Below, piece by piece: positions 1-64,000 of a stretch of 64,000 bases of DNA. A program made the position numbers and the translations under genes. The stretch comes from a virus (lineage: Duplodnaviria; Caudoviricetes), in IMG/VR virus record IMGVR_UViG_2890906962_000004, positions 28,175 through 92,174 of that record; one strand, 5' to 3'. The notes under the pieces were generated by a model, which had not been told where the DNA came from, did not search any database, and saw only the letters and a program-made list of their open reading frames with translations. Positions within the stretch are counted from its first letter, which is position 1, and each line of letters begins with the position of its first letter.

Positions 1-444
1 GTCCTCGCTTAGATAGGTATGAATCCCCACAAAAGAGGATACCCCAAACGCGAGGCAGATCATTCCTAGCAATGCTAAACGAAACTTCGATATAGCCTCA
101 GAGGGAACTGCGCTAGTCACTAAAACGAGCAGAGATAACGGAATGAGAAGCTTATAAGTTTTCGCATAGCTTGTATTGGCAAGCAGCTCACTTACATTTT
201 TATCCCCGAATTCATTTACCCACCATAACTGACATAAGGCCATGCACCCTACAACGGCGGCGATCAATACCCATGTTTTAGATAGCTGATACACCCTGCC
301 CTTACTACAAATAAATTGCAGCGCGAAAATGAATAACGCGAGAAACATCGCGTTGCGGCCCATTATCCATTCAGTAGGAGCCAAAAACGCGCTAATAGGC
401 AATAGCAACATACCAATGCCGTAAAATATATCGCGTTTAGTCAT
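1..444 (-). CDS. WaaL-like O-antigen ligase, N-terminal part (runs off the window edge)
   Basis: Hand translation from ATG 444 is open to base 1: MTKRDIFYGIGMLLLPISAFL...LCQLWWVNEFGDKNVSELLANTSYAKTYKLLIPLSLLVLVT...; multi-TM, resembles the recalled E. coli K-12 WaaL segment LLDLIWYSAFK...HSYLNTAKIFIFGSFIVFLT; starts 1 nt after the GT8 stop. Confidence 0.6.
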   Translation of the reverse strand, partial: MTKRDIFYGIGMLLLPISAFLAPTEWIMGRNAMFLALFIFALQFICSKGRVYQLSKTWVLIAAVVGCMALCQLWWVNEFGDKNVSELLANTSYAKTYKLLIPLSLLVLVTSAVPSEAISKFRLALLGMICLAFGVSSFVGIHTYLSED

Positions 445-445
445 G

Positions 446-1435
446 CTATCGACCTACAATTTTGTACTGTAGATAATCACGCATAGCCCCGAAAAGCAGC
501 CCATTAAATCTGCGATGCTTAGCCGAGTATTTGAAGTTGTGCTTAGTAACTGGTTTGATAAGTGAAGTATTACGCCAAGGCGATGAAGCTTTGGCTACTC
601 GGAAAGGTTCACATTCATCGTAATACTGCGACCAATCATGCCATGGCTTTGTTAAGCCCACGAAATGAAATAGCGCTGCTGGCCTATGGGCTAAATTATC
701 ATCACATTTATATTTATAATTAAGGTCGATAATATAGTTGTACAGGTTGTCTATAAATAACACAGTGCCGCAAGTCGCCACATTAATTGCGTCTTGATCA
801 TAATATGTAAGAGCATTAAGTTTGCTGTCGTTAATCAGAACATTCATTGATTTCTCAGTGATGTTTTGTCTATTCCACTCGTCAACGTTAATAAGCATCA
901 CGCCTGAGTTAAAATATCCAACTTGAGCAAAATTAGTACAGAATAATTCATCTGTTTTAATGATATGTTTTGCGCTAGGGTCGTTTACAGCCGCCAAGGT
1001 GTAACCACTCAGATCCAGGTCAGCTAAGTAAGAAATATCACCAGCACAAAACACATCAGAATCGAGGTATAAAACCCTACTAGCCTTGCCGTGGAAGTGA
1101 TCAGCAATCATCAAACGAAAGTATATAGTATGGTTCCAAGCTTTGTTTGATGGCAGTGTTTTGACAAACGCAGCATCAACATTGTAGATGCTAATTGCAG
1201 TTTTATGTTTCTGGCATATTTGAGCTAATTTATCAGCATTACTGCGTGAAATATCGTCAGTGAAAATATGAAATTTTAGGTTTTTATTTTTGTTATTGAT
1301 AATCACAGATTCAATTGACACGCCAGCGCCAAATATAAATTTATCATCTGCGCCATAAGCGATATTTAAACATTCTTTTTCTTCAAGCGTAGAAAAATCA
1401 ACCTGACTTTTGATTAGGTTTTGACCGAAAAACAT
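446..1435 (-). CDS. GT8 family LPS outer-core glucosyl/galactosyltransferase (WaaI/WaaJ/WaaO-like)
   Basis: IAYGADDKF, YFRL, VLYLDSD (DxD), YFNSGVMLIN, DQDAIN, HFVGLTKPW and SPW motifs. Confidence 0.92.
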   Translation of the reverse strand: MFFGQNLIKSQVDFSTLEEKECLNIAYGADDKFIFGAGVSIESVIINNKNKNLKFHIFTDDISRSNADKLAQICQKHKTAISIYNVDAAFVKTLPSNKAWNHTIYFRLMIADHFHGKASRVLYLDSDVFCAGDISYLADLDLSGYTLAAVNDPSAKHIIKTDELFCTNFAQVGYFNSGVMLINVDEWNRQNITEKSMNVLINDSKLNALTYYDQDAINVATCGTVLFIDNLYNYIIDLNYKYKCDDNLAHRPAALFHFVGLTKPWHDWSQYYDECEPFRVAKASSPWRNTSLIKPVTKHNFKYSAKHRRFNGLLFGAMRDYLQYKIVGR

Positions 1436-1576
1436 TAATTAATCCATTGTGCGATATGATAGGATTAATCTTATATTAGGATTTTGTAAGTTTCTATAAA
1501 AAATTGTTAATCTGACTACTTATTGAACTGTAATATATTAATTACGCTTAACATATCCTTGTAGCCATTAGTATAT

Positions 1577-1960
1577 TTATTGCTCCTTTTGATCGCTTTT
1601 GAATGGCGATATTGTTTGCGTAATCACACCGAAAAACTGAGGCCAATCACCATCAAATAATGCTTCATCAGATGAAATTCTTCCCTTCGTTGGGCGATCT
1701 AATTGCTCAAGTCGTACCACCCCGCCAGCCAATACATAGCGCCTTACAACAAATTCCCCATCTATTGTGGCCACAATCAGTGAGCCGCTAGTGGGCTTTA
1801 CTGCGGAATCAATTACAAGGTAAGAGTTAGGCTTGATGTATTCGCGTTGTGACCCTTCGGCATAACGCATCAGGTAGACTGACGGTGCACGGGTATTACA
1901 CAGCTGGTCAAGCGAAAGTGATTGTTCTTCAAAGTCTTTTGCCGGTGATGGAAAGCCCAT
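1577..1960 (-). CDS. humD: UmuD-like SOS protein (P1 HumD-like, S24 family)
   Basis: MGFPSPAKDF start, LDQL and IVATIDGEFVVRR motifs; likely start at 1960 after an AGGGG RBS rather than 1990. Confidence 0.8.
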   Translation of the reverse strand: MGFPSPAKDFEEQSLSLDQLCNTRAPSVYLMRYAEGSQREYIKPNSYLVIDSAVKPTSGSLIVATIDGEFVVRRYVLAGGVVRLEQLDRPTKGRISSDEALFDGDWPQFFGVITQTISPFKSDQKEQ

Positions 1961-1978
1961 ATATCCCCCTAAAATATA

Positions 1979-1994
1979 CTGTACATACATACAG
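1979..1994. promoter_or_regulatory. LexA (SOS) box
   Basis: CTGTACATACATACAG fits CTG-N10-CAG, directly upstream of the umuD-like gene. Confidence 0.92.
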
Positions 1995-2033
1995 TATATT
2001 AGAGAATTATTGGTAATGAAAGCGCCCTACTTA

Positions 2034-2372
2034 TTACCAGCGAGGCTCGCCATTAGGCCAATACTCCACCAGCAGCGGCGCACCAGAATACCGGTGGCCT
2101 TTTAGGCTCTCGCGCCTAGTAGGTACTTCGTCAAAATCCGTCATTGTATTAAGCAAGTAGACTGCCTCGCTAAAGTCCTCAAAGCACCAGCGATAACGGT
2201 ATGCAGTCACCGCATCCATATCCACGCACACAGCCCAAGTATAGGCGAGCTTGCTAATTGCCACCCACGAGCCATCATCTAGTTTGCGAGGCATTATGTA
2301 GTGGTTCGCTTCTATCCAAGCTTTAATGTCGCTCTCACTACCAGAACGGAAAACATCAATGAAATGACTCAT
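2034..2372 (-). CDS. hypothetical phage protein
   Basis: 112-aa ORF, co-oriented with its neighbours. Confidence 0.6.
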   Translation of the reverse strand: MSHFIDVFRSGSESDIKAWIEANHYIMPRKLDDGSWVAISKLAYTWAVCVDMDAVTAYRYRWCFEDFSEAVYLLNTMTDFDEVPTRRESLKGHRYSGAPLLVEYWPNGEPRW

Positions 2373-2464
2373 AGCTTAAAAACACCAACAAAATAACATT
2401 ATAATATTAAGCTATTATAATATTATATCATGATGTTTTCATCATATAATATTATCATCATATC

Positions 2465-3322
2465 CTAATAAGCTATGACCACGGCTGTTTTGTCTGAGAC
2501 CTTGTACCAGCAAAGCCCTACTTCAACATTTGATGCTTCTTGGTCCAAGGCGTACACCCCTTTGAACCTAAACAAGTTAAACCCAAGTGAATTTTTAGAC
2601 TTGGCAAAAACAATCCGCTTTGTCCTTTTATCAACGTTCACAGTCTTGTTGAAATGAATATCAAAATCATCTTGGGTGCCCCCTCTTTTCTTCTCAAATA
2701 TGTATTGCTCGTCAGTCGATATACTGTTATCCCAATCAGCATGATTGATCAGCATAGGCCACCAGATTTCGGTATCATGCTCGGTTGGATGCTTTTTTCC
2801 ACCGCTATAGAAGCTCTTATGGTTGAAACCAAAAAGCGCTGTTATATCGACAACCTTACGCAAACACACGTCATCTTGAGCATAGATATAACCGTCCTTA
2901 ATTTTGTTTTTAACATTTAGAATGTCGTCAAACTCCCACTTTGGGATCGGACCGGCTGATTGCAGTTTTTGCTCTATATAGGCTACGCATTTATCAATTT
3001 CTGTATTGAATGCAAAAATATCCTCAATGACAGGGATTCGATAAAACTCATGGCCCGTGGCATTTACAATATCGGCTTGGCGTTCTGCATCTTGTTTAAC
3101 CCGTTTGAGGTGATAAGGTTCATCAACTTCAATGTGTAATCCGATTGCAGGAAAATAGAGATCTGTCAGGGATCGCCTTGTGCCAGTGGTAATGTACTGC
3201 TGAGTAATAAATTGCACATCAAAACGATTCAGTCGATGCAAAATCCTAGATAAAACGTATTGCTCATGTTTCTTATGCTTGGCTTTATATATCTGCTCAA
3301 TACTGTAGGTATAAGTGTTCAT
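2465..3322 (-). CDS. PvuRts1I/AbaSI-family modification-dependent (5hmC/glucosyl-5hmC) restriction endonuclease
   Basis: EQYVLSRILHRLN, FITQQY, LTDLYFPAIGLHIEVDEPYH, IWWP, WDNSISTD, KRIVFAK and FRFKGVY match recalled AbaSI nuclease and SRA-like domain motifs. Confidence 0.88.
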   Translation of the reverse strand: MNTYTYSIEQIYKAKHKKHEQYVLSRILHRLNRFDVQFITQQYITTGTRRSLTDLYFPAIGLHIEVDEPYHLKRVKQDAERQADIVNATGHEFYRIPVIEDIFAFNTEIDKCVAYIEQKLQSAGPIPKWEFDDILNVKNKIKDGYIYAQDDVCLRKVVDITALFGFNHKSFYSGGKKHPTEHDTEIWWPMLINHADWDNSISTDEQYIFEKKRGGTQDDFDIHFNKTVNVDKRTKRIVFAKSKNSLGFNLFRFKGVYALDQEASNVEVGLCWYKVSDKTAVVIAY

Positions 3323-3324
3323 AA

Positions 3325-3436
3325 TTATAAGATGATATTAGGATATGATAATAGGATGGTATGATGATACGAGGATATTACTACTAGCTAATATCATAAT
3401 ATGGTCACATCATGGCTCGATATGACCATATCATCT
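3325..3436. repeat. AT-rich ATGATA/TATCAT repeat array (putative parS of the type Ib system)
   Basis: AGGATATGATAATAGG (3340-3355) and ATGGTCACAT (3401-3410) are shared with the array upstream of parA. Confidence 0.55.
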
Positions 3437-3730
3437 TTAAGCTTTCGCTTTTGTTATGAGCGCTTCTAATTCTTTATCAGAAGTATCATCCAACAACATC
3501 AGCGCAGCTCTGACCACATCAGAGCGATTAGCATTGTCGCCACCTAATTGCATAAGACGCAATTGAGCGCGCTTGATACTATCCATGCTTGCTGGTGGTA
3601 GCGTAAATGAATACGCCTTGTATGATTCCGTTTTAGGCTTTGAACGAGGCAAGGTGTTATCAGCGCTTCCAGAAGATAAAAACTGCTCTTCTGACATCTT
3701 TCCTTGACCTGGTGTGAATGGTTTTCTCAT
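3437..3730 (-). CDS. small centromere-binding partition protein (ParG/ParB-like, RHH)
   Basis: Overlaps the parA stop; flexible N-terminus followed by YSFTLP...NRSDVVRAAL, an RHH-like pattern. Confidence 0.7.
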   Translation of the reverse strand: MRKPFTPGQGKMSEEQFLSSGSADNTLPRSKPKTESYKAYSFTLPPASMDSIKRAQLRLMQLGGDNANRSDVVRAALMLLDDTSDKELEALITKAKA

Positions 3731-4353
3731 AGCCCTATCTCTTTCATTAGGTTAATGACTTCTTGCTTTGCTTTCTGGTTATCCATTTCGAAAATAGTCT
3801 TGGATTGGCCCCAAGCATCACGATGAACTTTACGATCACAGATTCGTGATTGCGTTAGCGTCAAAGCCGGAATATCTGCGAGCGCATCAGCGGCCTCATT
3901 ACCTTCGGTAATAAACATATTCGTGGGAACCATGTTTAACACGACATAGCCCTTCACTTTCTCATTAAAATCTTGAGCCTCAGTAAAGATCCGGGTGAGA
4001 TTAGGCATAACATCAAGGTCCATCTGAGATGCTCGTAGAGGTGATATGAATATGTCGCAAGCAAGTAGGCCATTTCGCATTTCGGCACTATCACGGCCAG
4101 CACAATCAACAATAACGAAATCGTAGTTTTGCCCATGTTCCAAGAGCATGTTCTTGATCCGTCCACTAGCGCCAGTTACAGGGATGTGGTCTAGTTCTTC
4201 ACTACGATTGTTATACCAGTTGATAATTGATTGCTGATCGTCTGCATCAACAACCATTACAGATTTACCTTGCTGCCTAAGATAGCTTGCGATGGCGACA
4301 GTGAGAGTGCTCTTACCCACGCCACCTTTCTGACTTCCTATAACGATAATCAT
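3727..4353 (-). CDS. parA: type Ib ParA Walker ATPase
   Basis: KGGVGKST deviant Walker A, VDADDQQS, DFVIVDC; 208 aa with no N-terminal HTH. Confidence 0.92.
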   Translation of the reverse strand: MIIVIGSQKGGVGKSTLTVAIASYLRQQGKSVMVVDADDQQSIINWYNNRSEELDHIPVTGASGRIKNMLLEHGQNYDFVIVDCAGRDSAEMRNGLLACDIFISPLRASQMDLDVMPNLTRIFTEAQDFNEKVKGYVVLNMVPTNMFITEGNEAADALADIPALTLTQSRICDRKVHRDAWGQSKTIFEMDNQKAKQEVINLMKEIGL

Positions 4354-4374
4354 TGTTACCTCATACGGTCCAAA

Positions 4375-4568
4375 TACGATGATATTATGATGTGATGGTC
4401 ACATGACACGATTATATGACAATATTACTCTAATAGGATGTTATCAGAAATATCATGCGTTGATAGCATCATATTAGGGTAATCTAAAAATATAATATGA
4501 GGATATGATGATATTATCGTCACATGATAGCATGATATTATTTATTGGAAATCATATAGTTATGTCAT
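4375..4568. repeat. ATGATA-type repeat array upstream of parA (operator/centromere)
   Basis: Multiple GATGATATTA, ATGGTCACAT (4395-4404) and AGGATATGATGATATT (4500-4515). Confidence 0.6.
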
Positions 4569-4591
4569 AAAAAAAGCCCCTTTAGGGGCTT
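4569..4591 (-). terminator. intrinsic terminator after parR
   Basis: AAGCCCC-TTTA-GGGGCTT with an A-run on + (U-run on -). Confidence 0.75.
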
Positions 4592-4606
4592 ATGTAGATG
4601 GCATGA

Positions 4607-5044
4607 TTATAATGGGCTAAAGTTTTTTTTCACCGCAGCTGAAACAGGTTTGTCAGTTTCAGCTTTGGTATCGGCTGGCGTAGTTTTAACCGCTTTCGTT
4701 TGAGGTAACTCAGCCGGTGGCGGTGAAGCCGCCGCAGTTCGAGGGACGGCCATATTTGCAGCTCCCTCTTTCAACTGCGTATCACTTGTCGCCTCCCACG
4801 AAGCAAAACTACTAATGAGTTTTGCTATAAACTCACCTTGCGTACCTCTACGATACATAGCCGCAATCGTACTGACCAAACGCGGATCAATTTCCTTCAA
4901 TGCGCAAGCAGCTAACATGGCCTCACGGGCCAAACTGGAAGGGCGTTCTTTAGAGTCTTCTAAATATTCCTGAATCAGTTCGTCTTGCTCGCGTGTTTCA
5001 GGCGAGATATAGAATTGAACCTTTATGCGTTGGTCATTAGCCAT
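4607..5044 (-). CDS. ParR/StbB-like adaptor
   Basis: Immediately downstream of parM; N-terminal RHH-like region, Pro/Ala/Lys-rich tail. Confidence 0.8.
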   Translation of the reverse strand: MANDQRIKVQFYISPETREQDELIQEYLEDSKERPSSLAREAMLAACALKEIDPRLVSTIAAMYRRGTQGEFIAKLISSFASWEATSDTQLKEGAANMAVPRTAAASPPPAELPQTKAVKTTPADTKAETDKPVSAAVKKNFSPL

Positions 5045-6013
5045 TTATTCCCCCGATATATACAACATGCCACGTACTAAATCGAATTGCGGATCATTAG
5101 AAACAAAGAATCGCTTATCGCTTATCTTTAATGCTTCCTTAACGTGGTCAGCAACTAGGCTGGCACCACCACCAACAACCGCAACATGAGTAAAACCACT
5201 AAACCGTGTAAGAAAGTCAGCTGTCGCATTGGACAGCGACACAATGGATTTATCTAAAGCCTCACGAATAGTTGGTAGGTTTTCTTCTTTAAAAAGACGG
5301 GCAGCGATGAATTCATTGTTATGCCGGTTCTTCACAATTGCGTCAGCAATGCGCCATGATGATTGACCATTAACAGCTCGTAATGCTTGATCAACTTCTC
5401 GCGTCACCGCTGAGGCACCAATGCTTGCATTGCCTTCAACTTTTACCAGGGACGCTGTTTCACCCTGAATGAGTGAAACATCTAGCGTTGTCCCACCTAA
5501 ATCAACAACCAGCAACGCATCTAAATCTGTTAGCTCAGAAACCTTAGCGACCGCTGCAGGAATTGACTCAGGGGAAACACTAACTTTTTCGATAATGAAA
5601 GCTTGGCCACCTAGCACCTCTACAACCTGACCGACAGAGGCTTTTTTCTTCTCGATGTTGTTCAGGTTAGGCTGATTATTATGGTCGTAAAACTCACTCA
5701 ATGGCAGCGTGACGAGCGCGTGCACTGGCTGAGGTTCTAGCCCTGATTGCTGTAGGGCGTGTTGAATAGCAACAGCATTTGCAGCGCTGTACTGCCATTG
5801 AACGTTATTGGTCATAACAATTGAAGTGCTCATTGGTGAAAATGAGAAATCTTCCCCTGTACAACGGTAGTTATATACCTGGGACTCACCAGTAGGGGGT
5901 GAAAGCTCTTTTTTGAAAGTGTTGTTTGTGAGGGCGGTTTTAACCTCACCATTCCCATCTTTCCAAGCCAATTTAATACCAGTTGAGCCATCATCAATAT
6001 AAATCTTTTTCAC
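5045..6013 (-). CDS. parM: ParM/StbA actin-like partition ATPase
   Basis: IDDGSTGIK, LVTLPLSEFY, PESIPA, VDLGGTTLD, VGGGA and PQFDLVRGM motifs. Confidence 0.95.
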   Translation of the reverse strand: MKKIYIDDGSTGIKLAWKDGNGEVKTALTNNTFKKELSPPTGESQVYNYRCTGEDFSFSPMSTSIVMTNNVQWQYSAANAVAIQHALQQSGLEPQPVHALVTLPLSEFYDHNNQPNLNNIEKKKASVGQVVEVLGGQAFIIEKVSVSPESIPAAVAKVSELTDLDALLVVDLGGTTLDVSLIQGETASLVKVEGNASIGASAVTREVDQALRAVNGQSSWRIADAIVKNRHNNEFIAARLFKEENLPTIREALDKSIVSLSNATADFLTRFSGFTHVAVVGGGASLVADHVKEALKISDKRFFVSNDPQFDLVRGMLYISGE

Positions 6014-6077
6014 TGCTTGCTACTCCTTTAGGGTTCCTGCAACAACAATAACCTATTAGAAAAAGATTGTGAATAAT

Positions 6078-6308
6078 TCCGAGATTAAAAAGAGACACTT
6101 TGAGATTTAATTGTTTCTTTATTGCTCTTTTTGAGATTACTTTAATCCCAAAACCCTCGTTACGGGTCATTTTAATCCCAAACACACCCATAAAAAGCCC
6201 TCAAAACCCCCCTTAATAATCCTAGAATTTTGTCAACTTGAGGAAACAGACCCGATTTAATCCCAAATAGATTCATTTAATCCCATAAACGATAGAATGG
6301 GATTAATT
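6078..6308. repeat. parC-like centromere/promoter repeats of the ParMR system
   Basis: TTTAATCCCA at 6141, 6171, 6256 and 6276, an inverted TGGGATTAA at 6298, and GAGATT variants. Confidence 0.65.
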
Positions 6309-6386
6309 TGAACCAATAATAACCCTGCTTCCATCACATCATCGCTTTACACCATAAGCACTTACAAATCGTCTATCGCACTCTGC

Positions 6387-6409
6387 GCAAATCTCTAACT
6401 GGCTAAAGT
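6387..6409 (+). promoter_or_regulatory. putative Lpa-dependent late promoter
   Basis: GCAAATCTCTAACT-N3-TAAAGT; same motif upstream of 10 other late genes. Confidence 0.75.
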
Positions 6410-6437
6410 CGCCGTGCATATCTAGTACGGAGGTTAT

Positions 6438-6722
6438 ATGGCAGCAATTGGCACCATTCAAAGCATTGATACCGGACACGGATCATTCCCACCAAGAAAG
6501 GTTGCTGAGGACGTTTCCTGGTTCACCGTTAACGGACAACCGGCAATCGTTGAAGGCGATTTATTCCCACTGCATACCGATGGACATAGCGCGCATACGG
6601 GTAAAGCCGTCACAACGCGTAGCTGGTTTTCCATCGGTGGAAAAGGGGTGGTGTGTGTCGGTGATCCAGTTTCGTGTGGCGGCAAGGTGGCAACCGGTGA
6701 CGGTTCGCTGCAAATAGGCTGA
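6438..6722 (+). CDS. PAAR-type tail spike tip protein
   Basis: TGHGSFPP, FTVNGQPA, H..H, GDPVSCGG pattern; strong GGAGG RBS. Confidence 0.88.
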   Translation: MAAIGTIQSIDTGHGSFPPRKVAEDVSWFTVNGQPAIVEGDLFPLHTDGHSAHTGKAVTTRSWFSIGGKGVVCVGDPVSCGGKVATGDGSLQIG

Positions 6723-6753
6723 CGAGCTTTTCACTCAAGACTAAGGGGAATAA

Positions 6754-7266
6754 ATGGGCGCGTTAATCAAGCTCACTTTAAAAGGACTCGGCTTGCGAGG
6801 CTTCATGCTCATGGCGCTGGTGGCGGTAACTGCCTACCTCAGTGCTAAAGGCGTTAGCAAGTACCACGAAATGACTTCCGCTATAGCGACCTATACGCAA
6901 AACGCTGAAAAGGACGCCGCAGAGAAAGCCACTTTACGAGACAACATCCATGCAGAAAAAACACGCGCTGACGCCGCTGAAAGCAATTCCAAGTTGCTTG
7001 CAGATCAGATGGCCCACCAGCAAACAGAAGCCAAAAACTACCAAGACCAATTAAAAGCATTACAGGACCAGAAGGACAAAGACGATGCAGCGACTCAAGA
7101 AACCATACAACGACTTAACCACGAACTTAGCCTTGCTGGCGTTCACAATGTTCGCGTACCTGATCCTGTTATCAGGCTGCAGCAACAAGCAATCTGCCGC
7201 GTTAACGGCACCTGCGCCAGTAGTAACCGTGACAAAGCTCGTCACGCCGCCACCAGTAACCGTTGA
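6754..7266 (+). CDS. i-spanin (Rz-like)
   Basis: N-terminal TM followed by coiled coil, C-terminal VRVPDPVIRL; overlaps a lipoprotein ORF. Confidence 0.75.
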   Translation: MGALIKLTLKGLGLRGFMLMALVAVTAYLSAKGVSKYHEMTSAIATYTQNAEKDAAEKATLRDNIHAEKTRADAAESNSKLLADQMAHQQTEAKNYQDQLKALQDQKDKDDAATQETIQRLNHELSLAGVHNVRVPDPVIRLQQQAICRVNGTCASSNRDKARHAATSNR

Positions 7267-7426
7267 TCCGTATGAACCGTGCCGACTGCCTAATGACGTG
7301 CCGGTATGGATGAATGATTACCCTAGCTACGTCACGTTAACCGCGAACAAAGTAGGGCAGTGCAACGAGCGCAATAAAGCGATTTCTGATCACAATGCGG
7401 CGCTAGTGGCCGATAGGAGTATTTAA
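7085..7426 (+). CDS. o-spanin (Rz1-like lipoprotein)
   Basis: LLSGC lipobox, Pro-rich, two further Cys, overlaps the i-spanin; exact start uncertain. Confidence 0.75.
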   Translation: MQRLKKPYNDLTTNLALLAFTMFAYLILLSGCSNKQSAALTAPAPVVTVTKLVTPPPVTVDPYEPCRLPNDVPVWMNDYPSYVTLTANKVGQCNERNKAISDHNAALVADRSI

Positions 7427-7962
7427 TGGAATTTATTATGTTTTTACGTTGGGTGCTCGGTACCCTGAGTTTCTTCATTGCGGCACCGTTCGCCTACATC
7501 CTTGCGCCATTCGTTGCGCTGTATTCGGTGATTAAGAACGACACCGCACCACGGCTGTTCTACTACCTGTTAACGCCGGATAATCCCCTGGACGGCGACA
7601 AGTACCATTTAGCACGTTGGCCGAATAACAGCGCGTGGGGTAAATGGCTACGCCGTACCGCATGGCAATGGCGCAACGTGCTGTATAACTTCCGTTACGA
7701 CTTGTTAGGGGTGGATGTATGCCCGGCTCAAGCGCGTTGGTATGGTGATCAGTCCGTTAACGGTGAAGTAAGCAAGAAAGGCTGGCAGCTTGCGATCGAT
7801 GAAAACTCGAATACGTTTAGTTTCTTTGCCTTCCTGGTTTATCCAGGCACTCGCCACGGTGTACGAATGTATCTTGGTTGGAAGTATAAGAACGGCCAGC
7901 GTGATACAGCAGTGAAACGTAAAATGCTCTCGTTTTGTATCAATCCCGTGTGGGGTGGATAG
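7426..7962 (+). CDS. conserved phage membrane-associated hypothetical protein
   Basis: N-terminal TM; TPDNPLDGD, WRN and GWK motifs; translationally coupled to the o-spanin. Confidence 0.65.
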   Translation: MEFIMFLRWVLGTLSFFIAAPFAYILAPFVALYSVIKNDTAPRLFYYLLTPDNPLDGDKYHLARWPNNSAWGKWLRRTAWQWRNVLYNFRYDLLGVDVCPAQARWYGDQSVNGEVSKKGWQLAIDENSNTFSFFAFLVYPGTRHGVRMYLGWKYKNGQRDTAVKRKMLSFCINPVWGG

Positions 7963-7969
7963 GGGAGTC

Positions 7970-7999
7970 AAAAAAAGGCCGCTTAATGCGGCCTTATTT
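7970..7999. terminator. bidirectional terminator
   Basis: AAAAAAAGGCCGC-TTAAT-GCGGCCTT between convergent genes. Confidence 0.75.
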
Positions 8000-8456
8000 A
8001 TGAGTATTTGCGGTCAATCTCTCGGCGTTGGTGCGCTATAGAGCGTCTAAGTTGCTGGTGGAGTGGTGTTTCTTCAAACGAAAGCCTACGCAAGAAATTT
8101 ACCGACTGAACATACGCGTTAAACGCTTCAAAACGTCCCTGCAGTGACAGGAAGTAAGAGCTCAGTCCTGCATCTAACACAACGTACATATTAATAAATG
8201 TTCTGATCCCATCATCGGGACCGTTGATGATATTGAACATACTCAGCAATGCGCCTCGCCAGATAAAGCGATAGCTCTTATCGGTGCGCTTGTGTATGTA
8301 GAGAAAGGCTAACAGGGTGCAGAAACCAACGAAAAAAGCGTGTTGCGCTGTCATGCCTTTGAGTAGGGAATAAGGCAAGAGGCTGAAAATAAGCGAGGCA
8401 AACACCATAGGCACTAATAGCAGTACGTTTTTGATGATCAATACAATAGTTCTCAC
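7998..8456 (-). CDS. hypothetical membrane protein
   Basis: Several hydrophobic segments; coupled to the upstream ORF. Confidence 0.6.
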   Translation of the reverse strand: MRTIVLIIKNVLLLVPMVFASLIFSLLPYSLLKGMTAQHAFFVGFCTLLAFLYIHKRTDKSYRFIWRGALLSMFNIINGPDDGIRTFINMYVVLDAGLSSYFLSLQGRFEAFNAYVQSVNFLRRLSFEETPLHQQLRRSIAHQRREIDRKYS

Positions 8457-8860
8457 AGCGTTACCTCTTTCACGACTTCTTTATCCTTACATTGCTTTAA
8501 TACGCTGATCAGCCCTGAGCTAATCGAGCCGTTTCCACGCGCTCTTAGCACTGGAATTAAGCCAGCCGGAACATAAAGCGAGGTTGATACACCTTCACGG
8601 ATTTTTCGGGGTTGCCCTGCATCATTGGTGCATTGGTCGATTTTCTTCCACGTCCGGTTATGGCTCAGTGAGCTATCACCCGAATAAACGACATTACGGC
8701 CAGTTTTCACGGTGATTTTCTCTGCGAGCGACAAAAGCTCCTTATCTTTGAAAAGCTCTTTTACGATCTGTTTTAGCTCCGCTTTGCTCGTACATCTACG
8801 CACGTTACTGCGCTGCCGGCCATTCGAGTATTCGAGATAAACCGTATATTCCATCGACAA
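8453..8860 (-). CDS. hypothetical protein, possible C-terminal DNA-binding (RHH-like) domain
   Basis: GQPRKI..TSLYVP..L..RGNGSISSGL pattern. Confidence 0.55.
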   Translation of the reverse strand: MSMEYTVYLEYSNGRQRSNVRRCTSKAELKQIVKELFKDKELLSLAEKITVKTGRNVVYSGDSSLSHNRTWKKIDQCTNDAGQPRKIREGVSTSLYVPAGLIPVLRARGNGSISSGLISVLKQCKDKEVVKEVTL

Positions 8861-8940
8861 TTACCTATTAGAAAATAATGAGTTAGGAATTCATTATAAT
8901 ATAGTAATAAAATTATTTTTTTATTATTTTTGATTGTTCC

Positions 8941-8963
8941 GCAAATCTCTAACCTCCTAAATT
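8941..8963 (+). promoter_or_regulatory. putative late promoter of the capsid operon
   Basis: GCAAATCTCTAACC-N3-TAAATT. Confidence 0.78.
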
Positions 8964-9008
8964 CGTCTCTGCCAAAAGTATTATCCGCGCCCTAAATAGG
9001 GCAAAAAA

Positions 9009-10718
9009 ATGAGTAACACTCAGCGCGCGCATGACCGCGCAAAAGATATTAAGAACCGCGCCTCTGCAGTAATGGCGATGACCATTGGTGCAGTTGATTC
9101 CTCCGCTTCTCCTGATCTGCAATTAGAGCAACTGCAAAGATCTGTAGTAAAAAACCCAATGTTTGAAGGCGTTGATGCGCGTTTTGGCGTAACCGTTACT
9201 GGTGCGTGGACCGAAGCGTTACACAACTACAAAGCATCCCACGGTAAATACCCGTCTGTAGAAGTCCTGGCTAACGCCCACAAATCCCTGCAAAACCTGA
9301 TGACCGAGAGCGTTAAAGAGTCCGGTTCAATCAAGGGTCCGAACGCTGCAATGTTTGAGTCTGCAGCTGCAGACATGCGCACCTCTGAGGGTGTGATGAA
9401 ACAAGCGATTTTCGCTGCAATGATCCTGCCGGCCGCTTTAGGCGCTGCCACCAGCGATGCGTGTACCTTTGTTCCGTGTGAGCGTGACATTGCCAAGATT
9501 TACGAACTGACCAACATCGCCGGTTCTAACTTTGGTACCTTCCGTGCCGGTGACGAACTGAATATGCACCGCACTGGCGCTTACTCTCAGATGCGCCGTA
9601 CTGAGCGCTTTGCTCAAGACAACCAACCAGACGGCACTAAGAAAGACTTCACGTTTTCTTTAGCAACGTTCCTGGGTACTGATGCGCCAATCATCAAAGG
9701 CCGCGCGAAGCTGTTAGTAAACCGCCGCGTTTCTAAGAAAGATGACTCTGACGGCAACCTGTATTTCAACGACACCGATTTCAACGGCGTTCAATACCAG
9801 GCAACCGGTAAAGTTGATTACGCGAAAGGCATTATCACTGTTTCTTTCAACACCGCACCAGCTGCCGGCACTGAATTAGCCGCACAAGTTGAGATTAACG
9901 TTGAAGGTAAAGCAGACCTTATCCCGGTTATCAACCAGACCATGCGCGAGTATGAGGTTAGCCCTTCACAGTACATCTTAGCGTCTGAGCACACTGTCCA
10001 GTCTGCGTCTGACTTACAACGTGAATTCGGTTTAAACCTGCAATCTCAGCAATTCCAAGCGATGACTCAATGGTTATCCCACGAAACTGACATGGCGCGT
10101 TTACGTACTCTCGTTTTCCATACCATCCCGAATTTCTCACGCGAATTTGACGTGGCACTGCCAGAAGGGCAGACCTACGAAAGTTGGGTAGGGATCATGA
10201 GCCATGCGGTTAACCGCCTGAGCACCGAAATGCTTAACCGTAACAAAGAGTCAGGCATCCGTGGTGGCTTTGCTGGTGGTGATGCAGCGAACTACTTACG
10301 TTCACTGCCTTCTAGCGTGTTCCAAAAGGACCCTAACTACGTCCAATCTCCATACGTCCAGTACATCGGTACGTTATTCAACACCATTCGTATCTACGAA
10401 GTGCCTAACCCTGCTTGTGAGTCCCTGCAAGCTGATGGCTTGGATTTCCAACCTTACGACATTTATTTCTACGGTCGCGGCGACAGCATCGGTAAAGCTG
10501 GCCTGATCGCAGGTGATGCCGTTCCTGCAATGCCGTTCGTTCATCCAACCGACAAAAACCTCGTTAACCGCACAACCATTTGGGGCTCTGCGCTTAACGA
10601 AATTCACCCACGCGGCGGTGAAAACTACTTCTCTCGTTTACGTCTGACCAACTCCAAAGTTGGTTCGTTCGACATGCTTACCGGCAAGCCAATCGAGGCA
10701 GTGGTCACGGGAAAGTGA
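9009..10718 (+). CDS. major capsid protein (P1 gp23-like)
   Basis: 569 aa, P1 gp23-like sequence (ATSDACTFVPC, GDAVPA..FVHPT), strongly biased codon usage, upstream of the sheath gene. Confidence 0.92.
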   Translation: MSNTQRAHDRAKDIKNRASAVMAMTIGAVDSSASPDLQLEQLQRSVVKNPMFEGVDARFGVTVTGAWTEALHNYKASHGKYPSVEVLANAHKSLQNLMTESVKESGSIKGPNAAMFESAAADMRTSEGVMKQAIFAAMILPAALGAATSDACTFVPCERDIAKIYELTNIAGSNFGTFRAGDELNMHRTGAYSQMRRTERFAQDNQPDGTKKDFTFSLATFLGTDAPIIKGRAKLLVNRRVSKKDDSDGNLYFNDTDFNGVQYQATGKVDYAKGIITVSFNTAPAAGTELAAQVEINVEGKADLIPVINQTMREYEVSPSQYILASEHTVQSASDLQREFGLNLQSQQFQAMTQWLSHETDMARLRTLVFHTIPNFSREFDVALPEGQTYESWVGIMSHAVNRLSTEMLNRNKESGIRGGFAGGDAANYLRSLPSSVFQKDPNYVQSPYVQYIGTLFNTIRIYEVPNPACESLQADGLDFQPYDIYFYGRGDSIGKAGLIAGDAVPAMPFVHPTDKNLVNRTTIWGSALNEIHPRGGENYFSRLRLTNSKVGSFDMLTGKPIEAVVTGK

Positions 10719-10747
10719 AGTCGGTAGACGCGCAACCGTCTACCGAT
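10695..10747 (+). other. programmed -1 ribosomal frameshift signal at the capsid gene 3' end
   Basis: SD-like GAGG 10695-10698; slippery G-GGA-AAG 10709-10715 immediately before TGA; perfect 10-bp hairpin TCGGTAGACG/CGTCTACCGA 10721-10746. Confidence 0.8.
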
Positions 10748-10933
10748 AACAGCGCTCAGGTCGCAGCAGCTCAGGCACAAGCCGAAGCTGACGCAGCCGC
10801 AGCAGCCCAGGCGAAAGCAGATGCGAAGGCTAAAGCTGACGCAAAAGCTAAGGCAGATGCGCAAGCTCAAGCCGATGCTGCAGCAGCTCAGGCTCAAGCC
10901 GATGCCGCAGCAAAAGAAACGGACGCTAAATAA
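10715..10933 (+). CDS. Ala/Gln/Lys/Asp-rich helical extension of the capsid protein (-1 frame)
   Basis: In the -1 frame of gp23; AQAKADAKAKADA repeats; no well-spaced RBS for its GTG. Confidence 0.7.
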   Translation: MKSVDAQPSTDNSAQVAAAQAQAEADAAAAAQAKADAKAKADAKAKADAQAQADAAAAQAQADAAAKETDAK

Positions 10934-10950
10934 CGTCAATCTCTACTAAT

Positions 10951-10973
10951 AAGCGCCCCTCGGGGCGCATTTT
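10951..10973 (+). terminator. hairpin/terminator after the capsid extension
   Basis: GCGCCC-CTCG-GGGCGC followed by ATTTT, located after the extension ORF rather than after the gp23 stop. Confidence 0.6.
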
Positions 10974-10984
10974 AGGAACAAGAA

Positions 10985-12574
10985 ATGAAAAAAATTAGTT
11001 TTGCGATGGGCTCAGCAGCCGGCATTGCAATTAATGAAGTTAACGCAACCGCAACCGGAAGTGTTGGCGCTGGTGGCGCAAGCGCCTTTGCAGGTTTAGT
11101 CCTGTCAACGCGTGGTGGCATTAACCGCGTTTTGAGCCTGACGGCTGATAACTTCACTAGCGTATTGGGTAAAGCACTGCATCCTCGTACTGGCGCGGCA
11201 TTTGAGCCATACCGCCATGTACAAACTGCCGTGTTAGGTGGCAACGGTAACGTTGTGCGCGTACCAGCACCAGGCATGATGATCCCTGCGGTCACGCTGC
11301 AGATGTTAGCCAGTGCAGACGGCAAGGGAACAACCTTTAAAGTGTCGAATACCGCGTTTGCTGCAGGTTCCACCCCTACAGTACCGGCTGGTTCATTCGG
11401 AATGATTTACGTTGATGACGGAGACGCTTCCGTTAACCGTAAAGTGCAGATCGTGCCAGACACGCAAAATACCGCGTTATACGACTTGAACCTAGTCGAA
11501 ACGGGCAGTGATGGCGTTGATGTGCTTGTAGAGTCATTACAGGTTTCGTTCGATCCAGAAGCGCGCAACGATATGGGACAAACCGCCTTTATCAGTGCTG
11601 CATTAGAGAATAACAACTCACGTTTACGTGCAGTTTTGAGCTCTGATGCTCTCGCACAATCTCTTAAAGCGACTGTAACCGCTGACTATACTCCATTCAT
11701 TGGTGGTACTGACGGTGATTTCACCAAGGTTACTTCTAACGACTACGCCAAAGCGTTAGCCGTCCTGAAAAAGTCACAGGCAAACTTTACCGCGATCCTT
11801 GCGCTAGGATGCTATGACGCACCAACGCTTATCGCGCTGAACCAATACGCTGCAGATTGCCGTGTCGATATGTTCTATGACGTGAAAGGCGCGCAAAACT
11901 CCACTGATGCAATCAAAGAAGCGAAAGGCCATAACTTAGGTGGGCAGCACACAGCCGCGCGTTACTACTTCCCATACAGCGCAATGGATAGCTACAGCAG
12001 CACTAACGTTGTTTACGGTATCAGCTGTGATGCGTTCGTAGCGAAAGCGAAAGGCGTTGCCCTGGTCAATGATGTTGGCGGCTGGCACTACTCTCCTGCA
12101 GGTACCTCGCGTGGCGTTCTGAACCGCTCAGGCATTTCTGTATTGCCTAACTTGGACGATCCAGACATGGAAGCGATGTATGCCGCGCGTATTAACTGCG
12201 TGTCAGTCACCCGTGCCGGCGATGTTTACATTGACGACTCTCTGACGACCTACGGTAAAGAAAACTATCTGCGCTTCCAGCACATTAGCTCGCTGTTAAA
12301 CGCTATCGCGCGTGATTTCTACGCCATCGCCGCTGACTTGAAGCACGAGCCAGACGGTATCACCCAAGACGGCCTGACCTCTGCAATGACTAACCTCCTT
12401 GAGCGTTATTACGCGGCCAACGCCTTAGTTACGCCACGCGATGCAAGCCAAGGTAAAGAGCCATTCATCGTGAATGTTCAGCAACTCGACATTGATAAGT
12501 GGCAAGTCACCTGGTCCGTCTGTCCGACCGGTACCAGCCGCCGCATTGTCGGTACTCCTGTTTTACTGCGCTAA
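10985..12574 (+). CDS. tail sheath protein (P1 gp22-like)
   Basis: 529 aa; HYSPAG..RG, RIN, and YLRFQHISSL sheath motifs. Confidence 0.92.
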   Translation: MKKISFAMGSAAGIAINEVNATATGSVGAGGASAFAGLVLSTRGGINRVLSLTADNFTSVLGKALHPRTGAAFEPYRHVQTAVLGGNGNVVRVPAPGMMIPAVTLQMLASADGKGTTFKVSNTAFAAGSTPTVPAGSFGMIYVDDGDASVNRKVQIVPDTQNTALYDLNLVETGSDGVDVLVESLQVSFDPEARNDMGQTAFISAALENNNSRLRAVLSSDALAQSLKATVTADYTPFIGGTDGDFTKVTSNDYAKALAVLKKSQANFTAILALGCYDAPTLIALNQYAADCRVDMFYDVKGAQNSTDAIKEAKGHNLGGQHTAARYYFPYSAMDSYSSTNVVYGISCDAFVAKAKGVALVNDVGGWHYSPAGTSRGVLNRSGISVLPNLDDPDMEAMYAARINCVSVTRAGDVYIDDSLTTYGKENYLRFQHISSLLNAIARDFYAIAADLKHEPDGITQDGLTSAMTNLLERYYAANALVTPRDASQGKEPFIVNVQQLDIDKWQVTWSVCPTGTSRRIVGTPVLLR

Positions 12575-12586
12575 GAGGGCGATTAA

Positions 12587-13339
12587 ATGAGTAAGCAAAC
12601 TATCGGCCTTATGGGCCTATCTATGGCGGCGTTCGGTAGCACCACGGCTCAGGCAATGCTTGAGTCTGCCGGCACTAAAAAAGGCGAACCTGAGAAGAAG
12701 GAGCCGAAAAAAGACGAGCCAGAAAAAACCGAGAAGGACGAGAAGGGCGCGAAGAAAAAGAAAGCGATCTTTGAAGCCGTTGAAGCGCGCGCCGCGCAAG
12801 ATTCTCGCGCCCTGGCCGCGTCCCTGGTTACTGGTTGGGCGACTGATGGCTCCCCGGATGCAGACGACTTTGACGCCTTAGCTATCAACATGGCTGGCTT
12901 AGGTGACATTGACGAAAACACCGACCTGACTGATGACCAGGTAGATGCCTACAACGATGCGCTAAGCGCACTGGCTAGTGCTGCCGTATCACTTGGCGCT
13001 GATCAAGACGATGTAACGAGCATGATCAATGACGAGGACGATGACGCTGCAGAGCGCGTTTATGACGCAATCAACGCCAACGTTTCGCCTGACGACTCTG
13101 ACGATGCCGTTGCCGAGTATTCCGTAGCTGATGGTGCAGACGATGACGCAATGTTTGAGTCCACTATCAAGGTTGTCCGTAACGGTGTCGTAACGCTGAT
13201 CAAAAAGCGCCTACGCCCACGCCGCATGACCTCGCTACAGAAAGCGGCATTGCGCAAAGCCCAAAGCAAAGCGCATAGCTCAAGCGGAAAAATGGCGTTT
13301 CGCCGTTCCATGAAGCTGCGCGCTAAACGCGGCTTGTAA
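12587..13339 (+). CDS. P1 gp21-like protein; probable prohead core/scaffold component
   Basis: Synteny; acidic body and very basic C-terminus ending KRGL; three (M/I)-(F/L)-E-(S/A) motifs. Confidence 0.65.
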   Translation: MSKQTIGLMGLSMAAFGSTTAQAMLESAGTKKGEPEKKEPKKDEPEKTEKDEKGAKKKKAIFEAVEARAAQDSRALAASLVTGWATDGSPDADDFDALAINMAGLGDIDENTDLTDDQVDAYNDALSALASAAVSLGADQDDVTSMINDEDDDAAERVYDAINANVSPDDSDDAVAEYSVADGADDDAMFESTIKVVRNGVVTLIKKRLRPRRMTSLQKAALRKAQSKAHSSSGKMAFRRSMKLRAKRGL

Positions 13340-13382
13340 CTGGACATTCCACCAGCTGCGGCTGGTGGATTAAGGGAACGTT

Positions 13383-13973
13383 ATGTTTTGTGGCGCAATT
13401 ATGCCGGATGGGATTAGCCCCTATCTAAAAGTCTACTTCACGTCTGATACAGACATGGTTGTGGGCTATTTAGGGCAGGGGTCCAGTGCCAACATTTCCG
13501 CGCAATGGGAATCGCCATTTGAAAACGCGAGCGTAGGCGGTGTCACCGGCGCAATTACCCGATACGGCCAACAAGCCGCAGGTGGTGCGCAAGTCTTCAC
13601 GGGCTACACCTCTAAATCGTCTTTTGAGTCTCGTCTTGTGTGGGGTGGTCAGATGCCGCCTGAATTCACGATTGTTGTTGATCTCATGGCAACGATTAAC
13701 GCGCAAGTAGAAGTCAACGCGGCGATAACCACGCTCCTGCAGATGGCGTCACCTCAACTCAACAACCTAACACCTATGGGACGCCCACCAGCAACCGTAA
13801 CGCTCGATATAGGGCGGCGATTAAAGCTGATGGACGTAGTGATCAAAGACGTCAGTTATGAGCTCGATGCACCGCGTACCGCTGATGGGTTTTACACCCA
13901 CAACAAGGTGACGCTGCAGTGCTCAGGTGACGGGATGATCAACAAATCTGATATTCCATCAATGTTTATTTAG
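13383..13973 (+). CDS. pmgG: PmgG-like baseplate/tube initiator protein
   Basis: Synteny and size; WESPFEN motif. Confidence 0.65.
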   Translation: MFCGAIMPDGISPYLKVYFTSDTDMVVGYLGQGSSANISAQWESPFENASVGGVTGAITRYGQQAAGGAQVFTGYTSKSSFESRLVWGGQMPPEFTIVVDLMATINAQVEVNAAITTLLQMASPQLNNLTPMGRPPATVTLDIGRRLKLMDVVIKDVSYELDAPRTADGFYTHNKVTLQCSGDGMINKSDIPSMFI

Positions 13974-13984
13974 GAACAAATATT

Positions 13985-14476
13985 ATGACCGGTTTCGCTA
14001 ACTCAAAGCCTAACATGAGCTTTTTAAAACAACGCCTTAACCAAAACATCGCAGCCGGTGAGAAACTTATCTCTGCCGAATACTGGATGACCATCAAGGG
14101 ATATGAAAATATCTCGGTACTGATCCGCTCAACTCAGTTACCGGAAATGACGCGTGAAGACGTTGAAGACGTTGGACCAGGCGGATTGAAGTTCAACCAA
14201 CACGGCGTTATGCGTAACTCAGGTGAATTCCAAGTTAGCTGTGTTGAGACTATCGAAGGGGATGTATTCAAAGCCGTCCGTGAGTGGGTGCGTGAGAAGA
14301 AGTACCTGGATATTACTATCTCTGCAGCGTCCGAGTCTAAAGGTGGCGAAAGCGGCGGTATCACTCGTTCATTCACCCACTGTAAAATTTACTGTGATGC
14401 GGTAGATTTCTCGTCTGAGGACGTCACTACTGCAGTACGTCCAAGCCTACGTATTGTCTACAGCTGGGCTGAGTAA
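13985..14476 (+). CDS. bplB: tail tube protein (P1 BplB-like)
   Basis: T4 gp19-like STQLPEMT..VEDVGPGG pattern; synteny. Confidence 0.75.
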   Translation: MTGFANSKPNMSFLKQRLNQNIAAGEKLISAEYWMTIKGYENISVLIRSTQLPEMTREDVEDVGPGGLKFNQHGVMRNSGEFQVSCVETIEGDVFKAVREWVREKKYLDITISAASESKGGESGGITRSFTHCKIYCDAVDFSSEDVTTAVRPSLRIVYSWAE

Positions 14477-14478
14477 TT

Positions 14479-15033
14479 ATGACGCCGGCACAGTTACTTG
14501 AAGGTGTAAAAAACCGCTTCAAACCGCTGCTAGTGAGAGAGCCTGATACACAACAGGCACTCTTGCGTAAGGCGCTTGCGGCCTATCAAGACCGCGCTGG
14601 CGTTATGAAGGTAGTTAAGCTTGGCAAGGAGGACGTAACAGACGTTTCCTTGCCAGGTGACTTCTTAGCGCTTATCCATGTTGCAGATTCTAACGGTGGG
14701 CTTGTCTATGCCGATCCGATTGGCAAAACGGTAGAAATTGATCTGATGGGGCGCGAGCGGTTTCCGTTACGGATGTACTATTTTGCGAATCTCCGTGATT
14801 CTGACCACGATAGCTACGAGTTACCGGCTGATGCCGTTGGCATGATTGAGGACTATCTTGAAGCGTTGATAGCGGTTCAGAATACCGATCGGCAACGCCG
14901 TGTTGAAATTAGCGGTAAGTTTGATGCAAGCAACCTTCCTGATGAATCCACACTCCACCAGCGCGTTATTGACCTAGAGGATAAGATGGCCGCGAACCGG
15001 GCAATTATCCCAGGCGCAACATTAGTGCCATAA
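14479..15033 (+). CDS. pmgF: PmgF-like morphogenesis protein
   Basis: Synteny; LLRKALAAYQDRAG motif. Confidence 0.65.
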   Translation: MTPAQLLEGVKNRFKPLLVREPDTQQALLRKALAAYQDRAGVMKVVKLGKEDVTDVSLPGDFLALIHVADSNGGLVYADPIGKTVEIDLMGRERFPLRMYYFANLRDSDHDSYELPADAVGMIEDYLEALIAVQNTDRQRRVEISGKFDASNLPDESTLHQRVIDLEDKMAANRAIIPGATLVP

Positions 15034-15042
15034 GGGGGTAGG

Positions 15043-15786
15043 GTGGGCTTTTTCTCAGGCTTTGTTAGTACCTTTGGCAATACCGTTAAAAACGACGTGC
15101 AAAGCACGATCCGCACGGCGGCTCAAGATGCCGTATCGCGCGTGTCCTCGCGTATGTACTCAGACTTTAGCGGCGCTGTCTTCAAAGGCTTAAACACCGA
15201 GCTAACCAACGCTAAATCCATCGTAGCGCAAGCCATGCGCATACGCTACGCACAAGGCTGGCAGTGGAATATTGAGATCGAGGGCTTTGCCGGGTTGGAT
15301 ATGTACGTTAAGGACATAACCTATGGCTTTGGCAACATCGAGACAGAAAACACGCTGATTGGTAGCGTTGAGTTCAACAAGCCGACTCATGCAACGGCCG
15401 GTACCTTAACCGTTACAGTTCGAGACAACGAAAAGAGGGAAGTGCGCAACTGGTTCTTAGAACGCAAGCGGCGTGTAACCAACTCTGACGGGACCTTGAA
15501 TCTGCCTAAGCAATACCTGATGAAAGCGCGTATTTACAGTGTTGACCAGGAAGGGAAGCAAACGCTACTCGAAACGGTTGATGTATTCCCTACGCAATTT
15601 GGTGAGGTGTCGTTTGCTCGTGACCAGATAACCGAGTTTAGTTATTACCCGTTGACCTTTGTTCGCTATTCGTCTGCAGAGAGCAATCTGTTAGGCATGG
15701 CAAGCAACCTGGCGAAAGGTGAGATCACTGGTGCGGTCAATAGTGCGGTAAGTGGCGGTATAGGCAAGCTAAGCAGCATGTTTTAG
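15043..15786 (+). CDS. tube-like baseplate protein (P1 Tub-like)
   Basis: AQGWQWNIEIEG..KDITY and TVRD tube-fold pattern. Confidence 0.65.
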   Translation: MGFFSGFVSTFGNTVKNDVQSTIRTAAQDAVSRVSSRMYSDFSGAVFKGLNTELTNAKSIVAQAMRIRYAQGWQWNIEIEGFAGLDMYVKDITYGFGNIETENTLIGSVEFNKPTHATAGTLTVTVRDNEKREVRNWFLERKRRVTNSDGTLNLPKQYLMKARIYSVDQEGKQTLLETVDVFPTQFGEVSFARDQITEFSYYPLTFVRYSSAESNLLGMASNLAKGEITGAVNSAVSGGIGKLSSMF

Positions 15787-15803
15787 CCAGTGGCTACTTC
15801 CAT

Positions 15804-15837
15804 AAAACGCGTTGGGTTTTGGCTCAGCGCGTTTTTT
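15804..15837 (+). terminator. terminator between the tail genes and repA
   Basis: AAACGCGTTGGG-TTTTGG-CTCAGCGCGTTTTTT. Confidence 0.7.
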
Positions 15838-15936
15838 CCTAGAAAGGATAAGGCAGGGTTGAGTTTCGCTTTTTACGATGATGTGTTTATAAAGCGAGAA
15901 ATTTGAATAAAATAATATCCGCAAAGTACGATATAT

Positions 15937-16872
15937 CTAGGCCCCACGGAATCCAGCCGGGATTTCATCATCAACAGGACTAACCTCTGTAGGGTCTTTC
16001 TTCCGTTTTCTTGGGGCCTTCTTTTGCGAAGGTGTATCTTGTTCAAGCACAGCTTCGTTTCGTTTGTTGAACGTCACAATATCCGACTTAACATCGAATA
16101 AAACCATATAGTCAGGAAGATTATTATTTAATGCTAGTGATTTAATTTGCGCACGGAATTTAGACATTGGTATTAAGCTACCAACCCTGAGTTGTAGCTT
16201 ATCCAATGTGATACTAAATGATTGATTATTACCGCAAAATTTTCTTGCTATCTCGTACACTCTACGATCAACAGCTTTCCTTATCTGGAAGTATTCTTTT
16301 CCAATTTTAAGGACTTTTTTATGGCTCACTATTGAGCTATAGAGCCAGTCAGGGAGGGTGATTTCAATCATAGTAGCATCAGATTTATCAGGGTGATTAA
16401 CAATCCGGTACCGTTCTATCAAGTTAAACCCTTCTTCATCTACCGCGCCGTCAGTACGGACGATATTGGTCTTTATTGAGGTACCCAAAAGCCTTTCCAG
16501 TGACTTATCTAAATCCTTATAGGACTTACCGCCAATGCTCCTATTCGTATTTTTTAAGTAATCATAAGCGGTGAATGCAATCACTCTTGAGCACTCAACA
16601 TCTTCGTTAACAGCCTTTTGTAGCTTGGAAAGTGCATAAATCCATATATCTTTATCGAAAACGGTAGCCATTCCGATCCCGACAGCTGGCCGTACGGTCA
16701 TAGTGACGTCCTTATTTTCGTACACTCTGACCTTTGTATCTCCACTTTGTAGGGCGAAAAAAGGGTGTTCCATACTCGATAATTCGTCCCTAAATGAATG
16801 AATATCAATAGAGTCTGCAATTAGTACGCTTACATCTTTGTCTGTGGTGGCGCTTTTAGAATTCTTTGTCAT
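15937..16872 (-). CDS. repA: plasmid replication initiator (RepA/RPA family)
   Basis: MEHPFFAL, GMATVFDKDIWIY, LERLLGTSIKTN and RRVYEIARKFCG motifs; iterons upstream. Confidence 0.9.
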   Translation of the reverse strand: MTKNSKSATTDKDVSVLIADSIDIHSFRDELSSMEHPFFALQSGDTKVRVYENKDVTMTVRPAVGIGMATVFDKDIWIYALSKLQKAVNEDVECSRVIAFTAYDYLKNTNRSIGGKSYKDLDKSLERLLGTSIKTNIVRTDGAVDEEGFNLIERYRIVNHPDKSDATMIEITLPDWLYSSIVSHKKVLKIGKEYFQIRKAVDRRVYEIARKFCGNNQSFSITLDKLQLRVGSLIPMSKFRAQIKSLALNNNLPDYMVLFDVKSDIVTFNKRNEAVLEQDTPSQKKAPRKRKKDPTEVSPVDDEIPAGFRGA

Positions 16873-16897
16873 CTGATTCCCAACCTAATCTCGTCCA

Positions 16898-17176
16898 TTC
16901 GTACATCGCGGATATTCATTCGTACATCGCGGATATTCGATCGTACATCGCGGATACTAAATATTTATTGTACTTCGCGGATAGTAGATTGTCTTTTAAC
17001 CGTATGCAATGAATTTAGTGTACTTCGTGGAAAATTATGTACAAAAAATAGATTCGTACATCGCGGATAAACATTCGTACATCGCGGATGAATCGTTCGT
17101 ACATCGCGGATAGAATATTCGTACATTGCGGATAAACTATCGTACATCGCGGATAATCCATCGTACATCGCGGATA
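16898..17176. repeat. iteron array (plasmid origin and repA autoregulation)
   Basis: About 9 near-perfect TCGTACATCGCGGATA copies at roughly 21-22 bp spacing (3 + 6) plus two degenerate copies. Confidence 0.93.
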
Positions 17177-17186
17177 GGGGGTGTTT

Positions 17187-17325
17187 TTTTTACTATTTAA
17201 ATCATGAGGTTAGGAGCCATTTTTTTTACGTAACTGTTTAACTGTTTAACTAGATCTTTATAACTGTTATTTAACTGTTTAACTAAAGATCATATATGGT
17301 CAGTTTAAACGATCCACTGGATAAG
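17187..17325. other. AT-rich origin unwinding region
   Basis: Repeated TAACTGTTT units and GATC sites next to the iterons. Confidence 0.7.
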
Positions 17326-17351
17326 TATTCGCTGCCAGAAAAATACCAGCC

Positions 17352-17374
17352 TCAAATAACGAACCCCTTTTAAT
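17352..17374 (+). promoter_or_regulatory. putative late promoter (pmgB-sit-baseplate operon)
   Basis: TCAAATAACGAACC-N3-TTTAAT. Confidence 0.6.
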
Positions 17375-17403
17375 AGCCTCAAATTGACATAACGAGGCTA
17401 ATT

Positions 17404-18231
17404 ATGAACCTTCCATCATTTCCCCTACCTTCACAGCCTTTTGCGGAGGTTATCTTTCGCTCGCCTACCGTGCGCGATTCTATGGAATACATCGACATTC
17501 AGCCGTTTGATACGGAGAAAGTCACCACTAAATATCTCAATGCCTTGCAAGTCGGTGAGATCAACGATAGCGGCTTATGGACCCAACAAGACCGCCGCAC
17601 CGCCTTGTGGTGGATTTTCGTTAACTCTCGTGACAGCGCTTATCTGACGTACCAATACGAGTGTGGCCACTGTAAAGACTTCCACTTTGCAGACGTAGAT
17701 ATGAGTGATTTAAGCCAGGGTTATTCAGTCCTAGAAGTGCCACCAGCGATCGAGTGTGAAATCCCCGTAGAAGGCAATCCGGTTAAGTGGCAGCTAGTGC
17801 CTCTCGATGGCCGATCAGCTGAAATGCTTGAATACATGAAATACCAGTTACCACAAGCCGGCAGCGAAGGCTATGAAGCCGCACTGACCGAACTACGCAT
17901 AGCCGAACTGGCACTAATGACCCGAACGAAAGATGACCCGGAAGACTACAAAGCCGCAGCCGATCACCGTATGGACATGATTAAACGCATGGACCTTAAC
18001 AGCGAGTTTTCGCCGCTGGTGGCGCGTATTCAGCTAATGACGCGTGATTTAAAGCATGGCTTGGATATGGACGTAGAGAAAACCGGTGTATTTCTCAACC
18101 TACCACAACAATCCTGCAAGAAAACCAAAAAGGGGGAGCCGCAGCTATTCACAGCACTGCGCGCCCCATTTCGCAATACAGAATTTATCTCACGGATTAG
18201 ATCGGAATGGATGGATAACCATCATCAATAA
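17404..18231 (+). CDS. pmgB: PmgB-like tail/baseplate assembly chaperone
   Basis: Precedes the tape measure gene; CGHC motif (T4 gp26-like arrangement). Confidence 0.7.
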   Translation: MNLPSFPLPSQPFAEVIFRSPTVRDSMEYIDIQPFDTEKVTTKYLNALQVGEINDSGLWTQQDRRTALWWIFVNSRDSAYLTYQYECGHCKDFHFADVDMSDLSQGYSVLEVPPAIECEIPVEGNPVKWQLVPLDGRSAEMLEYMKYQLPQAGSEGYEAALTELRIAELALMTRTKDDPEDYKAAADHRMDMIKRMDLNSEFSPLVARIQLMTRDLKHGLDMDVEKTGVFLNLPQQSCKKTKKGEPQLFTALRAPFRNTEFISRIRSEWMDNHHQ

Positions 18232-18361
18232 CTTGGCCCTATACGGCTATCAGCCTGTTAGTGATGTTGAGAGCCTAGCCAGTTGGCGCGCCCTCGATAT
18301 GAACAAAGCATTGGAAGAAAAATATAAAAATGCCGCCAAGCAGGGCAAGGGGGGAACTTGA
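18086..18361 (+). CDS. small overlapping ORF before the tape measure gene (possible frameshift extension of pmgB)
   Basis: +1 frame relative to pmgB; C-terminal NNLALYGYQPVSDVESL..WRAL looks protein-like; stop overlaps the sit start. Confidence 0.5.
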   Translation: MYFSTYHNNPARKPKRGSRSYSQHCAPHFAIQNLSHGLDRNGWITIINNLALYGYQPVSDVESLASWRALDMNKALEEKYKNAAKQGKGGT

Positions 18362-21300
18362 AACAAGAAAAGACTCAGCTAGGGATAATTTTAGCGATTG
18401 AGGAAGCCAGTACGGAGCAGCTCAAGGCGTTATCCCGTATTGAAAATGCACTCTCAACAAACGGCCCCGTCACCACGCAAACAACCGTAGCGCCTACGCC
18501 TAGCGCCTCAATGCAAGGTGTAACGGTTAAAGCTAAGCGTAGGACTCGCGGTGCGCAATCAAGCGTACCAGTGAGTGATAATGCTCAGAATGATGACCTA
18601 GCCAAAAAGATTGCTGAGCAAATCGCTAAGGTGAACACACCGTTTGATAAGCATCGGGCACAGCGCAAAGAGCAGGAACGCGATAGCAAGGGACGTTTTA
18701 TCTCTGCCGAAGCCCTGCGTAATTTGAGTGAATCGAAGCTATACAATACCACGGTTGCCAGTAATGAGCGGGTTAATGCCGCTGAGACGGACAGCGGTGT
18801 AGCCCGTCAAAATGCGGTAAGTGCTGGCGTAGCTGACTTGCCTCTGATGAAAAACATTAGAAGCCTTAGTGAGACTATTGCTGAACAGACCTCGGAAGTC
18901 GTTCGGATCGATAAGAACGGGCGCAAGCGTGACAGTAACGGCCGTTTTCTCTCGAAGGAAAAAGCCGATGAATTGAAAGCAAAAAACGGCGATAAAACCA
19001 AAAGTGCAGACGGTAAATTACAAGACGGTTTCCTAAAGCGATTAGGCTCCGCGCTGACTGAGCATGGCAATAGAAACGTGCAAAATGACGGCGCTGATAT
19101 TGTTGGTACCGCAGCTGGTGGCGCACTTTGGCAAATGGGGCGCGGTGCGTGGGATATTGCGAGCACCGCGAAAGATAACGCGGTTTCCGTCAATGATTGG
19201 CGTAAAAAGCACTTTTCCCGTGGTCCTGAAAGCAAGTCAACTGACACAGCCGGTCATGCTGAGGTAAATAACCATCCAACATCGGGCAATCTGGCATTAA
19301 AACCTGCCGTTATTTATCCGCCTGTCACCGCTAAGCCTGTAACGCCCTCAAACGCTCCTGACGCCTCCAAAGAAATATTTGAGGATAACGCCAAGAAAGA
19401 GCAAGTTAAGGCCACAGAGAAGCAAACAGCCACGCTCAGCGCCAAAGATGACGCAATTATTAAAAACCAAGAGGAAGAACTAGAACTCTTAAAGAAGATT
19501 GCGCACAACGGCTCTGCTAACGATCCCCTGGGGAATGGCCTGTTTAAAAAACTATTCGGTAAATTCGGTCGCCGTGATGGGGCTGGCCGTAGCCGGAGTC
19601 AATCGCGCCGGAATAAGAAATCGGGCAGATTAGAGCGGCTAAAGGACAAGTTTAGGCGTAAAAACCCTAGCACTGAGCCGAATGTAGACGAAAAGGCGAA
19701 AAAGTCTGGTAAGCCTAGTAAGACCAAACCCACCACAACAGCCAACGATAAATCAAAGCCTGAAACGACTGATAAAGCGAAGACGTCCACGGCCGACATC
19801 GACAAAGCCAAGCCAAAAGTGAGCACGGCCAGTAATACAACACCTGAAAAAGCCACTAAACCAACGTTGAAAGACGGGGGGAAAATTACCGTTCAGTCAG
19901 AAAAATCGGTAATGGCTGCAGGGGGCGTCAGTTTTGGCGAAGCCGCTAATGATGCCGTAAGTGCCTCTGAAAAAGTTGGCGGTAAAACGTTAGCAAAAGA
20001 AGCCTTTAAAACAGGCGGTAAAGTTGCGCTGAAAACCGGACTTAAAACCATTCCGATCATTGGTACCGCAGCTGGTGTCGCATGGGATGCGGCAGACGGT
20101 TACAACGACACCGAAGGGCAGAAAAAAGCCTTTGATCTAAAAGACGGCCAAGAGGCTACAAAGCGCGAAAAAACTGAAATGTCAGCCGCGAATGTAGCCG
20201 GATTAGGGGGATTGGTACCGCTTGCCTCGCAAGGTGCATCATGGCTGGCTAACAAAGCCGGATTCACGGATAAGACTGACGCACTAGACATTGATACATC
20301 TGATCTCGCTAAGGGGATCCATAAAGGCGTGGGTGCGGTGGGTGCTGCGGCAACTGGTGCGTATTCCCTGGCTAAAGGATTGTTTAGTACCAGCAGTGAT
20401 GACAAGGCCGCGCAAGCCGCACAAATGCAGCAAGTTACTGATATTACCAATGCTGTTAAATCGGGATCTGCCGATACGGTTAACGCTATTGACCGACTCA
20501 CTAAACAGTTAGAAGGGGGAAAATTCGGTGAAGATGGCGTTGGTTCCGTAGGGACCAAAACAGCCGATTACCAAGCACCGGCAACAAGTACCATTGTTTC
20601 TGGCCCTAACGGCTTAAATATTGGCGGTATACACGCGGCGAACCGTAACTTTAGAAACAATAATTTCGGTAACTTGAATTTTGTTGGTCAAGAAGGCGCG
20701 GTACTGGAAGACACACCAGGGAAAGGACAAGCGCGCTTTGCCCGTTTTGCGACACCGGAAGACGGCTTTAGGGCACTGGCTAACCAAGTCTCAAGCTATG
20801 CAAACGGCACAAGTAAAGCTGCAGGCTACCAACAGCTTAATACCGTTCAGGACATTATCAGTAAGTGGGCTCCACCTAACGAGAACGACACCGGAAAATA
20901 TATCCAGACCATATCGGCAAGTCTCGGCGTTAAGCCTACCGATAAAATCAACACTGCCGATCCGCAAGTGATGACGAAACTTATCCGGGCTATCTCGACC
21001 TATGAGGGCGGAAATCCAACGGTAAGTGATGGGTATATTCAAAACAGTATCGGCTCTGAGGACGCGACTACGCATAAATGGGGTGGCGGTAGCTACAGCA
21101 AAGAAAGCCAGGAGTACATGGCTAAGCATGGCATTAGCGCTGCCAAAGGAATGCAGCCGGTAGCTAACGCAACCGCGACCAGTGCCGCTAAAACCGCTGA
21201 AACCATCAAGGCCGCAAGCCTTCCTGATGCTGAAAACCCAGCAACCGTTACGGCCACGCCTAGCACCACTGATGAAAGCAGCCTATCCAGTAAGTTGCCA

Positions 21301-22248
21301 CGTATCGCTGAGGTTATGTCCGATATTGGCAACACTAACTGGCTCGATAAGGGGGCTGAGGGTTCCGCGAAAGCCGATCATTACCTCACAGAAAAGCTTG
21401 AGAAGGTATCAGGTCAGCATGTTGGTTTTCGCCGTGCAACGTCTGATCTAACGCTTCCGAAAAATTCCGGCCCGGTGCCGGAGTCGATTAAAGCCGCCAT
21501 GGCATCGCCAGACCAGATAGCGAAGGCGCAAGCACCTGACTTGTCAGTGCGCGACTACGGACAGCCAAGCAGTAACGCTGTTACACCAGTCTCACAAGCC
21601 GATGATGGCGTGATCCCTGCAAGTATGGTCAATCGTGCTTTCCCTGTATCACCGGCACAGCAAGGAAAAGGTTTAGGCGGCGCGCTGAGTCAACAGGCTA
21701 CACCTGAGAAGGGCGGCGAAGGGTTCTTTGGTTCTATCGGGAGTTTCTTTTCTGGCGTAGGCCATTCAGCCATGAAGGCGGTACCACAGGCGTTAAGCAC
21801 CGTGGGCGATATTGCTATGCCGGCCGCTCAAGGGTTACTCGGAAACATCGTGGGGGATCTAGGTGGACAAGTAACTAATTCCATCGGTTCGCCAATTATT
21901 AAATCCCTCGCAAGCCCATTTATTAACAAAGGAGTAAGCGCCGCTAATAGTTTTATTCAATCCCCTCAACAAGCCGTTTCATCGTTCAGTATGCCGCAAG
22001 TCTTACCCACCGTGACTGACCTTGCCAAAAGTGGCGCAAGCAATGCCATGCAGCAAATCACCGCGCAGATGCCGCCGGACATAGCCAAAGCTCTGCAACA
22101 GCTAGTGGATCTGACTAAGCAATCACTGGACGCTCAGAAAAACAAAGGCGACATGAAACCAGACGTTGTAACGCACGGCGGCCAAAAAGCGCCTAAGCAT
22201 GACGACAAATTTAGTGACAGTGCGCTCGATGCGCTATTGGAGGACTAA
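18358..22248 (+). CDS. sit: tape measure / structural injection transglycosylase (Sit-like)
   Basis: 1296 aa; lysozyme-like domain RNNNFGNL...RFATPEDGFRAL...IISKWAPPNENDT; synteny. Confidence 0.82.
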   Translation: MKQEKTQLGIILAIEEASTEQLKALSRIENALSTNGPVTTQTTVAPTPSASMQGVTVKAKRRTRGAQSSVPVSDNAQNDDLAKKIAEQIAKVNTPFDKHRAQRKEQERDSKGRFISAEALRNLSESKLYNTTVASNERVNAAETDSGVARQNAVSAGVADLPLMKNIRSLSETIAEQTSEVVRIDKNGRKRDSNGRFLSKEKADELKAKNGDKTKSADGKLQDGFLKRLGSALTEHGNRNVQNDGADIVGTAAGGALWQMGRGAWDIASTAKDNAVSVNDWRKKHFSRGPESKSTDTAGHAEVNNHPTSGNLALKPAVIYPPVTAKPVTPSNAPDASKEIFEDNAKKEQVKATEKQTATLSAKDDAIIKNQEEELELLKKIAHNGSANDPLGNGLFKKLFGKFGRRDGAGRSRSQSRRNKKSGRLERLKDKFRRKNPSTEPNVDEKAKKSGKPSKTKPTTTANDKSKPETTDKAKTSTADIDKAKPKVSTASNTTPEKATKPTLKDGGKITVQSEKSVMAAGGVSFGEAANDAVSASEKVGGKTLAKEAFKTGGKVALKTGLKTIPIIGTAAGVAWDAADGYNDTEGQKKAFDLKDGQEATKREKTEMSAANVAGLGGLVPLASQGASWLANKAGFTDKTDALDIDTSDLAKGIHKGVGAVGAAATGAYSLAKGLFSTSSDDKAAQAAQMQQVTDITNAVKSGSADTVNAIDRLTKQLEGGKFGEDGVGSVGTKTADYQAPATSTIVSGPNGLNIGGIHAANRNFRNNNFGNLNFVGQEGAVLEDTPGKGQARFARFATPEDGFRALANQVSSYANGTSKAAGYQQLNTVQDIISKWAPPNENDTGKYIQTISASLGVKPTDKINTADPQVMTKLIRAISTYEGGNPTVSDGYIQNSIGSEDATTHKWGGGSYSKESQEYMAKHGISAAKGMQPVANATATSAAKTAETIKAASLPDAENPATVTATPSTTDESSLSSKLPRIAEVMSDIGNTNWLDKGAEGSAKADHYLTEKLEKVSGQHVGFRRATSDLTLPKNSGPVPESIKAAMASPDQIAKAQAPDLSVRDYGQPSSNAVTPVSQADDGVIPASMVNRAFPVSPAQQGKGLGGALSQQATPEKGGEGFFGSIGSFFSGVGHSAMKAVPQALSTVGDIAMPAAQGLLGNIVGDLGGQVTNSIGSPIIKSLASPFINKGVSAANSFIQSPQQAVSSFSMPQVLPTVTDLAKSGASNAMQQITAQMPPDIAKALQQLVDLTKQSLDAQKNKGDMKPDVVTHGGQKAPKHDDKFSDSALDALLED

Positions 22249-22251
22249 TCA

Positions 22252-22608
22252 TTGATTAACGAAATCGACCCGTTCGCGCGCGCTGACGCTAACGGGATTA
22301 TTCAACTAGAAGGGGGCGCGGCCTGGATGGCGCGCCTAGAGGAATGGCTTCACACACCGATTGGCTCTGTTTTTGGTGCGCCGGCGTGGGGCAGTCCTTT
22401 GGATGAATTCAGGCACGAGCCGACAGGCAGCGTAGAGAACCACGTGTTAGAGGTGGCGATCGAGAGCCGCGTAGCCAAAAAGCTTAATGAAGATATGCCG
22501 GGCTTTGCCTTACAGGCGATTCGTTGCGAATCACTCAGCATCGACCTACTAAAAATCTCTTTTGTGTCAGCCGGTGGACGGTATGACGCGCAATTATCAC
22601 TTACTTAG
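22252..22608 (+). CDS. pmgA: gp25-like baseplate wedge protein (PmgA)
   Basis: 118 aa; WLHTPIGSVFGAPAWGS motif. Confidence 0.8.
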   Translation: MINEIDPFARADANGIIQLEGGAAWMARLEEWLHTPIGSVFGAPAWGSPLDEFRHEPTGSVENHVLEVAIESRVAKKLNEDMPGFALQAIRCESLSIDLLKISFVSAGGRYDAQLSLT

Positions 22609-22616
22609 GTTTAACG

Positions 22617-24050
22617 ATGGATATTCAGACACTAACCGACAAGTTTAACAACACGATCAAGGGTAACTCCTGGTGGGCGAAGTTTGCTAATAGCCAATTC
22701 ATTCAGATGATGGGGATTTTCGCCGGGCAGATTATCTATATTGCGCAAAATTACGCCTCACGTGCACTGACTGAGGGCTTTATCTCTACTGCGACCAAGC
22801 GTACAAGTATTTTGGCCGCGGCTGAGGATAGGGGGTACGTGGGCCGCTTCATTATCCCATCCACGGGTACCATTCAAGTTACCAATAAATCCACGAGCAC
22901 GATTACCGCGCCGGCAGGAATGGAAATGCTGACTAACGACCAGACGGTGATCACGCTACTTGAAACCCGACAAATTAAGCCAGGGGAAACCGCTACCGGG
23001 CTGCAGGTGTCGCAAATTGAGAAAGTGAGCGTTGATTATCCGGTAGCCGCGCAAACGCCATTCTTAACCGTGCTACTTGATACGGACCTGACACAAGAGG
23101 TAGCAGACCTCTCTGTTTCGGTTATCTCAGACGGCGGCGAAGTAGAGTGGAAGCTTAACCCGTTATTCCGCATGTCGCGCGAAACAAGCGAACATTACGT
23201 GATGGTGTACCGTCCTACGGAGCAATTAGGGGTGCGCTTTGGTAATGGGCAAATGGGGAAAATGCCACCAGCCGGCAGCACCGTGCGCATGACGGTGAGC
23301 GCGAGTCGCGGTGATTACACGTTAGCGATTAACCAACCGTTAACCCCTGCAGGGGATTACGCGACACTTGCGAGTGTTCTTGATATTAAAAACGACTCCG
23401 CTATTCGTTCCGGTGCCGGCCATGAAACCACAGAAGAAACGCGTAACCGTGCGCAATACTACGTACCGTATGACGGGCAAGTAGTGTGGGGCGGCGATTA
23501 TCGTTATTACATCCAAAACAAGGTGCCTAATCTAGCCTGGTTAAACGTGTGGGGTGAACAGCAACAGGAGCAAGCTACGGGTGTACAGGACGTATCGAAC
23601 ATCAACAAGATTTTCTTTTGCGGTCATCGTCCGGGCTACTCACAGGCAGAAGTGCAAGCGATGATTTATGACGCTATCGGCACGATCCCCAACGAGATGA
23701 ACAAGCGGTACCAATACGTACCGGTAAACGAAAAGCCGTTTGCTATCAACGTGACGGGCATTGCGAAAAAGAACGTGATCCTGAATGAAGCCATCAACGA
23801 AATCAAAGACACCTTAGAGAAAAACTTTGGACATGACTCGTCAAAGTTCGGCGAATTATTTGAGAATGATTCCTCGTCTAACCGGATTTACGCCCAGGTG
23901 AAAGTTAAAGACCTTTGGAACGCCATCGAGAAGCTAGGGATTATGATCAGCTATGACATTCAACTGAATGGCTTCACTCAAGCGGTCAACCTTAATGACT
24001 TTGTTTACCTCGACTTAACCAAGTCCACTTTCACGCTCAACTACCCATAA
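22617..24050 (+). CDS. bplA: baseplate J/gp6-like protein (BplA)
   Basis: 477 aa; FISTATKRTSI..A...GY, VRFGNG..GKMP motifs. Confidence 0.85.
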   Translation: MDIQTLTDKFNNTIKGNSWWAKFANSQFIQMMGIFAGQIIYIAQNYASRALTEGFISTATKRTSILAAAEDRGYVGRFIIPSTGTIQVTNKSTSTITAPAGMEMLTNDQTVITLLETRQIKPGETATGLQVSQIEKVSVDYPVAAQTPFLTVLLDTDLTQEVADLSVSVISDGGEVEWKLNPLFRMSRETSEHYVMVYRPTEQLGVRFGNGQMGKMPPAGSTVRMTVSASRGDYTLAINQPLTPAGDYATLASVLDIKNDSAIRSGAGHETTEETRNRAQYYVPYDGQVVWGGDYRYYIQNKVPNLAWLNVWGEQQQEQATGVQDVSNINKIFFCGHRPGYSQAEVQAMIYDAIGTIPNEMNKRYQYVPVNEKPFAINVTGIAKKNVILNEAINEIKDTLEKNFGHDSSKFGELFENDSSSNRIYAQVKVKDLWNAIEKLGIMISYDIQLNGFTQAVNLNDFVYLDLTKSTFTLNYP

Positions 24051-24060
24051 GAGGCGCGCC

Positions 24061-24909
24061 ATGATTAAAGATTGGTTTAAAAACAGGCTTGTCCCGGATA
24101 AGCAAAATACTGAGCTATGGTCCTCATTCGCTGAGGCCATCCAGACACTTTATGAGGGTGAAATAGAGCCGATTATTAAGCGTATTTCTGATAGGCGCTC
24201 GTTCTTCTCAATGGACCCGGAAGACCTTGATACCCGTACCGCCGAGTACGGGCGATTCTTTGTAATGGGGGAGGTGGATCAGTCTCAAAAAGCGATGCTC
24301 TTAACGCAGCGTTTAGATGAAATCCATTTTAAGGGGACGACCCGACCGATTGAGCAAACATTCTGGCGTGAATTCGGTAATTTACCCGTGTCTTGGCAAC
24401 CGCTTTATGCGCCAGTAAACACCGATAAATACCCGTATGGCACGTACCTGATCACTGAGGACGCAATCTCAGTCGCTAAAACGACCTATGGTGAATTCTT
24501 CCTGACTTCACGAGGCAATATTCAGGTCGATTTAAACGCGCTGTATGAGTATTACGGCATTGGCGATCGGGACAACATCATCAAGACGTTGCTTGAAAAG
24601 TTTGACCTGATAATTGCGCCGCTTATGCCGTTGCACATGGTATTTGATGGGATCTCGTTGCTATTAGCCTTCAAATTGGCCGATAAAGCCGAACGATTCA
24701 CACTGTTTGAGCAGGTAGTCAGTATTGCAGGGATGAAATGGAGCGCGAAAGCTGACAACCTCACGACCGTTGGTTTAACTGCAGGGACGTATCTCAATGC
24801 TTACCGTTCGGATAACAGCATGACTCAGGTAGCATTAAGCATGGATCAATACCCTCTTGATGCCTGGCTACTCGATGCGCCGCCGGTGAATGCTTTGGTC
24901 CAACCGTAA
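24061..24909 (+). CDS. baseplate protein (P1 gp16-like)
   Basis: Synteny; RLDEIHFKGT motif. Confidence 0.75.
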   Translation: MIKDWFKNRLVPDKQNTELWSSFAEAIQTLYEGEIEPIIKRISDRRSFFSMDPEDLDTRTAEYGRFFVMGEVDQSQKAMLLTQRLDEIHFKGTTRPIEQTFWREFGNLPVSWQPLYAPVNTDKYPYGTYLITEDAISVAKTTYGEFFLTSRGNIQVDLNALYEYYGIGDRDNIIKTLLEKFDLIIAPLMPLHMVFDGISLLLAFKLADKAERFTLFEQVVSIAGMKWSAKADNLTTVGLTAGTYLNAYRSDNSMTQVALSMDQYPLDAWLLDAPPVNALVQP

Positions 24910-24915
24910 TACGCC

Positions 24916-24938
24916 GCAAATCTCTAACTCCATACCCT
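24916..24938 (+). promoter_or_regulatory. putative late promoter of the tail fibre operon
   Basis: GCAAATCTCTAACT-N3-TACCCT. Confidence 0.78.
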
Positions 24939-24969
24939 CGCTAACTTACATTATCGAGGGTATTTTTTT

Positions 24970-25422
24970 ATGTCTGATGTTATTAGCGTCCCGGCCAGTG
25001 CGCAGGGTACCGTCTATAAAGCTCAATTACTTGATTACTACTACACTCGCCGAGCAGCTTCCGCTATCGGTCAAGGCTCGCGCTTTCAGATGGTTAAAGC
25101 ATGGTGGGGAACCTCAAGCCTCGTCACCGCTAACCCGGCTGGTGGCTTCAAAATCGCCGATATTCCTACGAATTTCACCAATAACCAACTTCTGAACAAG
25201 TTCGCTGAAAGTCAGCTCGTTTGTACGCTAGTTGGATCCACAATCAACATTTCTACCGTGGTACCGCAAGGCTCTCTGAAAGACGGTCAGGTGAGTAACT
25301 TTAATACGTTATGCCTTGTTGATGACCAGAATAATGTTTTTGCCGTCCTATGCGCGCAACAGGACACCATTTTTAAAGGCAAAGACTACTCAATGTTCGT
25401 GTCGATTGAGCAGAGGGCATAA
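24970..25422 (+). CDS. tail fibre attachment protein (P1 gpR-like)
   Basis: [14 protein letters not shown] motif; precedes the fibre gene. Confidence 0.78.
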
Positions 25423-25424
25423 GC

Positions 25425-28400
25425 ATGGCGACAGTTGGATTTTCTCAGGACAACTCATTGCCATTGATGGCTGATATTCAATACATGGAGCCTTACGCTT
25501 CCAGTGCATTGAACCGTAAATTTAAAAACATTCTTTTAGCCGGATTCTATAGCGGTTATATCCCGTTGCCGGGCAGTGGCCTAAACGTCCTCATTACCTC
25601 GGCGCAATCAGCCGGTGGGTTAGGGACAGGCGTTGCCTCAATCGACACTAACGGCTTTCAAATCTCAGTACAGCAAAATGCTGACATTACGGTGCCTCTT
25701 GCGGCCGGTAAGTCCTACATTATTGCGCTGCAAGCCGATTACCAGTTTGGTACCGTCACAAATCAGGTCGATGCTAACTCTACCGTTCAAGCTTCGCAGC
25801 TTGTGACGCTCGACATTAACGCTAAGTTACAGTCTAACCAGATTGAGTTATGCCGCGTTGTCATTCCGGCAGGAGCTAAGCAAATCACCAAAGCGATGAT
25901 CAGTACGCTTTACCGCGTTGACCGCTTAATCGGTATTACTCTCAGTGACCGTATCGACCTTGCCGACAGTAATACCGGCGCAAGCTCTCAGGCAGTTAAG
26001 ACCGCCTATGAAACGGCCGTGAAATACGCTGATGACAATAAAGCCGCAATCGGCGTTAACAGCGATATTACGGACCTTAACGCAATTAAATCCCTGGGTA
26101 AAAATGCCCTTGCGATTGGTGGCTATGTTTCGATTAATAACGGAATGGCCGTCACTGCAGAGTCACGCTTTTCTAGCGGTGCTTTCGCCGATCCGTTTTA
26201 TGGGCGTACCTTTGCCGTTAAGGTCAATGGTGGGATGGCCGTTAACGGTGACTCATTTTTCAATAATGCGCTGACAGTCAAAGGAAGCGTAAGCATCACA
26301 AACGGCGCGTCTATAGTTGGCGACCTAACCGTTGACGATGTAACCATTACAGGAACCGTTGTCGGTGCAATGCCTTCACGCGCCCTACCAACGAACTATG
26401 CTGATCCGGTATGGCATAAAATTGCCAACATCCCCAACGCTGGCGCAGGTGCTAACTGGTTAACGTTAATGTTAACTTCCGGCAACTATGGCGGCTCTCA
26501 GATGGGCCATGACGTGCTTAGTTTCACTGGACGTAATATGCCAGTGAAAGATACGCCATGGACTAATGACGTAGCTCAGAAATACGTTAATCACGTACAA
26601 CTGATGGTAGCCTCAGCGAACGGCGCGCAAATCGGCGTTGTGGCGAATATTTCTGGCGGTGTGTATCAGTCTTTCGACTTCTACATTAAAGCGCCTCAAT
26701 GGTTTAATGGCGCAACAGTCAGTATTACGGGCGGTACGGGTTATAACTACTACGGTAACAACCTTACATCGGTTAAGGCTGAGCCAACAGGCATCCAGTA
26801 CATTACGCCAGTAACCGTACTGACTACGCTCTCGCCGAAATATGACCTTTCGCAAGCGGATATGAACCTTAACTCGTTGAACCTCAACAATCCGTTAAGC
26901 GTTCAAAGTGGTGGTACAGGTGCGCGAAATGCAACGGATGCGCGCAATAACCTGGGACTTGGCTCTGCGGCAGTCTGCAACATCGGGACCAGCGGCCGAA
27001 ACGTTCCTTTGTTGAATTCATCAAACACTTGGGACACGCCTCAGACCTTTAATGACGGCATGAAGGTTAATGATGAAATCACATCAAGCTCGGCTAACGC
27101 CTTCCGTCTTGTTTCCAGCGGTAACGGCGCAATTTTACGTAAAGACAACGGTTCCTTTTTCTTCCTAGTTGCAACTGATAACAACGGCTTAGGTTCTTGG
27201 AACGCATTACGACCATTGCAGATCAGCATGAGCACAGGCTTGCTACAGAGTTCAAACGGGCAAGTCTTTGGCGGTAACACAACCATCAATGACACGTTAA
27301 CGCTTAAAAATTCCCTGGCTATGAGTAGCGGCGGTACCGGCGCAAACAACCTCGCCGATGCGCGCTCAAACTTGCAACTCGACCGCCTCAGACAAGGCGA
27401 CACTGAAACGCAGTTAATGAGTGCGAAAGGTACTAACTATCTCTATGTAAGCGAAACTTCATGGGGATGTTACACCGCCGGAAATGGCTATTTAGCACTT
27501 GCTGTAGGGCAAGGTGGTACCGGCGCAACTGACGCTGCGGGCGCGCGTAATAATCTTGGTCTAGGTTCTGCAGCTGTAATGACCTCTACTACAGCAAATT
27601 ATGATGGGCTATCAGGCAAAACGACAGAGGTTGCGAATACAACACAGCTTGTTCAGCTACGTGAGGCCGCTGCTCTGAAAGGGAAAGAAAACACCTTTAC
27701 GCAGCTGCAGCACGTCCCTGGTTTGGACATTACGACCGCCCCTGGCGGCTCTAATGGCATATTTGGCGGCTCTGGCGATGGTGCGAGCTACGACAAATAT
27801 AACCTGCAAATTTCATCCTGGTACGGCATTGGCCTCTATGATACTGCTGGAAAGAAAACAAATATTGTTTTCAACGTCCGTACCGGTGGTATGAACATGA
27901 CCGGTAATATTAATGCTAATGCGCTAAGTACCGATAACGACATTAATTCCAGTGGTTATGTAATTACCAATAAAGAGTTTATTTCTAAAGGTCAAAATGG
28001 GCTACGCATTGCTAATGGTGGTAATGGTGTCCTTTTACGCAAAGACGGCGGTACGTTTTATATCCTATCCGTTGCAGATGATACGAACACTACGACCTGG
28101 AATACCTTACGTCCATTCTCTATTGATGTAGCGAGTGGCCGCGTGACCATGGCAAACGGGCAGATCCTTGCTGGTGGGCAGACGTTATCGGGTAACACAA
28201 CGATCAACGACACACTGACACTGGCTAACGCCTTATCTATCTCCAACGGTGGTACCGGCGCAAAAGATGCAGCCGGCGCGCGTAATAACCTTGGGCTTGG
28301 TTCAGCCGCGTTAATGACAACCACAAGTGCAAGCTATGATGGCATGTCAGGACTAGCCACGGAGGCTGCAAGCACCGCTCACCTGGTACAGCTTAGAAAC

Positions 28401-30941
28401 GCTGCTGCACTTAAAGGTCAAGCTAACACGTTCGGACCGACTCAAAGTTTTCAAGGTGGATTAGCATTACCTAGCGCTCCTGGGGGGCAAGCAGCCAGTA
28501 ACGGGCTATTTAATGGTCCGGCTGACGGCTCAGACTATAGCAAGTACAACGTAGAATTACGTACCTGGTGGGGCTTAGCAATCCGTGATACCTGCAACAA
28601 CAAAACGAATATCGTTTTTGATGCACGAACAGGCGATATGGACACGGTAGGTACCGTTAATACGAAAAACCTGAATGTCGCCGGTAACTTTTTAACTCTG
28701 ATTGGCTCTGGCACTTCTAATGCGCAATTAGGCTCAGGCAGTAGCGATATTTATCTCTACAACACCAAAAGCGCTAAACATCTTCAATTGAAAGATGACG
28801 GTACACTACAATACGAAAACCAGATGATTTATCACACTGGTAATAAGCCGAGTATGCAGGAGCTTTTAAACTCCGACGAAACTACTGGTAATCTTCAAAC
28901 TATTTCGACTGGTGATGATCTCAACGACTATAAAACCTGCGGGATGTGGGTGTGTCGCTCGGTCAATACTAATGCAACCAATGCGCCTGTAACCAATGCT
29001 CGCTACAACTTAACCGTCATACATACAGGGGTTTCAGAGAACGGCACGACTCAGATTGCTTATGTGAGTAGCGATGCCGCGCGACCGCGCGTATATGTTC
29101 GCTGCTACTCAAATAAAACGTGGTCACTATGGGTTGATATGGCGTCTAACGTCTTCCCTAATGGCGCGACTGTTAAGCAGAGTTTAACCGTTGATGGCGG
29201 GGACCTGACCGTTAACACCGGCTATTTCCGTGGGATTGATAACTATCACTACCTATATGTGGGTACCCGTTATTCAAACGTGCCTGAATTGGGGACGTGG
29301 GGCGGTTATTTCGGGCTAAAAGACACGAATACCGGTACAACAACGACTAAATTTGAGTCGGGTAAAATCACAACGCTTGGAAACATTCTTGCGGCCAGTG
29401 ATAACTCCATGATCAGCATTGGTAACGATGGTGATTTTGCCCTGGTTAAGAAGTCAGGCACGAAAGCTAAGATAATGGTAGGTAACGGAACACCGTTTAT
29501 CGTTACGCTTTCCAATGCGGCAACCGTTGATCCGAGTAACACGCAAACTGACCTATTCCGTGTCGATACTGACGGCTCAGGAACGTTTAAAAATAACGTA
29601 CAAGTTAACGGTAGTCGCATAACGGTAGTGGGCGCTGGTACATCAAACCTCAACATTGGATCCGGTAGTGCTGACGTTTACCTGCAGAACAGTAAAACGA
29701 ACAAGTTTCTACAGCTGAGCGATGACGGATTTTTACGTTACTCAGGCAGCAAGGTTTACCATGAAGGCAACAAGCCTACGACCGCTGAGCTAGGTTTCTC
29801 GATCGACAACAACCGCTATTACAACGCGAACGATGATAAGCGTAAGTGGGTTCGCGTTGCGATTGTCAATCTTCCTCAAGGTGGTCAATGTGCGTATCTG
29901 ACTATTGTAGGTGGTGCTGGCTATAACGCGGGTTCAAAAGGCCAAGCAGCTAAAACTGAGATTATCTTACGGGCAGGTAACGGCTCGCCGGCCAACTCCA
30001 TTACTGCAGTGGCTTATGTGCAAGGTTCTACTCCGATTGATCCAGCTGGCGGCTTTGGATGGAAATTCATAAGCGGTGATAATTATGAAATTTGGGCCAA
30101 TGTCCGTAATTATACTCAAGGCCATATTGTCGAAGGACGCGCAAGCAGTGGGGTCTTAATTGATTACAGTGACGCTGCACAGGCTGACGAACCTGACGGG
30201 CTTACTGACGGTACCATTTACTACATTCAGTACGATGAAAAAGTAACAATAGACGAAATGTACCCGGTAGGTGCTCCGATTCCGTGGCCTTCTGATTCGT
30301 TACCATCTGATAACTACGCGTTCATGACGGGCCAAACCTTTGATAAGGACAAATACCCTAAACTTACGAAGGCTTACCCTAGCGGCAGTATTCCAGATAT
30401 GCGCGGTAGGACAATTAAAGGCAAGCCAGCGAGCGGAAGAAGTGTACTTTCTTATGAGGATGATGGGAACAAACGCCATGGGCATGGTGGCGGGATTGCA
30501 GGAACCGATTTAGGGACCAAAACTACCTCCGGTGTAGGCGATCATGGGCACCATATGGACTTTTGGACACAAAGCAATGGTGGGCATAGCCACCATATGG
30601 ATTTCTGGACTGAAGGCGGCGGCGGGCACTCACATAGCATACCCGGAAGTATTGTTACTCAAGATGGTAATACACGTGCAGTTTCGGGTGGTAGCGTTGG
30701 TGTGTGGAGTGCGAACAAGCAGACTAGCTCAGTAGGTGACCACGGGCACCACATTAACGCAGATACACAAGGCGGCGGCGATCACGGACACCAAGTAACA
30801 GGTGATACGTGGGGGAGCGGTGGACACTCCCATACAGTCGGTATTGGCTCGCACGGGCACGCATTGACAATAAATGTAGATGGTAATGATGAAGTTACCG
30901 TTAAAAACTTGGCTTTTAATTATATTGTGAGATTGGCATGA
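25425..30941 (+). CDS. long tail fibre protein (P1 gpS-like N-terminus, gp37/Stf-like His-rich tip)
   Basis: [18 protein letters not shown]-terminus; GGTGA...ARNNLGL repeats; [10 protein letters not shown] collar domain; HxH repeats; ends FNYIVRLA. Confidence 0.93.
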
Positions 30942-31516
30942 TGATTGATTTTTCAAGCAAACCCCGAACCTTTACGGTTTTTCATTTTGATGCGCTAACT
31001 AAAGAATATGTTGGCTCGGAAAAGGTTGAAATCCCGCCTCACACGGGATTACCTGCGAATTGCTGTCTCTCAACTCCGCCAAAGGATAAAAAGGACTTCA
31101 TACAAACTTGGGACGGTAAAAAGTGGGGGTACACTGAGGATTACCGAGGCATTGCTATCTTTCAAAAATCGTCTGGTCAAGAGTTAGTGTTACGGGAACT
31201 TGGCCCCATCCCTGATGATTGTGTGACAGAACAGCCCACTAGCCAATTTGTTACCTGGGAGAATGGTAAGTGGGTCGAAGATAAGGGCAAAAAGCTTGAA
31301 GCGCTCACCGAATTAGCTGAACAACGTAAAGTGGCTGAGCTCAATCATGCTCATGGATTGATAAAGCCACTCGAATACGCTGACCAGCTAGACATAGCTA
31401 CGGAGAATGAAAAAGTTAATCTCAAAGCCTTGATGAAACATATTGTTCTAGTCAGTCGTATCAACACGGCAGATCCAGAAAATATAGAATGGCCTGAATT
31501 AACGTTGTCTGCGTAA
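30938..31516 (+). CDS. tail fibre assembly chaperone (Tfa/gpU)
   Basis: [16 protein letters not shown] and IEWPE motifs. Confidence 0.9.
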
Positions 31517-31535
31517 ATCACTAACTTCCTACGAT
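31513..31535 (+). promoter_or_regulatory. putative late promoter
   Basis: GTAAATCACTAACT-N3-TACGAT. Confidence 0.75.
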
Positions 31536-31570
31536 GCCTCAGCTTATTAACCATAACTGAGGCATTTTTT

Positions 31571-32539
31571 ATGCAAGTAGAAGACAGTCGTTTTGATGCA
31601 AACGGACAAATTCTTGAGTCGCAATGGGTTTTCCTTTACGGCTTTGATTACATGAATGTATTTACAACAGGCTATAACGCCTTTATGACACAAGGCATGG
31701 CATTGCCGCCTGGCACCACACTTATTAGCCCACCAGCTATTGAGGCTGGCAACGCTGCAGTATTTGACGAAACAAGCGGTAAGTGGTCAGTCACACCTGA
31801 TCACCGTGGCGAGTCGGTGTACAACAAGAAAACACAACAACGTACAACCGTTGATTATCTTGGTGACTACCGCTCGGAAGTTACGCCAATTAAACCCGAT
31901 TCGACCTATGACAATTGGGATTATTCAGCGAACGATTGGCGCAAGGATGATGACTATTCAGCCGCGCAACTCCTTGCACAGCAAAAGTCGCAGGTGTCGG
32001 CTGAAAGCGAACGCGCTGATGAAATGATTGCTATCTGTAATGAGCAGCTAGAACTGTCCTATTACAATCCAGGTGAAACAGAGGAATCGATCACCGACAA
32101 GCTTAAATTGTGGAAGCTCTATCATCTGCAGTGTCAGTCATTCCTAAACGGTGCCCTTGCGACCGTTCCTAATGCGCCAGACTCACAGGCATATCAGCAG
32201 CAAGTCGCCCAGGCGAAGGCACAAGCAGAAGCTCAAGCCGCGGCAGAACTACAAGACGAGTTATCGAAAGAGCAGGCAGAGGAACAAGCAAAAGCTGCCG
32301 CTCAGGCTCAGGCAGAAGAACAGGCCCAAGCTGCCGCAAACGCGAAAGCCAAAGCGGAAGCCGCTACAACGGCGAAGGCTCAAGCCGATGCTGACGCAAA
32401 AGCGCAAGCGCAAGCCGAAGCTGATGCTCAGGCAAAAGCTGATGCTCAAGCTAAAGCAGACGCGCAAGCCGCTGCAGACGCTCAAGCTGCCGCTGATGCG
32501 AACGCTAAAACCGATTCAAGCACCCAAGCTTCTAAATAA
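31571..32539 (+). CDS. second Tfa-like protein with a long Ala-rich C-terminal helix
   Basis: LPPGTT..PP, W...DHRGE Tfa motifs, then more than 100 aa of AQAKADA-type repeats. Confidence 0.8.
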   Translation: MQVEDSRFDANGQILESQWVFLYGFDYMNVFTTGYNAFMTQGMALPPGTTLISPPAIEAGNAAVFDETSGKWSVTPDHRGESVYNKKTQQRTTVDYLGDYRSEVTPIKPDSTYDNWDYSANDWRKDDDYSAAQLLAQQKSQVSAESERADEMIAICNEQLELSYYNPGETEESITDKLKLWKLYHLQCQSFLNGALATVPNAPDSQAYQQQVAQAKAQAEAQAAAELQDELSKEQAEEQAKAAAQAQAEEQAQAAANAKAKAEAATTAKAQADADAKAQAQAEADAQAKADAQAKADAQAAADAQAAADANAKTDSSTQASK

Positions 32540-32557
32540 TCGTAATTTCTCTTATTC

Positions 32558-32583
32558 AAGCGCCTTTTCTGGCGCTTTTTTTT
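32558..32583 (+). terminator. intrinsic terminator
   Basis: AAGCGCC-TTTTCT-GGCGCTT followed by a T-run. Confidence 0.75.
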
Positions 32584-32587
32584 ATTC

Positions 32588-32610
32588 GCAAATCTCGCAC
32601 CTCCTAATCT
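32588..32610 (+). promoter_or_regulatory. putative late promoter of the lyd-dar operon
   Basis: GCAAATCTCGCACC-N3-TAATCT. Confidence 0.7.
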
Positions 32611-32643
32611 TTCCGCACTGTTATTTATCTATCAGGAGAGGAA

Positions 32644-32964
32644 GTGACTTTAACAGAGCAGTGGTTACTCCTTGTCGCAGTAGGACTATCAGCGCTTAGC
32701 GGTATCGGCGTTTTTCTTCATGGCGCGCGAGAAGGGCGGATTGATCGCTCTTTTTTCAGTTTAGCCACAGAGATAGTTCTCGCACTGACTGCCGGATTAA
32801 CAGGTTTCTATCTGGCACGTCATTGGGCGCTCGATGAAGGATTGACATTTATCTGCGTACTTGCGGCAAGCAACAACGGGAGGGAAGTGTTAGCTACCCT
32901 CAAATCAAAAATTATTGATGGCATCGGAATGTTGCTATCAAACAATAAGGATGGGAGTGCATGA
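32644..32964 (+). CDS. lydA: holin (LydA-like)
   Basis: Small multi-TM protein, ASNNGRE motif, synteny with hdf-darA. Confidence 0.8.
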   Translation: MTLTEQWLLLVAVGLSALSGIGVFLHGAREGRIDRSFFSLATEIVLALTAGLTGFYLARHWALDEGLTFICVLAASNNGREVLATLKSKIIDGIGMLLSNNKDGSA

Positions 32965-33416
32965 GCAACTACCAAGAGCTAGTTCTATATGGATTAGCAG
33001 TTTTATGCCTGGTTGATCGGTTTATTTTAGGCCGTAAAAAGATTGACCTTATTGATATTGGAGAGCCACAAAACACGTTAGGTAACGCGATAGCGTTTCC
33101 TATCAAGTTGAAGGCAAAAAAAACCAATATCACAGGCGCGCAAGTTGAGTATTGGTTACGTGATAAACGCGACCCGACCACAGTTATCTCAGGAAAAACA
33201 CGCACCTTAGAGTTTACTGAGAAGGGTTCAAGCAGTGAAAACTTGCTTATCGACACGCGTTATCTCGATGCGTCCGATTGGGCGCTTACCGTGAGAATTA
33301 AGCATGGCAATTCACGTATTAACCCCCTTTACCGAGTGTTCCCGATAACGAAGGTCCTCACTAAGCAATTTACCATTACTCAGCAAGCCGGAGTTTTCCA
33401 TGCCACAGCAAGCTAA
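32961..33416 (+). CDS. lydB: antiholin (LydB-like)
   Basis: PTTVISGKTRTL and NPLYRVFP motifs; follows the holin. Confidence 0.8.
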   Translation: MSNYQELVLYGLAVLCLVDRFILGRKKIDLIDIGEPQNTLGNAIAFPIKLKAKKTNITGAQVEYWLRDKRDPTTVISGKTRTLEFTEKGSSSENLLIDTRYLDASDWALTVRIKHGNSRINPLYRVFPITKVLTKQFTITQQAGVFHATAS

Positions 33417-34023
33417 TCACGTCTTATTGGATTATGACCAGCTCAACGCGAGAGGACTGCAGCCTTTAGTCAAAGCGATTACCACGGGCGGCTTTGAAGT
33501 GGCAAAGGTCATTCCAGCCGGCACGAGCCGTAAAAAAGATGGTGTTGCGACCAAGACTTTTTCTCTGGTGGCGATTGATGAACAAGTGATGCAGATCCAG
33601 GTCAACGACACGGGCGACATTTCAGGGGTACGGGTAAACGGCAAAAATGCGCCATTCACTCACGCCACTACCCTTAGCCAAGTCGGACAACAGCTCGCTA
33701 AGCTTTTCTCAACCGGCGCGACCGCGTTTGAAAAGGCAATGGCGAAGAAAATTGCGCGCCAAGCGGCCAAAGATGACGGCGACACACCGAAAAAGCCTGG
33801 TATTAAGTCAAACGTGCAATTACTCAGTGATGCGAAAGCGCGCCGCGATGCCGTAAAGGACGATATTGATAAGACTCAATCACGCCTGACAAGCTCGCAG
33901 CAAAAAGCCAACGACAACGCCTCGCAAATCTCAAAACTTACTCAAGATCTTACAAGCGAAAAAAGCTTAACCAAGCAGTTAAGAGAGCAAATCGCAGATT
34001 TAGAGGGGAAAAATAATGGTTAA
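33400..34023 (+). CDS. hdf: Hdf (DarA-related antirestriction/head protein)
   Basis: DYDQLNARGL, KKDGVATK and QVNDTGDI motifs, coiled-coil C-terminus. Confidence 0.82.
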   Translation: MPQQANHVLLDYDQLNARGLQPLVKAITTGGFEVAKVIPAGTSRKKDGVATKTFSLVAIDEQVMQIQVNDTGDISGVRVNGKNAPFTHATTLSQVGQQLAKLFSTGATAFEKAMAKKIARQAAKDDGDTPKKPGIKSNVQLLSDAKARRDAVKDDIDKTQSRLTSSQQKANDNASQISKLTQDLTSEKSLTKQLREQIADLEGKNNG

Positions 34024-36307
34024 TACTGAACAACGAATTGCCATCCACGGACTAGGCCAATTCGGCTTACAAGCCATCTTTGAAAGTAATAAAAACTATC
34101 ACGCTGCAGTCGAGGAAGACGATAGCGAAGGGCTGTTACTTGAACCTGTCACACTCGAAGAAGTTGAGCACGTCTACTTAGGTCATTGCGAAGTGATCCC
34201 AGGTGATAGCGCTATGTTTGAGGCTATTTCGACTCAGCGGCAGCAACTTGCTACTACAATGCGCGCGTTTACTCGCGTTCTTAATAGTGGCCTTAACGGG
34301 ACCGGCATTTCTGGCGGTGTCGAAAATGCCCCAGGTGGTGATGATTCGGGAACTGTAGTGGGCGGCGCGCAAATCGGCAAGGTTCGCCGTATTGCCGGGG
34401 TACCGGTAATGGCTGCAAAAATCCCTCTTTCTGACGGGCAAAGCACCTCCATTATCTTTCACTCACCTACCAGCAACGGCAAGACTATCGTTAATAGTGA
34501 TCTGCTAGTGGCGTTCCAATTCCTAATCAATAAACGCGATGTTACACACGTAGTCGCGCCGATTGGGGGTAAAGACGTGTCTCTTGCTCAGGTGGCGCAA
34601 GCGCTCTCTAACCTTATCGAAAAAAACTCAGGTAAGTTTAAGAAGCAGCAAGCTATGCAGCAGAAAATGAAGCAGGACACTGACGCGTATCAGAACGAAG
34701 CCGACAAGCTTGAGAATGACCGCGCTAACCTACTGCAGCAGTTTAATGACGCGCAAAAGCAAGTCGATGATACGGCAAGTCAGGTAAGCACTCTTTCTGA
34801 ACAGCTCTCACAGCAAAAGTCGATTAATGCCGACCTGCAAAAGCAACTGGATGCCCTGCAAAATGCGCCGGCACCTGTCCCAAGCCAAAACATTACCGAT
34901 AACCTACGCACCGTGAAAAATGCGATCAACATGGACGGTCAAGCTAAGTTAAGTGATGGCTCAACTATCCGCATTAAAACCGTTGATGACGGCGAAGCGC
35001 ATACCTACGCCATTTTGGAAACGCCGGACGGCAATACGTACCAGGTAGAAGCCAAAGACATGCAGGGCAGTAGCGTGAATGACGCGGTAGGGACGATTTT
35101 TAAAGCCTACCGGGCAGGAAAAGCGGATAAGTACAAGGTAGATCAAGCCGCCGATGCGGTTTCTGATACACCGGCACCAGCGACCGACCCGGAGCCGGAG
35201 CCAGCACCAAAAGCCGATCCAGAACCGGAGCCGGAACCCACCACAACGACTGACCCTGAACCAGAACCAAAAGCGGATCCAGAGCCGGAGCCGAAAGCTG
35301 ACCCGGAGCCAGAACCGGCGACACAGCCAGAAGGATTCCGCTATGCCCTGGTTAACCGTCCGGCAGGTATTGGCGCGGTGCCTGATGGTCAAATTGCTAT
35401 CTTGCCGAAAGATGATAATGACCCGTACAGCCAATATGCGCGTAATGGTGTGATTGTTTACCCGGAGAAGCTGACAGACGAGCAAATGAGCCAGTACGAG
35501 CTCAAATACCTACCTACGCAAGCCGACTACCAGCAATATGCTGAACAGCTCGCACAGGGGCGCTTAGGCGAGTATGCAGAGCAATATCTGGAACTGGCTA
35601 AGGAAGACGTTAATACGTTTACTAAAAATGTCTCATTGCAGTTTAAGAAGGCTTTCCCGAATGTTGCTTACCCGTTAGGCAGTGATGTGAACGTGTTTAT
35701 GACGGATGTAATTGCCGCGCTGACCGATGTTGCACAACCGGATGACGCTAAGCCGGACGATCAGCCACCAGCTGACACCGGAACAGGCACAGACGATAGC
35801 CAGCCGGACCCGATGGACGTTGCACAAGCCAACTTTACTGATATTGCGAACCTCGCAGGGGTAAGCGCTGATTCTGTAGAAAGCTGGTGGACAGCCAACG
35901 GAAGCGGTAACGAAGCGTTAAGCGATCTGAAAGATGCGCTAACGGCCGCACCAAGCACGGCCAATATTGAAGCGCTTAAATCCGCGATCGATTTTGGTAA
36001 TACGTTTAGTGCCGATAACGTCAAGCCTATGCCTGAGCCTGAGCCAACGCCTCAACCAGATAAGACAGGAGATAATGACGTGCCAGAGCTCGACAAGCAG
36101 AGTAATGATGCGATTGCAGCGCTTAAAGCCTTGCTTACCTATCAGTCAGACGACATTAAGGCCATTGGCGAGAAGCTGCAGGAAGCGCAAAACGCCGCTC
36201 AGGCACTTGTTGAGGCCGGAACCTATGAGGATAACGAAAGCCTGGTAAACGATGTGGCTAATAACCTCATTCAGTTAATGGCTGAGATCCAGAAGAAGGG
36301 GGCATAA
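34016..36307 (+). CDS. darA: DarA antirestriction/head protein
   Basis: IPLSDGQS.SIIFHSPT, FLINKRDVTHVVAP and YALVNRPAGIGAVP motifs. Confidence 0.88.
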   Translation: MVNTEQRIAIHGLGQFGLQAIFESNKNYHAAVEEDDSEGLLLEPVTLEEVEHVYLGHCEVIPGDSAMFEAISTQRQQLATTMRAFTRVLNSGLNGTGISGGVENAPGGDDSGTVVGGAQIGKVRRIAGVPVMAAKIPLSDGQSTSIIFHSPTSNGKTIVNSDLLVAFQFLINKRDVTHVVAPIGGKDVSLAQVAQALSNLIEKNSGKFKKQQAMQQKMKQDTDAYQNEADKLENDRANLLQQFNDAQKQVDDTASQVSTLSEQLSQQKSINADLQKQLDALQNAPAPVPSQNITDNLRTVKNAINMDGQAKLSDGSTIRIKTVDDGEAHTYAILETPDGNTYQVEAKDMQGSSVNDAVGTIFKAYRAGKADKYKVDQAADAVSDTPAPATDPEPEPAPKADPEPEPEPTTTTDPEPEPKADPEPEPKADPEPEPATQPEGFRYALVNRPAGIGAVPDGQIAILPKDDNDPYSQYARNGVIVYPEKLTDEQMSQYELKYLPTQADYQQYAEQLAQGRLGEYAEQYLELAKEDVNTFTKNVSLQFKKAFPNVAYPLGSDVNVFMTDVIAALTDVAQPDDAKPDDQPPADTGTGTDDSQPDPMDVAQANFTDIANLAGVSADSVESWWTANGSGNEALSDLKDALTAAPSTANIEALKSAIDFGNTFSADNVKPMPEPEPTPQPDKTGDNDVPELDKQSNDAIAALKALLTYQSDDIKAIGEKLQEAQNAAQALVEAGTYEDNESLVNDVANNLIQLMAEIQKKGA
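35186..35320 (+). repeat. in-frame (D)PEPEPKA repeat linker in darA
   Basis: DPEPEPAPKADPEPEPEPTTTTDPEPEPKADPEPEPKADPEPEP. Confidence 0.85.
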
Positions 36308-36309
36308 CG

Positions 36310-36711
36310 ATGTTAACGGCGATTCAGCGTTTACAAATGGCGGCTCAGGTCAACACGCTAATGGACCAGCAGAAAGACGCTAAGCCAATGGACCGCCTTT
36401 CTATTGCAATTCAGATTAATGACCTGATGACGCAGCTAGGGTATGGTCAATCGGCAACTAATAACGGTGACCAGTCACCACAAAAGGATGATAATCAACC
36501 AGCACCATCACCAGCACCAGAAAATACACAGGCGCCGCAAATTGTGACCGATTTTCTGGCCGGTAAGTACACTAGCGCCACCAAAGATGCCTTTATCACA
36601 GCATTGCGAGGGGTTAAGGATTACGTAGGGACGTTTTTATCTTTTGAGGATGCGAAAGATAGGAGCCAGCAATGGCTTGAGCAAAGCGGTTATCTGTTAA
36701 CAATATCCTGA
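36310..36711 (+). CDS. ddrA: DdrA-like protein
   Basis: Synteny after darA; IVTDFLAGKY motif. Confidence 0.72.
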   Translation: MLTAIQRLQMAAQVNTLMDQQKDAKPMDRLSIAIQINDLMTQLGYGQSATNNGDQSPQKDDNQPAPSPAPENTQAPQIVTDFLAGKYTSATKDAFITALRGVKDYVGTFLSFEDAKDRSQQWLEQSGYLLTIS

Positions 36712-36715
36712 TTTT

Positions 36716-36740
36716 AGAGCCCTCAATAGAGGGCTTTTTT
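36716..36740 (+). terminator. intrinsic terminator
   Basis: AGAGCCCTC-AATA-GAGGGCTTT followed by a T-run. Confidence 0.75.
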
Positions 36741-36875
36741 ATATTAGGATTCGATTACTTGTTGCTCAATATGACTACTCTTTTAGGGCCAGCAAGATCC
36801 GCGTTTTTCGTTTTTGAGACGATTTTATCTAATTTAGCCCCATCTAGTTTAAGGAGGGAGATAAGATTAAACCCA

Positions 36876-37100
36876 TTAGTCATGAGGTGGCCTATCCCAC
36901 CCGATTTCCCTATAGAGATTGATTATATTGATATATTTCGCATTATATGGATGTTTTATTAAGCGATTGAGTGTAGCGATCGGTATCCCTGTCTGTATAG
37001 ACAATTCTTCATAACTTATTTTCAAAGATTTTATTCTGGATTTAATCTTGTTACTGAGTTCTTTCTCCAAGCACACGTTGAACACTCCACGAAATATCAA
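36876..37100 (-). CDS. XRE-family HTH regulator
   Basis: ISYEELSIQTGIPIATLNRL HTH; divergent from fic; start may lie slightly downstream. Confidence 0.72.
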   Translation of the reverse strand: MIFRGVFNVCLEKELSNKIKSRIKSLKISYEELSIQTGIPIATLNRLIKHPYNAKYINIINLYREIGWDRPPHD

Positions 37101-37152
37101 ATATGATACTGATTTTAACTTTATAGCTCTAAAGTATAGTCACTTCTCACTA

Positions 37153-37174
37153 AAAATATCATAAATGATATTTT
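37153..37174. promoter_or_regulatory. palindromic operator between the HTH gene and fic
   Basis: AAAATATCAT-AA-ATGATATTTT perfect inverted repeat; related copy at about 37093-37110. Confidence 0.6.
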
Positions 37175-37245
37175 AACTTCCATTTGCAGCAAGTGAAGAA
37201 AAGCATTACTCTGTTTCAAATATTTCAATTTAACAGGTTTTTGAA

Positions 37246-38637
37246 ATGAGAGCTAAAAAGCCGCCGCGTAAGGATGCAGTCGTCCATGTACATAAGATAA
37301 TGGATGAATTCATGAAATTAGACTCAGATATGTTCAGGAACGGAATTGATTTTGGGCTTAATAGTAAAGGTGAGTATCTTAGCTACTACGATATAACCAA
37401 AAAATATCCCAAGAATGCGAACAACGTCTGGGAAGTGCTAAGACTAACACGTAGCTTTGATAAAACGCATTTACCGTTTAAAGATGCGAATGGAGATCGT
37501 GCTGTTTTTAACCTCACTCAGCTGATGAATAGCATTATCTCGCAAGTAGATAGAATGACAACAAGTGCCGCTATAAGCGAATCGTTAGCTGGTGTGATTG
37601 GTCACAGTCTTTTACTTACCGGATTTGATAGTCTGGAATCTATATCGTCTAGTCAGCTAGAGGGAGCAGCCACAACAACCAAAGTAGCTTTGGATATGCT
37701 TGAGGTGGGTAGGGAGCCAACCAATGAAAGCGAGGTGATGATTGCGCGCAACCATAATCTTATGCAAAAAATCCCTCAAGAAATTGATAACGATTTATCT
37801 TTCGAGCTAATTTTGGAGCTACATTATAGCGCTACCTATGGTATCGACGATAAAAAATACCACCCAGGTAAGTTACGGCAAACCAATGATGTTGTAGTTG
37901 TGGATGCTCAGGATCAAGTAGTTCATCAACCAATAGAATACGATAAAGTTTACGATTATTTGAATCAGCTATGTTCTTGGGTAAATACGCCACACCATAA
38001 ACAGTCAGGAGTTGACTATATTCATCCAGTAATTAAAGCTTGTGTTTTGCACTTTATGATTGGGTGGATTCATCCTTTCAATGATGGAAATGGTAGAACA
38101 GCCAGAGGATTATTTTACTGGTACATGATGAAGATGGGATTTAGTGGCTTTAAGTACCTTTCGATTAGTAAGTACATGAAGCGTTCAGCTACGTCATACG
38201 GTACAGCATATCTAAATAGCGAATACGACCACTTTAACTTAACTTATTTTATTGAATACCATTTAATTCAAATAAGACATGCCATAGAGGGATTCAATGA
38301 TGCTATCAATAAACAAAGAGAAATTATCGCGTATCTAAACGGAGCATACTCTAAAAGCGAAGACCACCAATCGCTTAACCACAGACAGAGAAAAATATTC
38401 ATGTTTGGGCTCCTTAGAGGGGGTGAAACGTTCTCTATACCTTCGATCCAAGCTAGATTTAATGTGGCCTATAATACCGCTAAAACAGACTTGGAAATAT
38501 TAACCAAGCTCCGCATGTTTAAGGTTAAGACCGAAGGAGGTAAGAAATTGTATATCACCCCAAAATCTATCGATCAGTTGGAGAAGTGGACACAGGATAG
38601 CCCCACTCGAATAATGCCAAAAGCAACTGATTGGTAA
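37246..38637 (+). CDS. Fic-domain protein (class II-like, C-terminal HTH)
   Basis: HPFNDGNGRTAR catalytic motif; SSQLEG inhibitory-helix motif; FNVAYNTAKTDL HTH; AT-rich. Confidence 0.9.
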   Translation: MRAKKPPRKDAVVHVHKIMDEFMKLDSDMFRNGIDFGLNSKGEYLSYYDITKKYPKNANNVWEVLRLTRSFDKTHLPFKDANGDRAVFNLTQLMNSIISQVDRMTTSAAISESLAGVIGHSLLLTGFDSLESISSSQLEGAATTTKVALDMLEVGREPTNESEVMIARNHNLMQKIPQEIDNDLSFELILELHYSATYGIDDKKYHPGKLRQTNDVVVVDAQDQVVHQPIEYDKVYDYLNQLCSWVNTPHHKQSGVDYIHPVIKACVLHFMIGWIHPFNDGNGRTARGLFYWYMMKMGFSGFKYLSISKYMKRSATSYGTAYLNSEYDHFNLTYFIEYHLIQIRHAIEGFNDAINKQREIIAYLNGAYSKSEDHQSLNHRQRKIFMFGLLRGGETFSIPSIQARFNVAYNTAKTDLEILTKLRMFKVKTEGGKKLYITPKSIDQLEKWTQDSPTRIMPKATDW

Positions 38638-38656
38638 ATACCGAAGTCCATAACCT
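38634..38656 (+). promoter_or_regulatory. putative late promoter of ddrB
   Basis: GTAAATACCGAAGT-N3-TAACCT. Confidence 0.62.
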
Positions 38657-38686
38657 CAAGCCTCAATTCAACATTGGGGCTTTTTT

Positions 38687-41626
38687 GTGACTCAAACTGA
38701 CCAACTAAACGGAGCCGCGAGTATTGATGAATTAATCGTACTCTTAAACTCCACCGAGAAAACGCAAACCGATACAGGGCGATCCTCACATGTCGTGACA
38801 ACCAAAGGAGGGCAGGTTAAAACCGCTTTTAAGGTTGTCGATGCCAGTAGCCTAATCATTTCCAACAACCAGGATGGGACCATTAATCCGGCGTTCCCGG
38901 CTGAACTGCAGCCACGCGACCGCACACGTCTAGCCAGTAAACTACAGGTGCAAAAAATTGCCGCGTCACTGCGACCGGAACAACTTACCGATTCTGGACT
39001 GAGCAGCCAGGGCTCACCCATTATCGGCCCTGATAACGTAGTTGAATCCGGTAATGGCCGCTCAATGGGGATCGTGCGCGCCTATCAACAAGGGCAAGCA
39101 GATGATTACCGCCAGTTTCTCATTGACCATGCCGCAGACTATGGCTTGTCAGCCGATGAAATCAGTAAATTTAAGCAGCCGGTACTTGTGCGAGAGCGTC
39201 AAACAGACGTAGACCGCGCGCAATTCGCCCGTGACTCGAACCTTTCCGATCTACAGGAAATGTCGGCCAGTGAAAAGGCGTTTTCTGATTCGCAATTCCT
39301 ATCCGATAACACCATGGCGCTCTTTGCACCGAGCGATGATGGTAACTTACTGGCTAAGTCTAATATGTCGTTTATCCATGCTTTCTTGCGCGAGATCGGC
39401 GATAACGCCTCAGCAGGATTGCTTACAGAAGACGGACGGCCAACCAAGCAGCTGATTGACCGCTTACAGAACGCCATCTTTGCCAAAGCCTATAAAGACG
39501 ACCGGCTAGTGAAACTGGTGTCCGAAGAACCCGATCCTGATATGCGCAATATCCTGACCGCGCTCAACGTGGCGGCGAGTGACTTTGCACAAATGAGCCG
39601 TGTTTCGGGCGATAACCATAAATCGACCGTGAGCGGCTTAGTTGATGGTATCGAGAATGTAGACGACCTAGACCAGCAAGCCATTGCAGCACTGCAGGAG
39701 GCGATTAATCTTGTCCGGGAAGCAAAAGATAACGGCCAGGCTATCGAAGAAGTGATCGCTCAGCGTGGGCTGTTTGAAGAATCAACGAAGGAGGCAGAAT
39801 CCCTTGCATTATTCATTGTGTCTAACAACCGAAGTGCTAAACGCATGGGCGCGGCTTTTAAGCTTTTGGCGAGTAAAATTAATGAGGAAATTACCCACCA
39901 GCAGCAAGCTATTGGGGATATGTTCGGCCAAGTACCAGTAGACCTAAAATCCATTCTCAGCGCCGTATCAGCGCAGATTGAGGATGAATTCGGCGAAGGG
40001 AAAGGGCTTAACTTTGCGATGTTTGAGGCCGCTGGTGGCCGTAAAACCCTCAAAGATGTGCTAGGCGGTTGTACTAATTGTGACGATATAGAACACGTCA
40101 TAGATATGCTAGAACCTGAGCTATCAGATTATAGCCGGTACGCGGCCGCTGTTAATCTTCTATCATCGACCACGCCAGATAATCAGGCCGCTTTAGCGAC
40201 CTATCAGAAAATCGCCGCCTCAGTATTACCGCCGTCAGTACGCGGAATTAACCAAAGCAATATGTGGATAGTGGCTAACTACTTTTTAGGGGTATTTCCT
40301 ACGCTCAAAGAGTACAAGGCGCTATTTTTGGACGGTTCGCCCTATCAGTACCTATCACTAATAAATCACTTAATTGGCGAGCAGTACGCGGTAACTGATG
40401 AAAATATTGCGATGGCTCGGCAAGTCAGCACCATGATTTATAGCTTTGTGAAAAGTAATGGCTTACTGCCTAACATCGTCCAAGCCGTACTTAAAACGCA
40501 ATCAATCCAATGGGCGGATGTTAAGCCAATACTCGACCTTGCACAGAAAGTTAGCGTAGAAAGCCAGATCACCCCACAGGAAGCAGCAGAAAGAAAAGAT
40601 GCTACGATTGCTACCGGCGATAAGGTGATCAGCGGTGCTAAACCAATGGAGGACCGCCAGGAGACTCTGAAAAATAATATCTTGGCGAATAATGATGAAG
40701 CGGTATCCCTAATCGAAAAATACGGCGGCATAGACGCGATTTATAAGGCTTGCGGCTACAGCGCTAACATTGAAAACATACTCGCGGTCGCAATAGGCTC
40801 ATTCGCTGGTTCTTACGAGATGAATAAAGCGCTTTTGACCATTCCAACACTGGACGATGGGAAATTCGAGCAATTTGATACGTTCGTGAAAAACTATCCC
40901 GATCTCTATCAGAGCCTAACCGAATTACGCTTAAAGGCGTTATCGGGTAAAGGTGCTGAGGCGCAAGGTCCAGACGCCACAGCCGAGCCAGGAACAATCC
41001 CTAAAGTGCTTTCTGATATGATGGAGAGCTCAAGCATTAGCAAAGAGCAGGGTGATAAGTTCGCGCAATCTATCAACATACCGAAAACAGATCAGGCGTA
41101 TTTTGACAAGGTTTATGGAAAGGGGACGGTTCAAGAGAACCTCAGCATGATTTATCGCCTTGTGGGAGGCAAGCTGACCACACTGAAAAGTATCAGGCTC
41201 GATAAGCGTAAAAGAGGGCGCTCCTATGCCTCAGTGTCAGAATCGCTCGTTGTTATGCGTAAAGGCGCAGGTATGGATGTGTTATGGCATGAAATAGGGC
41301 ACCATATTGAGTTTTCAAACCCGGTCCTGCTACAAATGGTCAAAGAACACCTGCGTAGCCGTAAAATAAACGACAGGATGATTGTTAGCGGTACCGGCAG
41401 TGATGCGGAATATTATTTTAACTGCGATTTCTCACATCAATATGCTGGCCGGTCATACAACGATGTGGGGAATATCAACGATATTGACTCGCTACCTTGT
41501 ACAGAAGTGATCAGTATGGGGATTCAAGCGCTGGTAAACCCTGATTATGGTAGGCCAAGCCTTGAAAAAGGCGATAATATTGTACAATTGATTGTAGGCT
41601 ACATGCAGGAGGCCCAGCGTGGATAA
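38687..41626 (+). CDS. ddrB: DdrB-like protein (ParB-like N-domain, C-terminal HExxH zincin-like domain)
   Basis: LQPRDRTR and VESGNGR motifs; WHEIGHHIE near the C-terminus. Confidence 0.85.
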   Translation: MTQTDQLNGAASIDELIVLLNSTEKTQTDTGRSSHVVTTKGGQVKTAFKVVDASSLIISNNQDGTINPAFPAELQPRDRTRLASKLQVQKIAASLRPEQLTDSGLSSQGSPIIGPDNVVESGNGRSMGIVRAYQQGQADDYRQFLIDHAADYGLSADEISKFKQPVLVRERQTDVDRAQFARDSNLSDLQEMSASEKAFSDSQFLSDNTMALFAPSDDGNLLAKSNMSFIHAFLREIGDNASAGLLTEDGRPTKQLIDRLQNAIFAKAYKDDRLVKLVSEEPDPDMRNILTALNVAASDFAQMSRVSGDNHKSTVSGLVDGIENVDDLDQQAIAALQEAINLVREAKDNGQAIEEVIAQRGLFEESTKEAESLALFIVSNNRSAKRMGAAFKLLASKINEEITHQQQAIGDMFGQVPVDLKSILSAVSAQIEDEFGEGKGLNFAMFEAAGGRKTLKDVLGGCTNCDDIEHVIDMLEPELSDYSRYAAAVNLLSSTTPDNQAALATYQKIAASVLPPSVRGINQSNMWIVANYFLGVFPTLKEYKALFLDGSPYQYLSLINHLIGEQYAVTDENIAMARQVSTMIYSFVKSNGLLPNIVQAVLKTQSIQWADVKPILDLAQKVSVESQITPQEAAERKDATIATGDKVISGAKPMEDRQETLKNNILANNDEAVSLIEKYGGIDAIYKACGYSANIENILAVAIGSFAGSYEMNKALLTIPTLDDGKFEQFDTFVKNYPDLYQSLTELRLKALSGKGAEAQGPDATAEPGTIPKVLSDMMESSSISKEQGDKFAQSINIPKTDQAYFDKVYGKGTVQENLSMIYRLVGGKLTTLKSIRLDKRKRGRSYASVSESLVVMRKGAGMDVLWHEIGHHIEFSNPVLLQMVKEHLRSRKINDRMIVSGTGSDAEYYFNCDFSHQYAGRSYNDVGNINDIDSLPCTEVISMGIQALVNPDYGRPSLEKGDNIVQLIVGYMQEAQRG

Positions 41627-41942
41627 GGTAACTGAAAGTAAGGTGCCGGTGACGATTAACGGCGTTAGCGGAGAGATTGTGTTTAATGGCCCTGACCTTA
41701 ACGATCTGGACGAAGATTGCATCGTATCGACCACTGGCGACTTAACGCCGGTGATGCTGGGAAAATATTTCTTTGATAATGCGCGCCCATTCCCTTATGA
41801 CGATCCAACGATGTATGAAGGATTGCCGCCTTATTCGGTGCTGAACCTGTTAGCGATTTTTGGATTGGAATTCGTATGGCCACCAGAAATTGTTATCCCG
41901 GAAAGGTCAGAATTTGATGAACTAATGCCGGAAATTAACTAA
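41619..41942 (+). CDS. small acidic protein in the P1 hxr position
   Basis: Overlaps the ddrB end; synteny only. Confidence 0.55.
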   Translation: MDKVTESKVPVTINGVSGEIVFNGPDLNDLDEDCIVSTTGDLTPVMLGKYFFDNARPFPYDDPTMYEGLPPYSVLNLLAIFGLEFVWPPEIVIPERSEFDELMPEIN

Positions 41943-42014
41943 CAAAAAAGGGCCTTAACGGCCCTCTTTTCTGTCTTATTCCTTAAAAATCTTTTAGCCT
42001 TTTTCCCCAAAGAA

Positions 42015-42503
42015 CTAATTATTTTTAACGCCATCATAATCAAGAATGCTTTTTCGATATTTACGATGTATATAGTAAATGTAAAATGGGATCAATAAAA
42101 TATCTAAAAGGACAGATGCATAAGCATATGTGTTGGTAAAGTGAGCAGCATCTTGAACAATCCAAATTGCAGGTATAGCTATAGAAAATATTACCCAAAC
42201 CCTTGTAATGGTTGGACCAAAAGATATTCTTTCAAAGAAACCTGTGGTATCTAATATGTAGACTGTAAGCGTAAGTAATAAAAATATTAAGTCTCTGTAA
42301 TTTATTAAAAATTCCACAAATGTACTGTGAGTCGGACTAATAAGGTAAGTGCCAGCCAGGGCATCAATCTCTTCAAGTTCTATTAAGAGATAAAACCCAA
42401 AACCAACAAGGGTTAATATAAAACCTAAGCACAGGAAAGCACAGCCAAACGGATGTTTTTTAATATTATATATAGTTGTGGAACAGTTATCTGACAGACG
42501 CAT
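42015..42503 (-). CDS. AT-rich four-TM membrane protein (moron)
   Basis: Hydrophobic segments; low GC; opposite strand to its neighbours. Confidence 0.7.
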   Translation of the reverse strand: MRLSDNCSTTIYNIKKHPFGCAFLCLGFILTLVGFGFYLLIELEEIDALAGTYLISPTHSTFVEFLINYRDLIFLLLTLTVYILDTTGFFERISFGPTITRVWVIFSIAIPAIWIVQDAAHFTNTYAYASVLLDILLIPFYIYYIHRKYRKSILDYDGVKNN

Positions 42504-42544
42504 TTAAATATCCATTATCGTTTTGTAATTAACAAGTATCTTAA

Positions 42545-42567
42545 ACAAATCTCTAACTCAATAACAT
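42545..42567 (+). promoter_or_regulatory. putative late promoter of the endolysin gene
   Basis: ACAAATCTCTAACT-N3-TAACAT. Confidence 0.75.
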
Positions 42568-42598
42568 CCCTACTCCTTAAATATTGGAGTAGTACACA

Positions 42599-43096
42599 AT
42601 GGAGCTTACCCAAGCACAGCAAAATAACCGAAAAGCTTTCGGCGATACATTGGCCTTCTCTGAGGGCACTAGCACTTCACCGGCAACACGCAACAAAGGC
42701 TATGATGTGATCGTGACGGGCACCGATGGAAAGCCTGAAATCTTCACGGACTATAGCGACCATCCTTTCGCAAATCGACCAGGTAAAGTATTCAGCAAGA
42801 ATGGACAACGTTCGACTGCAGCAGGGCGTTATCAGCAACTTTACCGATTCTGGCCGGCTTACAAGCAGCAATTAAAACTCACTGATTTTAGTCCTAAGTC
42901 ACAAGAGCTATTGCTCGATCAGTTGCTCAAAGAGCAAGGCGCTTACCTAGACGTGCTAAACGGCAATATCAATGCTGTATTCGCTAAGTGTTGCGATATT
43001 TGGGCTTCATTGCCTGGTTCGCCCTACGGCCAGCACACGCACGAGCCGCAAACCCTACTGGATGTATTCGTAAAAGCTGGTGGCGTTATCGCTTAA
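42599..43096 (+). CDS. endolysin, lambda R-type lytic transglycosylase
   Basis: AFSEGT, GYDVIV, FTDYSDHP, STAAGRYQ and IWASLPGSPYGQ motifs. Confidence 0.95.
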   Translation: MELTQAQQNNRKAFGDTLAFSEGTSTSPATRNKGYDVIVTGTDGKPEIFTDYSDHPFANRPGKVFSKNGQRSTAAGRYQQLYRFWPAYKQQLKLTDFSPKSQELLLDQLLKEQGAYLDVLNGNINAVFAKCCDIWASLPGSPYGQHTHEPQTLLDVFVKAGGVIA

Positions 43097-43141
43097 CGCG
43101 CCCACAATACCCTATTAGATTAATATCGGTAGGGTATTGTC

Positions 43142-43993
43142 TTAGCAGGAACGAAAGCCTTTAGGGGTTGTGTAGTTCACGTCTGAGTAATCGCTTTTAA
43201 ATGCGCTGTCATTCTTCACGGGCTTACTGGACTGCTTAAACCAATTCATACGAGCACTGAGTTTTGTTGCTTCACGTTGAATCTTGGCGTTGTGCTCACG
43301 TTTTCTATGTAGCTTTTCTTGGTTACGCTCACGCACTCGTTTTGCAACGCCTTTTGCAAGACACTCTCTTAGAAATTTATTACACATTGGCGCTTTCGCT
43401 GGTGGCGAATCTTGCTCGGTAGTTTCATTGGGCTGATTATCCATTGTCGCGGTAGTGTCAGCTGCGCCTTTTACGGTTTCTCTTACTTCTAAAGATTTAT
43501 ATTTATTATTAGCTACGCCATTTTGGCGTGGGGGGGTGTGACAATTTGGCGTAGGGGGAGTGGGTTTAAATTTTATGCTAATCAGTAACTTAGCTATGAT
43601 TGCCTTAACTGCCTTTACATGGTTCCCGATCGACAATCTTTTAGGCTTAATGGCGTTTCTCAATTGTCGTGCGAAGGAAAGGAAGTTAGCAGTAAGCTTG
43701 TAGACGTTAGCCAGGCGCGCGCCGTTATCTTTGTTATAGACCGGAAGCACTTCAACCATGTTGTGTTTCTCAGCTAAAGTGCAATGGCGTGAAGCTGTAC
43801 GAAGGCTAACGTTCGCTATCTCGGCAAGCTGACTTTGTGAGCGGTTGATGATGTATTCATTCGTTGATCCGGCGATGTTGGACGAATCAGAAAAGATACT
43901 GGCGAAAGGAAAGTAAAAGCTTAGTGCTTTAAACGCGTTTTGGATGTCAAAACCCGTTAGACGGGCGGTGTTATTATTGAATTCAGCGTTCAT
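43142..43993 (-). CDS. repL: lytic replication initiator RepL
   Basis: TNEYII, HTH, ANVYKLTANFLSFA and VKAIIAK motifs, Pro/Cys ori segment and GFR C-terminus, as in recalled P1 RepL. Confidence 0.85.
   Translation of the reverse strand: MNAEFNNNTARLTGFDIQNAFKALSFYFPFASIFSDSSNIAGSTNEYIINRSQSQLAEIANVSLRTASRHCTLAEKHNMVEVLPVYNKDNGARLANVYKLTANFLSFARQLRNAIKPKRLSIGNHVKAVKAIIAKLLISIKFKPTPPTPNCHTPPRQNGVANNKYKSLEVRETVKGAADTTATMDNQPNETTEQDSPPAKAPMCNKFLRECLAKGVAKRVRERNQEKLHRKREHNAKIQREATKLSARMNWFKQSSKPVKNDSAFKSDYSDVNYTTPKGFRSC
43490..43560 (-). other. putative oriL inside repL
   Basis: Tandem CCCCC(T/C)ACGCCAAA(T/A)TG repeats followed by an AT-rich stretch. Confidence 0.55.
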
Positions 43994-44010
43994 GTTGGTA
44001 TAATAGCGCT

Positions 44011-44153
44011 CGCTTGTTGGTTACAAGTAAAAGTAAAAAACGGTCCTTGGACCAAGCTCGTTGTTTTATCTCGATGGAGCAATGAGTAGAAAGTTTAGTT
44101 TTGCTACGAATTGAACTTTCGACTAAAGCCACTCTCAGAAGGTGGCTTTTTTT
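44011..44153 (+). ncRNA. putative antisense RNA to the repL leader
   Basis: Extended -10 TGGTATAAT (43996-44004); stems with G-U pairs that work only on + (44056-44087, 44089-44120); terminator 44125-44153. Confidence 0.62.
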
Positions 44154-44176
44154 ACGCCTGAAACAAAGCGGAGCGG

Positions 44177-44205
44177 ATAGTAAACCCTCTAAAAAAAGCG
44201 ATCAA
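44177..44205 (-). promoter_or_regulatory. repL promoter with GATC in the -35 element
   Basis: TTGATC-17-TACTAT on the - strand; two more GATC sites just upstream. Confidence 0.6.
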
Positions 44206-44241
44206 TACTGATCAAGTGATCAGGTTGCAAAGTGAAAGCGC

Positions 44242-44268
44242 AAAAAAGGCGACCGAAGCCGCCTTTTA
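44242..44268 (-). terminator. terminator after pro
   Basis: AAAAAAGGCG...CGCCTTTT. Confidence 0.65.
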
Positions 44269-44283
44269 CCTACCATCTAGCGA

Positions 44284-45285
44284 TTATTGCTGTCTTAATA
44301 CGAAAGGATAGCTAATTGCATCTTTTTTACCGACTGCCGATGTTTTAGGCTGATCGGGTAACTTTCGTTCGCCAATAGGCAAGTCGCGTGTTGCTTTCTG
44401 TGACGCTGATTCTAATAGCGCCGCAACAATTCTTACATCATCCTCAGTTTTCATATTTACCAACGCCTCGCGCTGCGCTTTTGATAAGAAAATAGGCATA
44501 TTTGATACGGCTTCAAGCATAATCTGCTTGCGCTTCTCGTTGTTGCGCTCCAATTCCGCGAGCTGACCGCGCATTACAGATTGCTCGTGACGAGCTCGGC
44601 GACTGCGCGTTTCTTCCATTGCCAATGCGGATTCCAGCATCGCATTACGTTCATATTGCGTAATTGGGTCAACTGCATGTAGCTTGTCGAAGTGCTCAGC
44701 AATATCAATCGCCGCCGACTCGCTAAAGCCGCTCGTTTGTAGGTGCGTAATGATCGAGCTTTGGCGCGATTCTGCCGATTCAAACATCATTCCTTTTTTA
44801 TCTAGGCTGATATAGTTGGGAGTTGTTACGTAGTCCATGCCATGATAGCTATTCACGAACGAGCGAAACGGCTGATCATCGCCACCGGTCGCCCATGACC
44901 AGCCACCAGCTTTCGACTTTTCCATGCCATCGACAATTTGCCCTGGTACGGTGTCCATAATTTCCTGCGAGTGCGTCACAATTCCTGAATCATCGAGCGA
45001 AATTTCTAACGTCCGGTTACTAGGGACGTTATCAAGTAAAACGGGCTTACCATCAACGAAAACCACAGAAGTTTCAGGTAAGTCCAATTCACCCGTTTTT
45101 TCGTAGTTCATTGCACGTCTACCGTGCCCGTAATAGCCGTACATTTCCCCTAGTGCGATACGCTCTTTAACCATTGGATCGCTAAGAGTAGTTGCAATGC
45201 TCTCAAGCAAATATTTGCGGTTATTTTGTGGGGTATATTTCCTGATTTTATCGATCAGGGAAAAGCGGTCAGTTACCGTTCTCAT
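44284..45285 (-). CDS. pro: prohead protease (Pro)
   Basis: GYYGHG, GGWSWATGG and GMDYVTTPNY motifs; follows the portal gene. Confidence 0.88.
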   Translation of the reverse strand: MRTVTDRFSLIDKIRKYTPQNNRKYLLESIATTLSDPMVKERIALGEMYGYYGHGRRAMNYEKTGELDLPETSVVFVDGKPVLLDNVPSNRTLEISLDDSGIVTHSQEIMDTVPGQIVDGMEKSKAGGWSWATGGDDQPFRSFVNSYHGMDYVTTPNYISLDKKGMMFESAESRQSSIITHLQTSGFSESAAIDIAEHFDKLHAVDPITQYERNAMLESALAMEETRSRRARHEQSVMRGQLAELERNNEKRKQIMLEAVSNMPIFLSKAQREALVNMKTEDDVRIVAALLESASQKATRDLPIGERKLPDQPKTSAVGKKDAISYPFVLRQQ

Positions 45286-46976
45286 TAGTTATTTTCCTGT
45301 GGATTTAAGATGAAGTGAGCAAAGGAAACCAATTGTTCATTTGACCAATTAGCCGGGTCGTCACCTAACTGCGGTGCGCTTTCGTTCATCATGCTGCCGC
45401 CGCTTTGCTCGTCAGGGGCTTTGATGGACCGAAATTCTTTAATCATTTGCGCGACTTGTTCCGGCGTCATTTTCAGCTGGTCAATGAATAGGTAACTCAT
45501 AAACGTATCGCTGCCGGACATTTTCGGGCTGTTATTGATGGCATCCATAACCTGAACCAGCAGTGTGACGAAGTTCGCGCGCGCGTCTAGCTCGCGGTTT
45601 TCTTCCTCTTGGATAGCGGTGTTCATTGAATGGAATGTGACGGTGAAAGGGCGGTCCTCGCCGATGTAGGTTTTGCCGTACTTGTACGCCAAGTGAATAT
45701 CTATCAGGCGCTCGATGGCCTGTTTTGCTGCCGCACGGATCCAGTTTGCACGTAATGCGGCTTGGATAGCGGTTTGCGCCCAACCGCCTTCACCGAGGCC
45801 ACCGGACATTTGATCAGCCCATCCCAACATTGTTGAGTCAACGCCCAGGGAAGCTGCCAGCTGGCGAAGATGAAACATAACGTCTTCAATGCCGTTAATG
45901 TCTGCAGGGATTGATTGCGTATCGACCGTAATCCCGTTTTTACCGTTCCCCATAACAGGTATGAGGTGGTTCATAACGGTAGGCATAGCAAGGTTGCTGG
46001 TGGCGCGCCGCTCTAACATATCGTTGTTACGTTTGAGAGATTGCGCGACCGTTCGCGTGTAATTTGCCGCGTTGGCCACATCTAGCGAATCGGTAGAAAG
46101 TGCGATCAGTCGGTCAACTTTGGCACTGTTAAAACGCACGGCTTTTAAGGCTTTCAATGCGCCGGTCAGGTTTAAGAATGGCTCGTAACTGGACTCTAAG
46201 AACGAGGTACCATAGTTTTGCGTTTCCATTACTTCCTTGTCGGCTTCATCGGCTAACAGGCTATAAGGTCGCGCGGTACTGGTTACGGGCATTGTGCCGC
46301 CGTCTGGCTTCCAAAATGGCGTTTTCATCGGGACCAATAGCCACGGCTCAGACAATACTCGCTCGCTCGAATCCTGCTTAGTGATGTAATCACCGGCGAA
46401 GCCTACCAGCTGATTGCCCTGGTAATACTCGCGCACGAAATAAGGCAGTGTGTAGTAACTCGACTCAATCCCCGTGATGCCCTTGCCTTGCTGAGCATAA
46501 GGACGGCAATAACTCGTTCCGAATACGGACATAATCATCGCCATCGAGGGCAACAGGGTATTAATCATATCGCCCAGGTCAGCCGTTAGTTCAGCGCACC
46601 GATCGGCGGCGTCTTTATCGTTTAAATCTTTGGGGGTGATAGCGAAAGAATGTCCGGTTTTCTTGTCTGGCGCGAGGGCATACGTGATGTGAATACTCAG
46701 CGCGGCATTAACGGTCGGACTTTTTGCCATTTCCTCAAAAATTGAGTATTGGCCGTGCCGGTCCCCTGGCAATTGGGCTGTGCTGGTAATGCTATCCCCA
46801 CTTCCTGACATTGCCCCTTCACCATCAATCTGACCTGGCGCACCTGTCACTGCAGAGCGTGAAACTACAGACGAGCCAGAAGATAAATAGAGTGGCGTGG
46901 AATCGGGTCGATTCCCACCAAAGAGCTGCCGGAGGGATTTAACTACGCTGTTCATCGGCTTAGGTATCTTTGCCAT
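45285..46976 (-). CDS. prt: portal protein (Prt)
   Basis: 563 aa; YGTSFLE and GGLGEGG motifs; divergent from darB as in P1. Confidence 0.88.
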   Translation of the reverse strand: MAKIPKPMNSVVKSLRQLFGGNRPDSTPLYLSSGSSVVSRSAVTGAPGQIDGEGAMSGSGDSITSTAQLPGDRHGQYSIFEEMAKSPTVNAALSIHITYALAPDKKTGHSFAITPKDLNDKDAADRCAELTADLGDMINTLLPSMAMIMSVFGTSYCRPYAQQGKGITGIESSYYTLPYFVREYYQGNQLVGFAGDYITKQDSSERVLSEPWLLVPMKTPFWKPDGGTMPVTSTARPYSLLADEADKEVMETQNYGTSFLESSYEPFLNLTGALKALKAVRFNSAKVDRLIALSTDSLDVANAANYTRTVAQSLKRNNDMLERRATSNLAMPTVMNHLIPVMGNGKNGITVDTQSIPADINGIEDVMFHLRQLAASLGVDSTMLGWADQMSGGLGEGGWAQTAIQAALRANWIRAAAKQAIERLIDIHLAYKYGKTYIGEDRPFTVTFHSMNTAIQEEENRELDARANFVTLLVQVMDAINNSPKMSGSDTFMSYLFIDQLKMTPEQVAQMIKEFRSIKAPDEQSGGSMMNESAPQLGDDPANWSNEQLVSFAHFILNPQENN

Positions 46977-46977
46977 C

Positions 46978-47000
46978 GTAAATCACTAACTCCATAAATT
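46978..47000 (+). promoter_or_regulatory. putative late promoter of darB
   Basis: GTAAATCACTAACT-N3-TAAATT. Confidence 0.75.
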
Positions 47001-47014
47001 TATTAATCGCATTA

Positions 47015-47037
47015 ATCCTATGCAGTTCGTTATTTGG
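47015..47037 (-). promoter_or_regulatory. putative late promoter of prt-pro
   Basis: On the - strand CCAAATAACGAACT-N3-TAGGAT, face-to-face with the darB promoter. Confidence 0.72.
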
Positions 47038-47044
47038 GGTACCC

Positions 47045-50000
47045 ATGTCGATTAAAGATATTTTGAGCGGTGTAGCGTCTATGGACGACTTAATCGCTCT
47101 TATGGAGAAGGCTTATAAGCACCGAGATCCGGTCGCTTATGGCGTCATTAAAGTGGAGGGCGTCAGCCTTCAAAAAACGCGGCGCACGGCCAACGATGCC
47201 GCGATTGAATTACTCAATGAATTACCGATTGGTACAGACGGCAATACGCTGAGTGATGAACAACGTGCAATTCTGGCTAAGTACACTGGTGAGGGTGGGC
47301 TGCAAGGCGAGGGCGGTAGTCAATATGAATACTACACGCCGCAGTTTATGGCCGAAGGTATTTGGGACTTAATGAAAGAGTACGGCGCAAGTGTAGGTCA
47401 TGTACTTGAACCGTCAGCCGGCACGGGGATTTTCCAGGAAACTAAGCCGACTACCTCTATCATGTCGAGTGCTGAAATCTCGCCTATTTCTGGACGTATT
47501 AACAAGCTATTGCACCCCGAAGATGAAGTGAATTTAGGGGCCTTTGAGAAGTTAGCGAGCGCGGTACCGGATGGGACATACGATCATGCAGTGGGTAACG
47601 TTCCGTTTGGTGAAGGGCGGTCCGGTTTTGCTCAACTTGATCCGGCTTATGCGCAAGAGAAGAACATCGGTAATTACTTTGTACTGCGTACCATCGACAA
47701 GGTTAAGCCAGGCGGTTTAGTTGTGCTGGTGGTGCCTAACGGTATGACTGACAGTACCAAGAGCAAAAAACTACGCGACCAGGTATCACGCAAGGCTGAG
47801 TTTTTAGGCGCGCACCGTATGCCGTCTGGCACCTTTGCTGAGTCTGGCACCTCAACGGTTGTCGATGTGTGGGTCCTGCGCAAGCATACCGAAGCGCTCA
47901 AGACGATTATTGATGACAGTACCGACAAGGTATTGAAGCAAGCCAGCGTCTTATGGCCGGAATTCTTAACGGGTAAATGGTTCCTGCAGGACGGTAAAAA
48001 ATTCGTGCACGGGGAAATGGAGCGCACCGACTATCAAAACATGCTGGTGGTCAAAAAGGATGCGCAAATCACCGATGCTGCCATGAAAACTGCGTTATCA
48101 CGCCGCTTTGAATCCCGTATTGATTATGACGCGTTAGGTACTCCCACTAGCACCTTCCAAGGCGCGAAAGAAGGGGATAAACGGCTTGTTTCCGGTATTT
48201 GGCATGAATTTAACGGTCAGGTGTGGGTTAAACAGACGCAAAGCGATACAACCGTTGTGGATGCAACGCAATTTGGTGCTCAGAATTACGCTGAGTTAAG
48301 CGGCCGGACTTCCTCAACTGAGGGGCTATTGAGCTTTAACGCCGAGCAGCTGCAGAACATCGCGCGAAGCTACCCGAATCTATTAACCGAGCAAGTTCAT
48401 GCCGTTGTTCAATTCGCTAACTCACAGCCGCCGGCTACCCGTGAAAGAATTTTACGGGGTGGCATGATTGGCCTTGAAATCATTAAGGGAACCGACAGCG
48501 CGGCACTAGGACAAGACTCAGCCGAAATCTTTGCCGATGCCGCGAAGCTTGTTAGTGCTGAGTTTGATCAGTATGGCCGGTGCGACACGATTAAGGCTAA
48601 AAACCTTTCCGATCCGCGCTCCCGTGCCTGGTTAGCGTTTAAGGGGAATGTTTCACCCACTGGCGAAGTCTCAGAACTCTTGTCAGGTACGCTAGATACC
48701 GAGGCGGCAGTGGGGGTTAACTTAGCGGACCCCGAGCAAGTTATCGCGCACCTCTTTAGCCAGGTAAGTTTAACGCCGGTCACGCTTGATGACTTTCGGG
48801 CAAACTTCACGGGCGAGCTGCCGGCAGATGATGACGCTGCACTGACCTACCTCGCGCAATTTAAAGAAATCGCCCTCGATGGCAACGGCAACTTACTGCC
48901 GATGACGCGCGCCACCTCCGGCGATGTACGCGGTCGTGCTAAAGACCTCTTAGCGCTGGCCGGCTCCGTGCCAGAAGGCCACCAGCAAGATAACTACCTA
49001 CGCCAGATTGATGAAATCAACGCGAAACGTGGTCGTATCGAGCTGAAAAAAATCAAAATTAACCTCAATGCGCGCTGGCTTGACCGCCGACTTATCCAGG
49101 AGTTTTTAGCGGATCAGGGTTATGACCAGTTCAAGTACACCACGCCTGATCTCGATATTCAAAACGGCGAGCTTTTATCGCCAGATGGATATGTCGGAAA
49201 AGATGGCGTGTTCACCGGCTACCAGATGCGTACCGTGGTTTCACCGAAAACAGGTGAAAAAGAGTTTAAAAAGGCCACTAATGCTGACGGTTTCCTGAAC
49301 CAGTTAGAAAACTACCTCAACGGCGTAAAGCCGCGCGGCTCTAATGCAGGTAAATACCTGACCAAAATCGCTGCCATGGAGGAAAGCTTTAACGAGTGGA
49401 TCGCCTCTCACGCCAGCGCCGAACAGGTTGAGGATGACTACAACGATGCGTTTAACGGTTATGTGGCGTTCGCGCACTCAGATGCGAGCCTGAACCTAAC
49501 CGGGATTAGTGGCAAACGCATACCAATGAGTCACCAAAACGAGGAAGTGCGCCGCTTATCAGAAGATGGCCGGGGCATAATGGGCTTTGGTACCGGGCTT
49601 GGGAAAACAACAACCGGCTTAGCACTTGAAGCGTATAACTTTGAGAATGGCCGGACGAAACGCACCGCGACCGTAGTACCGAAAGCCGTCTATCAAAACT
49701 GGTACCACGAAGCGCGCGAATTCTATTCGGATGAAGCTTTCTCCACGATGCTGTTTGTTGGCCTCGATGTGGTGACGGGGGATGACGGTAAACCATTAAC
49801 CGCGCCGGTGCGTAACGAGAAAAACGAAATCGTCACGGATAAAGACGGTAATCCCGTTGTGCGTGATGTGGTTAAGGAGTCCTCAGCCGCCGATATTCTG
49901 CTACGCCTGAACCAGATCCCTACGTCTAACTGGCGAAACGTGATCCTGACTAAAGAGCAATTCGCCTCAATTCCACTGCGCCAAGAGACTATTGAAGCGA

Positions 50001-53000
50001 ACCAACAACAAGCCGTATTCGATGCGATTGAATCTGGCCGCGTTGATATTGGTAAATCCTCGCACCGTGAAGCGAGCAAGATTAACCGCCTCAAGGACAA
50101 AGCCGCCGACACCGGCAGCGCGAAAAAGCAGAACGTACCGTATTTTGAGGACATGAATTTTGACAGTGTGATCGCCGATGAAGGCCACAACTACCGAAAC
50201 TCATTCTCTGCAGGGCGTGAAGCCGGACAACTAGCCTATCTGCCGACCTCTGCAGTCTCGCAAATCTCGCGTGACATGGCGGTGAAGTCGTCTTATCTGA
50301 TGAATAAGAACAATGGCCGTGGCGTAGTCATGCTGACCGCAACACCGCTCGTTAACTCCCCGATTGATGCGTTTAACATGCTTTCGCACGTTATTCCTGC
50401 AGGTGAGTGGCAAGCGATGGGCGTTTATACGCCGGATGACTTTGTTAGGGTATTCGGTGAAACAGCGACCGTGGATGTTCAGGCCATTTCAGGCGCTATC
50501 GAACAGAAACAGGGGCTAGTGGGCTTTAAAAACCTTGATGGCTTGCGTGGTATCTTCCACCGTTGGGCGTCAATCAAGACCGCTGCAGACGTTAAGGCTA
50601 CCGTCAAAATACCGGATATTATCGAGAAATCCGTAGCGGTACCGATGACAGACGAGCAATCAGAAGCCTATGAAGTGCTACGTCAACGGGCGACCTTGCT
50701 CAGTAGCGGCACGTCCCTGGTTAAAATGGATGATGGCGATACAGGCGTATCAAACTCTAAGCCTGACGATGCTATTTTCTCAATTATCCGCGACATGGAT
50801 AAGGTTTCACTGGATCCTGATTTATACAAAAACCAGATGCGTTTTCAGTTCAAGCCCGAAGACGCGGAAAAAGTTAAGGCAATTGTCGCTAAGTTACCGC
50901 TCTCAGCCGGTGGCAGTGATGACGAAGACGAAGACGACAACGGCAGTGATAACCCTCTCAAACAGTCGAAAGAAATCACGACAACGCTTACCGATAACGG
51001 GACTTACTTAGAGCTGACAGTCAGTGTCGAGCTCGAAAAAGAGGTGCTCAAGGCCATTGCTGATGCAGGTATTGATCTCAATCAAGTTTCCCATCCGGTA
51101 CCGCCTAAATACGCGGCCCTTATCGAAAACCTCAAGACCGGACTAGAAGACGGTAAGCAAATCATCTTCATTGATGAAAAGACGCAGCACGGCAAATTAC
51201 AGCGCATTATCTCTCAAGCCCTGGGAATGGATGCAAGCCAGATAGGGATTATCAATGCCACAACCGTTGCAAGCGCTGGTGGACCAAAAATCAAAGCCGT
51301 TAAGCAGCCGGTGGAGCCGAAAGAGGGTAAAAACGGCTACAAAGATGGCGCGTGGGAGAAGTATTACGCGGATAAGGCTCGTTATGAGGACTACATCGCT
51401 GCCAAAAGCGATGTAAGCTTGTCTGGCATGGAAGGTATCGCCGCTGACTACAACGAAGGCCGTACCCCTATCGTTATCTGTAACAAGAAAGCGGAAGTCG
51501 GGATCAACCTTCACAAAGGGACCACGGACATTCACCATTTAACGTTCCCGTGGACACCGGCGAGTATTAACCAACGTAACGGACGTGGCGCGCGCGTGGG
51601 ATCGAGTAATGAATCTGTCCGGGCGCATTACTATTGCGGCAAAGGAACCTTTGATGACTTCCGCTTAGAGACACTGCAGCGTAAAAAAGATTGGCTGACC
51701 ACGGTAATGACGTCTGACGAGTCTGAAATGGCGAACGGTGACGCCGCAAGCCATGAAGAACGTGCCGTTATGCTTGCTGCAAACCCCGAAGAACGCCGCG
51801 CAATGCTTGCCAAGCAAAAGGCTGAGCGTGAGGCGGAGCAAAAGCGCGTAGCGACTCAGAACGCGACTAATGCCCTCAATACCTACCTAAAAGCCAGTAA
51901 TGCTGCCTCAAGACCGATTGAGCAGCTACAGAGTGAAGTTGATACAGCCACCAAAGCGGTAGCTGATTTAGGGGTGGATCTCGAAAAAGCGCGTGAAAAC
52001 CAGACGTACTACGAGGAAGCCATGAAGGATAGCCGCACCTCGCTATCGAGCTACTACCAAGGTGAGCGCCGCAATGCGCGCCGGAAGTTCAAAGAAGTCA
52101 GCGCAAGCTTGCTAGACGCACAAGACACACTCAAGAAGGCAAACAATGCCCTTAAACGTGCGAAAAGTGCTGGTAGTGCTATCAAGCGGTCGCTCGCAGA
52201 CGTGCAACGATCTGTTAAAGATGGCGTATTAGATATTGACCAGGACGTGATTAATAATCCAGCCTCTTATACTCAGTTACCGGATGGACGCCTGGTTAAA
52301 GTCGGCAACTACTTTAAAACATCGGCCAATGAAGAAGGCGACATTACCGCCGTTGTTCGCCTAACAGCCATTTACCCGGAAAAAGGTAGCTGTAGCGTTG
52401 AGGTGATCAATATCACAAGGTCCTCTGGCTATTCCTACACAAATTGGGGACCAGGCGACACGCGCAATGTGACCATGAGCAATTTAGGTGAGAAGGTCAC
52501 TCTCTCAGATAGTGATGCACAGTTGCTTAAACGCGCGGCAATGGGCGTTCTTAGTACCGAGATTGCGAGCAGTTTTACGGCAAGTAAATTCGCTGAGCTC
52601 ACTAAAGATGCCGGAATTAAGGTGAACGTGGTCCGTAACAGCTATTCATCTAGCGGTGCTGACTACTGGTTAGCTGATAAAGGAGGCAAGCTTGCGAGCG
52701 TTAGCATGTCCCGTGACACCCTCCAAGGGGATAACCTGCTTTACCCTGATTCGAGTAATGAGCAGTTAAAAACCCGTGTTGCTGAGTGGTACCACGATTC
52801 CAGTAATTCTAGTTATGGGCTTAAAGAGTTTCTTAAAGCGTTATATGGATCTAATTACCTAACTATCCTTCAAAGTTACGGCGCGCAAGCCACCATCAAA
52901 GACGTTGAGCCGGTTTACGATAAGTTCATTGCTAAGTGTGAGGAAAAATACCCTCAGTACGGCTCATTCTTCCACACTGACCTAGAACAAGGTAAGGCGT

Positions 53001-53941
53001 TCTACTTCACCAAGACCGAAGCACTAAGCCGCTGGCAATATAGCATTTCTGATTACTCTGTCCGGGGAGAATTGACCGCGAAATTCTCAAACGAGAAAGA
53101 GATCACCGAGTTTATCCGTACCGTTAAAGAGGCGCGCATGAAGGCGAAAGGCGATGCCCTGGCGCAAGCTGGCGCTGAGTACGGCCAAGCTGTCATTAAG
53201 GCGATTAATACCGTGTCACAAACGCAGATAAACAGCGCGCTATCGGACATGGTAGGGGTTGGCTATTACAACCTAATCAACACGGCCAGAAACGACCAAG
53301 AGGCGATCCGCTCCGATATTCCACTGTATATCGCTACAGGGGTATTTTTCGGGGCTGTCATGCAATCAGAAGTCGATGACGCGAAAACATGGAGCGCGAT
53401 TACACAGCTAGTCACCTCCACCAGCCAAACTATCAACGCACTAAGAGCCGGTAAGTATCAAGATTCTGGCCGCGTAGAAGGTGAAGCCGACATGACCTTT
53501 GATGAATGGATTAAGGCGTTAACGGGCGAGCTAACCGATGCAGAACGCGAAACTATTAAAACCAATGCCGCTAAATCTGCCGCCGTGGCAGACCAGACGG
53601 TTGAGGCTGAGGTAGAGAGCCAACAGGCAGACGGTTACACAATTAACGTTGTGAAAAATGACCTTAACGCGAGTATTAAGTCTAAATTCCGTGGCCGTTT
53701 CTACACGCGCACCTTGAACATTGAAGCCGGTAACGGCGTGGTGCTGGTGGATGTAGGCAGTGAACCGGTACTTAAACAGAAGGAAGTTCGAGAGCTATTA
53801 AAGACTCAATACGGCGCAATCTTTTGGGACTTTTCACAGAATCCGGTCGCCGGTAGTGACTTCAATATGCCAGCTTGGGTGATTGAAAAGAGCGTGGATC
53901 AGATGCAACTAAAAACCGCGATAAATCGCGTTAGAAAATAG
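47045..53941 (+). CDS. darB: DarB antirestriction protein (N6-methyltransferase + SNF2-like helicase)
   Basis: EYYTP, LEPSAGTG and GNVPF (MTase); GTGLGKT, DEGHN, LTATP and QRNGRGAR (helicase). Confidence 0.95.
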   Translation: MSIKDILSGVASMDDLIALMEKAYKHRDPVAYGVIKVEGVSLQKTRRTANDAAIELLNELPIGTDGNTLSDEQRAILAKYTGEGGLQGEGGSQYEYYTPQFMAEGIWDLMKEYGASVGHVLEPSAGTGIFQETKPTTSIMSSAEISPISGRINKLLHPEDEVNLGAFEKLASAVPDGTYDHAVGNVPFGEGRSGFAQLDPAYAQEKNIGNYFVLRTIDKVKPGGLVVLVVPNGMTDSTKSKKLRDQVSRKAEFLGAHRMPSGTFAESGTSTVVDVWVLRKHTEALKTIIDDSTDKVLKQASVLWPEFLTGKWFLQDGKKFVHGEMERTDYQNMLVVKKDAQITDAAMKTALSRRFESRIDYDALGTPTSTFQGAKEGDKRLVSGIWHEFNGQVWVKQTQSDTTVVDATQFGAQNYAELSGRTSSTEGLLSFNAEQLQNIARSYPNLLTEQVHAVVQFANSQPPATRERILRGGMIGLEIIKGTDSAALGQDSAEIFADAAKLVSAEFDQYGRCDTIKAKNLSDPRSRAWLAFKGNVSPTGEVSELLSGTLDTEAAVGVNLADPEQVIAHLFSQVSLTPVTLDDFRANFTGELPADDDAALTYLAQFKEIALDGNGNLLPMTRATSGDVRGRAKDLLALAGSVPEGHQQDNYLRQIDEINAKRGRIELKKIKINLNARWLDRRLIQEFLADQGYDQFKYTTPDLDIQNGELLSPDGYVGKDGVFTGYQMRTVVSPKTGEKEFKKATNADGFLNQLENYLNGVKPRGSNAGKYLTKIAAMEESFNEWIASHASAEQVEDDYNDAFNGYVAFAHSDASLNLTGISGKRIPMSHQNEEVRRLSEDGRGIMGFGTGLGKTTTGLALEAYNFENGRTKRTATVVPKAVYQNWYHEAREFYSDEAFSTMLFVGLDVVTGDDGKPLTAPVRNEKNEIVTDKDGNPVVRDVVKESSAADILLRLNQIPTSNWRNVILTKEQFASIPLRQETIEANQQQAVFDAIESGRVDIGKSSHREASKINRLKDKAADTGSAKKQNVPYFEDMNFDSVIADEGHNYRNSFSAGREAGQLAYLPTSAVSQISRDMAVKSSYLMNKNNGRGVVMLTATPLVNSPIDAFNMLSHVIPAGEWQAMGVYTPDDFVRVFGETATVDVQAISGAIEQKQGLVGFKNLDGLRGIFHRWASIKTAADVKATVKIPDIIEKSVAVPMTDEQSEAYEVLRQRATLLSSGTSLVKMDDGDTGVSNSKPDDAIFSIIRDMDKVSLDPDLYKNQMRFQFKPEDAEKVKAIVAKLPLSAGGSDDEDEDDNGSDNPLKQSKEITTTLTDNGTYLELTVSVELEKEVLKAIADAGIDLNQVSHPVPPKYAALIENLKTGLEDGKQIIFIDEKTQHGKLQRIISQALGMDASQIGIINATTVASAGGPKIKAVKQPVEPKEGKNGYKDGAWEKYYADKARYEDYIAAKSDVSLSGMEGIAADYNEGRTPIVICNKKAEVGINLHKGTTDIHHLTFPWTPASINQRNGRGARVGSSNESVRAHYYCGKGTFDDFRLETLQRKKDWLTTVMTSDESEMANGDAASHEERAVMLAANPEERRAMLAKQKAEREAEQKRVATQNATNALNTYLKASNAASRPIEQLQSEVDTATKAVADLGVDLEKARENQTYYEEAMKDSRTSLSSYYQGERRNARRKFKEVSASLLDAQDTLKKANNALKRAKSAGSAIKRSLADVQRSVKDGVLDIDQDVINNPASYTQLPDGRLVKVGNYFKTSANEEGDITAVVRLTAIYPEKGSCSVEVINITRSSGYSYTNWGPGDTRNVTMSNLGEKVTLSDSDAQLLKRAAMGVLSTEIASSFTASKFAELTKDAGIKVNVVRNSYSSSGADYWLADKGGKLASVSMSRDTLQGDNLLYPDSSNEQLKTRVAEWYHDSSNSSYGLKEFLKALYGSNYLTILQSYGAQATIKDVEPVYDKFIAKCEEKYPQYGSFFHTDLEQGKAFYFTKTEALSRWQYSISDYSVRGELTAKFSNEKEITEFIRTVKEARMKAKGDALAQAGAEYGQAVIKAINTVSQTQINSALSDMVGVGYYNLINTARNDQEAIRSDIPLYIATGVFFGAVMQSEVDDAKTWSAITQLVTSTSQTINALRAGKYQDSGRVEGEADMTFDEWIKALTGELTDAERETIKTNAAKSAAVADQTVEAEVESQQADGYTINVVKNDLNASIKSKFRGRFYTRTLNIEAGNGVVLVDVGSEPVLKQKEVRELLKTQYGAIFWDFSQNPVAGSDFNMPAWVIEKSVDQMQLKTAINRVRK

Positions 53942-54029
53942 ACATAAACCTAATAATCAGGGCGGTAATATTCGCTCTGATTACACTATAGATATACAAT
54001 ATAAAATATATATAAAAGGTTAATAGAAT

Positions 54030-54491
54030 ATGACAACTTTAGTCGATACTGTAATACCACAAGAGGCATATTTAGAGGGAATATTACGAGGTGTAATGCC
54101 AGATGGTATGACCGAAAATAATTACTTGGACAGTTCACTCGCTAATATTAAATCGCTGATCCTTTCGCAGCCAGAACGCTATATTGCGTATGGTCCATGG
54201 TGGCCGGCACTAAAACAATTGATAGTCGAAAGTGGGGAATACGGACTAGGACAAAATATAGATAGTGACGTGGCAGCAATCTACTCTTACCAGCGTCCGG
54301 CCCTAACGGTTCTTTCTGCCATAATTTACAGTGCTGAGCGTCTTGTTGATCACATTGTTACCGACCCGTATCATTACCTTGATGTATCAGAAAGTGCCGA
54401 TGATACAGAGCCTTATATGTATGTGAGTACAGATATTTCGATAACAAAATTCAACTTACCGACACAGGGGAGCGACCAAAAAAGTGACTAA
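54030..54491 (+). CDS. ulx: Ulx (aids DarB packaging)
   Basis: YGPWWPALK, IDSDV..IYSYQRPALT match recalled P1 Ulx; synteny. Confidence 0.85.
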   Translation: MTTLVDTVIPQEAYLEGILRGVMPDGMTENNYLDSSLANIKSLILSQPERYIAYGPWWPALKQLIVESGEYGLGQNIDSDVAAIYSYQRPALTVLSAIIYSAERLVDHIVTDPYHYLDVSESADDTEPYMYVSTDISITKFNLPTQGSDQKSD

Positions 54492-54735
54492 ATATAAGCG
54501 CGTTTACTGGAAGGATATTGCTGAACTTTGTGCAGCAAATGGCTCGGCAATTTTGCAGCATCCACAGTCCCGATCGATGACCTATGTAGCGAAATCAGGA
54601 CACTCTGTATGGTTAATTAACCCTGAAACAGAGAGGGTGATCAAAAAACTATCAGAATTAACGTTAAGCGAGTGGAAAGCACTAATTGACGAAACTCAAT
54701 TAAATATTGAAGGGCAAATTAATAAAAATTTATAG
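54484..54735 (+). CDS. small protein in the P1 lxc position (possible C1 corepressor)
   Basis: Synteny after ulx, similar size, weak C-terminal EW..LID similarity. Confidence 0.5.
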   Translation: MTKYKRVYWKDIAELCAANGSAILQHPQSRSMTYVAKSGHSVWLINPETERVIKKLSELTLSEWKALIDETQLNIEGQINKNL

Positions 54736-54791
54736 TAATTATAAATAATACAAGGATACAATATTGCTTTATAACAGTATGTAGCGAAATT

Positions 54792-55313
54792 ATGACTTTA
54801 CGGTTCTCAGAAGACTGGTATCAAGGCTACGTGAGTAAGAAATCGGTACCATCTAAAGCTAAAGTTACAACCAAAAAGCGAGCGAACCGTAAAGTTGCAA
54901 CGAACGTTAGTCCTCATGCTATCGCACTGGCAAAATTAGCCAAAAATCCAAGCTTAGAAGATGGAAAAGGCGAGCACTATTCGCAGGTTCGCTATTTTGA
55001 TTATTTTGAGCGCTTTCACCCCGATGTGTACGATCTGATCCACGCCACGCCTAACGGTGGATATAGAACGGAAAAAGCCGGGGCAGAAATGAGAGCGGAA
55101 GGGCAAAAAAAAGGGTACCCCGATATTTCTTTAGACTCAGCGCAGCAAGGCTTTTATGGACTGAGAATAGAGATGAAATATGGAAAGAACAGCCTCACAG
55201 CAGAGCAAAAGATTTGGCGTGAAAGGCTTGAAGGGCAGGGATATAAGTACGTTGAATGTCGTTCTACAGAAGAAGCAATTAGCGTGACACTTGATTATAT
55301 GAATTTGAACTAG
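54792..55313 (+). CDS. VRR-NUC domain nuclease
   Basis: HATPNGG, EGQKKGYPD, IEMK, QKIW..L...GY motifs. Confidence 0.88.
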   Translation: MTLRFSEDWYQGYVSKKSVPSKAKVTTKKRANRKVATNVSPHAIALAKLAKNPSLEDGKGEHYSQVRYFDYFERFHPDVYDLIHATPNGGYRTEKAGAEMRAEGQKKGYPDISLDSAQQGFYGLRIEMKYGKNSLTAEQKIWRERLEGQGYKYVECRSTEEAISVTLDYMNLN

Positions 55314-55323
55314 GGAATTTCTC

Positions 55324-55581
55324 TTGAAAGAAGCATCATTACAATCACAGCACGAAAACAAGACAGCTACTAACCTCACGTACACTGAGGTAGAGTCTTT
55401 ACTAAACGCTAAACATGGTAACGCTTCCTTTTACCGTGCCAGTTGGCCGAAAGGCGAGTTTTTATTCATCGAAATAAGTACCAAAGAGATCCAAGTCGTG
55501 CGTGATGGGAAGATACAAGGTCCAGCAAGGTTTATGCCGGACGATCTATTAGCGAACGATTGGATAGTTGAGGCAATGTAA
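55324..55581 (+). CDS. DUF2829/Tad2-like protein
   Basis: FYRASWPKGEFL ... DDLLANDWIV. Confidence 0.68.
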   Translation: MKEASLQSQHENKTATNLTYTEVESLLNAKHGNASFYRASWPKGEFLFIEISTKEIQVVRDGKIQGPARFMPDDLLANDWIVEAM

Positions 55582-55583
55582 TT

Positions 55584-55877
55584 GTGCGTAGTCACTTTTT
55601 TAGCGTCACGCTGGCCGACACTGACGGCCGGATGCAGACCAGCATTATCAAACACAGCGAACGAAACCTTACCGCGCCTGTAATTAATGCGCAGTTGGTT
55701 GAGGTTAACGCTTATCAGCCTGTCATTATCGCTTCCATCAATTACCTAGGGAAAATGTCAGATCACTACTTTGAAACGGGCTTTAAAAAGCTGGTGGATC
55801 ATTGGTGGTCAAAGTGGGTGATATTGCCCTCAATAGGTTTTGCGCTCGGTACCGCCGCGTATTGGCTCTACCCATAA
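55584..55877 (+). CDS. hypothetical protein with a C-terminal TM
   Basis: SINYLGKMS motif and hydrophobic C-terminus. Confidence 0.55.
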   Translation: MRSHFFSVTLADTDGRMQTSIIKHSERNLTAPVINAQLVEVNAYQPVIIASINYLGKMSDHYFETGFKKLVDHWWSKWVILPSIGFALGTAAYWLYP

Positions 55878-55923
55878 AGAATTCTAAAAGCTCGGTTATG
55901 CCGGGCTTTTTGCTATATGAAGC

Positions 55924-57414
55924 TTGATAAAACGGTTACAACCTTATAGATTTACGCGCAATTATTATCTATTAGAGTATTGTAGGCGTAAAATGGAACC
56001 ACAAGCACAAGCAGAAATCCTCGAATTACCAGCCATCGTGCCAGGCGAAACCCCTTATACAGACGATTATTTCCAGCAAGCGGCCATGTCAGCCCTTAGC
56101 CAATTGGACATGGTGATCCACCGCTGCAAAGGTGATGACCTCAACATTAAAGCGATTCAAAACTGTAAAAGTGTTGTTGAACAGGTGATTGCCGACCTAA
56201 ACGCGCGCCTAGACCACGAGGCGAGCGAATATAATGGCGTATTGGACGTGGTAGAGCAGCTGCATGACCGCCTCAAAGAGTCTTTATCTGCGATTGAGTC
56301 CCTAAAGGCGCAAGCCGCGACCGGCAGTCAGACATTAAGCGAACGGTTAGCCGAAGAAATCGACAAATCCGATACCTTGCAAGCCTGTTACGACCGCTTA
56401 GAAGCCAAGTTTGAAGCGTTTCGCCACGAACACGAAAAGATGGTGATTAATAATGATCGGGTAGCGGAGGTTGCTGCCATTCAATTACGCCAGGAACGTG
56501 CGGAGTTTGCCCATTACCGTAAGGCACTGCCAGAAAGCCTGAGCAAAGACAATCAAAAGCTGCAGCAAGAGAACGCCAAGTTACGCGCTGATCGCCGCGA
56601 AGATGCTAAGGTTCGCCAGGAGATATTAACGACCAATAAAAAATTATCGTCCGAAAATAATACTCTGCAGCGTAAGCTATCTGACACCGAAAAATCAGCG
56701 AATAATATTCAGTTACGCAATCTCAATCTTGAGCATGACATGGCTGAAATGGCCCACCACATAAACCGTATGTCCGGTACTGATGGTTATACCGAGCACA
56801 CAACGAGATCAATTGCCGGCCATAATATCACTTGTCACATAAACACGTTCCATCATCAAATCCTCATGCCGTTATATGGCGATTTTACTGAACGTGATTG
56901 CCACTACGGGGTAAATGCACACTGGCAGATTAGAACGGCCACCATGATCGATATGACTGTATTAGCGTCACCGTGGGGCAGAGCTATATTCTATAAGCTA
57001 CCGCACCTAGAACAGCACTGGAACGAAGATATAACCATAGATTTAGAAGGGCGCATAGAAGCCACCTTTGAGGTAGAAACGCCACAGCTCTATAAGCGGA
57101 TTAAAGCCGGTGAGGAAGCCCCATTATCAGATCTAAATCTTTCCACGCGTACAGCCAACACACTTATGGCTAACCGTTTTGTGACGGTACGTGATGTGGC
57201 GGCGATTCTGACACCGGAATTTAAAGATATTGATGGGTGCGGTGACGCGATGACTAAAGAGATCATTAACGCTGTGATCACCTGGGAAAACAACTGGTCA
57301 GCGGAGAACGGGGATATTGAGGAATACCGCCGTAGCAAGCTTTCTGGCCTCAAAATGCCTAATGAACCTAACCGCGAACAACGTCGCAAACAGAAGGCAA
57401 AGAATAAACAGTGA
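55924..57414 (+). CDS. coiled-coil protein with an RNAP alpha-CTD-like domain (P1 PmgS-like)
   Basis: Long coiled coil; PLSDLNLSTRTANTL...IDGCG..MTKEI; true start probably MEPQ at 55993. Confidence 0.65.
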   Translation: MIKRLQPYRFTRNYYLLEYCRRKMEPQAQAEILELPAIVPGETPYTDDYFQQAAMSALSQLDMVIHRCKGDDLNIKAIQNCKSVVEQVIADLNARLDHEASEYNGVLDVVEQLHDRLKESLSAIESLKAQAATGSQTLSERLAEEIDKSDTLQACYDRLEAKFEAFRHEHEKMVINNDRVAEVAAIQLRQERAEFAHYRKALPESLSKDNQKLQQENAKLRADRREDAKVRQEILTTNKKLSSENNTLQRKLSDTEKSANNIQLRNLNLEHDMAEMAHHINRMSGTDGYTEHTTRSIAGHNITCHINTFHHQILMPLYGDFTERDCHYGVNAHWQIRTATMIDMTVLASPWGRAIFYKLPHLEQHWNEDITIDLEGRIEATFEVETPQLYKRIKAGEEAPLSDLNLSTRTANTLMANRFVTVRDVAAILTPEFKDIDGCGDAMTKEIINAVITWENNWSAENGDIEEYRRSKLSGLKMPNEPNREQRRKQKAKNKQ

Positions 57415-57443
57415 TCAGTCGAAATTTTTTATCTGATTTCTGC

Positions 57444-57472
57444 TAGACAATTATAACCGGTAAATGTATATT
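57444..57472 (+). promoter_or_regulatory. sigma70 promoter
   Basis: TAGACA-17-TATATT. Confidence 0.6.
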
Positions 57473-57477
57473 TTGTC

Positions 57478-57850
57478 TTGTGACGTCATACGGCCTCAAG
57501 CTTAGCAGCAGTTTCATCGGAGGCGTCACAATCTGTAGTTTTAGTAGTAGGCACGTTTTTTGTCGGGGTGGTGGGCTAGTTTTATTTATACTCCATATGG
57601 ATTGATTTTCCCATCACCCCGCCGAATCTAAAACATTTAATTCAATACTAGTTTATTAAATTATTGCAGATACTATCACTCAGCCGCCTTTGAGCTCATG
57701 GGCATTAGGCGACTTAGGCGGCTGACTGATAGTGAATGAACGGCGCTATCGGTGTTGAACTACCTGACATACCTTTGATTGCAACATTATAAAAGACCTT
57801 TGTATCAGTAGTCTTTGCCAGCGGGAGCTAAACACTTCCGCTTTTTTTTT
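57478..57850 (+). ncRNA. putative structured RNA / leader with several long hairpins and a terminator
   Basis: Stems 57478-57487/57522-57531, 57564-57575/57610-57621 and 57672-57689/57716-57733; terminator 57821-57850; no ORF of 60 aa or more. Confidence 0.55.
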
Positions 57851-57879
57851 GCCTGAATTTACATAAGCACCTTGGAACC

Positions 57880-58164
57880 ATGCGTAAACTCATTAAACAA
57901 GCACTCAGCCGCCTAATAGGGCGCAACAAGCACAAAACTGTCGAATCAGAGCTATCCAGACGCATCAATATGCTGGTGGCCGACAAGCAGACACCTACCA
58001 CGACCGTTGATACGAACCAGGAGCCGGCAGTCGAAACAGCCCCGGAGCCTGTCGTTTATGAGCTTCCTGTAGTCCCCGTGATCAAACGCAAATCTAAGAC
58101 ACGCGCGACCGCAAAAAGCATCCGTAAATCACGTAAACGTATCACTCGTAAAGGTAAGAAGTAA
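57880..58164 (+). CDS. hypothetical basic protein
   Basis: 94 aa, Lys/Arg-rich C-terminus, coupled to the next gene. Confidence 0.6.
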   Translation: MRKLIKQALSRLIGRNKHKTVESELSRRINMLVADKQTPTTTVDTNQEPAVETAPEPVVYELPVVPVIKRKSKTRATAKSIRKSRKRITRKGKK

Positions 58165-58805
58165 TGGAACAGCTAAGAGCAGGTAAAGCACTACCTAAAG
58201 CCAAAGCAAAGAAAGTCTATGACACACAAGACGATGCCGTTATTTCTCGCTACTTAGGCGTAAAGGACGTTAAAGAGTGGATAAGCTGCCACAAAGAGCT
58301 TATCGACCTACTTTTAAACTCTGGTCACACAATCGACATTGACGATTCAGACGAAGAATACAACCGCGTATCAGTAGGCAAACACGGCCTTACTCTTTCT
58401 GGTAAAGGGGAATCCCTCAGAGAAGCACTGGTACACGCCACTGTTAGTTTCGTCACCTTCATGCAATACACCGGACAATCCAAAACTGAACAGCCTCAAC
58501 GCGCTCGATCAGCCATGCCATTTCATACTGCATTAAGTTGGATGATCGAAGGAAGAACTGTACGCCGTCAAGTATGGGCTAAGGAACAGTCCGTAAAGCT
58601 TGAAGCAGGATTCCTACCTAAAGACAGTGAAATCCTTTATGGCCGTGTTCTAGGCGTACCCGTTGAATATTATCAAGAGGGTGTAGAGGGTGAAGAACTC
58701 AGACCGTTACAGGATCCAAAATTCATTATGACGTTTGCTACCAACACAAGTGATTGGAGCCCGTCAACCATTGCAGTATTAGCGAGTGATTGGGAGCTGG
58801 TTTAG
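58164..58805 (+). CDS. fusion protein with a C-terminal DUF2829/Tad2-like domain
   Basis: MPFHTALSWMIEGRTVRRQVW ... WSPSTIAVLASDWELV. Confidence 0.7.
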   Translation: MEQLRAGKALPKAKAKKVYDTQDDAVISRYLGVKDVKEWISCHKELIDLLLNSGHTIDIDDSDEEYNRVSVGKHGLTLSGKGESLREALVHATVSFVTFMQYTGQSKTEQPQRARSAMPFHTALSWMIEGRTVRRQVWAKEQSVKLEAGFLPKDSEILYGRVLGVPVEYYQEGVEGEELRPLQDPKFIMTFATNTSDWSPSTIAVLASDWELV

Positions 58806-59011
58806 TGTCAAAGCGGCTACTTATTGATGCAGCACTACTCTTAGCAGGATTTAGCCTTATGGGCGCGTCTGTTTACCTATTCGAAATAACGCTATCAATA
58901 TCTGGTGCCTTCCTCACGGGGGCACTATTCACGGCTGGTTTCTTCATGGCCGGTATCACAGCATTATCACTTCAATTAAAGAGCACTATCAATGAGAGTA
59001 ACCGCATTTAA
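58790..59011 (+). CDS. small two-TM membrane protein
   Basis: Hydrophobic; within the operon; start uncertain. Confidence 0.5.
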   Translation: MGAGLVSKRLLIDAALLLAGFSLMGASVYLFEITLSISGAFLTGALFTAGFFMAGITALSLQLKSTINESNRI

Positions 59012-59372
59012 CTGGATTTCAGCACTATACGTTTTCCCGTTAGCGCTTGATTGCTACACACTCAACCCTGTATGGACCAATATTTCACGCGTTCAGTTAT
59101 GGTTAGCCATTGCATACGGCGCTTTATCAGTGATCGCATACGTGGCATACGCCATGGCGACCAAGAAAAAAGACGGCGTGATCATGCTTACAGGTAAAGC
59201 AATCTACTATTACGCTGGCCCATACGCTCAGTTGGTCCGACTAAGCCTATTCTGGCGCATTGTATTCATCACTTTGATGACGTGCGTGTGTATCAATCAC
59301 CTTTGGAATTACTCGCTGGTGGCGTTCTTGGTGTTATCCCTGTGGAAGTGCTGGCCGCGCGTTGACGACTAG
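58992..59372 (+). CDS. hypothetical membrane protein
   Basis: Several TM segments; within the operon. Confidence 0.55.
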   Translation: MRVTAFNWISALYVFPLALDCYTLNPVWTNISRVQLWLAIAYGALSVIAYVAYAMATKKKDGVIMLTGKAIYYYAGPYAQLVRLSLFWRIVFITLMTCVCINHLWNYSLVAFLVLSLWKCWPRVDD

Positions 59373-59401
59373 CCCAAGACGGCATAAGAAATCATCTCAA
59401 C

Positions 59402-59430
59402 AAGCCTTGCTCACTGCAGGGCTTTTTTTT
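59402..59430 (+). terminator. intrinsic terminator
   Basis: AAGCCTTGC-TCACT-GCAGGGCTT followed by a T-run. Confidence 0.75.
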
Positions 59431-59529
59431 AACCATTTTTCTGGTTAAGTGTATGTAAGTTATACCTTTGCTCTTATTCAAAAAATCACCATTCTTATAA
59501 TTCCCTTACTATTATTGTGAGGATAAGAA

Positions 59530-59949
59530 ATGCGAAAAGTGTGTAGCTTAGAAATGGCACAGCTAATGATTGAGCAAAAGGAACCCTTAACCATCAATGA
59601 GATAATTTCGCTGGTGGTAAAACGATACCCGAACATCATAGTAGACCGCAGCCAGATAAGTAGCATGGTCCGTAATTTCGTATCTTCACGCTTTTGTACC
59701 TGCATTGCCGTTAAAGACGTTTACCCCCACAAATACCGCCTATTATCGCTTGATGGCTATACCTTCAAGATCCGCAATGACGAAGGCTTAGTGCGCGACA
59801 GTTTCCCCTTATACGTCAAAGCCGGTTCCCCACGCATCGCGCGTGAATATGCCGATAAGGTCGAGAAAGAACGCAAGGTAATGGCCTCTCAAGCGTTCCT
59901 GATTATGGGCCGTGCAAATAATTATGGCTCACACGCTCGTTACGCATAA
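59530..59949 (+). CDS. lpa: late promoter activator (Lpa-like)
   Basis: Immediately upstream of pacA; N-terminal wHTH-like region MI..K..L...E....V.K.YP...VD similar to recalled P1 Lpa. Confidence 0.72.
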   Translation: MRKVCSLEMAQLMIEQKEPLTINEIISLVVKRYPNIIVDRSQISSMVRNFVSSRFCTCIAVKDVYPHKYRLLSLDGYTFKIRNDEGLVRDSFPLYVKAGSPRIAREYADKVEKERKVMASQAFLIMGRANNYGSHARYA

Positions 59950-59958
59950 CCCATCCTC

Positions 59959-59981
59959 GCAAATAGCGAACCTCTTATAGT
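59959..59981 (+). promoter_or_regulatory. putative late promoter of pacAB
   Basis: GCAAATAGCGAACC-N3-TATAGT. Confidence 0.7.
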
Positions 59982-60014
59982 GCGCGCTTATTATCGACAT
60001 TCAGAGCGCACCAC

Positions 60015-61328
60015 ATGGCAAAGGTAGATTGGGACTTACATCGTGAACAATACGCACAGTTACGCGCTGAGAAGGGCATAACTGCGCGTGAGTACGCAGA
60101 GTACCATGGCCTTAACCCTAATACGGCGCGCCGCGAATTAAAGAAAGCTGTCCTCAACACTGAGGAAGGTAGCGCTGTTCGTGATCAGAATAGTGATCAA
60201 AACAGTGATCAAAACAGTGATCATAACGGTGATCAAAAGCGTAAAAAGGGCAAAAGTGATCACATTTCCGGTGACGCAACCGCCAAGGGGAAAGGGCGTA
60301 AGGCTAGTGGTGACAAGGGTTCTGGCGGTGTTGGCAACTCAAGCGGAAGCGAAAACACGCCGCTTTCAAAGTCGCGCAAGAAAGATAACGCCAAAACTAC
60401 AAATGCGAAAATGATCACAAATGGCGATGGCGAAGGAAAGGGCGAGCTAGTCCACGTCAAGAAGCCGCGCGGTGACGGTAGACGTTTGCCACCAGGGCAC
60501 GAGGTGAGCGTTAAGACAGCCGCACGGGCAAAGCCACGCCAACAAGACTATATCGCTGCAGATGAAATGATGGATGAAGGTATCGAGGCGCTTGCCTCTC
60601 GCGCCTTGCGTGAATCTATCGCCCACATGCACATGATACAACGCTCAGTATCACACGCAGTCGAGGTTCTGGACCAAGAGATAGAGGCTATCGAGCACCC
60701 GAACCCGGAAGATGAACCCGATCCATACGGTACCCACCCCACCATCAAAAAAGCTAAGCTACTGATGGATGTTGGCTACCTACACATAGCGCATAACAAC
60801 ATGCTTAGCGGCGTGATAACCAGTACAAACAAGGTCGATTTAGAGGACCGTAAAGTTACCCTGGCAGAAGCCAAAGCCGCTAACCTCGATATTTCCGCGA
60901 ATATCGTCAAACAGGCTATCGAATTTAGGGACAAACACGGCTGGTCGGACATTCAAACCGCCGAATACATTGAAACCTTTGGCGTTAAGGTGCCGGCTTC
61001 ACTTATGGCCCGTGCAGCGAAAGCCATTGCCGATATTGAGCCAGAAGTAGACGACACCGGCACCGTTGATGAAGCACAACTAGACGCTGAGGCGCGCGCC
61101 TACGCACTCTCGAAGATAGAGGCTGCAAACTTTGTCGAACAGCGCCGTAAAGAGGTAGCCGCCCTAACTGATACGCTTGGCCTTGGTGACCACGACAGTA
61201 CAGGTGAACGTAAAGCCGGTGAATTTGAGGAAGGGGAATCTGACCTTGATATAGACTATGAAGCCACCAGCGACCTATACGGCGAGGATATACCGCCAGC
61301 AATAGCCATAGAAGGCGATGACGAGTGA
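60015..61328 (+). CDS. pacA: terminase small subunit PacA
   Basis: EYAEYHGLNPNTARR HTH; AEYIETFGVKVP; contains the pac hexamers. Confidence 0.88.
   Translation: MAKVDWDLHREQYAQLRAEKGITAREYAEYHGLNPNTARRELKKAVLNTEEGSAVRDQNSDQNSDQNSDHNGDQKRKKGKSDHISGDATAKGKGRKASGDKGSGGVGNSSGSENTPLSKSRKKDNAKTTNAKMITNGDGEGKGELVHVKKPRGDGRRLPPGHEVSVKTAARAKPRQQDYIAADEMMDEGIEALASRALRESIAHMHMIQRSVSHAVEVLDQEIEAIEHPNPEDEPDPYGTHPTIKKAKLLMDVGYLHIAHNNMLSGVITSTNKVDLEDRKVTLAEAKAANLDISANIVKQAIEFRDKHGWSDIQTAEYIETFGVKVPASLMARAAKAIADIEPEVDDTGTVDEAQLDAEARAYALSKIEAANFVEQRRKEVAALTDTLGLGDHDSTGERKAGEFEEGESDLDIDYEATSDLYGEDIPPAIAIEGDDE
60182..60417 (+). repeat. pac site (TGATCA hexamers)
   Basis: TGATCA at 60182, 60194, 60206, 60218, 60230, 60257 and 60412, inside pacA as in P1. 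Confidence 0.82.
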
Positions 61329-62833
61329 GCGGCGCGCATAAGGTAAAATCCGTCACAACGGATCCCCGTTGGAGGGACCTTGTTAGGCAGTACCGCTACA
61401 ATTGGGCTGAGGCTATCGTTCTGCTGTTCGGTATGACGCCGACCTGGCAACAAGATGAAATCATTGACTCAGTACAAGAGACAGGAAGCCGTACAACGGT
61501 AACGTCTGGACACGGTACGGGTAAATCATCCCTTACGGCCATGATGCTACTTATCTACATGATCATGTTTCCTGATGCCCGTGTCGTTCTGGTAGCAAAC
61601 AAAATCGCCCAGGTGCGCACCGGTGTATTCAAGTACGTGAAAATGTTTTGGGGTAATGCGATTAAGCGCCACCCCTGGCTACAAAACTACTTTGTCCTCA
61701 CAGACACAATGTTCTATGAGAAGTCGCGTAAAGGGATATGGGAGGTTTTGTGTAAAGGCTATAGGCAAGGTAACGAGGAATCGCTTGCAGGTGAACACGC
61801 CGCGCATATCCTGCTAATTCTCGATGAAGCGTCCGGTATCTCTGATAAAGCCCAAAGTATTATGCGTGGTGCGCTGACAGAAGTAGATAACCGCATGTTA
61901 ATGCTCTCTCAGCCCACACGGCCAACCGGCTATTTCTACGAATCCCATCATAACCTGGCTAAGTCACCTGATAACCCACACGGGATCTGGACGGCTATCT
62001 GCTTAAACAGTGAAGAAGCGCCTCACGTTACTATGCAGTTCATCAAAGAAAAATTGATGGAGTACGGCGGTCGGGACTCCCTTGAGTACATGGTGAAGGT
62101 TTTAGGGCGCTTCCCTGACGTTATTAACGGCTTCCTGCTTGGCCGTGACGAGATAGATCGTGCAGCGCGCCGTAAAGTGTACTTAGAGCGTGAATGGGGA
62201 TGGATAGCCACCGCTGACGTGGGGAACGGTCGTGATAAGTCGGTCCTTAATATCTGTAAGGTGTCTGGCCGGCGTAATAAGCGGCGTGTCGTAAACCACA
62301 AAATGCTAGAAATGCCTGGCACGATGAAGCCAAAGGAGTTTGCGCACTTCATTGCTCAGGAATGTACCCAGGAGCGTTACCCGAATATCCGTATCGCGGT
62401 CGATAGTGACGGCATCGGTGCGGCCACTGCAGATGAACTTCAATCTATGGGGATCTCCGTTACCCGTATTAGATGGGGTAAACCGATGTTTGCGAAGGTC
62501 GATAAAGAGCGCTTTGTAAGCCAACGTGCGTTCGCTAACTTTGCGGTAAGGGATGCTATTCAATCTGGCCGTCTGCGTCCTGACAGCTCACAAGCAACAG
62601 CTGAGCAGGGTTCTAAGATACCTTTTGTGATGAATGAGTCCGGCCAGCTCTGCATGATTAAGAAAGAAGTCATGCGTAATAAGATGAATATCAAGTCCCC
62701 GGATAGGTGGGACACCTATTGCTTTATGTGGCTGGTGGATTATGTACCGGCATCGGAAGCGATGGGCGAAGATGTTGAGGACCTACGGAATAAGGCGGCT
62801 GAGGTGCTAGAAGTAGAGGGCTTAGAGATTTAA
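61325..62833 (+). CDS. pacB: terminase large subunit PacB
   Basis: SGHGTGKS Walker A, LILDEASG Walker B, ADVGNGRD and KSPDRWD nuclease motifs. Confidence 0.95.
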   Translation: MSGAHKVKSVTTDPRWRDLVRQYRYNWAEAIVLLFGMTPTWQQDEIIDSVQETGSRTTVTSGHGTGKSSLTAMMLLIYMIMFPDARVVLVANKIAQVRTGVFKYVKMFWGNAIKRHPWLQNYFVLTDTMFYEKSRKGIWEVLCKGYRQGNEESLAGEHAAHILLILDEASGISDKAQSIMRGALTEVDNRMLMLSQPTRPTGYFYESHHNLAKSPDNPHGIWTAICLNSEEAPHVTMQFIKEKLMEYGGRDSLEYMVKVLGRFPDVINGFLLGRDEIDRAARRKVYLEREWGWIATADVGNGRDKSVLNICKVSGRRNKRRVVNHKMLEMPGTMKPKEFAHFIAQECTQERYPNIRIAVDSDGIGAATADELQSMGISVTRIRWGKPMFAKVDKERFVSQRAFANFAVRDAIQSGRLRPDSSQATAEQGSKIPFVMNESGQLCMIKKEVMRNKMNIKSPDRWDTYCFMWLVDYVPASEAMGEDVEDLRNKAAEVLEVEGLEI

Positions 62834-62848
62834 GCCCTCAGAGTGACA

Positions 62849-63943
62849 TTAGTTCTTTTTAGGAAACAAGTCTTGATATAGGGGGATCCCCTCGTCAATG
62901 AGCTCCTGGCGGCGCTTGTTGACTGTTTTAGGGTAGTAGCCGGTCGCTAGTTCATCGTCATACAGGTAACGTGCGCGAATATCGACAATGCTTTTCAGGT
63001 CGAACTCTGCAGTATCACGTAAACGTTCAACGAGGATATAGTCTTGCTCAATGAGCCACTTACGGATCGGGCGTAGTGCGTTAGCGTTCGCAATATACGT
63101 ATTGTATTTCTCGGTACCACGATACTTGCGACGCGCTTCTTTCTCGCGCTTTTCCCAACCATTACGCATTGATACGTCATTACGTTGGACTAAGCGGTAG
63201 GCTTCACGGAATTGACGCTCAAATTCAACATCATCAACACGGTATAGCTCGCCTTGGTCCAGTACGGAACATGGCAGGGGTGCGATACGGTCATACACTG
63301 AACGCTGATCTGAACTCTGAACGTCACGGAAACTCACATCATCCTTTGTCATCGTTTCAGAGAAGAACAGCGCGCCGTGCGCACCAATCTGAGCGCGTTC
63401 CGGGGAAAGGTCTGCGCCTGGATTATGTAGGTACGTTAGCTCAGTAAAGCCCGTTGCACGTAAGCGGTATAAGGTGCCTTCCGGCTCGCCCAGGAAGAAA
63501 TCACGCTCTTGCTTTAGATAATCAATAAATTTGACTGCAGCGGTGACTTTAGAAAAGCGAGCGATCGTGGAATCGTAACGCGATAACAACGATTCACGAG
63601 GATGCACAAATGATGTGCTCGCGGGTCTGCGGATTATCTCAAGCTCTTTTTTTACCTTTACGATATATGGAACAGGTAAGTAAGTTTCTTTTAGTATTGT
63701 TGATTTACTTCCCTGTGCTTGCTTGTTAAAGACGTCTGCAAAGCGCTGCCAATCAGCGACGATTTGCTCTGCTTTTTCAAGCAACTTAGGGTCATTAATC
63801 AGGCCCACAAACCGGAAAGGAATACCTCTGGTGTCGGTGTCAGAGTAGATAAGAGCATCTTTAATAAGGGTTTCCCACTCAGCATGTACGTTGCGAAAGT
63901 CGCGGTACATTTCCTCGAATTTTTTATCAGTAAAGGTAGCCAT
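62849..63943 (-). CDS. putative C1-like primary repressor
   Basis: Convergent with pacB, the position of c1 in P1; sequence is divergent, so the call rests mainly on synteny. Confidence 0.5.
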   Translation of the reverse strand: MATFTDKKFEEMYRDFRNVHAEWETLIKDALIYSDTDTRGIPFRFVGLINDPKLLEKAEQIVADWQRFADVFNKQAQGSKSTILKETYLPVPYIVKVKKELEIIRRPASTSFVHPRESLLSRYDSTIARFSKVTAAVKFIDYLKQERDFFLGEPEGTLYRLRATGFTELTYLHNPGADLSPERAQIGAHGALFFSETMTKDDVSFRDVQSSDQRSVYDRIAPLPCSVLDQGELYRVDDVEFERQFREAYRLVQRNDVSMRNGWEKREKEARRKYRGTEKYNTYIANANALRPIRKWLIEQDYILVERLRDTAEFDLKSIVDIRARYLYDDELATGYYPKTVNKRRQELIDEGIPLYQDLFPKKN

Positions 63944-64000
63944 TTTACGCCTTTAGGCAAAAGAGAAAAAAATAACAATTACGTAAAGAATATATTATAA

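What the first reader, a model, noticed from the sequence alone, without database searches (positions are those of the whole stretch)
10695..10933. Programmed -1 frameshift appends an Ala-rich helix to the major capsid protein
Seen: gp23 ends ACG GGA AAG TGA, and G-GGA-AAG is the lambda gpG/GT slippery heptamer. An SD-like GAGG lies 10 nt upstream and a perfect 10-bp hairpin 5 nt downstream, the dnaX-style three-part signal. The -1 frame reads 72 aa of AQAKADAKAKADA repeats, and the terminator follows this ORF. Frameshifted capsid extensions are known (T7 10B, Ig-like domains), but I know of none in P1-like phages or consisting of a low-complexity helix.
Basis: partly seen in the sequence, partly recalled or inferred. 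Interest (0 to 1): 0.85.

Follow-up and report, generated by a model that had tools for sequence, protein, structure and literature searches.

The report
Frameshift-made helical tail on phage capsid
The capsid gene of this P1/D6-like phage ends in a conserved slippery sequence and RNA hairpin that very probably make some ribosomes slip back one base and add a 72-residue alanine-rich helical tail; this is a new example of a known phage trick.

Summary
The 569-codon capsid gene (9009-10718; 43% identical to P1 gp23, 60% to the D6 capsid protein) ends ACG GGA AAG TGA. That places G_GGA_AAG (10709-10715) in the slipping phase, directly before the stop. A hairpin of 10 Watson-Crick pairs plus one G-U pair follows (10720-10747; -21.3 kcal/mol, z -4.27). 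The -1 frame stays open for 72 codons of Ala/Lys/Asp/Gln-rich sequence, up to a terminator-like hairpin.

Three independent relatives (capsid 98%, 95% and 84% identical) decide the case. All keep the heptamer, but their stop codons are TGA, TAG and TAA. Two have no ATG, GTG or TTG anywhere in the -1 ORF, so the window's GTG 10715 is not a conserved start. The hairpin keeps its position, with two compensatory pair changes. Differences in the tail fall mostly on third codon positions of the -1 frame.

The D6 clade has A_AAA_AAG at the same junction. Other relatives carry C-terminal tails or Ig-like domains in frame. P1 has neither a heptamer nor a tail.

Best reading, at 0.85: a programmed -1 frameshift makes a minority long capsid form. 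No protein evidence exists. The upstream SD-like GAGG is not conserved.

Capsid frameshifts are already known (T7 10B, T3, A2, phiEco32/SU10), and this scan noted the D6 version before. This is a new member of a known kind.

The parts
9009..10718 (+). Major capsid protein gene in the 0 frame: 569 codons plus TGA. It is a homologue of P1 gp23 and the D6 major capsid protein.
   Evidence: ORF. phrog_1014, E 2.7e-174. tblastn gives 60.2% identity to the D6 major capsid protein and 42.8% to P1 gp23. A profile of the family hits PDB 9ukm 'Gp23' at E 2.1e-243.
10694..10697 (+). SD-like GAGG, 11 nt upstream of the heptamer. It is a possible but unproven accessory stimulator.
   Evidence: Sequence. 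It is kept in L004 and L092 but not at this position in L117, where AGGTGA ends 3 nt before the heptamer.
10709..10715 (+). Slippery heptamer G_GGA_AAG in the X_XXY_YYZ phase. This is the proposed -1 shift site.
   Evidence: It is invariant in 4 of 4 distinct sequences of this lineage while the flanking codons and the stop codon vary. The background is 4 X_XXA_AAG sites in 18,203 codon positions.
10716..10718 (+). 0-frame stop codon TGA, directly after the heptamer. It may itself add a pause.
   Evidence: The position is kept but the codon differs in relatives: TGA in L004, TAG in L092, TAA in L117.
10720..10747 (+). Stem-loop of 11 pairs (10 Watson-Crick plus 1 G-U) with a 6-nt loop, 4-5 nt after the heptamer. 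This is the proposed downstream frameshift stimulator.
   Evidence: -21.3 kcal/mol, z -4.27. Relatives give z -4.04, -3.99 and -3.24. 93.2% of cells are paired, and 2 pairs show compensatory changes in L117.
10709..10933 (+). -1 frame coding stretch. Gly-Lys is re-read in the heptamer, then 72 codons (Val-Lys-Ser-Val-Asp...Thr-Asp-Ala-Lys) run to TAA 10931-10933. This is the Ala/Lys/Asp/Gln-rich tail, 6.9 kDa.
   Evidence: Differences from relatives fall mostly on the third codon position of this frame, e.g. 6/2/26 against L004. Length differences between the four tails are whole codons. No Pfam or PHROG family matches. AlphaFold2 predicts a single helix over residues 9-71, pLDDT 90.
10953..10973 (+). 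GC-rich hairpin (6 pairs, 4-nt loop) followed by A-TTTT. It is the probable terminator or attenuator of the capsid transcript, lying after the -1 ORF and before the sheath gene (10985-12574).
   Evidence: Sequence. The same hairpin follows the -1 ORF in L004, L092 and L117, and a similar one follows gene 23 in P1. The consensus scan did not call it on the + strand; it was listed only on the minus strand.

Best explanation
This is a programmed -1 ribosomal frameshift at the last two sense codons of the major capsid gene.

Most ribosomes read ...Thr-Gly-Lys-stop and make the 569-residue capsid protein. A minority slip back one base on G_GGA_AAG. That can happen in two ways: the tRNAs re-pair from GGA-AAG to GGG-AAA, or the P-site tRNA-Lys slips alone while the adjacent stop codon waits in the A site. 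Slipped ribosomes then read GTG AAG TCG... and add 72 residues. The product is a 641-residue form, ...VTGK-VKSVDAQ..., whose tail is predicted to be one long alanine-based helix of about 63 residues.

The hairpin 4-6 nt downstream, and perhaps the slowly decoded stop codon, would pause the ribosome over the heptamer.

Shown by sequence and comparison: the signal, its conservation, coding constraint on the tail, and the lack of any start codon in two relatives.

Inferred: that slipping happens, how efficient it is, that the long form enters the capsid, and that the tail points outward.
For: 1. The heptamer is in phase and directly before the stop, and the -1 frame is open for 72 codons.

2. There are four distinct sequences of this lineage: the window, L004 (98% capsid identity), L092 (95%) and L117 (84% over residues 214-562). 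All four keep G_GGA_AAG, including its three degenerate third positions. The preceding codons differ, and the stop is TGA, TGA, TAG and TAA.

3. L092 and L117 have no ATG, GTG or TTG in the -1 ORF or in its open upstream stretch. In the window, GTG 10715 is the only such codon.

4. The tail is under coding constraint in the -1 frame. Differences by codon position are 6/2/26, 11/7/28 and 19/13/37 against L004, L092 and L117. Length differences are whole codons. The -1 frame has no stops, against 1-2 and 6-12 in the other two frames.

5. The hairpin gives z -4.27, -4.04, -3.99 and -3.24. It keeps its position in L117 with two compensatory pairs (U-A to C-G, C-G to U-A) and one G-U change, and 93.2% of cells are paired.

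6. The D6 clade has the same design. 30 of the 162 readable loci end in A_AAA_AAG plus TGA, TAA or TAG, with a 35-codon -1 ORF. That ORF is similar to tails that are in frame in other relatives (Smith-Waterman 50, 0 of 1000 shuffles). In L046/L108 the -1 piece has no start codon at all.

7. Relatives carry in-frame tails of 14-59 residues (47 loci), some of them Ala-rich (L053, L114, P0021, P0026), or in-frame Big_2 domains. The capsid C-terminus therefore tolerates appendages.

8. G_GGA_AAG is the lambda G/GT site, which shifts about 4% of the time (PMC3296357, passages read). The same heptamer is proposed in the major head gene of SU10/phiEco32 (PMC4281155, passage read).
Against: There is no protein, ribosome-profiling or reporter evidence of any kind.

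In the window and in L004 the first -1 codon is GTG overlapping the stop (GTGA). That is a classic coupling arrangement, so some independent initiation cannot be excluded for these two.

The covariation rests on 4 sequences and one divergent relative. 39 of 500 shuffles reach the observed values.

The SD-like element is not conserved in L117.

The window's tail shows only compositional likeness to the in-frame Ala-rich tails of relatives: 63 and 118 of 1000 shuffles score as high, and BLASTP finds nothing. Homology of the tail to in-frame tails is therefore not shown for this lineage.

The 4-nt spacer to the first (G-U) pair is at the short end of known spacers. That statement is from my own knowledge and was not tested.
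Confidence: 0.85

Rival explanations
1. The Ala-rich ORF is a separate small gene. It would be translated from GTG 10715 by termination-reinitiation coupling (the GTGA overlap) and give a free 72-residue protein, for example a decoration or assembly factor.
For: GTG 10715 overlaps the capsid stop, and L004 has the same arrangement. The D6 record annotates the analogous -1 ORF as a separate hypothetical protein, orf50.
Against: The GTG is replaced by GTA in L092 and L117, whose -1 ORFs hold no ATG, GTG or TTG. No SD lies at a usable distance: GAGG is 17 nt upstream of the GTG, and GGGA is 2 nt upstream. The heptamer's degenerate positions are invariant while the stop codon changes. In the D6 clade, L046/L108 also lack any start codon.
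Confidence: 0.08
2. The -1 ORF is an unexpressed relic of a formerly in-frame tail that was cut off by a one-base change, and the heptamer is a by-product of Gly-Lys coding.
For: Many relatives carry in-frame tails. The family's tails often end in Lys-rich sequence, which favours A-rich codons.
Against: The third-position bias of substitutions, the whole-codon length differences and the absence of stops in the -1 frame across 4 sequences down to 84% capsid identity all point to ongoing purifying selection. The heptamer and hairpin are conserved, with compensatory changes in the hairpin. The terminator-like hairpin sits after the -1 ORF, not after the capsid stop.
Confidence: 0.04
3. The shift is made at the RNA level: the polymerase slips on the G3A3 run and produces mRNAs with one base more or less. 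The ribosome is not involved.
For: None specific. The D6-clade site is a run of 7 A's, which is closer to the kind of run on which polymerases slip.
Against: The window's runs are only 3 G's and 3 A's. From my own knowledge, known transcriptional slippage needs longer homopolymers; this was not tested here. A conserved hairpin 4-6 nt downstream fits ribosomal pausing.
Confidence: 0.02

Closest known systems
Phage T7 gene 10A/10B, the major and minor capsid proteins
   Same: A -1 frameshift near the end of the major capsid gene gives a minority capsid protein with a C-terminal extension that is not an Ig-like domain (PMC5009743, passages read).
   Different: According to that review, the T7 site is a G_GU-type non-canonical site with a distant stimulator near the terminator. 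Here the site is a canonical G_GGA_AAG set against the stop codon, with a nearby hairpin. The capsid protein belongs to a different family (P1 gp23 type, with an I-domain), and the tail is a low-complexity alanine-based helix.
Phage lambda G/GT tail assembly chaperone frameshift
   Same: The heptamer G_GGA_AAG is identical. The 0-frame stop lies just downstream. The shift relies on the single tRNA-Lys(UUU) and occurs about 4% of the time (PMC3296357, passages read).
   Different: The lambda case is in a tail chaperone gene, not a capsid gene, and its -1 product is a large fusion to the next gene. The strong adjacent hairpin seen here is not, as far as I recall, a feature of the lambda site.
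phiEco32 / SU10 major head protein slippage; T3, Lactobacillus phage A2, Listeria phages A118 and A500
   Same: These are -1 slippage sites at the end of a major head gene that add a C-terminal appendage. SU10 uses the same GGGAAAG (PMC4281155, passage read; PMC5009743).
   Different: In SU10/phiEco32, T3 and A2 the added part is an Ig-like domain. Here neither Pfam nor PHROGs finds a domain, and the fold prediction is one helix.
D6-clade phage-plasmids: A_AAA_AAG at the capsid stop
   Same: The capsid family is the same (60% identity) and so is the junction. A slippery heptamer sits against a stop codon that varies, followed by a short -1 ORF. This scan noted it before (e1-541482, e1-172699).
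   Different: The heptamer differs. No consistently strong hairpin is present: z -2.86 in D6 but 0.13 in L035. The tail is 35 residues resembling the first strands of a Big_2 domain, and it is followed by a separate gene encoding a Big_2 domain that lacks profile positions 1-21.
E. coli dnaX tau/gamma signal (SD, heptamer and hairpin)
   Same: A heptamer ending in A_AAG with a downstream hairpin, and in the window an SD-like GAGG about 11 nt upstream.
   Different: In dnaX the shift truncates the protein; here it extends it. The SD-like element is not conserved across this lineage. The dnaX details are recalled from memory and were not checked in a paper here.

Membership tests
Programmed -1 ribosomal frameshift site (tandem-slippage type) | X_XXY_YYZ heptamer in the correct phase of the upstream ORF | tested here: met
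   G_GGA_AAG at 10709-10715, in phase with ORF 9009-10718.
Programmed -1 ribosomal frameshift site (tandem-slippage type) | A -1 frame ORF that opens at the site, is under coding constraint and has no start codon of its own | tested here: met
   72 open codons with third-position bias. L092 and L117 have no ATG, GTG or TTG. The window and L004 have one GTG at the junction.
Programmed -1 ribosomal frameshift site (tandem-slippage type) | Heptamer conserved in relatives beyond what the encoded amino acids require | tested here: met
   4 of 4 distinct sequences keep all 7 bases while neighbouring codons and the stop codon vary. The sample is small.
Programmed -1 ribosomal frameshift site (tandem-slippage type) | Downstream stimulatory RNA structure a few nucleotides after the heptamer | tested here: met
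   Stem of 11 pairs with z -4.27. Relatives give z -3.24 to -4.04. Two compensatory pairs, though 39 of 500 shuffles reach this level. These are predictions only.
Programmed -1 ribosomal frameshift site (tandem-slippage type) | The transframe protein is actually made | not testable with these tools
   No proteomic or reporter data are available. This needs virion mass spectrometry or a reporter assay.
dnaX-type three-part signal | SD-like sequence about 10 nt upstream that pairs with 16S rRNA | tested here: inconclusive
   GAGG lies 11 nt upstream in the window, L004 and L092. L117 lacks it there and has AGGTGA 3 nt upstream instead.
Frameshift-added Ig-like capsid decoration (T3, A2, phiEco32 type) | The extension is an Ig-like domain | tested here: not met
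   No Pfam or PHROG hit for the 72-residue tail. It is predicted as a single helix. Some relatives do carry in-frame Big_2 domains.
P1 gp23-type major capsid protein | Full-length sequence similarity to P1 gp23, whose capsid structure is solved | tested here: met
   42.8% identity over 99% of the protein. phrog_1014. The family profile hits PDB 9ukm over positions 2-567 at E 2.1e-243.

The most novel reading that the evidence does not exclude
The C-terminus of P1/D6-family capsid proteins may be a swappable display site whose dose is set by recoding. Short tails and Ig-like domains are read in frame on every subunit. Some tails, such as the one here, are put out of frame behind a slippery site, so that only some of the subunits (775 in P1's T=13 head) carry them. 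Here the cargo would be a monomeric alanine-based helix about 9 nm long, a 'whisker' not described on any phage head. The heptamer has been replaced (G_GGA_AAG against A_AAA_AAG), or invented twice, at the same junction.
Probability: 0.3. Interest if true: 0.55.

Novelty: new member of a known kind. Interest (0 to 1): 0.42.

Why it matters
Current annotation of these phage-plasmids misses the arrangement. It either calls a small hypothetical gene or calls nothing after the capsid gene, so a virion component goes unseen.

If confirmed, the lineage gives a compact and naturally varied set for studying -1 frameshift signals. The capsid family is constant while the heptamer differs, all three stop codons occur, and the hairpin is present or absent.

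It would also show that capsid surface appendages in the P1/D6 family are dosed by recoding. The tail's function is unknown. Candidates are surface adhesion, capsid stability or immune evasion.

Tried and rejected
- Megablast of 9009-11000 found nothing in the phage collection and only a 70%-identical Pantoea plasmid in the plasmid collection.
- A single-protein scan of viral contigs found no relative. The alignment-based scan found 80 loci, none from the window's own lineage.
- The genome search cannot draw relatives of a virus record. Centred on the genome that holds L004, the capsid was found in 6 of 401 genomes of that family and 1 of 7 of that genus. None of these added a new member of the lineage.
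- I could not obtain DNA for the capsid proteins P0002, P0003 and P0004. They are 79%, 66% and 61% identical and end in ...AGK, ...AGK and ...AKK. Their endings fit a heptamer, but this remains unseen.
- BLASTP of the two -1 ORFs against relatives with in-frame tails gave no alignment. A Smith-Waterman test with shuffles supported the D6 case and did not support the window's Ala-rich case.
- The D6 genome paper (PMC5800970) is not held, so I cannot say whether it mentions a capsid frameshift. The D6 record annotates two separate genes.
- Literature searches for a capsid frameshift in P1-like phages or phage-plasmids found none. One search listed three papers, and I checked only the P1 proteome paper among them. 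One search found nothing, and the three papers listed were seen as titles and abstracts only. Supplements were not read.
- An in-phase T_TTA_AAG in the PmgB-like gene (18048-18054) was checked and dropped. Its -1 frame closes after 50 codons, before the 0-frame stop.
- I did not run complex prediction, because I make no binding claim.
Full report
**What is there**

The window is part of a 92-kb virus record. The ORF 9009-10718 encodes a 569-residue protein. It matches phrog_1014 at E 2.7e-174. It is 60.2% identical to the major capsid protein of phage D6 and 42.8% to P1 gp23. A profile of the family hits the solved P1 Gp23 chain 9ukm over its whole length. The next gene, 10985-12574, is the tail sheath (phrog_1036), the same gene order as in P1 and D6.

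The capsid gene ends ACG GGA AAG TGA. This puts G_GGA_AAG (10709-10715) in the X_XXY_YYZ phase, with the stop directly behind it. A stem of 10 Watson-Crick pairs plus a closing G-U pair, with a 6-nt loop (10720-10747), follows after 4-5 nt. It folds at -21.3 kcal/mol, z -4.27, and 0 of 200 shuffles fold as well.

The -1 frame runs on for 72 codons to TAA 10931-10933. It encodes a 6.9-kDa tail that is 46% Ala, with Lys, Asp and Gln. A GC-rich hairpin followed by A-TTTT comes next (10953-10973). The consensus scan listed that hairpin only on the minus strand, because the + strand T-run is one T short of its threshold.

**Is it more than chance?**

In 45 long ORFs of the window (18,203 codon positions) there are 44 in-phase heptamers of any kind and 4 of the efficient X_XXA_AAG kind. 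One of those four is this site, on the last two codons of its gene.

**Relatives of the same lineage**

Three further independent sequences were found:

- L004, a Rosenbergiella metrosideri contig, capsid 98% identical. L086 is the same place reached another way.
- L092, a metagenome contig, 95% identical.
- L117, a metagenome contig, 84% identical over residues 214-562.

All four sequences keep G_GGA_AAG. The codon before it is ACG or GCG, and the codons further upstream differ. The stop codon is TGA, TGA, TAG and TAA. Each has a -1 ORF of 71-77 codons with the same composition, ending just before the same terminator-like hairpin.

It is GTA in L092 and L117, and those two -1 ORFs contain no ATG, GTG or TTG at all, nor does their open upstream stretch.

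Differences between the four tails fall mostly on the third codon position of the -1 frame: 6/2/26, 11/7/28 and 19/13/37 for the window against L004, L092 and L117. Length differences are whole codons. The other two frames hold 1-2 and 6-12 stops. The tail is therefore a protein-coding sequence under selection that, in two of four genomes, cannot be initiated on its own.

**The hairpin**

L004 and L092 keep the same core stem, with loop changes. L117 has a different sequence at the same columns. It shows two compensatory pairs (U-A to C-G and C-G to U-A) and one A-U to G-U change, and 93.2% of cells are paired. Sliding the 3' partner by 1-3 columns gives 20-50% paired.

The folds of the relatives give z -4.04, -3.99 and -3.24. 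With four sequences the statistics are weak: 39 of 500 shuffles reach the observed values.

The SD-like GAGG is kept in three sequences but not in L117. I treat it as unproven.

**The wider family**

I read the 3' end of the capsid gene in 162 loci, out of 170 held. Seven had no C-terminal match and one ran off its contig. Loci were not de-duplicated between collections. They fall into these classes:

| Class | Loci |
|---|---|
| G_GGA_AAG plus stop (4 distinct sequences) | 5 |
| A_AAA_AAG plus TGA, TAA or TAG, with a 35-codon -1 ORF (D6 type) | 30 |
| A_AAA_AAG two codons before the stop (one contig seen twice) | 2 |
| In-frame tails of 14-59 residues | 47 |
| Long in-frame extensions: 4 with Big_2-type endings, 2 long low-complexity | 6 |
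| Short, without heptamer or tail (P1 type) | 72 |

The D6 -1 ORF is similar to tails that are in frame in other relatives (Smith-Waterman 50 against a shuffled mean of 20.9, 0 of 1000 shuffles reach it). In L046/L108 the -1 piece has no start codon.

Some in-frame tails are Ala-rich (L053, L114, P0021, P0026). Their likeness to the window's tail is compositional only: 63 and 118 of 1000 shuffles score as high, and BLASTP finds nothing.

The family thus tolerates many C-terminal appendages and uses a slippery site at the same junction in two clades. P1 itself has neither.

**How it most likely works**

G_GGA_AAG is the lambda G/GT site. There the 0 frame is kept about 96% of the time, and the shift depends on tRNA-Lys(UUU) reading both AAG and AAA (PMC3296357, passages read).

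Here the hairpin, and possibly the adjacent stop codon, would hold the ribosome on the heptamer. Either both tRNAs slip, or the P-site tRNA-Lys slips with the stop in the A site. The protein is the same in both cases: ...Thr-Gly-Lys followed by Val-Lys-Ser-Val-Asp..., 641 residues in all.

AlphaFold2 on the tail alone gives one helix over residues 9-71 with mean pLDDT 90. This was a single-sequence prediction on low-complexity sequence.

The P1 head is T=13 with 775 gp23 copies. Its I-domain points outward (PMC12810830, passages read). That paper's passages do not say where the C-terminus lies. That the tail is external is my inference, drawn from relatives that carry Ig-like domains at this position.

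At a lambda-like 4%, about 30 tails per head would be expected. The hairpin could raise that figure. These numbers are inference.

**Comparison with what is known**

Frameshift-made capsid extensions are established for T7 (10B, not Ig-like), T3, Lactobacillus phage A2 and Listeria phages A118 and A500 (PMC5009743, passages read). One is proposed with the same GGGAAAG for SU10/phiEco32 (PMC4281155, passage read).

This scan had already noted the D6-clade version on other DNA (e1-541482, e1-172699). I confirmed its sequence basis here.

I found no paper describing a capsid frameshift in P1-like phages or phage-plasmids. The searches were made; one search covered passages of the P1 proteome paper. 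The D6 genome paper is not held.

**Verdict**

What is new:

- this lineage;
- the canonical lambda-type heptamer set against a variable stop codon, with a covarying hairpin;
- a tail that is a long alanine-based helix rather than an Ig-like domain.

It is a new member of a known kind. Protein-level proof is missing.

Noticed in passing
L001 4689-5115 (phage D6); also L046 and L044: In the D6 clade the 35-residue -1 tail resembles the first strands of a Big_2 domain. The next gene (D6 orf49) matches Big_2 only from profile position 22 to 79, and it ends with another first-strand-like piece. This looks like an Ig-like domain split between the frameshift tail and a separate protein. The scan noted it before (e1-172699).
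   Followed up: partly
L048 near 3780-3790: The capsid gene of this relative (capsid 53% identical) has an in-phase A_AAA_AAC two codons before its stop. The -1 frame then runs without a stop into the sheath gene, open for 543 codons. This is probably coincidence, but I did not examine it.
   Followed up: no
window 17404-18361: The PmgB-like gene (phrog_1854), just upstream of the 1296-residue tape-measure-like gene, holds an in-phase T_TTA_AAG at 18048-18054. Its -1 frame closes after 50 codons. A 91-codon ORF in the +1 frame (18086-18361) overlaps the gene's end and abuts the long gene. It matches no PHROG family.
   Followed up: partly
window 1-64000: ARAGORN finds no tRNA genes in the window. 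Any dependence of the shift on tRNA-Lys would therefore rest on the host's tRNA set, as far as this window shows.
   Followed up: no
P0021, P0025, P0028, P0038, P0041 (proteins): The in-frame C-terminal tails of relatives vary widely in length and composition: Ala-rich, Gly/Asn/Asp-rich, Glu/Lys-rich, Thr/Gly-rich. Nearly all end in a short Lys-containing motif. This suggests a conserved requirement at the very C-terminus.
   Followed up: no
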